A stretch of DNA of 54,545 bases, counting the filler, from Sluysia triapertura (taxonomy: Eukaryota): the NCBI GenBank assembly GCA_046118255.1. It is 4 parts of 4 records of this genome, joined end to end, with 100 filler letters (N's around TTAATTAATTAA, not from the genome) between each part and the next. Parts side by side here need not be neighbours in the genome. Positions count along the whole stretch, not along the records: positions 28,606 to 40,521 come from JBJNIA010156603.1; 3 more parts are not named here. One strand, written 5' to 3'. Both the position numbers and the translations under genes were made by a program. The notes below the pieces were generated by a model that saw only the letters and a list, made by a program, of their open reading frames with translations, made no database searches and was not told the DNA's origin. Positions 1 to 54,545 of this stretch are shown here, in pieces (positions within the stretch are counted from its first letter, which is position 1; every line of letters begins with the position of its first letter).

Positions 1-215
1 AAGAATGTGCAACTTACTGACTACAAATATGACTCGATAATCTCATAAAACAAAAAAATTCTCTCAGGGTCAAATGAACCGTTATGGTATGTTTAGTGTT
101 AAGTTCCGTCCTGGTGGTTGGTTTATGGGTAGAAACTCTCCTTTTGACAATCTCCTACAGATATGCTATGGATTTATGTCTGAAGAGTGTCCAGGCCAAG
201 ATAGAAAATATTAAG
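1..215 (+). mobile_element. Possible Merlin/ISXO2-type transposase relic (N-terminal fragment)
   Basis: Frame reading ...KFSQGQMNRYGMFSVKFRPGGWFMGRNSPFDNLLQICYGFM loosely resembles Merlin 'SIR.G(S/T)WF..S.L....LQ..Y'. It contains stops and no TIR was found. Confidence 0.3.
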
Positions 216-1762
216 AAAACCAAAGAAAAACATATTTTTCCTGTACTTACTTATAACTTCTCTTTGTATCAAATCAATATGTCGATAAATTCTCAACAAA
301 TTTTCTGTACCAAACCAGTATTTCCAGATTTAAAAGCAAAAGGTAAACTGTTTACAATCAAATAATCAAAGTGTCTTTTTTGCCTTCTCCTATACTTTCT
401 CATATGTAGTGTTTTTTACATGAGTACCAAACTATGACTAAAATTTTTTTGCTTGTCTTCTATAATAATTTCTTCAAAATCCATTTATTCCTATAATCAA
501 TTCTGTTATTCTCTAATAAAATGCATTTTTTCAATCTCATTTATACATTACAATCATTTATTGCTGATTTTTCCATATAATACTTAATTACATTCCATAG
601 TATAGTTATGACTATTGGTATTTTCTGTAGTTAATTTACATATGCCTTAATAATTGGACTTCATGGTTGATTTCATTCTAACCTTGTTTATGTTGGGGTC
701 TTCAGAAGATAAAGTGATCGCAGCATGAAGTAAGGGGATCAATATTTTCTAAAGTTTTACAAAAAATTTAAAAATATATTTACTAATTAATTTAACTAAA
801 ATTGTTTTAAAATCATTTCCGTATGATGTTATGAACATCGAGATAACATCGACATCATATGATAGTCGAGATAACGTAAAATCATCAGTTTTAATTAATT
901 TTCTTTATTATAAAGTTAAATGTTAATGTATTGTAATAATTTTTATAGTTTATTTATATGCTAACGTAAAAATCAGTCTCAACTTTTCTAAGTCGTTGAA
1001 ATTTAACTTTTGTCTCTTTAAATCTATATCAAGTTCAAATGTGTCTGAATATTATTTTACACTATCAAAGTCCTTACTCTATATTATCAATTCAAATCTC
1101 GTTATAAAATTTATAGTTATTTTGAACTTTAACTAAAATTATTACTTTATATTAAACTTAACTGGAGGTATGAGTCGATATACTCGTCCTTGTTGTTCAG
1201 GATAAAAGTGCACAATTACTATTTAACAATAATATTTTAAAATAATTTAAGTGGTGCCACTCTCGACTAACTTTAGTACTTCGGTTTAAATTAAATTAAA
1301 AGAAAAGCAAAATAATAATTTATTTATTTACTGTTACAGGAATACACAAAATTTTATAAATCCAAAAGCAAAATAATAAACAATCACTTACTAGTTCAGA
1401 TAATATGTTAGTGTTAATCAGCGATTCCGTTAAATTTGATTTAACAACTCGTGAGATGCCAATTCCACAAAAAATTCGTCAGTAAATTGTTGGATCGTCA
1501 TGAAAAATTGTTAACTACTATTTGAATATTAATAATTCCTTTCTTTTACACTATTCAAATCAATAATAATAATGCTATTGAAAAATTGTTAATAATTCCT
1601 TTCTTTTTACTGATACATAGTATTCAAATTAATAATAATAATAATGATAGTCTAATTACAATAAAATATACAATCAATAGTAATAATTCAAATACAAATA
1701 AAATTATTAACACAATCAATAGTATAATAGTCGCATAATTACAATCAATAATAGTCTAATTC

Positions 1763-1763
<1 letters not shown>

Positions 1764-1817
<54 letters not shown>

Positions 1818-1818
1818 T
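1764..1818. repeat. (AAT)n microsatellite within a degenerate AAT-rich tract (~1560-1830)
   Basis: Read directly from the sequence. Confidence 0.95.
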
Positions 1819-3968
1819 CTAAATATTTATAGTTTAATAATAGTAACAGTGTTATTGTTATTGTTTTTTGCTATTGTTTTAAACGTGTACAAATATTACA
1901 ATAGATATTAGACGTATTTTGAAATATTATTTGAATATTAGAATTTTAAATAATTTCTCAATAATAATAATAACCATAATGATTATCTATTATTTCATTC
2001 TTGGATTTATTTGTACAAAAATTTATTAATTAAAAATATTAAAATTATTCTTAAAATATCAATTTCACAAAAATTAAAAATATCATGTTAATTAAAATTA
2101 TTAGAAATATTTAAAAATAATAAAAATATTATGTTAACTAATTAAAATTATTAAAAATATTAATTATTAAAAATATTATGTTAACATCATTATCAAAGTA
2201 CTACAAAAATAAAATTAAATGAATACCTTATTAATCAAATAAGTAGATAGAATAATTAGAAAGTTCTAAAAATGCAATCAAAGACCATCAGTGATTATTA
2301 AAGGTTTTTGACCATAATATTAAATTAAATAATTTTAATAAAGTTTAGCGTTCATTATCGTACTGCAAGAGCTTGCGAGTTTTAAGTAGCAATCAAGAAG
2401 AATAAATTGGAGGTAAATGAAATGTTAATAATATGAGCGAACTTTTCTTTAGTAATCAGCAAGGTAAATGGTATATTTCAGAATATGTTTGATATCAATT
2501 AAATAAAATATTTCAATTATTATGGTATATTATTTTTCAATTTGTAAAATCGCAACAAAATTGAGAGTTTGAGTAATATGTTACGTCCGTATTGAAAAAC
2601 GGCACCTTATTAATAAACTTTTTAACAATGAACTTGATTTTTCGTAAATTTTACAATCGAGTAAAATCGGTGGATCTTATACTATATAATAGACAACAAG
2701 AAATAAAGGTATATTACAAAATTTATAGCACAAATTTTAACAAGTAAAATGCAATAAAAATTTTCCAGATTAATATATAATCTTAATTAATTTATTTTAT
2801 ATTTATAAATTTTACAACTCCTATACTAAAAAGGGTTGATGTCTTTAACTAAATATTAAGTAGAGAGTTTACTATCTTTAATTAAAAAGGACCTCTTAAA
2901 ATAATCGAACTAACGAATAAATTTAAACATTGTGAAGCATTTTAAAATTATTACTTACTTACTTTCTTAATAAGTCAGTTACAGACTTATTTATATAAAA
3001 TAAATAATTAAATTTTAACATTTTAACACATTATTGTAAAAAAATTTTAAAAGTTTAATTTCGTTTTAGTTTTATTTATTAATGCATATTTTTATTAGAT
3101 TTTCTGATGAATTCTTTTACCAATTGAAAAATATTTTCTTCTACATTTCTGAATGACTTAGTATAAATTTATCCTGGAGGCTTGACTTAGTCTTATAATC
3201 TTAGGCTTGATTATAATCTTATATCTCAATCCGGAACGAAAGAAAGACTAATAAAATGAAATTATGTACCATTGTATAACGTGTACAAAGATTTCTTACG
3301 AACCATTTTTCTTTCTTTAAAATTTAATAGTTTAGTTTATTTTAATTCTTCATTAATACTATACTTGCTTATGATCTTACAACAAATTCAATAAATATTT
3401 TAATAAACGAATGCTACTCACTATTATCCGAATCAAACGAATATTTAAAATCAAATAATGTTCAAGATTATCAAGATTAAATAATGTTCACTTGTGTTTT
3501 TAGAGAGTAAAGAATTTCTATTTATAGTAAATTTTTCAGACAATTATTTATTTTATTGTAATACTGAATTTCTAAATTAAACTTAATTCAGTTATATATG
3601 GTTAAACTTCTATTCTATATTCATGTGCATCGTTATTAAATTTTACTATATAAATTTATAAATTTTACTTATAGATTTATCGATACAAATTCAATTCAAT
3701 TATGTAGTTAAGCTGAATTTTACTCACGCACGAAAATTTCTAATTCTTGATATTATTTTTTGTAATAATTGATATTGTTATTAATTGAAAGTAAAGTATT
3801 ATTATTATTTGTTTTTTTGTTGTAATATTATTATAATTTTTTTACGTGATGTCAACATAACAGTATTCTAATACAATGAGATCTCTTTCACCTCACGAAG
3901 TCATGTTAAAAGCGATATTTATTGAAATTTATTTTTAATATTGTCTGATAATTGTATTTTGAATTTAG

Positions 3969-4724
3969 AAGTAACATGTGAAATATTTGAAAACTTTCAA
4001 GATATTCAAAGTTCTACTGATAATTACAATAGCAGTAGCAGCAGTAGTAATAGCAGGTCTATTTTGGGTATGATTGGCAGTGGCTGGTGTAATAATGGTA
4101 GTAATCAAGGTATTCGAATAGATTTACCAACTTGTTTCAATGATGTTATCACTGCTTGTGGTCGACATGGTTGTTGGAGTATTCGATTCTGGTTACTGTT
4201 ACAACTACCAACCAAACAGTTGGATATCGTATTATGGAGAACAAGCAATAATATTGAAATGCTATTGGTTAATAAAACTATGTTTGTAATTAGAACAAAA
4301 ACGACGACACTAGAAACCAATTTTGGTTATTTTGAATGTCGATTTACTGACAAAGATAATAATTTGGAAAATATTTTAAAACGTTGGCGTTATATTGAAA
4401 TATCGTGGGATGCTTCAGAAGGTCTTTTGTTATTCTTAGATCGAGCGTTTATGCCTTGCAAATACATTAAAGGTAAAGATAATAATTCCAAAAATCGTCC
4501 TAGTTGGCAATTGTCATCGTATATAGAGTTTTCTGGGAAAGATTTTCAATTCAGTGGATGTATTGATGAAGTTGAAGTATATCGAAATCGAATATCTGTA
4601 TTATATTGGACAAAACGAGTTGATGATGAACTAATTAAGAAAATGATTAAAACGTTGAATTTTCGTGAAAAACAAAAAGAATTTATGATACGTTTACGTA
4701 ATGCACGTATAGATATGTCACCAG
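3969..4724 (+). CDS. Internal exon encoding a LamG-like/pentraxin (concanavalin-A fold) domain of a multi-exon extracellular protein
   Basis: Lies within ORF 3941-4774, with acceptor tttag|3969 and donor 4724|gtaaaa (phase 1-1, 756 nt). The motifs CFNDVITACGRHGCWSIRFWL, WRYIEISWDASEGLLLFLD and FSGCIDEVEVY match the LamG_3/pentraxin pattern seen in ADGRD1-type ectodomains. Confidence 0.7.
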
Positions 4725-4818
4725 GTAAAAATATTCTTTGTATACGTAATACTCTCATATCTAATTGTGGGTAAAATCATAAATCAGTCATTAAATGGTA
4801 ATAATACTAATGATAATG

Positions 4819-4851
<33 letters not shown>

Positions 4852-5109
4852 GTAAATTTTGTAAAATAAAAAATATTTAAAATAAATATTGAATATTATT
4901 TATATTAATATCGCGATTTCTTTATACCGTCTAAATATCCACGAATATTTGTTATAACTTAAAAAACGGTTAAAGACTTCAAAATACATTTATAAACACC
5001 AAAATGAATCCATAAACACCTCTAAATAATAAAACAGAAACGAGCAACTAATAAACAAAAGGAATAAGGTAGGAATCAATCATACTTTATTAACATCCAG
5101 AAATTGTTA

Positions 5110-5450
5110 CGAATTAAACGTCACAACAAAACAAAAAAATCCGCTAAAAAGCGAATATTGACAGACAAAACAAATATTAACAAACAAAGCAGATGTACTT
5201 AAATAAAATACATAGTATGGAAAGTAATACATGGTAAAAATGTGTCACAGAAGCTATATTATGTACTGTATATGCAGATTTATTGCATATGAATTATTAT
5301 AGAAATAAATAGAAATAAAAATATGGATTTTTATACGATGAAAACTGAATAATTATTGGCTATAAATTTTGAAAAGAGAAAACAGTGTATAAGCAGAAAC
5401 ATAGTGATCTTTGAAGCAGATATTGATACAACATAACGATTTTATTTGAA
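5110..5450 (+). mobile_element. Copia-like integrase C-terminal relic (intronic)
   Basis: Broken frames give TSQQN.., VIHGKNVSQKL, CTVYA, GFLYDEN..IGYKF and ISRNIVIFE, in the order expected for Copia TPQQNG / W.GK..VS.L / GC..YA / GY.E...GYR / SRDV.F.E. Confidence 0.45.
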
Positions 5451-6071
5451 GCAACTATTGATCCAATCCAATAATTTCACTTAGAACAATCAAAGTTAAA
5501 TATTGTTAAAATAAAATAAGATCAATACTTTTACTTATTTTTGTTTAAGTACTATTTTTTGTTATAGCAAGTAAATGTTTCATAAAGTTTGATTTAATTT
5601 TTTATTGGAATCTTAGATTCAAACTCATATTGAATTTATTTACATCAGTGATAATCAATTAAATAAAATTATTAATATTCAACGTCAAACAATATAAGAC
5701 AAATTTTATAAAATTTTAAATTTTTCAAAAATTAGTTTCCTATATCTGAAGAGTAAATTCTTTAACTTGTTTCTGGTATCAAAAGTTTTTAAATTTTCAA
5801 AAAAATTTAATTTTTTCAATGTGTCAAAGTTTCAGCCCATTTACTAAATGAGACAGTAAATTGAAAATTTTAAAAGTTAACTATCTTTACTTTACTTTAA
5901 TTTGTGAAAGATTTAATCCGCATGTTCAAAGTTTGTTCCATTTCTTTTAAATTACAACCAAATTGGACTCCGCTATAAACCAATTTTTTCTACGTAGTAG
6001 TTAATTTAATAGTTTTGTTTATTTTCTATTTCTATTTTATTAACTCTTTTACGTGTTACCTAGCTTCAATA

Positions 6072-6831
6072 TAGGGTTTTTCATTTAATTTAATCCGGAT
6101 TTATAGGCTATAAGTTATAAATGAAAAACGCAGCATTTAATAATGAAATTAGACGTGAAATCTGTCGAAATCTCGAAGATTTTAATGTAAATTCTAAAAC
6201 AGTATCTTCTATAATTAGTGTTTTAAAAAAGGATGGAAGAACTGACAAACTTGGCACCTAGAACAACGAAAATCGGAGAGATTGAAAAATTATATAAAAA
6301 TTATCATTGAATATGATGTTTCAATAACATTGGAAAGAATACAGAAAAAACTATATTCGAACTTGAACACAAATTGTTCTACTTCAACAATTAACAGAGT
6401 GATTGATAGTTTAATTATGGTTTTAAGCATATTTCTTTGGTTCCGCAAGGTCGAAATACAGAAGCTAATATTGAAAAAAACAATATGTTGGTTTGATTTT
6501 TCCACTAGAAGAAAACGATTTGATCATTTTAGATGATATGGGAATAAGTTGCACAAGGAAAATCTATGGAAGAGGTTCCATTCGCAATGGAAAAATTCTA
6601 TTAAATCTAGAATCGAACAGATGAAGAACTAAAAAATAGCATTTTTTTCTTCTTCTTTGATGTATCAACTGAAAATTGTACCGCATATTTTTGATCAAAG
6701 CTTTTGAGAAAGTTCCTTTCAATTAAAGAAATTTTTATTTCTAATTTTTATGTTAGTTATTAAAGGATTCATTTAAATGACCAAAGGAATAAATTAAATG
6801 ACAAGGGGCTTAAATTAAATGAAAAACCATG
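6072..6831 (+). mobile_element. IS630/Tc1-mariner superfamily DNA transposon, internally deleted and decayed
   Basis: ~25-bp TIRs (TAGGGTTTTTCATTTAATTTAATCC versus rc CATGGTTTTTCATTTAATTTAAGCC) flanked by TA. Frameshifted transposase from ATG 6121: KTVSSIISVLKKDGR.., DVSITLERIQKKL..CSTSTINR, FKHISLVPQGRNTEANIEK, LIILDDMG..RKIYGR. Confidence 0.85.
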
Positions 6832-7185
6832 TAATGCCCCTGCTTGATCCCTAGAATTTCTTTTTTGTCATCAGTTAACTGTAGTAAGTTCTCATAAATA
6901 TATTTCCGATATTCTGTTCTTTTGTTTGCCTTTTTTTACTAATTAGTTTTTTCGAGGTGTTTTTTTACTGCTTCTTGAAATATCTTGTCAGAACATATTT
7001 ATTCTGATTGCAGTGTAATAAGTTCCAGTTTCATTTTTTTATTTACATTTATAATATTTCATATTTCAAACTTTTAGTTTTATGTATTTAAATGATTAAC
7101 CATTTAGATTTAAGTCTCTTATAATATGTATAAATGGATTATATTAATTATTATGTAAATTGATTTCCTAATCTAATATATTCAG

Positions 7186-7430
7186 CATTTAATGAAGAAA
7201 AGTCATCTAGAAATTCAGATTTAAAAGAGGAAGTTGTAGAAGCTATTCGATTTGATGGTGATGGTAGTTATGTGCAGTATCAGTTAAAAGAATCTAAAAA
7301 CCAGAATGATGAATTTGGTGGTGATGGTGATGATGGTAATATATTCTCGGGAAGGAAAATGAGAGGAGTACGTGAAAGCGTGAGGGTTGTTTTTAAATTA
7401 GAACATTGTAATAATTCCTGTATTGTCTGG
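7186..7430 (+). CDS. Next exon of the LamG protein (start of a second LamG-type domain)
   Basis: Acceptor ttcag|7186 is phase 1 and compatible with the 4724 donor. Reads (A)FNEEKSSRNSDLKEEVVEAIRFDGDGSYVQYQL...VRVVFKLEHCNNSCIVW, then donor gtcagt. AIRFDGDGSYVQY is a typical LamG N-terminal strand. Confidence 0.65.
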
Positions 7431-8319
7431 GTCAGTGAAGCTATTAGAAGCTTGTCAGTATTGTCAATAAAAGTTTGTTGAATTAATTTTATTTCATTTA
7501 TGATAACGACAATATTAAGATACTTTAAGACTAAGTTTGTTATTGTGTTCAATCACTACAGATACATTATTATGTGGTTTGGTCATAAAGCACATGAAAA
7601 CATAATATAAATATACAAGACTTTAACTGATAAGTCTTCCTTAATAAACCCAATTGAATTTAGAAAATAATATAAAATTAATTTTGTTAATTATTATTCG
7701 AATGGAAACAATATCATAATTATATTATTAATTTATTTAACTTGCTTGAGTTTTTACAGTTATAATTTATTTCAGGTTTTTAAAATTTCGAAAATAATTT
7801 TTTGGTGGATGCATGTGTTAATCACTATATGCTAAGTTCCCATATGTAGTGAGCTCAAAACAAATAAGCGACAAAAATTCAATAACAATTAAAACACAAA
7901 TAACTACATATTTACAGGCTACATTCAAAATAATAGCATCTTCAACCACGACAATAATACTCATTCTAACATTTTACTTTGTTACACATACAAATACACG
8001 AATACATTCCTCCCATTCAATGCATAAACAAAATAAATAATGTTATTTTTATTATTGTGAATAGACTTTCATTATTACGGCGTTGCTATTACTACTGTTA
8101 CCTTATTTAGCCTGTTGTAGTCATTTTGTTATTATTACTTTCCTTTGTGTGAATATATTATCAAACACTGTGCAAGTAAGTGAAATTTATTTTACAAAAT
8201 AGAAGAAAAGGAAAACTTTTTAATATGGGCAATCTTTCCATAATTAGAAATGCTCTTTTTAACTCTTTCTAAAAGTCAATTTTTTGCAATATATCAAAGT
8301 GTCAGAAATGCAATTTCTA

Positions 8320-9060
8320 TTCATCTAAAAGTTTTTTTTGCATTATATATAGTGAAACAGTCGGGCAAAAATAACCCAACATTATAATCACAACACATTT
8401 CTAGTCTTACTTTTTCCTTTTTACTTTTACTGAATACAATACAAACTTTTGAAGGTTTTGGTAAGGTCCGATACAGAAACGAATGATGGAAAATGTCTAC
8501 TACTGAACCTAAAATGATTTTCGTAAAGTGGTCTTCCTCTCAATATTTCTCTTTGATTGCCAAACGTTTCGAAAACTTTTCTAATTAGTTCTTTCTTGAA
8601 GAGCTAAATGAAATATTTACCGAATTTCGTATCTTGTAAAGGTAGTATGCATTGAAGGTTGAAAGATACAGAATGGAGTATTAGTATTAATACCATTCGA
8701 CTATAAAATTTATCTTTCCGTTTGTTTCCCAAAACCATACTAAATTTTGGTCATAATTTTCAAATTAAATTTTTTTAAATAAATATAATGGCGATAAAAT
8801 AAAATTGCTCATAATTTTTTTATTTCTCGTCTACAATTTTCTTTGCATTGAAAAGGTAAGCATTTTTGAAGTCACATAAAATCAATATTTTGAGTTCACA
8901 TCTACATTTTGAAACTACATCTACATCTACATCGATAGTAATTTATCCTGCAATTCTTTACTCTTCTATCAAAGCGTATGCGTGGTGAAAGCTTCTGGAA
9001 CACATACTTTGAATACCAAGATTCATGAACATTCATGTCTTATCTTGCATTAAGCCAATG
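8320..9060 (-). mobile_element. piggyBac transposase relic
   Basis: Minus-strand fragments in piggyBac order: PRIRFDRR, ITIDV..KCRC, LKILILCDFKNAYLFNA, RHFPSF and a Cys-rich tail MCCDYNVGLFLPDCFTIY. Many stops and deletions. Confidence 0.7.
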
Positions 9061-9172
9061 AGTATAGATTTGGTCTTTATTATTATTTCTTTTGTTTTTC
9101 TTATTAATATTAATTGTATTTAATTATTAATATACTTTATTTATGACCTTAAATAATTAACTACCTGTTCAG

Positions 9173-9313
9173 AATAGAAAGTTAACATTCACACGTCGTT
9201 ACACAATCACATCAGAAAATGTTACAAAACGATATTCGGAAGAAATTCAAATCGATGAAAAGATTATGACAGGCCTAGTTTACCATGTTACTGTATCTCA
9301 GCAATCAGGAGAG
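9173..9313 (+). CDS. Further LamG exon
   Basis: Acceptor gttcag|9173, donor 9313|gttgtt, 141 nt, phase 0-0 and open. Reads NRKLTFTRRYTITSENVTKRYSEEIQIDEKIMTGLVYHVTVSQQSGE, resembling the LamG 'I.DG.WHHV.V' segment. A small intervening exon may be missing. Confidence 0.55.
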
Positions 9314-11088
9314 GTTGTTTTATATTTTTACGACTCGAAAACTATCTTTATTTATCTGATATAGTTAACCGGTTTAACCTTAGATACTATGAAGCTATAA
9401 AATATACTGGGTAAGTTTTAAAATTGCCGCCATATTTTATGAATTATTTGGCAGTATTTAACTAGAAAAACTAAAACATTTTGATGGTAAACATTGCGAT
9501 AATGATTCATCCATGTGAATAGTAATAATAATTGTACAATGGATCTAGGTTAAGACATTCTTTGCTGTAAACGAGTTAACATGTTCTGCACATAGTAATT
9601 AATTTATGTAACAATAAAATAGCCGGTATAGAATGTGTTAATATTTTAAGGTATATATAGTGTTGAAAATTATAATAACACATACAAATACGTATTCAAT
9701 TTTATCGTCCCTCTTTATTATTTATTTATATAAAGATAATACTGTGGTTTTCTTAACTCATGCGACAAAATAATTTTGAGCAGGGTCCGGTTTCAGTGTA
9801 CGACTTATGACACAAAGTTAGCATACTTGTAGCTCTAATTGTTAACTTTAAAACTTAAATTAATCAACAATCTTCCGAATATGAACGAGTCTTGAAGGTA
9901 TTTAAGGTCTAATTACTTAATACCTAAAACAAGTAGTCCTAACGCTAACAACCCAACACAAAAAGTTTTTCAGGATTACTTTTAAATACAACCTTATCCC
10001 CTTCGGAATTCTACAGCTTTTCGGATGCGATAAGAATGAAAATAACGATATTCTAACGAAGTTATTTCTCCACACCATGCTCGCCCTGATTAAGACACTT
10101 TTATTTATAGAATATTTTGTTATAAATTCTTAGAAAATTGGTGTTTTTTGATATCTCTTGTACAGAAGAATTCTTACGAGTAAGAGTGTATTTTCTAAGA
10201 ATTTGCCAAAAATTCACCAATAAAATCAGCTATTAATTCTACTTTCAAATAGAAAAGTAACAAAAATAGTAAAACTTGCATTTTAAAATCATTTACGATA
10301 TCATTTGAAATATGTATTCCTTCCTCTAATGTCCAAAATAATGATTAAAAAATGTTTCAATTAAAAGGTAATTATATGCGTATATTAGATTTTCTCATTA
10401 TTTGCCAATTAGCTAATTATTCGGAAATTATTTCATTGGAGGATAAAAATAGAACAATGAGGAAAGTCAATAAAAGTAATTAGTTTCTATTGCAGTATTA
10501 GTATCATTAAGTCAATTACTTTTCGATTCGATTTCTAGTAATTTACTCGTTATTAACCAGGGATACAAGCTCAAACCACATCACCTTAATATACTTATGA
10601 AATAAATACAAATTTTGATACTAAAATAAAGAGAATTGTTTAAATATAAATTATAAAATTTTATAAATTATAAATTATAAAATTTTATTCCATTTACATT
10701 CTTGTAATAAGTGCTAAGACTTTTGATAATGTTGCAACAGTGGAAAAAACTATAGCGACAAATGAAATAGACCAAATTAAAAGGACACACTATTCAGTGT
10801 AGATCTAATTCAAGCAGAAAAAATCGAAGACTGGAATATCTAAATAGTTGATACGCGCTATTGCGAATGTAAATAGAGGTAAATTTAAAACATAGTACTG
10901 GATCATTAACTATTGATATTTGGGCTTTCACAATGAACAATTGTACGTAAGTTAACGATTAAATTAGCTTTTAGTATCTACATTTACACAGAAAACATAC
11001 ATAACAATCCACTAGCTATAAAATAAGAGAACCTTCGATGAAAAAATTATTGCTAGAGGTATAAAGTTTACTTAAACACACTAAACTT

Positions 11089-11188
11089 NNNNNNNNNNNN
11101 NNNNNNNNNNNNNNNNNNNNNNNNNNNNNNNNTTAATTAATTAANNNNNNNNNNNNNNNNNNNNNNNNNNNNNNNNNNNNNNNNNNNN
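11089..11188. other. Assembly spacer (44 N + TTAATTAATTAA + 44 N)
   Basis: Identical 100-nt construct occurs three times; the 12-mer gives stop codons in all six frames. Confidence 0.97.
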
Positions 11189-11330
11189 GAATATGTGATA
11201 TTTTATTTAATTGATATTTACACTTTTTAACAATACAATTAATATTTTCTTCCATGTTCATTTTTAAATCCATAAAACAGCCTATATTTCGTACTTGTTG
11301 CTTCTCATCTAGTGTGTGTCTTACCACCTA
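11189..11330 (-). mobile_element. L2/CR1-group non-LTR retrotransposon RT C-terminal fragment
   Basis: VRNIGCFMDLKMNMEENINCIVKKCKYQLNKISHI matches L2/CR1 'VRNLG..FD..L.M..HI..I.K.C...L..I..I'. Cut by the spacer. Confidence 0.8.
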
Positions 11331-11520
11331 CAATTAACTTTGTTTCATTTATTTTGTTATTGTCGCTATTTTTATTACTGAATATTATAAATAAATTGAA
11401 ATATAAATTTATCATTAAATGATGTCAGATAATTTATTATTATTATGTCGATCAATGAAATCAAAATAAAAATTTTTGAGATTTTATTAGATCTTTTCGT
11501 TTTAGAAAGATCTGACAAAT

Positions 11521-11811
11521 ATGGGCTTCGATCCGGATGAAAAAACTTCGGAAATTGAAATTGTGAAACAAATATTACCTGAAAAATCACATTCGTCGTC
11601 TTCCGTGGTGTCTGTGAAGGATATAATCGATTATTTGCCAAAGCATAAACAAATTTTATATTCAGAATACGTCGATGTGAAGAAATGGTCCAGTGATAAT
11701 TTTTCCGTTCGTGGAGGATCCAATGAATCAGTAAAATCGAACGAAGAAGTACACTTCGATGATGAACCTTCACGGAAAAAGCTAAAACTAATAATCCGTA
11801 AAAATAATTGA
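11521..11811 (+). CDS. Hypothetical protein or terminal exon with a basic C-terminus
   Basis: 96-aa ORF with hydrophilic, coding-like composition ending EPSRKKLKLIIRKNN; no family recognised. Confidence 0.35.
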   Translation: MGFDPDEKTSEIEIVKQILPEKSHSSSSVVSVKDIIDYLPKHKQILYSEYVDVKKWSSDNFSVRGGSNESVKSNEEVHFDDEPSRKKLKLIIRKNN

Positions 11812-12921
11812 ACAAGCTTCAATTGATTATTCAGTTTTCCGAATTTTTGAATCAAAGACGTGTCGCAGAAATTTTTGAAGTAAATATTCAAGAGTGGTTC
11901 TTGTTGTTGTAGTACCATCATTAAGTTGCTTCAGTACTTTGTATTTTGTGCTATTCATCAAATTTGTACGTACATTTAGAATATTTTGACGATTTACTAT
12001 CTTATATTTACAAATAAAGTTAGGTTTTTATTGATTTCTCTCTTTTATATCACACATTTACTAAATCTTCATTATTTTTAACGAAGTCTCGTTTTGTCAT
12101 TTCCATGTATTTATTTTGAATTTATTCGACTTGTTAGGTTGTCATCACTACCCTCTAAAATCGTGTAACGTGCTATATATATTAAGTTTCCCCGATATAT
12201 TGAGAGGTAAAATATTTATTTCATTACAAAAAGCAATTAAAGACCCTTGCGGTTTTAATTGTAAAATTTTATTTTGTTTTATTCTTAACGTGAACCCTTT
12301 TTTGGGTCACGTTCAACGACAAACATAAGCTTTTGGACCTGTTTTTTGGATTTCATTTCATAAAGATAAATTTGACGTCATCGTTTCGGTACATTTTAGA
12401 TTCACTATAAAATATATGCAAATTCTTATTTAAATTCTTTGGAACCATTTAGAAGGATCATTGTAAAAGCATCTAAAAATTTTTCATTCGTGCGATTATC
12501 CATTATAAAATCGCTAATCGGGTAAAGTTTTAATTACGATCCTTAATTATAACAACATTGGCAGCAATAGCAATAAAATTTTTGTGTGTTATATAATTAT
12601 TTTATTATAATTAAAAGTTTTAAACCTTGAAGTAACTTTGTTGAATCGATCCCATTTAAAGTGGATCCTACGTAATTAATGTAGTTGCAAATTAGTCAAC
12701 CTGATTAGTTCTTGAGTATTAAGCCGAATTTTTCAATTCGGATTTGTAAATTACGAAGATCCTGTTTAAATGGGATTATATGTAAAATTAATTAGATTAA
12801 TCGCGTCAAAGAACATCTAAATTATAGAAGCCTTGAAAACCTTAAATAACTCCAATTCTCATCGTCAATATAACCACTAAGAAGAAATATGTTCTTTTTA
12901 ACCTCCGTATCAAAATTATCT

Positions 12922-12974
12922 AAATCCTACAGACTAGCCTTTACACATAAGACTAGGGTCGTAGGTGAACTCAC
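12922..12974 (+). other. Conserved 53-nt structured motif, copy A
   Basis: AAATCCTACAGACTAGCCTTTACACATAAGACTAGGGTCGTAGGTGAACTCAC; stems CCTAC/GTAGG and CTAG/CTAG; ACCTCC at 12901. Confidence 0.75.
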
Positions 12975-12989
12975 ATATTATAAACTATT

Positions 12990-13355
12990 TTACTTTGTTT
13001 TGCAATGTATTTTTTAATCTGTCTCTTTTAGTACGATTAAATCGTTCAATCAATAATGATGAACTGCATGTTTTTCTGATACTTATTCACTCTTTACCTA
13101 AATCAATTCGAAAATTTATATGTTTGTCGTTTTTAATTAATATCGATACCGCTTTACTCACATCTCTACCACTATTTGAAAACACAGCAGCACAATTTAA
13201 AATATTTTTGTAGCCTTTATTAATTTTTGAATATGGAATCATATCCATTAAATCAGCTTGCCATAATTCATTTGTTCCTTTGCTTTATATTTACGTGATG
13301 GAAATCTTGGCCTCATTGGTTTTCTAAGTGGTGTGCTAACTGATTTTTTAATCAT
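12990..13355 (-). mobile_element. Maverick/Polinton-type retroviral-like integrase pseudogene
   Basis: From ATG at 13355 (minus): LRKPMRPRFPSRK / KGTNELWQADLMDMIPYSKINKGYKNILNC / NFRIDLGKE / IERFNRT. These match Polinton integrase motifs LHKP.R..FP.R, WQADL, TD.GKEF and ERFNRT. Frameshifts, deletions and 3' truncation are present. Confidence 0.85.
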
Positions 13356-13999
13356 TTTGTCGTCTCTTTTTATGCTTGCTTCTCTACTACTGCGTAATCA
13401 ACTAGATACTTTTATCGATTTCGTTTTCGTCATCCAAGAGTCCTTACCCATCTGCTACCATACTGTTTAGAGTAAAACTACAGCAGTTTAGCACCCATTC
13501 ATAGCGATTGTGTTTCAATAATGTAAAGATTCATTTTTATTAATTTTCATAAATAAATAATTATGAATTCATCAAAATGATGACTATAAGAATCGCTTTG
13601 GAACTACGTGATAAGTTTTTCTAACCAAATTGATCTAAATAATGCTATTTGATCTCAACATAAATCGCTTCAATTAAACTAAAGTTTGCTTTTCTTTTCT
13701 GAAATCGATTTAATGTGATTAATTATTGGTTTTTCAGTTAAAACTTATAATTCTTCATAATAAAATTTTCTTGCTGCAGTCCATACACATTACACTTTGC
13801 AGTTAATTTGTACTCTTGACACCATTTATTTAAATGTTTTGTTTTAAATGTTTTGTGAATTTAGATGGAGCTAATTGAAGTAGAAATAGTTTATTCATGC
13901 ATAAAACTTGAGTTATTATGTTAGTATCAGTTATAAGTAAATTATAGACTATCTTATTACAATTAAAAATTTTAAATAAATCAAATTTAATTGAATTGT

Positions 14000-15480
14000 A
14001 CATTATATTTTTCTGATAAATAAAGTCGAGGAACAAAACATAAATTTTTTATCCTAAAATTTAATAGGACACAAAGATTAAATGTTAATTTATCATTTCT
14101 GATATTCGGCGAAATGTTCGCATTCTGCACATTTCTCTAATTGTGGATTCCTAAAATAAAAGAGATCAACATTAAATAATGTTCGAAAACAAAAGAATAA
14201 AATTACTTTATACTCAAAGTCATCTGCGGTTAATAAGTTGGGATATTTCAACGACATCATTATCATTCTTATTACAAGTCGATTTGTTGCTTTCATTAAG
14301 ATCTTGTGTTGCCATTATTGGATTGTTTACGCGTCGTACATGATCATAACTATCCTTTGATTTAGTATCGATATAATGAATTTCATAGATATTATGGCAA
14401 TCGTCGCAAAATGGTCCAAATTTACTGCATTGACCTAATTCATTCGATTGGAATGGGCATAGTGTGGTTCTAAATAGTTTATAATTTTGTTATTGTGAAA
14501 TAACGTCGATTGAAAGAACAAAATTGTTTGCGACATTAAGTTCTGTTGAATAATCTGCTGTGATTTTACTATGACATGCGTTGGCATTATATGTATCAAG
14601 ATTTGATAGAAGTTTACTAACATTCGTACTTTTATCTTTTATAGAGTCATCCATACACATGAACTTCGTTGAGGCATCGAGGAATATGGGGTAATTAAGG
14701 TGTAACAGAAAATTTAACTACTAAGTCGAAATCAATTTTTAAAGTATTCATTTCTTTTAACATTATGTATAATATAACCACACCATTACGATATTTCATG
14801 AGCAATTTTAAATTGCTATTCATTTCTTGTGTAACATCATTTAATCTCCAAACGTTTGAAGAAGAAAACACTTTGTTCTTGATTAAAATTTTATATACAA
14901 ATGTGAGAAAAATATGATGCCATAATGATTTAAGAAATTTCGGACGTATGTTAAATGATAGTTCATGAATTCGTATAATATACTGATTGAAATTGATTAG
15001 GTCACTTAGAGACAGAATTTATGATGATTGTCGACCACGATGTACTTTCGGCATCGAAGACAAATCTAAAAACTAAGTAATGAATTGTTTGTATTTTGTT
15101 TAGTTTCAGATAGAAACTTGCAACCATCTGGAGCAGAAATGGTCTGGAGGATACATTAATTAGAGAAGAAGACTGATAAGATAACATTTTATATCTTGGA
15201 TATGAATCAGTGAAATGAAAATTTAAGGGTTTTATTGGATTATGTTCATAAACTAAAAGATCATATGAAATGCTTGATACATTTTTGTCATTTAAATCGC
15301 ATGAGTAGTTAGAGTCACTATTAGCTTTGACTAAATTATTAGGTTCATTTACATGATTATCTAAATGAATTAACATTTATTGACTAACTTGTTCAATTGC
15401 CTTTACTTTAAATTCATTACATTTCAATGCATCGTTATCACTGTTGTGATGTGTTATTTGTTTAGACAACATTTTTTAGA
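14000..15480 (-). pseudogene. Disrupted gene with a CCCH-type zinc finger and a C-terminal CxxC
   Basis: Chain of broken minus-strand frames, including ORF 15002-15376. 14394-14483 reads YKLFRTTLCPFQSNELGQCSKFGPFCDDCH (C-x9-C-x6-C-x3-H). An apparent short intron precedes LEKCAECEH. Confidence 0.5.
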
Positions 15481-15716
15481 TTAGGAAATCGTCTTTTAAT
15501 TATTAACAGCTTTATTTTAGAATAATAAGCACAATTTGACTTAAATTTTTCAATGATAAAAAAGATGAGATATATTACAAAACTAATTAAATATTTGTCT
15601 AGTATATTGACTTTACAAATTGTGTAGAATACATTGATTTTTTACTACTGCCTGAAAAAATGAGAATGAGTTTCAATTGTTTATTTTGTGTATGTCTTTT
15701 ATTAGTTACTATGTTG

Positions 15717-15886
15717 TGATTGGACGTCCACTAAGAGATGATAATAATTACAAAAACAATGACATTGATTGGACGTCCAATCAGACCAAAATTACTGAAC
15801 AACAAACTCATCATTTTGGTATCTATCATCGGTAGACAGTTAAAACGACATGTTGAGTTAACTTTAATTAAACTGTCTACTGATGA
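15717..15886 (-). promoter_or_regulatory. CCAAT palindrome plus spaced inverted repeat upstream of the CCCH pseudogene
   Basis: Perfect 18-bp palindrome TGATTGGACGTCCAATCA at 15766-15783, with a partial copy at 15717. Inverted repeat TCATCGGTAGACAGTT (15826-15841) / AACTGTCTACTGATGA (15871-15886). Regulatory function is inferred. Confidence 0.45.
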
Positions 15887-18608
15887 CAGACCATGGAATA
15901 AAATTTGTTACCAGGCAAAATTAATAATTAAAATAAATATTGTGTTAATGACTAAAATGATAATAATAAAAGATAATAATGATAATAAAGATGACTTAAT
16001 AATAATAATAAAATTAAAATTAATAATAATAAATTAATAATAATAATACAGTAATAATAACGATAATAATAATAATAAAATATATATAAAAATTTCCACA
16101 TAAACTTTTATCTTTACAACATAGATTTCTTAAATTAAATAAATAAAATTTCTTAAATGAAATTAATCTTGTAAAATAAATTTCTTTTCCTTTTAACTTT
16201 CTTTTCTTTAGTTTCATTATATGATCCTAATTAAAGTGTTAAATAATGTTTGTTGAAAAATTGTGAATTTGAAATGTTTTGAATTATTTAATGTCTTTGA
16301 AAATTTAAGGTGTAAATTGTGATTCTAATGTTGTGGAATTGTGAGTTAAGAGTGTTTTAAATGAGATTTGAAATGTAAGTATAATTTTAAAGTTACGAAT
16401 TTAAAGTGTTTTGAAATGAAAATGGTTTTAATGGATCTAAAAAAAGGATGTAAATATAAAATGTTAATAAATGAGATATTATGAATGAGGTGATTGTTTT
16501 GAATTTTTTAAGTTAAAAAGTTGGCCACCACATACATTTTACATACTTAATGAATATCCGTCTCATTTGTTTGCACAGTGATTATGCCGACTGATTTCTC
16601 AATCAATTTGTGGCCTCTTTTTTCATTTTTTTCGAAACTTTTGCTAGTGTTTCAACTTCGGTAAAACTATTTATATTCTTTAGATTGAATGATATTTTCA
16701 TTAATTCTGTCTTCTCATTGATTCTATATTACAACATGCAGATTAATAATTGGTAAATTTCATAATGTCCATAATTTATATATAGTTTGCATTCATTATG
16801 TTTCTCCAAATCTACGACTTATTAATCCACCAGCAAGTGATGCCACCATGAGAAGTAATTCAACAACAAACCTAGAATACTTAGTAAAGGTAACAAAATT
16901 CCCAATCTACATCACATATTCCTAGATCATTTAATAGAATCCATATCTCATAACTTTTAAAATAAATTTATTTATAACATTACTCAATAAACTATTTCAA
17001 TAATAATATTCCATAAAACTAATTTATTCTACAGATAATCTACAGTCTCAAACATTTTATACTAGATTAAAGCTATATCATATCATAAGTCATTAAATTC
17101 ACTACACATCCATGCGTTTTCAGACTACGAAATGACAATATTTCACAAAAGAAAATCCACACATTACGTTATTCAGTGCATTCACCAAATTCATAAACGG
17201 ATAAAAATAAGACATATAAATTTCAAATACTATGTGCAAGACTTATTAATAAAACAAACTCAACCTGCAACTCGGAAAACACTGAGTGAACATCAAATAA
17301 GTCTCTATACTTCCTGCATCTAAAAACTTTAAAACCAATTAACAAACAACATTATTCACTAAACTATTTCGTTCTTTAGCCATTTAACAATAACTTTTTA
17401 GTAAATAACACGATATATAAATAAATAATACCATTCTCACTATCAAGAATTTCAGATTTCATACAGAAATTTTGTACTTGATTGATTTTATCTTTAATTT
17501 AAATTGATATATTATTTATACAGTAAGCATTAATATAATAGTAATGTTAAATTTTGATTTTATTATGTTAATAAGTAAGGAGATTGTTCTTAACAAATCC
17601 ATTTTTTGCTGGTATTTGCTAGAGATGATAAACTTGAGGTCATAGGAAATTATCATCAAACTTCACTTATTAAAATTGGCCGGTGTAGTGTTCAACTCAT
17701 TCACAAACTATCAACAAACTCAACTACAAATATTCCATACCCAGTACAACTTTAATAAAATATAATACACTTTAAACATATATTTTCAATATACCTTATC
17801 TTAAATATAATATAATATATTCAGATTACAATAATTTATCATATAGCACTACTTCTAATCCGCTGATATCGCCTCTCCCAACTGCATCAACATTATGTTA
17901 ATTATCACACTCTTTTTTATTACAATTGTGTTTCATTTCCACTTATTCAAGAGCTTAAGACTACCTTCATAGAAACCAATGCTTAACCAAGATGAATAAG
18001 AAAGCGTTTTCAGATGTCTTTGAATATTTCTTTACTTTGTACAATATAGAAAAATGTGAAAAATGGAAAAGTGAAAATAATAAGCTTAATGTGGTGCAAG
18101 CTTGTGAACACATAGCAAGTTTAAGATTGCGTATGGCAAATTTGATTGTAGGAAACGGCGGAAAATTGTCAAGAGAGATGAAGAGCAAAAATTGCTTTTA
18201 TAGAAGAAGCATATGAATATGCTAAAATGAATTCAAATAGACGACACATTATTATTTATAACTTTATTTAAAATTGCGCATTTAATTATGTAATTTGTGA
18301 AATGCAAGTGATTAAAATATAATTGTAGTAATTTCAATTTTTTCTTAATTATGGAACCTTGTTTAAATAATCAAGATTAGAGATAAATTAATTTTCATAA
18401 TTTTAGTTTAAAAATTATAAATAAGGAGTCGATTATTTTCAAAATTGAATATGTTAATAAGAATTATTTACTGAAATTTAATGTGAACTTAAAGGAACAC
18501 TGCATTATTCTATCGTTTGATCTATATAAAATAATATTATATTCCAAGATCGTAATTTAAATAAAGTATTATTTAAAAATTGCCAAGAATTTGTACTCTA
18601 TTTATTTT

Positions 18609-18929
18609 ATGAGTTTATATTACGCAGTAACTAAAGGTAAGAAACCCGGAATTTATTCTTTCTGGGAAGAATACGAAGCAACAATCGAAAATTTTGATGG
18701 TGTTTATTTTCGAAAATTTTTTACGAAGCCCGATGCTATATTATTTTTGATGGAAAACAATCTTGTATCATCAAAATTTTATTATGCAATTGCAGCTGGT
18801 CATGTTACTGGAATTTATTTAAATCTGGATGATTGCAAGGAACAAATAAATCAATATTCTGGAGCATTTTTTAAAAAGTTTAAAACAGTTGATGAAGCAA
18901 AACATTTTATTGATAATTACAAAAAGTAA
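18609..18929 (+). CDS. Two tandem RNase H1 N-terminal hybrid-binding (Cauli_VI) domains; no catalytic domain seen
   Basis: MSLYYAVTKGKKPGIYSFWEEYEATIENFDGVYFRKFFTKPDAILFL and FYYAIAAGHVTGIYLNLDDCKEQINQYSGAFFKKFKTVDEAKHFI both fit YAV..G..PGIY..W..C...V..Y.GA.YKKF.T..EA..F. A possible donor gtaagt overlaps the stop codon. Confidence 0.85.
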   Translation: MSLYYAVTKGKKPGIYSFWEEYEATIENFDGVYFRKFFTKPDAILFLMENNLVSSKFYYAIAAGHVTGIYLNLDDCKEQINQYSGAFFKKFKTVDEAKHFIDNYKK

Positions 18930-19439
18930 GTTAATACTTTAAATATCCAAAATCCAAAACGAAAAAGAAAAAATGAAACTGAACTAAATAGTAGTCAATT
19001 AAGCGAAAATGTAAAAGCTTCTGTATGCTTTACAAGAACTTGAGAACGAGCCTTACGATTAAGATGAAAGCACGAGATCAATTTAATGAATTTTCAGATG
19101 TTAGTCCTAATGTATTAAATAGAGGAATTAAAGAAGTTTACCTTCAAAAAACAAAACCTTACCATCTCTTCAATTCTTTTATCATTGTTCTTTTTAAAAC
19201 TATTTTAGAGTCGAAAATGTGTGGTGTTGTTAGTTTTGAATTTGAATAAATTTCCGGATTTTATTATTTTGCTTTATTTGAAGCATTTAACTTTTTACAG
19301 TAATAAGGACCTTAAGTCCACTTATCTTAATATTAAATTTATACGCCTAAATTCTAAACAAGATAACACTATTATTCGGTCATTACATTAACCTTAAGAA
19401 TCTTTGGGATCTCGATAAGCATTAAAGAACTTTAAGTAA

Positions 19440-22290
19440 TATTATAAAGTCTTTGATATTTGTAAAATATTTGAGAAATAAAATAATTGTTGCAAATATT
19501 AAAAATAAATTTATTATGATAGGAATTAGAAAAAAAGTAGAAAAGGAATCAGATTGGTGAAGATGAAAGCGTCTAGAATCTCCTGAGTACTTTATAAAGC
19601 ATTAAACAGTTTCAGAACCTCATTAAAACCTTTAAACATAAAAATAAGATTGTCTTAAAATAGATTAATTAATTAAAATCCTAATTAACTTAATTAAGAA
19701 AAGTACGTTTTTGTAAATATCGTTTGAATGCGGAATATTATGTTAAATTTGAAACGGTGTATATATTTTTTGAAAAGACCGAGTTCATGTAAGGAAAGCC
19801 TTGAGCAAAGTCAAATTTAAATTAATTGTTAATTATGGAATGTTGAATTTTTAATACTTAGAATGATAAAAATATAAGATGATAGTTTTGAAAGAAGATA
19901 ATCTGGAATTGAGCTTGAAATGTCTAAAGAGTGGTTTGTCTGAGGATAAGAACCGTAAGCATTTTTCATTAGAAAATCTCGTGTGAAAAACCGAAAATCA
20001 TTTAAATTCATTATTTTTATGTATGATAACAATACTTGTGATTGTTATTTTAGTGTGAGAAGTGTTGAGGTAAAGACCTCAGGTCCCATTTAGAATAATG
20101 ATAGTATAATTTATAGCTCACTGGTCAGAGAATGCGAATGCACTTGGAGTAACTTTTCTTTGATGTCGAATTTTTGGGGGTACTTTGTTGCTCTACTATG
20201 TGCCTGGTGTTGTGGGTTCCTCCATGCTCATGTGGAGTTGCCCTCCGGGTCAGAATGGATGGATGGTACCTGAAACTATACCATTTTAAGGGAAAATGAT
20301 GCGAGTTGCTTCTCATTTGTACTAGGTACCAGATTCATTTTGTGCCTAGTCCTTATGAAGCAATGATAAATGTAACTATAATCTTCGATGATACTGATGG
20401 AAACGAAGAAGATGGTGGAAAAGAAAAAGAAAAAGATAAAATCACAGTCGATGAACCATAAGATGAAGACGAAGAAGATAATGACCAAGCTGATGATGAA
20501 GATCCGAACCAAGAAAAACATGATAATGATGATAAAGATTCTGAAGATGATGCAGATGCTGTTCCTCGTGATCTCGAAGAAGATGTTGTCCTTGTTGCAT
20601 ATGGAGATTAAGAAACTAATGATGATACATATTGAAGCTAATACCGATCCTGAAACTGAAAGAACATGCCGGTGGAGACGATGATGAAAATATAGATGCA
20701 GTTGGTGAAGGAAATGGCGGCGCAGATAACGATTCTGATGAAGAATATGATGATACCCATCCTGCTGTAGAAACCTCACCCGATGGGAAAAACATATTTG
20801 TGATATTGGAAATGCAGCTGTTTGTGAAGATGCTGATGGAGATGAATTAAAATGTGATAATGATCAAGAAGGCAATGCTGAAGAATGTTATAATAAAGAT
20901 GAAGATTCAATTCATGAAGAACATAAGATTGACGAAGACTATGAATAGAAGATAATGATTCCGATGATGAAGGTAATAATAACCATCATGCTGCTGAAAC
21001 CTCAACCCGGTGAGAACAACTTATTGGTGATGTAGCTACTCATGAAAAGAAGATGTTTCTCCTGATGAAGACGATGGTGATAATGACAACGATTATTCAG
21101 ATGTAGAAGAAGACTCCAAAGAAAAAGATGATGATGATAATACGGATGATGATACAGATTATGATACGGATGATGATACGGATGAGGACACAAATTCTGC
21201 TGCTGAAACTTAATCGCGAAGAGAAAAACGTGTTACAAATCATATTTGTCGCTGCTCGTGGTTATCAGAGAGTAGTTGTTTCTGTTCCAGTTATTCTTGA
21301 TTGGAAAGAATGTTTGTCATACCAATGCTGTATTTTTGGAACATTCGAGAGTTCCGTGACCAAACTGCTGCCGTTGTACAAGTTGTACATTTCTTAATAT
21401 CTGTTGCGATCCTACATTTATTTGTGAAATGTTTGAACTTTAATTGTCTGCATGCTGTTTATCATTTATGTAAACCAATCATTTTTATTGTTATTTTTAT
21501 TTCTTTGTTGTCGTTTTTCCTTTGTAATGAATGTAAGAGATTATCCTTTCATCCCATTCTCTAAGAGGTTGTCCTGCCACTCAAAACATATATCCTCTCG
21601 CCAGTTCTAAATTACGCATAGGAAGAAGTCCTGATTGAGTCTCACTTTTCATCCTTTCGCAAAACTAACCTTTCCTTTTTACTTCCTTATGCGAACCCTA
21701 CTACAAAAATTCTTATCTCTTTAAAAGATCAATCCTATGATATGTCCCCCGTTGTCCCACTATCTACATTAGGGCAGTTTCACGATCATTTTGGTAATTG
21801 AAAATTGGTAATTGGACAAGACGGATATTAAAACTGTCAATTTTTATTAAGTTTCAAATTAAATAAATTTTAATTAAATTAATTGACAAATGTGCTTCAA
21901 TACTTTACAAATAAAACCTCGTATTTTTCATTTTTGTGTTTTGATTCAAATATTTTATACGCTTATTTTGTTATTAAAATTCATCATAATACTTAACTTA
22001 ATTCCTCGATGTTTATTTTAATCTATTACCTTAATCCCAACAAATTCGTACTTACTCATGCTTTTTAGCAAAATTCTTCATTCTCTCGTCATTTCATAAA
22101 AGCTTTTTTCTTTAATTAAATTAATTAAGATTTTAATTAATTAATTTATATTTAGTATTTACTTATTTTGGTTTTAAAGTTTTTATAATGGTACCAAAAA
22201 TTACAACTCTTCATTTTTATAACTTATTTGCAGTAATTATTATTTTTTAAATTGATCTTCAAATTTTACTATTGCTTTTATTTAAAAATT
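19440..22290. mobile_element. Foldback-like segment with long diverged inverted arms
   Basis: 19622-19702 (..ATTAATTAATTAAAATCCTAATTAACTTAATTAAGAAAA) is the approximate reverse complement of 22103-22190. 19455-19510 similarly mirrors 22210-22275. Confidence 0.5.
20380..21220 (+). pseudogene. Asp/Glu-rich, internally repeated coding relic
   Basis: GAT/GAA-rich frames with stops and frameshifts. Repeated unit DNDSDEEYDDTHPAVETS (20725), DNDSDDEGNNNHHAAETS (20951), DDDTDEDTNSAAET (21169). Confidence 0.6.
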
Positions 22291-23229
22291 ATATTTAAAG
22301 ATTGTATTCAACACATAAAATAGTTATAGAAATTCTCAAATGCTTAAAAGTTTACAAAACATTTCACCGCTTCAAAATCTTAAAAGCGCAAAAGTTTTGA
22401 AATTATTAAAACATTTTCAAGTTACTTTAAAAATCTCTAAATGCTACGAATATCTTCTGAAACTTTAAGACATTCTTTAATGCCGAAGATGTCTGTTATT
22501 TTTTCAATAATATTTAATCGCTTTAAGTATATGCATTTGGACATTTTTATGTCTAGAAGTTGTACAGTTCCAACATATCTTTTAAGAACCCTAAAACTGT
22601 CACTATCATTATCATTAGTATTGTGAAATTTATATGAAAAATTGTGAAAAAATGAATAAAATATTAATAATTTGTGCCTTATTTGATGATACGCATGTTC
22701 AATACGTTTTTTATTCTCAGATTTTTATTTTTTCTCTATTATATATAAAAAATTTACATTTTATATAATAAAATGGTTCAATATCGCTTTTAAAATGAAA
22801 CAATTGTTTATTTCAAGGGTTTTATAGTTTGCTTTATTAAGCAAGTTTTATTCGAAAATTAATTGAATAAAAGGCATTATCTTAAATATTTTAAATTATA
22901 ATTCCATTTTTTTAAATTTCATTATTAAGCATTAAACATTTGTATTTATTTTATATAAAAAAATTATTCAAGTAAATTTAGATAATTTTATTATTAAAAT
23001 AAAACTATTGTTTAACCTATTATGAAAAATATTTTTATTGAATATAAGTTATTTTAGGTTAATATATAGATTTTATTTTATAAATATATAATGTATGAAC
23101 ATTTATTATGATCTATAATCATATTACGTTTTTGTTTAAATCTATCAATTTTATATACCTTTTTGGCGAATAATCCATTAAATTTGAACAGTTGAGTGAT
23201 TAGAAAATTTCATCTAATTCTGTTTTACA

Positions 23230-23973
23230 ATGTTTCCAACTAGGCCTCCGGTTAGTTTTTAATAAATTAAAGTTTTTTCATAAAATAATGATGCTTTTAT
23301 TAAAAACTCTATATTATTTTGTAATAGCCTGGTCAGTCATTTAATTTTAAAATTCCCGATGCATGCGATAGAATAAAGGAAGATTTTGCATATATGCAGC
23401 AACAGTATCATAGGTACATAATTTATTTAGTTATTCATTTTGTTTATTAAGTTTAAAATGTGAATATGACAAAGTATTACAAGAAAAACAAGAAATACAA
23501 CGTCATTATATTATGTATTATGAAATGTCATATGGATTAAATGTTGAAATGCACAAACAAGTAAATAAATAATCTCTTGGATTTAATTTAATATTTTAGA
23601 CCGAAATATCGAAACGATTAGGTGCTATTTTAGTTCAAGTTATTCCATTTTTGTCACAAGAAGTAATATATTTTAATTTATAGTAAAAATATTATTACAT
23701 ATTAAGCATCAGTCTCAAGTGGCCGCAGCAGTAGAACGTGCTAAACAAGTTACAATACCAGATTTAAATTCTTTAATGTCTGTAAGTGTTAATTTGATTC
23801 TTTTCTCTATGCTTATTTATTATTTACTTTTAGCAACAAAATGATGACAAATTTCCAAAATTTCACAATGGTGCTAATTTTAACTTAACGCCAGAGCATT
23901 TTGAGTTCTATAAAGTTTGTTTTATTTTTGAATATTAAGACTAAAATATTGGTAGCCACTAGTGATTTTATAA
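23230..23973 (+). CDS. Groucho/TLE family Q-domain protein, short AES/TLE5-like form (~150 aa, 7 exons)
   Basis: Exons 23230-23250, 23328-23413, 23452-23560, 23600-23662, 23707-23781, 23834-23914, 23956-23973, separated by GT-AG introns of 77, 38, 39, 44, 52 and 41 nt. Translation [109 protein letters not shown] is an unmistakable TLE_N domain. The last exon (PLVIL*) is less certain. Confidence 0.95.
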
Positions 23974-26376
23974 TGGGGAGCCATTTTAATGTTTTTTTTA
24001 ATTTTCAGTTTTTTCTTTCAAACCATCAATTAGTAATAACAGCAAAAGAAAAAAATTGATAAAGATATTAAAGATGCTTTGATAAAAAAAGTTTTATTAT
24101 TTTTCGAAAATAAAAAAACGATATTTATTTTGACGAGTCTTTGTATTAAACCGGTTTGTATTTCTGAGTGTGTTTGTATGTTTGTTTTATTATTTGATGT
24201 GAGTGTAATAATCCGTTGTAATTGTTGAATTGTGAGCCTTATTATTGAATGAAATTCAAGACAAAATCAAATTAGGAGCCCAGTTCATTTTTCTATGAAT
24301 TACCATTTTTTTTGTATGATTGTTTTCATTTGTTTGCTTTAGTCAGTCAGACTGATGTGTGTTATGGTATTATGAGCTGATTGGTTGTTGATGTGAGTTT
24401 GTGATTGTTAAAAATTTGAATTTTAAATTGTGCATTGTGTATAATATGAAAATATAAGAGTATAGAAAATTGTAGCACACAAATTTAATTGTTAGGATGA
24501 GTGGAGGAAATATGTGGTGAATAGGGTTAATGAGAAATACCGGGTTTTATGTGTGCTATTATCATGTCAAACTGTACAGAGATTTAATTGGATAATTACA
24601 AACTCAATTGGCATGCAAAATTGAGTATATATAATTATAATCAGAAGTATAAGTTTCAATTTAAACGATTTGAATTTTATTATCAATACAAAAATAATAA
24701 TAACAATAAATTGATGACTCAATACAGAAATGAATTTTCGATCGTTTGAAATGAATGATAATAATTATATATAGATTTATTGATAATATAACAAATTGTG
24801 TCTTGTAATCATTTCAATTGAATGAGGCTCATAAATCGTATTTACTTTTTACAATGTATGTATAAAAACAATTCTCGTCTGATAACAATATTTATTGTTA
24901 GTATGTATAAATCAGTAGTAGTGTCAATAAATAAACGAAACTGTATTGGCTCACAATTTTGTGTGATATTTGAAAACTTTTAAACGAGACATTAATGAGG
25001 AGCCTTATTTAAATGATAAGGACATTTATCGCTCTTTTCCCCACAGTTTTCTTTTTGACTAGTCGTGTGTGCTTTCAATGTGTGTACACAACAGTTAATT
25101 TTACGTTCAAATTTATTTAAATTATTTTTTTTACTAAAATGTATTTCTAACTTACTGGTTTATTTTTAATTCATTTTCGAAATCGTTGTTATGAGTTAAA
25201 AATTGGATTACATTGAAACATATTTAAATTGTCAAGTAACGCTAAATATACTTATATTTGTTGCATTATTATCATGATAAAATAGTGAGATAGTAATTGG
25301 ATTTTTAACACTTAATACTTCAATATTTAGTTTATCTTTTGAGGTGCGATGAAGTGTAAAATAATCAAAAATAACTAGATTAAATAAATAAAAAGAATAA
25401 ATAGATTATTCAGGATGGATAATAGATTTGGAAAAATACCAACAATCATATGAGTCACAAGGCGTCTTGTTACGGTGATTCGTTTTATTGAGTCTTTTCG
25501 TACCTTTCTATTGAAATTCGATTTACGGCTATACATAGGGTTTAATAGTGCATACGCTTAAAGTTTTTTAAACTTAATAAAAGTATTATTGTATTTCTTT
25601 GGCTATTTCTTATTTTAAAATGTTTCTAATAATTCAATAGCATTGATTTATTAATTTATTTCAATGGATTATTAAGAAAACACTCAAGTTTTGATTTTCT
25701 TCAAAATAAAATATTGATTTTCAAAAGAAAAGGGGATAGACAGTCGCAAATCACTTCATAAACAAGCAGTGATTTTAAAATCATGCATGATAAAGTTGCA
25801 TTTATTTATTGGGTTTATTAATCGTATTCATTTATATTAATATAACTTTATTTTCAATTCACTTACTATGAAACAGCAAAAGTGATACATTAATACGATT
25901 GTATATTTTTAATAATGTTTATGTATATTATTATTATTTTGATTCGTTACTATCTTTACAACATTGATTCACGTTTCTGAGCATAATAATGTGGTATCTA
26001 CTTTATGAATTGTCTTTATAAATGTGTCCAAACTATGTCAAATTCTGCCATCTTCGTATTCATTTTAATATCAGTTATAAATGAAACTCATATTATTGTC
26101 ATCATAAAGTTTAATTTCCCGTTAATTTTATTAAACAATCGCTATTATATTACTGATTTTCTAGATAAAAGTAATGTGTATTGCGATACACTGAATTTTC
26201 ATGACAACACCATACAAATTATTATATACTGTATTTATAGTAATTATTTTTTTAAATTGATCATCGTTTTTGTTTCATTGTGAAACTGATTGTGTGCGTC
26301 TCTGTTAAGACACTCCTAATAATAATAATAATAATCATAATGTTAATAATAATAGTTTATTTGATTTCTCGAAATA

Positions 26377-26840
26377 TTAGTTGGTGCATAAATTCGTGGG
26401 ATTTTATTTATTGCAAAGAAAACACCAATTTCTTGTTTTAACTGATTTCAGTTATATTCATTCAGCTGAATTATCTATTCTAGACTTAAATCTGAATTAA
26501 ATCATTCTAGACTTTTATGTTCATTACCCTCATTAAAATGGAGTGTCAGGTAGATAAAATGAACATTTCCGGCATATACTCTTTCTAATTCCGCTCTATG
26601 TCGAAAGATCTTTCTGGTCTCATATTTGAAAACGAAGAAGCAATAACAACGTGGGTTGTTATTCTTTAAACATGGTGGAAGGAAGTTATCTATTGTGGCG
26701 GAGAATATCTCATCGATTGAGACTGAGATATTTTTTTTTTCATTTTTTTATTTGTAATATTTTTGCATGATTTTTATTCTTGATCAGTGTATGCATTTTT
26801 CATAAATGTAAAAAACCGCATGAACTTATCACCAACCAGA
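26377..26840 (+). mobile_element. mariner internal-deletion derivative
   Basis: Degenerate TIRs TTAGTTGGTGCATAAATTCGTGGGATTTT versus rc CTGGTTGGTGATAAGTTCATGCGGTTTTT, with a left TA. Retains transposase start MECQVDK/EHFRHIL and end ENEEAITTWV..WKEVIYCGGEYLID*. Confidence 0.85.
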
Positions 26841-27037
26841 CACATTTTGTTTTACTCCAATATAATTGCACTAAATTTTTTTAGTTTATTAAAATGGAAA
26901 AAAAATTTGACAATCCAATCAGCTTACGCTTTATTTCTATAAACTGTGAATCGTCTCTGATGATATTTTTGTACTTAGAAATAATTAAAGGCTTATTACA
27001 ATAAAGTCCATTAAATAAGAGAGATAAACAAATTTAA

Positions 27038-27603
27038 CCCTTTAACTACGGGTATATATTTAATAGGCAAGGCACTCATTCATTGCAAAAAATTAAAAAT
27101 AATTTATTTTATTTTAGAACAACATTTTAGCAAGAATAAAATTTAAAAACACATTCTTGTTGCATTTAGAACGAAATACGCATTGTGATTCTGTAAGTTG
27201 ATCTTCTTGCAATTTGTCTCCGTCTATTTTTGGTGTAAAATGAAAATTTCGCTTACCAAATTTAAAATTTCATATGGAGTTTTGCACAAATGTTTCATTT
27301 TAACCTCCTAGTAATATTTTCTATAACTTGATTATTTTTGGTACGCAATGGAAATTCGACTTATGTAGATGTGTATATTTCTATAACTCATATTTTTGCC
27401 TCTAAAATAAAACTTATTCAAATGTGAAATTTTCTCGTTACTTGTTTTAGATATAAAATGGAAATAATTCTTTATAATAAAACAAAATAGTAATAAATTA
27501 TGAGTTCCTATAACTGAAATCAGATATTTATAATCCATATAAGCGACACCCGTTCCGGAGCAATTCATCAGATCGCTTATTGATGACAACCCCAGTTAAA
27601 AGG
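27038..27603 (-). mobile_element. Non-autonomous piggyBac element
   Basis: TTAA on both sides (27034-27037, 27604-27607). TIRs CCCTTTAACTACGGGT versus rc CCTTTTAACTGGGGT. Weak minus-strand remnants of the transposase C-terminus (SKCNKNV). Confidence 0.8.
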
Positions 27604-28378
27604 TTAAGCACAGAGCCTACAAAAAATAGCTGTAGCCACTTTCAAGTTTAAATTTAATTTTTAAACATTAATTTTAGTTACAATTCAATCAATTTCACAC
27701 AATAATTCCGAATTTACGACTAAATCGTGGTCCTTTTCGTTCTCTAAAATATTAATTGTGGCACGTATTAAATAATGTAACTTAAATTTTCAGACAAATC
27801 AACTTCAAAAGGTGTAAAACAATATCTATTACCAAGGAGCAAGGGTTATTAATGAATAATGACATATTTAAATTTCATATAAATTGTATGTAGAAAACAC
27901 TGCTTTACACATATATTCCATTCTGTAATAACTTTTCCATAGTCAATAGCGTATATAATTGATTTTAATATATACACATCGTGATGATGTGATTAATTTC
28001 ATCCCTATTTTTTGCTGTAATATAGTTCATTTATATATTCATGTAGATTCATGTGTAAGGTTGTTTTAATATTCACTTTTTTATTTCAATTTTAACAAAA
28101 TCATTTTTTGTTATGAATGCTTGATGAATTTTTATCGCCTTTATTAATTTAAATGTACGTTTACTTTAAGATATAACTTTACTAAGGTTCTATTTTGTGG
28201 TTACACTACGGTTGAGTGTTATGAATGTTTTAAATATGACGGAGCTTTTATTCCACAAAAATTCTATTATGATATCGATTTATAAAATAATTAATTATTC
28301 AATAAATTGATCAGTAAGTACTATATCTAGATTAAAATTATAGCCATTACATATGGCTCCTTTAATCATATAGTATTA

Positions 28379-28505
28379 TTTGTAAATGTACTTTTATTAT
28401 TTTCAAATGTACCTTAGTTTCATTTGATTATATGGTAAAGATGGAAGTACATATAATCAAATGAAACTAAGGTACATTTGAAAATAATAAAAGTACATTT
28501 ACAAA
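28379..28505. repeat. Perfect 56-bp inverted duplication at a contig end
   Basis: 28379-28434 is the exact reverse complement of 28450-28505, with a 15-nt spacer; the second arm runs into the N gap. Confidence 0.9.
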
Positions 28506-28605
28506 NNNNNNNNNNNNNNNNNNNNNNNNNNNNNNNNNNNNNNNNNNNNTTAATTAATTAANNNNNNNNNNNNNNNNNNNNNNNNNNNNNNNNNNNNNNN
28601 NNNNN
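28506..28605. other. Assembly spacer
   Basis: 44 N + TTAATTAATTAA + 44 N. Confidence 0.97.
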
Positions 28606-28609
28606 TTTA

Positions 28610-28662
28610 AAATCCAACGCTTGGCCGTTAACTCAGTAAGACCAAGACGTTGGTGAACTCAC
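28610..28662 (+). other. Conserved 53-nt structured motif, copy B
   Basis: AAATCCAACGCTTGGCCGTTAACTCAGTAAGACCAAGACGTTGGTGAACTCAC; stems CCAACG/CGTTGG and CTTGG/CCAAG. Confidence 0.85.
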
Positions 28663-29713
28663 CTTTAAGTGACATCCACACTTACATTATTCTTGCAAAA
28701 TAAACTTACCCTGTCAACACTATTATTTACACTTTTAATTAATCTTGCATTATTATTACATTATGATTTTCTTTAGTGGGTCTGGAGGTATATAAATTAA
28801 GTATTTAAAAGTAATTAAATCAATAATTTAACAGGTATTTTACGTTGATTCTATGAACAGGATCTATAAAAATTATTTTTCGCGATTAGAATTAAATTCT
28901 AATCGTAGAAAACAAAATCTTCGACCAATTTTATATTTAAAACTATCTAATTTAATAACTTTATAGAAATTTTATTAGACAATTAAAGAGATAAGGATAT
29001 AATAAATTATACAAATTTGAGTAATAATGAAATATATTACGATGGAATTATTTTATAATTTCTAGGTGTGAGATTTTAATATAAGATCCAAACAATTATT
29101 AAATAATATTAGTAGATTTTACGATGATATCTCTTGGATATCGAAACCTTAATAAAAACAAACTAATTATTTAACAAAAAGTATCTGGTCAAAGTAGGAG
29201 TTTGAAGGAACTGTTGTGTCCCAACGATTATAGAAGTCCTGATAAAAATTATGTCTTGAAAAAATCTGCGTCAAACATTCTTTGGTCGAATCAATTAAAA
29301 ACTACGAAATGAAGATTGTATTTTTACAAATTGTAAAAAATTGTGTCGTAGCATAATTTATACATTTCTTATATATAAATTTTATTGACCTTGGCCAGAT
29401 CAACAATGTTTATAAAATTAAAACAAAAAGTAATTTAATATTTTAAATTAAAATTTAATGTCTACAAAAAATATTGCAATTTTTAATAATAAATATTAAA
29501 CATACCGTTATTTATCCAAAATAAAATTAATTGTTTAATTCCAATCAATAAAATTATCAAATTACAAAATTTATAAAATAAAATCAACAATTTATACAAA
29601 ACAAAATTTATGAAATAAAATAATACGTGCAAATATTTACAAAATTTCAAAAATTAATCACATGTAATCAGATTAGTCACAATTCATAACACATTTAATC
29701 AGATAGTCATAAC

Positions 29714-29732
29714 ATTATTATTATTATTATTA

Positions 29733-29772
<40 letters not shown>

Positions 29773-30660
29773 CGTCATTAATATCATTATTGTTACTAAT
29801 ATTATTAATACTTTTATCATTATTACTATCATAATTATTACTTTATAATTGCTATCATTAATATTATTATTTGCATTACTATTAATATGGTTATTATTAA
29901 CGTTTTATTACTATTATTACTATTATTAACATCATTATCATGAAAAAAACTTTTATTATTATTATTATCATTATTATTATTAGTATATTATTATCATTCT
30001 TATTAATTCCTTGCTTGACTAATAAAATATTTTAATTTATTAACTTATAATTGGATAATAGAAACAACATGGGAAGCTAGTAAACCTAACAGGATAGTCA
30101 CTGTAGTTGAACAGCGACAGCACGTGAATATATCGGGCTAGTCAATGCAGGAGCATTACGCTAGTCTGTGAACATATCGGGATAGTCGCGGAAGGAGTTA
30201 ATCGAATAACTATTAATATTACTATCATTATTAATATTATTATTAACTATAAAATAAATTATTAATTATAAAATAAAATGAGATTTCCTCGTTTCATTAA
30301 AATAATCATTTTTATTTATCATCAATACTATTACTATTAATATTATAACTAATAAACTTTCGTTATTAAAATTGATGTTATTATTTTTATTTTGATTATT
30401 ACTATCATCTTCGTCATAATTATCATCACGACACAAATCATCGTTATCATAATAACTGAAATCATAATTGATGTGGAATTATCTCATTCAACATCAACCT
30501 CTACTGGTCATCATTATCATCCTTACAACCAATATAAATTTGTCATGGCCATCGTTAAACACGTAATAGTTTATTTATTCATCATCATCACCATCATCAT
30601 CATTATCGTAATTATAATTCCAGTCATCATCCACTCATTTAGCACATCATCGTTGATCTA
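29714..30660. repeat. (ATT)n/(ATC)n low-complexity tract enclosing a GC-richer duplicated core
   Basis: Pure ATT run at ~29714-29772 with degenerate flanks. Direct repeat GTGAAYATATCGGGMTAGTC at 30124 and 30168. Confidence 0.85.
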
Positions 30661-32301
30661 GGATGTCAATTAATGATTCTTAAAATATTTGAAATGATCA
30701 AAGCTGTAGTAAATTATTTTTGTTTTTATTTTTATGAATTAAAATTTATAAAGTCAAACTTTCAATAGTGGAGCTCGACAAGTTGTTATAATGCAAGCTT
30801 GAGATGTAGTGACCTCAAGATGATAAAGTGCTGATCGATACATCTAGTAATGTCGATTGGAATTTTAAAGATGTAAATATTAGTAAAGTTATGATTGTGC
30901 TTTGCGTAATATCAAGTCGAGAGGATATATATAAGCTCTTAAGGATACTTTTTAAAGGTCGAATGTAAAATACAAGGTTTAAAAGGAGTCTATGATTTAT
31001 ATCTTTGTCATGGTAATAGAAATTATTTAGATTACTCACTAAATGATCATCAGGAATATAAATTGTGTTATGAAGATTATTCTGACTATCATATAGTTCC
31101 GTCGCAATTAGTTCTTATACCTACAATGATACGCCTAATATATTCAATCTGATGAAAATACAACAATAAGTTATTATAAAAACTAGCTAAATATTTAGTC
31201 AATAACCTAAAGAACTATTGGTTACTGTAATTCAAAGAATTAGACAGATAAAATTAAATAAAAATTTAATTGCAATCAAGGTGACGCAACATAAAAATTC
31301 AATTCTTATTTTCAAGGATAATTCTTAAAATTACAAGTAAATATTGAAATGATCTTCAGACTATGTATAACAAATGTATATAATTATTCATTTTTAACAT
31401 TTTATTTTTGGAAACACTCGATTTATGAACTTAATATATTATAATTTAATTTTCAATTTTCGTTTATATTTTTAATTTTATTGAAACATTTGTATTTGAA
31501 TTTTATTTTTGGAAATATCTAAAAATTTTATTAAGTAAGAAATTATACATTAATTGTTAATTAAAAAATTATTAAACTAACGTAATAAATAAATTTTAAT
31601 ATTTTGTTTTAATAAATTAAATTTAATCTGTAAACTATGACTAAACTACATACACATACAAATAATCACAAAGTTTTAAGTCCAATTTTAGTTTAATTAA
31701 AGTTTTACAGTAAACAAAATTTATAAATTTATAATTGTTAATTTAATTATTTATTTTACAGATTAATTATTTCAAATATTATTCATTTCAAATTTTAATA
31801 ATTTTATTAACAAAAAAATAATTCATTATTTTGGAAATTAAATAATCTCGTCGGAAATTAGATAATCTCGTCTTCTGATCAGTAAGTCTAAATTATTTAA
31901 ATTATTTTTATTTTTATTTATTATTTTTATGTACAAATTAATTATTATAAAATTATTATAAAAATCTCTGAATTAAAAAATAATTTTTTGTTTAAATTAT
32001 TCTAATTTATTTTTAATCTAACCTTGAAAAATAGTATAAATAGATGAACATTTAAAAAATTAAGACACAACTTTATTGACTCAACAATTTTATTGATACA
32101 ACGTTTCACACTTTTCTGATAATAAATTCTCGACGCAGTACTTCAACAGAATCCTTATTCGACTATAGCATTGTACTACATTATTTCAACGCAGTATTCT
32201 CACGAAGTCCTCATTAATTAACTACGAATTCCTCCTTGAAAAGAAAAATTTGCGATATATATTTCATTTGTTAACGTTAGTTTATCATTATAAGATATTT
32301 T

Positions 32302-32655
32302 GCAATTATAAATTGCTAAGTAAAGTTTCACTTAAAATATTAATTGTTAAAAAATTGAGTTTTCGTTTAGTGAAAACTAAGTAAAATATTCTTCAAATTT
32401 TTTGTATAAAGATTATTACTATTATAATAATCTAGTGTAAATTCGTTATTAAGTTCCTTATATATAATAGTTGAATTGTAAAATAACATTTTTTTTGAAT
32501 AATAAAAATTGATTATTATTTTGTCAGTCTTGTAATTTAAACGTACAGGTTCGAGAAAGAACCTAAGTAAAATATTTAATTATTGATAAGGGTTCACTTT
32601 ATTTGAACCCAAGTAAATTACCTATTAACGGTTTGTATAATCAAACCGAAGTAAA
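32302..32655 (+). repeat. Array of six sequence-variable hairpins, each followed by AAGTAAA/AGTGTAAA
   Basis: GCAATT/AATTGC (32302), AGTTTTC/GAAAACT (32358), AGATTATTA/TAATAATCT (32410), AGGTTC/GAACCT (32547), GGGTTCA/TGAACCC (32590), CGGTTTG/CAAACCG (32629). Each lies directly 5' of a GTAAA-containing tail. Confidence 0.85.
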
Positions 32656-32870
32656 ATCATAAAGTATAGTAGGTTTTTAAACTAGTATTAAAATCTATAC
32701 AAAATTCATTTGCCCCTAAAATCTCACTTATTTTATTATTGAATTATTAAATTATTTGATATTTTATTTTATTTTTGATATTCAAATAACCTATAATCTA
32801 GAGGATTCTTTTAGCATCTTAATCTTGACCATTTGAGTAAGTTCTTGACCTCCATTTTATTATTTACAAC

Positions 32871-32923
32871 AAATCCAACGGTTGGCCGTTTAGTCTGTAA
32901 CTCCAATACGTTGGTGGACTCAC
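32871..32923 (+). other. Conserved 53-nt structured motif, copy C
   Basis: AAATCCAACGGTTGGCCGTTTAGTCTGTAACTCCAATACGTTGGTGGACTCAC; additional outer pairing TACAA/TTGTA; ACCTCCA at 32848. Confidence 0.85.
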
Positions 32924-35900
32924 TTGTATTCTTAAGCTTTATTCTACTCTTTACCCATATTTCTTGCATTATTATTTAATTAACATAACGTTAGAAGAAG
33001 TTGCTCCATGAGATGCCTTGACTCAAATAGAAAGAATTCACTGTAATAGATCATTTGCATCTATTAAAATTTTCTCTGCACTATTTGGTTCAAAATCGAA
33101 CAAACATGTCGAAGTTGATTTTCATTCATGTTGTGATTCGTAAATTACGGTAAATACAGCTGAATATGTGAATTCGCAGTTTGTAACCAATATACAATAT
33201 CCATCAAATATCATGTTGAAACTTATTTTTGGCAATTCTTTAAGTGGTTAAGTATCAGTATCAAAGAGTATCTAATCTACAATCATTAATACATTTTGGA
33301 TAATTTAGTAATGTATTTGAGAAATTAAATTTTATACAGTTATTATTATAAGTATGTTATTTCCAATTTTATTATTTTATTTTTAATTTATTATTTAATA
33401 ATTTTATTTTTGCCACTAACTTTCAAAACTTTTACTTAAAAAATATTCATTGCTTTGCCATAAAATCCATTTGAATTGCTCGTATAACATTTTCGACAGG
33501 ATCTTTAAAAATATCAATATTTCAGAACTTGGCTTTGTGTTATACTTTTTGTTCAGATTTCTAGGTTGGCAGTGATATGGAAATGATAACCTATAATGAG
33601 ATTAGAAAAATACATTTTAAAATATCTTTAACAAGTAAAGCAAAACGAGATGGAGTACTGTCTAAGTAGAAAAATATTTTCCTGACACATTACTTTTGCC
33701 TTACAAATAGAATTAATTTATCTTCTAAGGCATGGGTCGATAAAATGTTGCAAGTATCACAGAATCATAAATATCTTTCTATATTCATTAAATTTAATAT
33801 GAAAATATTCTTTAAGAGAATATGTTTCTTGTATCAGATTTTTTAAAGCTCTAATTGTTTTTTTTTCATATAAAAGACATTTTTAAATTATAAATGGATA
33901 AATTTAGCTTCTCCAAAGTGACACAATTTTTGTAAATTTACGATATTTGGCTATTTATTACTCATACATACCCTATTAAAGAAATTTAAGTATCTGAAAT
34001 TTTAAATTAAAATACACATACTTGAATATGCAATTAAATAGAAAAATGAAAATTTTTTTGGATTAATAAAATAAATATTTATATTAAAAATTAAAATTCC
34101 GTTTTGTTTCAAATATTTAAAATTATTAAAGTAGAAAAATAATTGGCACAAGAAAATTTCAATATAAAAGTGTCATATAACTGCGTGAAACTTAGATCTA
34201 TTTATCAGTTTTAAAATAAAATAAAAAACTTGATGTAAAAATAAGTTTCTTTTTGAACAAAATTGCCTTTAATCAATATTCTATAAAGTTTTATTATATA
34301 TATATTTCACATCTGATTATCTTTACCTACTTTTAATTGTTAATAATAATTCTTTTAGTCGATACTTTAAATTTTATCATTATAATTATGAGTTATCGCG
34401 ATAGTCAGAGATGGAAGATCTATGTTGATAGTATTTAATATATAATAACAAAACCTAAATACAATTATATTGCTCAAATAAAAGGAGCAGAAAATATTGA
34501 CCAATGTATAATCTAAAATAAAAAACCTTTTCAGCATATTAAGGATTTTAAAATTTTAAAATTTTATCATTTTTATTTTTGTAAAATACATTCTCTAACC
34601 AATAATTGCTCGAAAATTATTAAAGAAAGTTGTGTTTAATTCTGATGCTTGTACATCATTTGTTATTCAAGAATGATGGCCAATAACTACTCAATTTTTG
34701 TCACAATATTTATTATAATCAGCTTCTCTCTAGTTCTATATTCCACTATGGTGAAAATTTCTTGAAGCTAATTAAGTGGTAAGGAATTTTGACTTCTTTT
34801 TTCGTGTTTATTTGCTAATTTAAAGATTCACCTTTTTCTTTAAAGGAATATTAGAGTACTTTTCGATATGTATTAAGATAGTTGTCTAAATTCAGATATT
34901 TCTTTGATTTTATAAGGTAACATAATTTATCTCTATTTTTAATATTACTTAGTTTTTTTCAAACTTAATAACTTAATAACAAAAATAGTTAGAATTTCTT
35001 ATTTCACATTAGCATATCAGGAATGTTTTTTTGTAAAATACATGAAGCTGAAATATTTACAATATGCATACATTTTTCATTTGTTTGAACAATATTTCTA
35101 TTCCAGATGGATTTTTCATCATCAAACATTAAAAATGTGACTGTCACGCTAGAAAAATTTAAACATGAATTAATCGAAGATCAATTTTGAAACCATAAGC
35201 AGTGTTCTAGATTCGAAAACTTATATTAATTGTAAGCATTGATAGTTGTTTACAATATGTTGCAAGAGTAACAAGAAAATACTTAAAATACTGATTTGTC
35301 ATAACTAATGTTTACCATCAGAAAAAATCAATATCTAGATAGACTACTTTGTATTGATTTGACTGGTATAATAACTATAATAGAATATTACAACATTAGT
35401 AAAGGTAAACCACAGATCGAAACATAAAATAAATTCAAAACAATCATTATAAATTGAAATAATAAATAACAAAAAAATTTATTTCATAAATATTTTAATA
35501 AATTACAAATAATAATAATTAATATTATTGTTGTGGTAACTGTCATTTAATAATTACTTTGTTTATTTTCAATTTATGTTTTAAAATATCTTAGGAATGC
35601 ATTATAGTGTATTATTCTTTTTTCATTTTAAAAGCTTATATTTGAAAAAAATTAATTTTTGATTTCAAAATAAAATAAATTAAACATTTTTCATATTATT
35701 TTATTAATATTAAGAGAAATTATATTTGGATCTTTATTTATGAAAAGATTTAACTATGTTTTAAGAAAGAGGGAGTTATTAATATGAACAATACAATAGT
35801 TCACAATTGTAAATCAATAAGTCATCGTTTTATTTTTTATCTCATAAAATTTCGTATTCGTATTTTGATTAAGATAAACAAAGTGGAAAGTATTTTGAAA

Positions 35901-49810: not shown

Positions 49811-49922
49811 TTAGTATATCCAAAAAATAAATAAAAATAATAATATTTATATAATAAATAATGTAATTATAATAAAATATGTAATATTTTAAATTATATT
49901 TTTAATTATCTATATAATTAAG

Positions 49923-50065
49923 ATAAGCAAGTGCTAGATGGAAAACCAAGATGGTACAAATTATCGGAAATGCATGAAGTTGATATACCTGGTTTACGGC
50001 AACCTGGACATCGTGGTGGAGGTGGAGATGGGCAACACTCTGGTGGTACTCGATCTTCATCCAAG
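49923..50065 (+). CDS. Piccolo/RIM-family C2A domain exon 3 plus Gly-rich linker
   Basis: Phase-1 join. Reads NKQVLDGKPRWYKLSEMHEVDIPGLRQPGHRGGGGDGQHSGGTRSSSK; LD..PRWY.L closes C2A; donor gtttgt. This is a different frame from listed ORF 49938-50171. Confidence 0.88.
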
Positions 50066-52297
50066 GTTTGTTTTCAGAAGTAGCATGTTACAATTAAGTA
50101 ATTATTTTTTCAAATATTTAACTTTATCTTACTTGGAAATAGTTTGTGCTACATTTGAATTAAAGCTTTAAAATGTATAATAAGACTTTGTTGATTAAAC
50201 AAATTTGTCAATTCAGTGATTTTAATAAACATTTAGAAAAATTGACAAAAATACAATTTTGTTCACCCTTTCTTTTGTTAAAATATTAGAAAATGATGGA
50301 ACTCATAAAATAACAATGGTGTTACGCATTGCCAGCACGAATATACTTGTGATGCCTTCAATATATTATAACGTACAACTTGTGGAGCTTTCAAACCTTT
50401 TATGGCCACAAACATAAATATACATGTGTAAAATTTTGAAAAAAAAATATAAATAAATTGATTTTTACAAAAATTCTACTTTAGTTATTAATTTGTTATG
50501 TTTATTTCCTAACTAATAATTTATTTATAAGTACTCTGACTCTAAACTCAGAGTCGAATTGTTCAATGTGTACATGATCATGTTATCTCTGGGACGAAAT
50601 AGAATCTAAATAATCGTCAGCAGTGAATAACCAGCCTTTGAAAATTTGCAGAAAATCGAGTTCCGTTTTTTAGTATTTTTATACTTTCATCGATTAGTTT
50701 TTTTTGCTTAAACGTGTGAAAATAAGAAAAATGATATCGAGTCCTGTTGCATTCCCATGTTCATGTTTGATTTTTATTCATGTAAGTGATTATTTATGAC
50801 AAAATATGTACATTTATCTTGAAATAACAGTAACATTCAAAACAGAAAAGGCAAGGCGAATAACTTCATATAATTTAGCCTTGGCAGCCAATGGGTTAAT
50901 CAACTTATCAAATCGCATAAACGAAAAACAAATAATTGTACTTCGACCACATAATACTATAAATAGAGTAAATTATCCGGAAAAAAAGATAACTTTGCTG
51001 GGATGCTTGTTTGATAGTTGAAGTCAGTGTTTTTAAGTGATGTTTTCATTTTTAACGCAATCTAAAATTCGATAAATATCAATTTAAACTTTATAAAGTT
51101 TGTAGAAATATTTCATATTTTATGCAATAAAAATTAATTAAAATAATTTTAATTTCAGTCAAAATCATCAAATTACAAATCAAAGGACTTAAAAAGTAAG
51201 ATGTGCGTAATTTGCATTTTGACTGTTCTACAAGTATGTCATTATAGTTGTATTGATTTTAAATTTGAGATTAGAGCTTCATTCAAAGTATTCTTATTTT
51301 GTAATATGATTTATAATAAAGTTTATTGTAGATATCATTATAAGAATGCTTAAGTATGTATGTGTTTGTTTAAAAAACGTTGTACGATAAACGTTGTTTA
51401 AATATTTGTTTGACTAATAATTGACGTGATTAATAAAAAAACATAAGTAGTAATTATTCTTGTTACTTGAATATCCATATCTTTAATTTAGAATATAATT
51501 ATAGTAATAGCAATAATAATAATGATAATAATGATGTTTTAATAAAATAAAATAAGTATTTTATGTAATTTATAAATTGATTATTTTCTTTGTGTTTATG
51601 TATTAATTTGTTTCTAGAATTTGTTACAATTTTAGGTTTTATTTATGCATTTTTAATTAGAAAAATAAATTTTGTAGTTATTTAGTGATATTATTAATTT
51701 TTTATCAGAAAAACTTATATATTTGTAGCTATAAGCAACTGAATTAGAATTTAAAAATTTATATTTATTGATTTTATAAATTTAAATAATTATATTTCTT
51801 ATTTTTAAAGTTTTAATTTATTTTTTGGATTATTTAGAATGTAATCTTAATATTAATTTTAAATCAAATTGGAAGAATTTAATTAATTAGTTAATTAGTT
51901 AATACTTTACAAAATAAATTTGAAAATTATTCTAACATTAAATTTTACTTATTTTATCGAAAGTAATAAAACCTAAAACTTTTTACTTATTCCAAACCGT
52001 ACTTGTAAAAATATTTAATATTGAAAAATATTTAATTATAATGCACAATTAATTGAAATTTGTCTCAAATTCACAATAGTTGTTGAGAATTCTATATGAA
52101 TTATATTTTTAATCTGCTTGAAAATTGCGGTGAATAGTTAGTATTTACTTTGAGAATGAAAATGTACGGAAATGTTTCATCGTTGATCTTATTGATCTTA
52201 TTTTTTGTAGTATAATTTAAAATATTGAGCCACTTCGCTTAAGAATAAGTTTGTAATAGTAATGAAAATCTCAGCTAAACACAATGTATAAGTAATA

Positions 52298-52443
52298 CAC
52301 TCAAACCTGTTTTTGTGCGGTGGATAGGGACTGCATAAAAGAAAACGCATAAAAAAATCGCATAAAACTTCACAAGTACCTATAAAAATAGTTGTCGAAA
52401 AACGTACAAATGAAAAAGGACCGCATAAAAACAGGTTTGAGAG
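52298..52443. mobile_element. 146-bp MITE of Tc1/pogo type
   Basis: 24-bp TIRs CACTCAAACCTGTTTTTGTGCGGT versus rc CTCTCAAACCTGTTTTTATGCGGT, TA on both sides, internal GCATAAAA repeats. Confidence 0.88.
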
Positions 52444-53289
52444 TAATATTCTATTTATACGTGCGTTTTTTTAATTATATTAATAAATGAAGTAAATGGT
52501 TGGCTACAAAATGTAAAACAAATGAATACACATCAGATAATTTAAGTGAAGAAAACCTCGAAGAACTAAATAATGTTTAAAATTAAAAAAGTTATTCAAT
52601 TTCTCACGAACCCTAGTAATTATCATTTTAAAATTGATAATTTACAATTGAATTTTATTTGAATTTATTATTTTATTTTAGTTTTTTGTGTTACTTTAAA
52701 ATTTGTTTTAATATTGTTTAATTGAAAAAATAGCAATGAAAAATATTTAGTGTTTTTTATGAATATCCGTTGTTGATTTTCAATTTGTATATTTTTTGTT
52801 CTTATAAAATTAACTTAAAAAATAAAATAAACATAAAATAAAATGTCTGAAAAAGGAAGAAAATTTTCTTTTCGTTGTACAGAAATTGTGTAATCGTTTC
52901 TATGTAACTTTTAATATTTTTGTTTTACATTAAAATATAGATTATTATTTAAAAAACGTTTTTTTTTGTTAATTTTTAATTTATTATTTTTTATCACTAT
53001 ACATTTTATGCAATTTAAAAATTTATTAAAACATAATTGTTACAACGTTATAATATAAAAAACTTTTTCTTTAATAAACAATTTACAATTTTATTTTGCA
53101 ATGAAATATTTATTTAGATCAAAAGTTCTACATAAAATAAACAATATTTTAAATTCGAAACTTTTGTTGATTATTTTAATTATAATTGCAAAGTATATAA
53201 AATGTTTCTCATTAACGAAGATAATAAAATAATAGTTGTTATTGATGTAAAAATAAAAGTATACAAAAAAGTAAATAATAAAATAAGTA

Positions 53290-54070
53290 ACTGAATAATA
53301 AGAAAAAATAATAATGCAATATCAGTAGTCACTTATGGAAAAAAAATAATTTATGTAAAATAAAAGAAAACAAAAAATAAAATAATAAAATTAATAAAAG
53401 TTTTGTAATTTAAATAAAACGAAAATAAATGCATAAGATAATAGTAGCTATTTATATGAAAAGAATAAAATAAAATAATAGTAGATATTTATGGAAAAAG
53501 ATAATAATCTATGTAAAGAAATTATATATGTAAAAATAAAAGTAAAAAATATAACAATAATATAATAGTAGTTACAGATGTTTAAATAAAAGGAAAATAA
53601 ATAAATTATGGTAGCTATTTATGGAAAAAGACAAAGATATGTGTAAAAGAAAAAAGATAATAATATAATAGTAGTTACAGATGTAAAAATAAAAGAAAAT
53701 AAATAAAATCATGGAAAAAGACAATAATTTATGTAAAAGAAAAAAGATAATAATAATATAATAGTAGTTACATATGTAAAAAGATAAGAAAAAAAATAAA
53801 ATAATAGTATTTATTTGTGGAAGAAAATAATGAATGTAAAAGAAAAAAAATGTAATATTAATATCATAGAAGTCATTTATGTAAAAAAGAAAAGAAAAGA
53901 AATAATAGTAGTTATTTATGGAAAAAGACAATAATGTATGTAAAAATAAAAGAAAACAAAAAAGATAATAATATAAGATAATAATATAATAATAATAAAA
54001 ATACAAGAAAACAAAAAAGGAAATAAAATAAGAGTAATAAAAAAATAAAGTAATAGTAGTCATTTGTAGT
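53290..54070. repeat. Degenerate A-rich minisatellite
   Basis: Recurrent AATAGTAGTTA, TTTATGGAAAAAGACAATAAT and ATGTAAAA blocks. This repeat accounts for the low-complexity ORF 53572-54063. Confidence 0.85.
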
Positions 54071-54545
54071 AAAAAGAAAATAAAACTTAAAGTTTCTTAT
54101 AAACTGCTGAGTTGTTTAAAACTAAATTAAGATAATGCATAAATATTTTTTAAATAAATACAACAGAAATCTAAAATATGTATTCGAAAAATGAATATAT
54201 TTACAAATATTTCTATTTTGAAATAAGTAAGTTTTATATACTTTTTCGTTATAAATTTATGATACCAATTATCATTATTATCCCTTTGGAACAACCTTTT
54301 GATATGTGTATAATTTTAAAGATGGGACAACATAAATTTTGACTGACGTGATGAACTCAGCCTCAAACTATACATTTTACCTACAAAAATATAAAATAAA
54401 AAACAAATCAACCAAATTTCAATCTAATCTAAAATAATTGAAAAATTAACAAAATACAAATAACAATCAAAATACCAGTAACAACATATTTTAACGCGAA
54501 AACCTTATCATGTTCAACAACTTACACAACATTCATTCATTAAAA

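What the first reader, a model, noticed from the sequence alone, without database searches (positions are those of the whole stretch)
12490..12975. Recurring module order: hairpin-GTAA array, then ACCTCC(AG) box, then the 53-nt motif
Seen before copy A: GCGATT/AATCGC..GGTAAA (12492), GATCCCA..TGGATC-CTACGTAA (12648), CCGAATT/AATTCGG-ATTTGTAAA (12724), GATCCTGT..ATGGGATT-ATATGTAAAA (12758), then ACCTCC (12901) and the motif. The same order occurs at C (array, ACCTCCA 32848) and at E (units at 40643, 40787, 40824; weaker box GCATCCAG ~40908). D has ACCTCCAG ~25 nt upstream. Sequence between landmarks is not alignable by eye. Inference: an old, diversified family of ~0.4-0.6-kb element arms or LTRs that sequence-based repeat masking could miss.
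Basis: partly seen in the sequence, partly recalled or inferred. Interest (0 to 1): 0.75.

Follow-up and report, generated by a model that had tools for sequence, protein, structure and literature searches.

The report
Old mobile-element repeat with conserved signals
The flagged stretch is one decayed copy of a roughly 1-kb non-coding mobile-element repeat present in hundreds of copies; the hairpins, the ACCTCC box and the 53-nt motif are real, conserved signal islands of that repeat, so this is a tidy but fairly ordinary transposon finding.

Summary

- **Copy number:** the 3' half of the 53-nt motif occurs 825 times in this 619-Mb genome, against 0 for the reversed control.
- **Box and motif:** ACCTCC followed 15-35 nt later by the motif start occurs 151 times, against 0.
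- **Hairpin units:** hairpin-plus-GTAA units reach 4.75 per kb inside the element and 0.06 per kb in the rest of the piece.

- **Alignability:** within the main family the whole stretch aligns to other copies at 65-80% identity, so ordinary repeat finders would catch it.
- **Size:** full copies are about 980 bp. The window copy (about 12298-13020) has lost its 5' part and abuts an unrelated 110-bp repeat.
- **Other families:** several otherwise unalignable families share only three islands, in the same order. These are hairpin-GTAAA units with swapped but still complementary stems, the box, and the motif plus a short tail.

The element class is not settled. I found no ORFs, terminal inverted repeats, LTR pairs or target duplications. 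Copy number rises towards the 3' end, the layout is one-directional, and (TTA)n sometimes starts exactly at the 3' terminus. Together these weakly favour a non-autonomous retroposon copied from its 3' end. Solo LTR remains a live rival.

The parts
12298..13020 (+). This window's copy of the repeat. It is 5'-truncated and lacks roughly the first 320 nt of full copies. The 3' end is approximate, within about 15 nt.
   Evidence: Homology to other copies starts at 12298-12333 and ends at 12992-13015. Nothing upstream of 12298 matches the 5' part of the family. The family 3' tail continues about 25 nt past 13000 in other copies.
12298..12375 (+). About 1.6 copies of a roughly 48-nt internal subrepeat, which other copies carry in 2-3 copies.
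   Evidence: Read from the 5'-side alignment of copies.
12441..12468 (+). Hairpin-GTAAAA unit 0, of the GGAACC..GGTTC type.
   Evidence: The family majority sequence has a perfect stem. The 27-nt word has 41 genome hits against 0 in the control, and this site is listed among them.
12493..12525 (+). Hairpin-GTAA unit 1: CGATT..AATCG stem, then GGGTAA.
   Evidence: The same unit is present in L032, L033 and L064.
12536..12589 (+). Copy-specific diverged linker. It produced the apparent element start at 12590 in BLAST.
   Evidence: Other copies continue through this point with a different shared sequence. Run X1 contigs replace the 54 nt with 98 other letters (table 5).
12648..12675 (+). Hairpin-GTAA unit 2: GATCC..GGATC stem with a TTTAAA-centred loop.
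12724..12749 (+). Hairpin-GTAA unit 3: CCGAA..TTCGG stem.
12758..12787 (+). Hairpin-GTAAAA unit 4: GATCCT..AGGATC in the family, 2 mismatches here.
   Evidence: The 27-nt word has 107 genome hits against 0 in the control, and this site is listed with 2 mismatches.
12901..12906 (+). ACCTCC box, 15 nt before the motif start.
   Evidence: Box then motif: 151 exact hits against 0 in the control, with this site listed. The box is conserved across families.
12922..12974 (+). The 53-nt motif, an imperfect palindrome with a 6-bp outer arm and a 4-6-bp inner arm. It is the most conserved part of the element.
   Evidence: Twelve columns are invariant and 25 are at least 90% conserved in 39 copies. The 3' half has 825 hits. 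It is shared at 85-96% identity between otherwise unrelated families.
12975..13020 (+). A/T-rich 3' tail. It holds the degraded equivalent of the conserved ATTTTATTG block at about 12987-12997, followed by a subfamily-specific terminus.

Best explanation
Window 12298-13020 is a dead, 5'-truncated copy of a roughly 1-kb non-coding transposable-element family.

The element has a one-directional layout, in this order:
1. a 5' part that is rare in the genome;
2. short tandem subrepeats;
3. about five forward-oriented hairpin-GTAAA(AT) units spread over about 450 nt;
4. the ACCTCC box;
5. the 53-nt imperfect palindrome;
6. an A/T-rich tail of 50-70 nt ending in ..ACA.

The hairpin units, the box and the motif with its ATTTTATTG block are cis-acting signals kept by selection in the active source copies. 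That is why they survive in several families whose other sequence has diverged beyond alignment.

I infer, but have not shown, that these are non-autonomous retroposons. On this reading their transcript is recognised through the 3' module by a reverse transcriptase supplied in trans, probably by a LINE. Copying starts at the 3' end, often stops early, and leaves many copies lacking the 5' part.

Shown: repeat status, boundaries, copy numbers, and conservation and order of the islands. Inferred: the RNA intermediate, the enzyme, and the role of each island.
For: Repeat status:
- 825 motif copies, 151 box+motif copies, and 107 and 41 copies of two hairpin units, all with reversed controls of 0.
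- 391 first-look candidates for the 851-nt query.

Discrete, non-coding element:
- Consistent 5' start with unrelated flanks in L036, L058, L060, L061, L062, L063 and L039.
- Consistent 3' tails.
- No ORF above 110 aa and no Pfam domain in or beside the copies.

Cis-signal islands:
- Between families only about 53 nt before to about 20 nt after the motif end aligns, at 85-96% identity.
- The box is conserved, with family-specific spacing of about 17-19, 25-27 or 29-31 nt.
- Hairpin units recur in divergent families with stems that differ yet stay complementary: GATCC/GGATC, GAACC/GGTTC, GGTTCT/AGAACC, GTTTC/GAAAC.

Retroposon-type polarity:
- 27-nt word counts rise from 5' to 3' as 5, 41, 107 and 825.
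- In 28 motif-selected copies, upstream family homology falls steadily: 93% reach 100 nt, 63% reach 400 nt and 25% reach 900 nt.
- All units face one way, 47 forward against 3 reverse, and none lies inverted at the 5' end.
- There are no terminal inverted repeats.
- (TTA)n begins exactly at the ..ACA terminus in at least 5 copies. In a control window 150-180 nt away such arrays are scattered.

Context only: LINE expansion and 45% unclassified repeats are reported for Diversisporales fungi (PMC11952901). This genome may belong to that group, but that is weakly supported.
Against: - No partner LINE carrying the module was found.
- No target-site duplication signal rose above control.
- No poly(A) was seen. 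The (TTA)n tail appears in under 1% of copies and could be a microsatellite born after insertion.
- The word-count gradient is not corrected for unequal conservation of the four words.
- Several apparent truncation points are alignment breaks at variable segments, not true ends.
- There is no tRNA, 7SL or 5S-like head and no Rfam match, so it is not a classical SINE.
- Covariation inside the 53-nt motif is almost absent: 2 compensatory cells in 39 copies.
- No RNA run was available.
Confidence: 0.4

Rival explanations
1. Solo LTRs of one or more related LTR-retrotransposon lineages. On this reading the hairpin units are U3 enhancer-like repeats, and the box plus motif is a conserved promoter or R/U5 signal.
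For: - Termini resemble LTR ends: 5' TGTCA.. and 3' ..CAACA or ..ACA across about 8-15 copies.
- L036 is flanked by GAGG on both sides, and L041 shows a 3-of-4 match.
- The one-directional layout, with repeated upstream units and a conserved module near the 3' end, resembles U3-R-U5.
- Repeated palindromes in LTRs are known from plant Sirevirus LTRs. This is from my own recollection and was not checked here.
Against: - None of 52 loci with about 1.5 kb of flank holds a second copy in direct order. No sequence is shared beyond either end, and nothing resembling a primer-binding site or polypurine tract abuts the ends.
- The 5' end is far rarer than the 3' part, 5 against 107-825. Solo LTRs should keep both ends.
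- The L017/L018/L019 family ends about 20 nt after the motif without a CA end.
- Target duplications are not reproducible, seen in 1 of 4 copies.
Confidence: 0.2
2. Non-autonomous DNA-level element moved through a single-stranded or recombinase route, of Helitron, Helentron or Crypton type. On this reading the hairpins and the palindromic motif are read as DNA structures at one end.
For: - There are no terminal inverted repeats and no reproducible target duplication.
- Stems vary in sequence but stay complementary, which suggests recognition of hairpins in single strands.
- The conserved module sits next to one terminus.
- Tyrosine-recombinase Cryptons are common in Glomeromycota genomes (PMC13465315). 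This is context only, since the organism is uncertain.
Against: - The termini are not 5' TC and 3' CTRR, and no hairpin lies 10-12 nt before the end. The base following the 3' terminus varies among copies (G, T, A or C), not the fixed T of an A|T Helitron insertion site; the 5' start is preceded by T in the copies read.
- The 5' end is much rarer than the 3' end.
- No coding partner was seen.
Confidence: 0.15
3. Host functional module carried passively by repeats, for example a dispersed promoter or small-RNA gene family. On this reading the motif and the downstream A/T-rich block drive or encode a transcript.
For: - The 53-nt core is far better conserved than its surroundings.
- A TATA-like string often follows it.
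- The minus strand closes one more pair of the inner arm, a G-U at positions 17/31 in 31 of 39 copies.
Against: - The TATA-like string is not conserved, with variants such as TACATAAA and CACAAAAT.
- There is no Rfam family.
- Copies decay like neutral sequence, with deletions inside the motif in L034, L039 and L068.
- No RNA data were available.
- The motif is absent from the metagenome and viral collections.
Confidence: 0.05

Closest known systems
LINE-mobilised non-autonomous retroposons with a 'stringent' shared 3' tail (SINE/LINE pairs such as the eel UnaSINE1/UnaL2; long SINE-like fungal elements such as Blumeria Eg-R1). Named from my own knowledge, not checked here.
   Same: Non-coding. 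A conserved stem-loop-like module of about 50-130 nt lies near the 3' end and is shared by otherwise different families. There is an excess of 3' parts over 5' parts, and a short-repeat tail occurs at the exact terminus in some copies.
   Different: No pol III head. At about 1 kb the element is long. There are 25-50 nt of family-specific sequence after the shared module. No partner LINE was identified. An upstream array of hairpin units is not a known feature of such tails.
Solo LTRs with repeated palindromic motifs in U3 (for example plant Sirevirus LTRs). Named from my own knowledge, not checked here.
   Same: TG..CA-like ends, a one-directional layout, repeated palindromes upstream of a conserved module, and a size of about 1 kb.
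   Different: No paired copies, no primer-binding site or polypurine tract, unequal representation of the two ends, and no reproducible 4-6-bp duplication.
Helitron/Helentron non-autonomous elements
   Same: No terminal inverted repeats, no target duplication, hairpins near one end, and families that share mainly terminal signals.
   Different: The termini do not match TC..CTRR. There are several hairpins far from the end rather than one near it. The 5' end is under-represented.

Membership tests
LTR retrotransposon (solo LTR) | 5' TG .. CA 3' termini with short inverted ends | tested here: inconclusive
   The main family starts TGTCAAT.. and ends ..TATCAACA or ..TTTTTACA. Only 7 of 12 terminal bases are mutually complementary. 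One family ends without CA.
LTR retrotransposon (solo LTR) | Fixed 4-6-bp target-site duplication | tested here: inconclusive
   GAGG flanks L036 on both sides. The other three copies with both ends do not match. The copies are old enough for duplications to have decayed.
LTR retrotransposon (solo LTR) | Two direct copies flanking an internal region with a primer-binding site and polypurine tract | tested here: not met
   No locus has two motif copies. There is no shared sequence beyond either end and nothing resembling a primer-binding site or polypurine tract at the ends. The limit is about 1.5 kb of flank and short contigs.
SINE / LINE-dependent retroposon | Internal pol III promoter head (tRNA, 7SL or 5S derived) | tested here: not met
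   ARAGORN found no tRNA. Rfam gave no match at E up to 1 in the element. No A/B boxes are visible in the 5' end sequences.
SINE / LINE-dependent retroposon | 3' tail shared with an autonomous LINE of the same genome | not testable with these tools
None of the held loci has an RT ORF next to the module.
SINE / LINE-dependent retroposon | Excess of 5'-truncated copies | tested here: inconclusive
   Word counts run 5, 41, 107 and 825 from 5' to 3', and upstream reach declines steadily. Word conservation is not equalised, and some breaks are alignment artefacts.
SINE / LINE-dependent retroposon | A-rich or simple-repeat 3' tail and variable-length target duplications | tested here: inconclusive
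   (TTA)n starts exactly at the terminus in at least 5 copies, against scattered arrays in the control. There is no duplication signal over control.
TIR DNA transposon / MITE | Terminal inverted repeats, with binding-site repeats at both ends in opposite orientation | tested here: not met
   No inverted pair joins the two ends of L036 or L058. The hairpin units are all forward, and none is inverted in the 5' part.
Helitron | 5' TC, 3' hairpin then CTRR, insertion between A and T | tested here: not met
   The termini read TGTCA.. and ..CAACA or ..ACA. The base following the 3' terminus varies among copies rather than being a fixed T.
Any curated RNA family (Rfam 15) | Covariance-model match | tested here: not met
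   The only hits in the piece are spurious miRNA-like matches to a TA-rich hairpin at 28380-28504 and a weak snoRNA hit at 21143.

The most novel reading that the evidence does not exclude
The three islands may define a so-far undescribed superfamily of non-autonomous elements. The islands are forward hairpin-GTAAAAT units whose stems swap but stay complementary, the ACCTCC box, and the 53-nt palindrome. On this reading mobilisation depends on an array of single-strand hairpins read by an enzyme not yet linked to any such signal. That could be a lineage-specific reverse transcriptase with multi-hairpin recognition, or a single-strand DNA route.
Probability: 0.12. Interest if true: 0.6.

Novelty: new member of a known kind. 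Interest (0 to 1): 0.3.

Why it matters
In genomes of this kind a large share of repeats is unclassified. PMC11952901 reports 18-45% of arbuscular mycorrhizal fungal genomes as 'unknown TE'; whether this genome belongs to that group is only weakly supported.

A short set of conserved cis-signals that links several unalignable families gives a practical way to group them. A motif-order model would do this where alignment fails. It would also help find the enzyme that moves them.

For gene annotation the main message is practical. Window 12298-13020 is repeat, not a regulatory or RNA gene candidate.

Tried and rejected
- **Rfam and ARAGORN on the piece:** nothing at the element.
- **Folding the motif:** z-scores of -0.4 on the plus strand and -1.5 on the minus strand, not significant. 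Pair counts show conservation but almost no covariation.
- **Target-duplication searches:** the two automated scans found no excess over control. The only exact flanking repeat, GAGG either side of L036, came from reading the ends of four copies by eye.
- **ORF and Pfam scans** of loci and window ORFs: nothing related to mobile elements.
- **Search for a coding partner:** the RT family search listed places but no loci could be cut.
- **Literature search for the motif letters:** 0 papers.
- **Motif scans** of metagenome contigs (two scans) and viral contigs: 0 hits.
- **Sequencing runs:** only two DNA contig sets and no RNA. Run X2 holds identical pieces at low depth, so it is the same organism and not a relative. 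No empty site was seen.
- **'Second, shorter element starting at 12590':** rejected. Other copies continue through that point, and the window copy simply has a diverged linker.
- **Inverted hairpin units at the 5' end:** none.
- **Organism identity:** not established. Two protein-atlas look-ups only hint at a fungus.

Full report
**Setting**

The piece is contig C189496 of a 619-Mb assembly in 263,945 contigs, with about 27% G+C. It has no tRNA genes, and the flagged stretch has no Rfam match. Two protein-atlas look-ups hint at a fungus. One used a LIM-domain exon in L085 and the other an RNase H1 N-terminal ORF in the window. I treat the organism as unknown.

**Observation**

- hairpin-GTAA units at 12493-12525, 12648-12675, 12724-12749 and 12758-12787;
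- the ACCTCC box at 12901-12906;
- the motif at 12922-12974.

A fifth unit of the same design lies at 12441-12468.

The pattern is far from chance.
- I defined a unit as a perfect stem of at least 5 bp with at least 2 G/C pairs, a 3-12-nt loop, and GTAA within 12 nt.
- The element body then has 3 units in 632 bp. The remaining 16.6 kb of the piece has 1.
- No run among 500 Markov simulations reached 3.

**It is a dispersed repeat**

- The 27-nt 3' half of the motif has 825 genome hits at 3 or fewer mismatches, against 0 for the reversed control.
- The box followed 15-35 nt later by the motif start has 151 exact hits, against 0.
- An 851-nt query around the finding gave 391 first-look candidates. 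The best alignments cover 600-680 nt at 69-74% identity, with E-values down to 1e-127.
- A 37-copy alignment shows even conservation (majority base about 80-90%) from 12390 to 13000.

So inside this family the sequence between the landmarks aligns perfectly well with tools.

**Boundaries**

Fuller copies run about 980 bp: L036:798-1779, and L058:1501-2437, which is damaged in its 3' part.
- **5' end.** It is consistent, starting TGTCAATATG.., with unrelated flanks in seven loci.
- **3' end.** It comes in subfamily versions ending ..TATCAACA or ..TTTTTACA, about 50-75 nt after the motif.
- **Window copy.** Homology starts at 12298-12333, and nothing upstream matches the family's 5' part.
- **Neighbour.** The copy abuts an unrelated high-copy repeat of about 110 bp at 12177-12288.
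- **The break at 12590.** It recurs in BLAST but is an artefact of a diverged linker (12536-12589) in this copy. Other copies continue through it.

**Conserved islands across families**

Many loci share with the window only about 53 nt before to about 20 nt after the motif end, at 85-96% identity. Their upstream sequence is unrelated or belongs to other families. L017, L018 and L019, for example, share up to about 940 nt among themselves.

Three islands survive in these families.
1. **Motif and tail.** The motif is followed about 10 nt later by an ATTTTATTG block.
2. **Box.** It often reads ACCTCCAGTAAG. Spacing is family-specific, at about 17-19, 25-27 or 29-31 nt.
3. **Hairpin units.** Seven of 17 divergent copies carry at least one, 176-518 nt upstream. 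That is 9 forward units against 2 on the reverse-complement control. In the main family 30 of 35 copies have at least one, with 47 forward and 3 reverse. The copies without units are mostly those whose detectable family homology reaches only 68-107 nt upstream of the motif end.

The stems of the units differ but stay complementary: GATCC/GGATC, GAACC/GGTTC, GGTTCT/AGAACC, GTTTC/GAAAC, CCGA/TCGG. The TTTAAA-centred loop and the GTAAA(AT) tail are kept. This favours recognition of a hairpin in a single strand over a fixed double-strand binding site. The point is an inference.

**What kind of element**

Negative results:
- No ORF above 110 aa and no Pfam domain in or next to the copies.
- No terminal inverted repeats.
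- No inverted units at the 5' end.
- No second copy in any locus.
- No shared sequence beyond either end.
- The automated target-duplication scans show no signal above control; the GAGG pair at L036 was seen only on reading the ends.
- No Helitron-type termini.

Positive, polarity-type evidence:
- **Word counts.** Four 27-nt words along the element, all at 3 or fewer mismatches, give 5 (5' end; control 1), 41 (unit at about -470), 107 (unit at about -150) and 825 (motif).
- **Upstream reach.** Among 28 copies picked by the motif alone, the share whose family homology reaches a given distance upstream falls steadily. It is 93% at 100 nt, 81% at 300, 63% at 400, 52% at 700 and 25% at 900.
- **3' tails.** (TTA)n begins exactly at the ..ACA terminus in at least 5 copies. 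In a control window 150-180 nt away the arrays sit at arbitrary places.

Caveats:
- The words are not equally conserved.
- The motif is shared by several families.
- The tails are rare, and they could be microsatellites born after insertion.

**Reading**

That this is transposable-element-derived repeat is, in my judgement, about 0.95 certain. For the class, I weigh the options as follows:
- non-autonomous retroposon copied from its 3' end, with the module as recognition signal: 0.4;
- solo LTR (TG..CA-like ends, one GAGG/GAGG flank): 0.2;
- hairpin-reading DNA element: 0.15;
- host promoter or RNA module: 0.05;
- the rest is unassigned.

The motif itself gives little structural evidence.
- Its arms are conserved, but only 2 of about 460 pair cells are compensatory.
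- Fold z-scores are unremarkable.
- The minus strand closes one extra G-U pair in 31 of 39 copies. That is a weak hint and nothing more.

**Limits**

I could not inspect the 150 listed RT loci (of 3352 first-look candidates) or more flanks.
- All 'own' genome searches are used.
- No RNA run was on hand.
- The two DNA runs are contig sets of the same organism and show no empty site.
- The motif is absent from the metagenome and viral collections and from the paper library.
- Dfam and Repbase were not available, so 'unclassified' means unclassified with these tools.

**Verdict**

This is a real and well-observed module order, explained by an old, diversified family of non-autonomous mobile elements. 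It is ordinary in kind. Its modest interest lies in the conserved multi-island signature.

Noticed in passing
window 12177-12288: An unrelated short interspersed repeat of about 110 bp, possibly MITE-like. It has at least 417 first-look candidates at 77-90% identity and a very high depth peak in run X1 contigs. It lies directly against the truncated 5' end of the element.
   Followed up: partly
window 13117-13318: Another high-copy stretch just downstream of the element. Depth is 1300-2270 in run X1 contigs, with many contig joints and loose ends. Its type is not determined.
   Followed up: no
window 18591-18929 (+): ORF of 112 aa with two RNase H1 N-terminal (Cauli_VI, PF01693) stretches, E 5e-29. 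It may be a host RNase H1 exon or part of a mobile element.
   Followed up: partly
window 15917-16093, 26314-26354 and 28380-28504: (ATT)n microsatellites, which are also very common in the fetched loci. A TA-rich hairpin at the piece's end gives below-threshold miRNA-like Rfam hits that look spurious.
   Followed up: no
window 16251-16533, 19463-19852, 21838-22028 and 22105-22186: These stretches match other repeats that lie in the flanks of fetched loci (L019, L023, L017) at 70-77% identity. The piece therefore holds several further repeat families.
   Followed up: no
window 20200-21200: Island richer in G+C (0.34-0.38 against about 0.26), with acidic low-complexity ORFs on the plus strand and no Pfam match. 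It may be an exon.
   Followed up: partly
G000:C85627:3517-3567 (-) and 4311-4358 (+): Two box+motif copies in inverted orientation about 750 bp apart on one contig. This is the only contig seen with two copies.
   Followed up: no
run X2 on window 12377-12623 and 12852-13057: A run labelled as a different organism holds pieces identical to the window at depth 2-4. This organism's DNA is therefore present in that other sample.
   Followed up: no
L034, L039 and L068 (motif region): Some copies carry internal deletions of the motif, apparently between short direct repeats such as CGTA..CGTAGG. That would fit microhomology-mediated decay.
   Followed up: no

What the first reader, a model, noticed from the sequence alone, without database searches (positions are those of the whole stretch)
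32302..32655. Polar array of variable hairpins, each tagged by a constant GTAAA tail
Seen: six hairpins with 6-9-bp stems of different sequence, all in one orientation, each directly followed by AAGTAAA or AGTGTAAA and several preceded by TAA. The array sits ~220 nt upstream of motif copy C. It is not a tandem repeat and not CRISPR: the hairpin varies and only the short tail is constant. Established analogues are hairpin-plus-tetranucleotide sites of HUH Y1 enzymes (IS608 TTAC, which is the reverse complement of GTAA; REP GTAG) and the TTTAC..GTAAA-bounded baculovirus hr palindromes. Inference: a multivalent, structure-specific binding platform in ssDNA or RNA.
Basis: partly seen in the sequence, partly recalled or inferred. 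Interest (0 to 1): 0.82.

Follow-up and report, generated by a model that had tools for sequence, protein, structure and literature searches.

The report
Hairpin array inside an abundant repeat
The six hairpins, each ending in GTAAA, are real and far beyond chance, but they are one module of a very high-copy mobile-element-like repeat in an AT-rich, animal-like genome, where they most likely act as the signal read by the enzyme that copies the element.

Summary
Six perfect 6-9 bp hairpins lie on the + strand at 32302-32655, each followed within 0-1 nt by AAGTAAA, or by AGTGTAAA in one case. No dinucleotide shuffle came near this cluster: 6 observed against at most 3 in 2000 shuffled strands.

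The array is not a unique locus. Contigs from three coded public runs show that 31667-33006 is multi-copy and that the flank from 33007 has no depth. The hp4-hp6 module (32533-32678) and the 53-nt motif (32871-32945) are by far the most abundant parts. Other copies join these two parts through spacers of different length.

Across copies, the listed variable sites fall in spacers and loops (12 of 13). Stems and tails are conserved (P=0.004). Four paralogous units share a scaffold NGKTTYN, and 4 of their 7 stem pairs have changed on both sides.

Best reading: an iterated, selected stem-loop-plus-tail cis-signal of a non-autonomous mobile element. The enzyme class is unresolved. A 3' tail read by the reverse transcriptase of a stringent LINE is slightly favoured over a rolling-circle (Helentron-like) signal, and a functionless palindromic minisatellite remains possible. 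Interest is moderate.

The parts
32302..32324 (+). Unit hp1: hairpin GCAATT-ATA-AATTGC plus tail TAAGTAAA
32358..32385 (+). Unit hp2: hairpin AGTTTTC-GTTTAGT-GAAAACT plus tail AAGTAAA. Its loop matches the family-majority hp5 loop at 6 of 7 positions.
32410..32441 (+). Unit hp3: 9-bp hairpin AGATTATTA-CTATTA-TAATAATCT plus tail AGTGTAAA. In other copies the sequence right after this tail (32443) joins directly to 32534.
32444..32536 (+). Stretch largely absent from some other copies (joints skip 32444-32533 and 32465-32542). It carries two more GTAA tails (TTGTAAA 32476-32482, TTGTAAT 32530-32536) and an A/T-only 8-bp hairpin (32498-32520).
32533..32678 (+). High-copy module holding hp4 (32547-32571), hp5 (32590-32617) and hp6 (32629-32655), each a hairpin plus AAGTAAA. 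Contig branch points lie at 32533 and 32678. Summed depth is about 25,000-99,000 in run X1.
32679..32870 (+). A/T-rich linker between the hairpin module and the motif. Its length varies among copies (joints 32678>32863 and 32731>32832).
32871..32945 (+). The 53-nt motif (copy C) and its tail. An imperfect hairpin CCAACGGTTGG...CCAATACGTTGG has GTAA in its loop. This is the most abundant part of the repeat (summed depth about 199,000 in X1).
28610..28667 (+). Motif copy A, 83% identical to copy C over 58 nt. It lies at the cut left edge of the piece, so what stands upstream of it is unknown.
31667..33006 (+). Full extent of the multi-copy DNA at this locus (a composite repeat). Depth in other runs rises from about 400 to about 3,800 up to hp3. 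There is no depth from 33007 on.

Best explanation
The array is one module of a very abundant, non-coding interspersed repeat, that is, a non-autonomous mobile element about 1.3 kb long at this locus (31667-33006).

The module is built from iterated units of 38-61 nt. Each unit is a short stem-loop followed by (A)AGTAAA. The units arose by duplication or serial addition. They have kept base pairing and the tail while their spacers diverged.

I read the stem-loop plus tail as the cis-signal that the mobilising enzyme recognises on a single strand, with the stem read as shape and the tail (perhaps also the loop) read as sequence. Having several units in one orientation gives redundant start or stop sites.

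The enzyme I think most likely, at about 0.3, is the reverse transcriptase of a 'stringent' LINE. That enzyme needs a 3' stem-loop followed by a short terminal repeat. Polar stacks of 3' ends would then arise by priming in an existing tail or by template jumping.

Shown: the repeat nature, the conservation pattern, the co-variation and the linkage to the motif. Inferred: that the unit is a recognition signal, and which enzyme reads it.

The confidence of 0.5 is for 'a selected cis-signal of a mobile element'. That the array is repeat-borne is about 0.9.
For: (1) The array is far from random and strictly polar.

(2) Contigs of three coded runs laid on 31600-33600 show multi-copy DNA exactly over 31667-33006 and nothing beyond. 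Depth peaks at the hairpin-plus-tail cores: about 98,700 at the hp5 loop against about 26,000 in both neighbouring spacers. It drops about four-fold just after the hp6 tail, from 40,925 at 32648 to 9,692 at 32664.

(3) Other copies lack whole units. The junctions fall right after a tail or right before hp4 (32387>32542, 32443>32534, 32464>32543).

(4) Of 13 listed variable sites in 32538-32671, 11 are in spacers, 1 in a loop and 1 in a closing pair. None is in a tail (binomial P=0.0044).

(5) hp2, hp4, hp5 and hp6 share the 5' arm pattern NGKTTYN. Four of their 7 pairs changed on both sides and 26 of 26 cells pair. The family-majority hp5 loop GTTTATT is almost the hp2 loop GTTTAGT, although the two stems differ at 4 compensated positions.

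(6) There is a precedent. Stringent LINEs and their SINEs need a 3' stem-loop plus short terminal repeats, such as UnaL2 TGTAA and I factor TAA (PMC3747384). In these the stem is read structurally and the loop specifically (PMC4176376). hp3 and two hairpin-poor units end in TGTAA.
Against: - No autonomous partner, terminus or target-site duplication was seen. Only this one copy could be read letter by letter.
- The tail occurs once per unit, not as a microsatellite run.
- In many copies the hairpin module is followed by further conserved sequence (linker plus motif), so the tails are internal there, not terminal.
- Depth figures are summed k-mer depths of short contigs, not copy numbers. 53 variant rows were not shown, and A/T-rich linkers align poorly, which could exaggerate the contrast between cores and spacers.
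- The co-variation count is partly circular, because the units were picked as perfect hairpins.
- There are no RNA data.
Confidence: 0.5

Rival explanations
1. Rolling-circle (HUH) element. The composite is a Helentron/HINE-like or other Rep-mobilised non-autonomous element. The hairpin-plus-tail units are iterated single-strand DNA signals for termination or recognition, and the 53-nt motif is its subterminal palindromic repeat. This is a sub-variant of the 'selected cis-signal' reading with a different enzyme.
For: [quoted passage not shown]
- The motif unit 32871-32945 has two near-palindromic arms starting 3-4 nt from its left branch point.
- It also has short palindromes (CTTAAG, AAGCTT) about 10 nt from its right branch point.
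- Spacer and unit number vary among copies.
- A variable hairpin plus a constant short tail is the logic of Helitron 3' ends and of REP/IS200-IS605 sites (my own knowledge).
Against: - The two arms lie 17 nt apart, not at opposite ends of the element. No matching arm stands at the left end of the composite.
- Flanking T/TT is not evident in copy C.
- The constant part is GTAAA, not CTRR, and it lies where host DNA would be in a Helitron.
- The branch points at 32871 and 32945 are soft, because the loose-end consensus still resembles the window.
- No Rep gene was seen.
Confidence: 0.2
2. Functionless palindromic minisatellite inside a mobile element. The units are a diverged internal tandem repeat. 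Their inverted repeats are made and kept perfect by replication template switching or intrastrand repair, not by selection.
For: - Internal tandem repeats are common in non-autonomous elements (PMC4067079, PMC7492417).
- Unit number varies among copies.
- A/T-rich DNA is rich in short hairpins: 153 perfect hairpins of at least 6 bp in 11.9 kb.
- Upstream of the array the repeat holds other tandem duplications of about 55 nt.
Against: - Tails are constant and stems conserved while the spacers are unalignable between units and variable between copies.
- hp2 and hp5 keep the loop but differ at four compensated stem positions.
- The G:C-containing hairpins of the piece are concentrated here, and all of them carry the tail.
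Confidence: 0.2
3. Host function. The array is a host regulatory or small-RNA locus, for example a processing, termination or poly(A) (AGTAAA) signal array, or a binding platform for a host factor.
For: AGTAAA is a known variant poly(A) hexamer (my own knowledge). The hairpins fold as predicted on either strand, with z scores from -2.6 to -3.4.
Against: - The module is present in very many copies with different flanks, and the unique flank is not shared.
- There is no Rfam match, no tRNA and no gene nearby.
- The stems are too short for miRNA-type precursors.
Confidence: 0.05
4. Chance clustering in A/T-rich DNA.
For: Short hairpins and GTAAA are individually common here (35 GTAAA on the + strand).
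Against: No shuffle reached the observed cluster: 0 of 2000 shuffled strands and 0 of 5000 shuffles of the region alone. The same units recur in other genomes.
Confidence: 0.01

Closest known systems
3' tails of stringent-type LINEs and their partner SINEs (L2/CR1 clades; eel UnaL2/UnaSINE1, zebrafish ZfL2)
   Same: Both have a short stem-loop directly followed by a short constant A-rich sequence, such as TGTAA. The stem is tolerated as a structure while other parts are read as sequence. Both are one-orientation, high-copy and often reduced to the 3' end (PMC3747384, PMC4176376).
   Different: Here the tail is single, not a terminal microsatellite. Several units stand in tandem, and many copies continue downstream into a linker and a second conserved hairpin. 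No LINE with this tail was seen.
HINE/DINE-1, the non-autonomous Helentrons (rolling-circle elements)
   Same: Both are very high-copy and non-coding. Both have palindromic subterminal repeats, a central region of tandem repeats whose number varies, a small 3' palindrome and A/T-rich surroundings (PMC4067079).
   Different: The arms of the 53-nt motif are adjacent rather than at both ends. No T/TT flanks and no Rep/helicase partner were shown. The described central repeats of HINEs are not hairpin-plus-tail units.
Bacterial REP/BIME elements with RAYT, and IS200/IS605 ends (HUH Y1)
   Same: A small hairpin is paired with a conserved tetranucleotide next to its foot. On the - strand this reads TTAC-TT-hairpin, compared with GTAG-hairpin in REPs. 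Units cluster in arrays with variable spacers.
   Different: Those are prokaryotic systems, whereas this is non-coding, animal-like DNA. REPs of one family share one stem sequence and often alternate in orientation. IS608 cleavage sites lie 10-19 nt from the hairpin. The comparison rests on my own knowledge and was not tested.
Baculovirus hr palindromes
   Same: Only the GTAAA letters at one side.
   Different: The hr units are one shared imperfect palindrome of about 30 bp, bounded on both sides (TTTAC...GTAAA), in a gene-dense viral genome. Here there is no 5' TTTAC, the stems differ, and no ORF exceeds 101 aa in 11.9 kb.

Membership tests
Stringent LINE/SINE 3' tail | Stem-loop immediately upstream of a short constant 3' sequence, in one orientation | tested here: met
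   Six of six units have the tail 0-1 nt after the stem, all on the + strand.
Stringent LINE/SINE 3' tail | The tail is the 3' terminus of the element, usually as a short tandem repeat, and homology between copies ends there | tested here: inconclusive
   Depth falls about four-fold just after the hp5 and hp6 tails. However, many copies continue to the motif, and the tail is not iterated.
Stringent LINE/SINE 3' tail | A partner LINE encoding EN/RT carries the same 3' tail | not testable with these tools
   No further genome sequence was reachable. A LINE-like remnant may lie at 38568-38924 (-), identified from memory only with no Pfam or homologue match. Any 3' end it has would lie near the (TTA)n run at 38404-38448, which is a different kind of tail.
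Stringent LINE/SINE 3' tail | Variable 5' truncation and target-site duplications | tested here: inconclusive
   Unit lengths vary (38-61 nt) and depth rises towards hp3. No target-site duplication could be defined from one copy.
Helentron/HINE | 12-15 bp subterminal inverted repeats, one near each end of the element | tested here: not met
   Both arms sit inside the 53-nt motif, 17 nt apart. No third arm lies at the left end of the composite.
Helentron/HINE | A 5-10 bp palindrome 8-35 bp from the 3' end, and central tandem repeats | tested here: inconclusive
   CTTAAG and AAGCTT lie about 10 nt before the branch point at 32945. Unit number varies among copies. The true terminus is not defined.
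Helentron/HINE | Insertion between T residues, with no target-site duplication | tested here: inconclusive
   Copy A is preceded by TTT and copy C by CAAC. The boundaries are soft.
Canonical Helitron | 3' hairpin about 10 nt upstream of a terminal CTRR, followed by host T | tested here: not met
   CTAA or CTAG overlaps the stem foot in 4 of 6 units, and only hp3 is followed by T. The invariant GTAAA would be host DNA under this model.
IS200/IS605 or REP/RAYT (HUH Y1) | A Y1 HUH transposase gene is associated, with subterminal hairpins and cleavage tetranucleotides at defined distances | not testable with these tools
   There is no ORF over 101 aa under any genetic code in the piece.
CRISPR array or simple tandem repeat | A constant repeat of fixed length, regularly spaced | tested here: not met
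   TRF and the direct-repeat search report nothing at 32302-32655. The stems differ and the tail-to-tail spacings are 61, 56, 41, 89, 46 and 38 nt.
Known RNA families (Rfam) | A match to a covariance model | tested here: not met
   The only hit in the piece is a chance-level snoRNA hit at 30580-30634 (E=0.37). No tRNA-like gene was found.

The most novel reading that the evidence does not exclude
The hairpin-plus-GTAA(A) unit of about 28-35 nt is itself a minimal mobile unit of an animal genome. It would be copied or inserted as single-stranded DNA by a Rep/HUH-type enzyme, as a eukaryotic counterpart of bacterial REP/RAYT or IS200/IS605 sites. New units would land next to existing tails.

This would explain three observations: the sharp excess of depth over the bare core (hp5 about four-fold over both of its spacers), the non-homologous spacers, and the GTAA that also sits in the loop of the linked 53-nt motif.
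Probability: 0.06. Interest if true: 0.85.

Novelty: new variant of a known kind. Interest (0 to 1): 0.4.

Why it matters
If the reading holds, this repeat gives a clean natural example of a cis-signal defined by shape plus a short constant tail. The signal is iterated and kept by compensated changes across a very large family of copies.

That makes the recognition rule of the mobilising enzyme directly testable: which stems, loops and tail letters are tolerated. It would also help to classify what appears to be one of the most abundant repeats of this A/T-rich genome and its relatives.

It also matters as a caution. A striking 'platform' in a single window turned out to be one copy of a repeat, not a unique functional locus.

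Tried and rejected
- Coding capacity: no ORF over 101 aa under the standard code, code 4 or other codes. The long 'ORFs' under ciliate codes are an A/T-richness artefact.
- tRNA, tmRNA and Rfam: nothing relevant.
- More copies inside the piece: only motif copy A. BLAST hits of the element to the rest of the piece are low-complexity noise at 57-63% identity. A relaxed hairpin-tail scan found nothing convincing.
- More copies elsewhere: two pattern scans of viral contigs gave only chance single hits in unrelated, GC-richer contigs. Two metagenome scans and one prokaryote-genome scan gave nothing.
- Reaching related genome contigs through translated ORFs over the motif, the array and a LINE-like remnant: no homologues, and the exact sequences are not in the protein collection. 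Pfam gave nothing on six ORFs.
- Literature string search for the motif and hairpin sequences: no relevant paper.
- Baculovirus hr, CRISPR, canonical Helitron 3' end, Pumilio-type UGUANAUA sites, splice-donor array, tRNA-derived B box (GGTTCGA in hp4) and hammerhead ribozyme were considered. They were dropped for lack of the defining features or of any tool support.
- A 9-nt direct repeat TTTAATTAA near both edges of the composite, and TTTAAAC at both edges of the hp4-6 module, were considered as target-site duplications. By my own rough estimate, not a tool result, such matches are too likely by chance in this base composition.

Full report
**Setting**

The usable piece (28606-40521) has about 21% G+C. 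It has no ORF over 101 aa in any frame under the standard code or code 4. It has no tRNA, and its only Rfam match is a chance-level hit. It reads as non-coding eukaryotic DNA, probably from an animal. This is supported only by my memory of a LINE-type C-terminal remnant on the - strand at 38568-38924 ('LKELHWFPIKNKNRIQ', 'GDRLYTVYVSKIYNRLPENV'). Pfam and a homologue search did not confirm that remnant.

**The observation**

Each is followed after 0-1 nt by AAGTAAA, or by AGTGTAAA for hp3.

I scanned for a perfect stem of at least 6 bp, a loop of 3-12 nt and a gap of at most 4 nt before GTAAA.
- The piece has 7 hits on the + strand, 6 of them within 354 nt, and 2 scattered hits on the - strand.
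- In 2000 dinucleotide-shuffled strands the mean was 1.5 hits per strand and the largest cluster was 3, seen once.
- 5000 shuffles of the 354-nt region alone never gave more than 3 hits.

Short A/T hairpins are common here, with 153 in the piece. However, of the 11 hairpins with at least two G:C pairs, five lie in the array and all five carry the tail. Each hairpin is also predicted by DNA folding on either strand, with z scores from -2.6 to -3.4 for the 146-150-nt segments. TRF and the direct-repeat search see no repeat in the interval. A relaxed scan finds no further convincing unit anywhere else in the piece.

**It is a repeat, not a unique locus**

One search for sequencing runs found three coded runs of three coded organisms. 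Their contigs were laid on 31600-33600 at 80% likeness or more.

Multi-copy DNA covers 31667-33006 and then stops. From 33007 on there is essentially no depth. Summed contig depth in run X1 is:

| Interval | Content | Summed depth (X1) |
|---|---|---|
| 31667-32270 | left part of the repeat | about 400-1,300 |
| 32270-32470 | hp1-hp3 | 2,400-3,800 |
| 32538-32671 | hp4-hp6 | 48,000-66,000 |
| 32873-32939 | 53-nt motif | about 199,000 |

At single positions the contrast is sharper. Depth is 98,679 in the hp5 loop (32597) against about 26,000 at 32586 and 32618, in the two spacers beside hp5. It is 40,925 at the last stem base of hp6 (32648) against 9,692 at 32664, nine bases past its tail.

Contig branch points lie at 32533, 32678, 32846, 32871 and 32945.

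Other copies lack whole stretches, and the junctions fall right after a tail or right before hp4: 32387>32542 in X1, 32443>32534 in both X2 and X3, and 32464>32543 in X3.

The hairpin module and the motif are linked elsewhere too:
- An X3 contig runs from 32622 to 32859.
- Another X3 contig joins 32678 directly to 32863.
- An X2 contig joins 32731 to 32832.

These depths are summed k-mer depths of short contigs. They are not copy numbers, and they include cross-matches between paralogous units.

**Signs of constraint**

One search lists 13 variable positions inside 32538-32671. Eleven are in spacers, one is the first loop base of hp5, and one is the closing pair of hp6. None is in a tail. Stems plus tails make up 46% of the interval, which gives a binomial P of 0.0044. 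There are caveats: 53 further rows were not shown, and A/T-rich linkers align poorly.

Within the window, hp2, hp4, hp5 and hp6 align as homologous units with a 5' arm of the form NGKTTYN. On that alignment 26 of 26 cells pair, and 4 of 7 pairs show changes on both sides. No shuffle or slid register comes close. This count is partly circular, since the units were chosen as perfect hairpins.

The majority letter of the family at 32597 (G) turns the hp5 loop into GTTTATT. That matches the hp2 loop GTTTAGT at six of seven positions, yet the two stems differ at four positions, all compensated. The sequences after the tail and before the next hairpin are not alignable between units.

The pattern is therefore a constant tail, a maintained helix, a partly conserved loop and free spacers.

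**What it most likely is**

The array is a module of a high-copy, non-coding mobile element in which a stem-loop-plus-tail unit is iterated and selected. The most economical function is the cis-signal recognised by the enzyme that mobilises the element.

Two enzyme classes fit.

(a) Reverse transcriptase of a stringent LINE.
- Such LINEs and their SINEs require a 3' stem-loop followed by a short terminal repeat. UnaL2 ends in TGTAA repeats and the I factor in TAA repeats (PMC3747384).
- The stem is read structurally and the loop specifically (PMC4176376).
- Polar stacks of 3' ends would arise by priming in an existing tail or by template jumping.
- The fall in depth just after the hp5 and hp6 tails, the variable unit length, the rising depth towards hp3, and the TGTAA form of three tails all fit this.
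- Against it: the tail is not iterated, many copies run on into the linker and motif, and no partner LINE or target-site duplication was seen.

(b) A rolling-circle element.
- HINE/DINE-1 elements combine palindromic subterminal repeats, variable central tandem repeats and a small 3' palindrome (PMC4067079). The 75-nt motif unit loosely resembles that layout.
- However, its arms are adjacent rather than terminal, and no third arm was found.
- T flanks are not evident, and GTAAA is not a Helitron terminus.

I put the probabilities as follows:

| Reading | Probability |
|---|---|
| Repeat-borne | about 0.9 |
| Selected cis-signal | about 0.5-0.6 |
| RT type | about 0.3 |
| Rolling-circle type | about 0.2 |
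| Functionless palindromic minisatellite kept perfect by template switching | about 0.2 |
| Host function | about 0.05 |
| Chance | about 0.01 |

The logic of a structure-specific platform on a single strand is supported by the conservation pattern. The specific HUH Y1 link could not be tested. On the - strand the unit reads TTAC-TT-hairpin, which resembles the GTAG-hairpin layout of bacterial REPs, but that is a resemblance recalled from memory in a eukaryotic setting. The baculovirus hr analogy fails because there is no 5' TTTAC, no shared palindrome and no viral gene density.

**What could not be done**

No further sequence of this genome or of its relatives could be read.
- Scans of viral, metagenome and prokaryote collections gave nothing or only chance hits.
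- Translated ORFs over the motif and the array are absent from the protein collections.
- No paper holds these strings.

As a result, the genome-wide census, the search for long coding copies and the empty-site analysis remain the decisive next steps.

**Verdict**

This is a real and statistically robust feature. It is one copy of a module of an abundant, unclassified mobile element whose hairpin-plus-tail cores are conserved. Interest is moderate at 0.4. I class it as a new variant of a known kind.

Noticed in passing
window 28610-28667 and 32871-32928: The 53/58-nt motif is 83% identical between the two copies. It folds into an imperfect hairpin (CCAACGNTTGG / CCAANNCGTTGG) with an invariant TCNGTAA in the loop. 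It is the most abundant part of the repeat in all three runs (summed depth about 199,000, 162 and 336). Weak homology continues downstream with a 24-nt indel.
   Followed up: partly
window 38568-38924 (- strand) with 38404-38448: Two adjacent short ORFs read like the decayed C-terminal region of a LINE ORF2 ('LKELHWFPIKNKNRIQ', 'GDRLYTVYVSKIYNRLPENV'). On that strand they are followed by a G:C stem (GCGCT...AGCGC) and a (TTA)15 run. The identification is from memory only; Pfam and the homologue search gave nothing.
   Followed up: partly
window 32133-32218: Just upstream of the array, inside the same repeat, lies a diverged direct duplication of about 55 nt (CGCAGTAYTTC..AC.GAA.TCCT.ATT). Another copy in run X1 replaces 32172-32229 with 26 different letters.
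   Followed up: no
window 30126-30189: A small G+C-richer island holds a direct repeat GAAYATATCGGGMTAGTC about 45 nt apart. It lies between two long ATT/ATC-rich low-complexity tracts (29714-30005 and 30209-30660).
   Followed up: no
window 33133-33154: A mini-palindrome CGTAAATTACG is directly followed by GTAAA, 190 nt beyond the right edge of the multi-copy DNA. It may be chance or a decayed unit.
   Followed up: no
window 31833-31872: A 20-nt unit, GGAAATTAAATAATCTCGTC, is duplicated in tandem at 95% identity inside the left part of the repeat.
   Followed up: no
window 32325-32378: hp2 has an alternative long-range pairing, GTTTCACT (32325-32332) with AGTGAAAC (32370-32377). This competes with the local 7-bp hairpin.
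   Followed up: no
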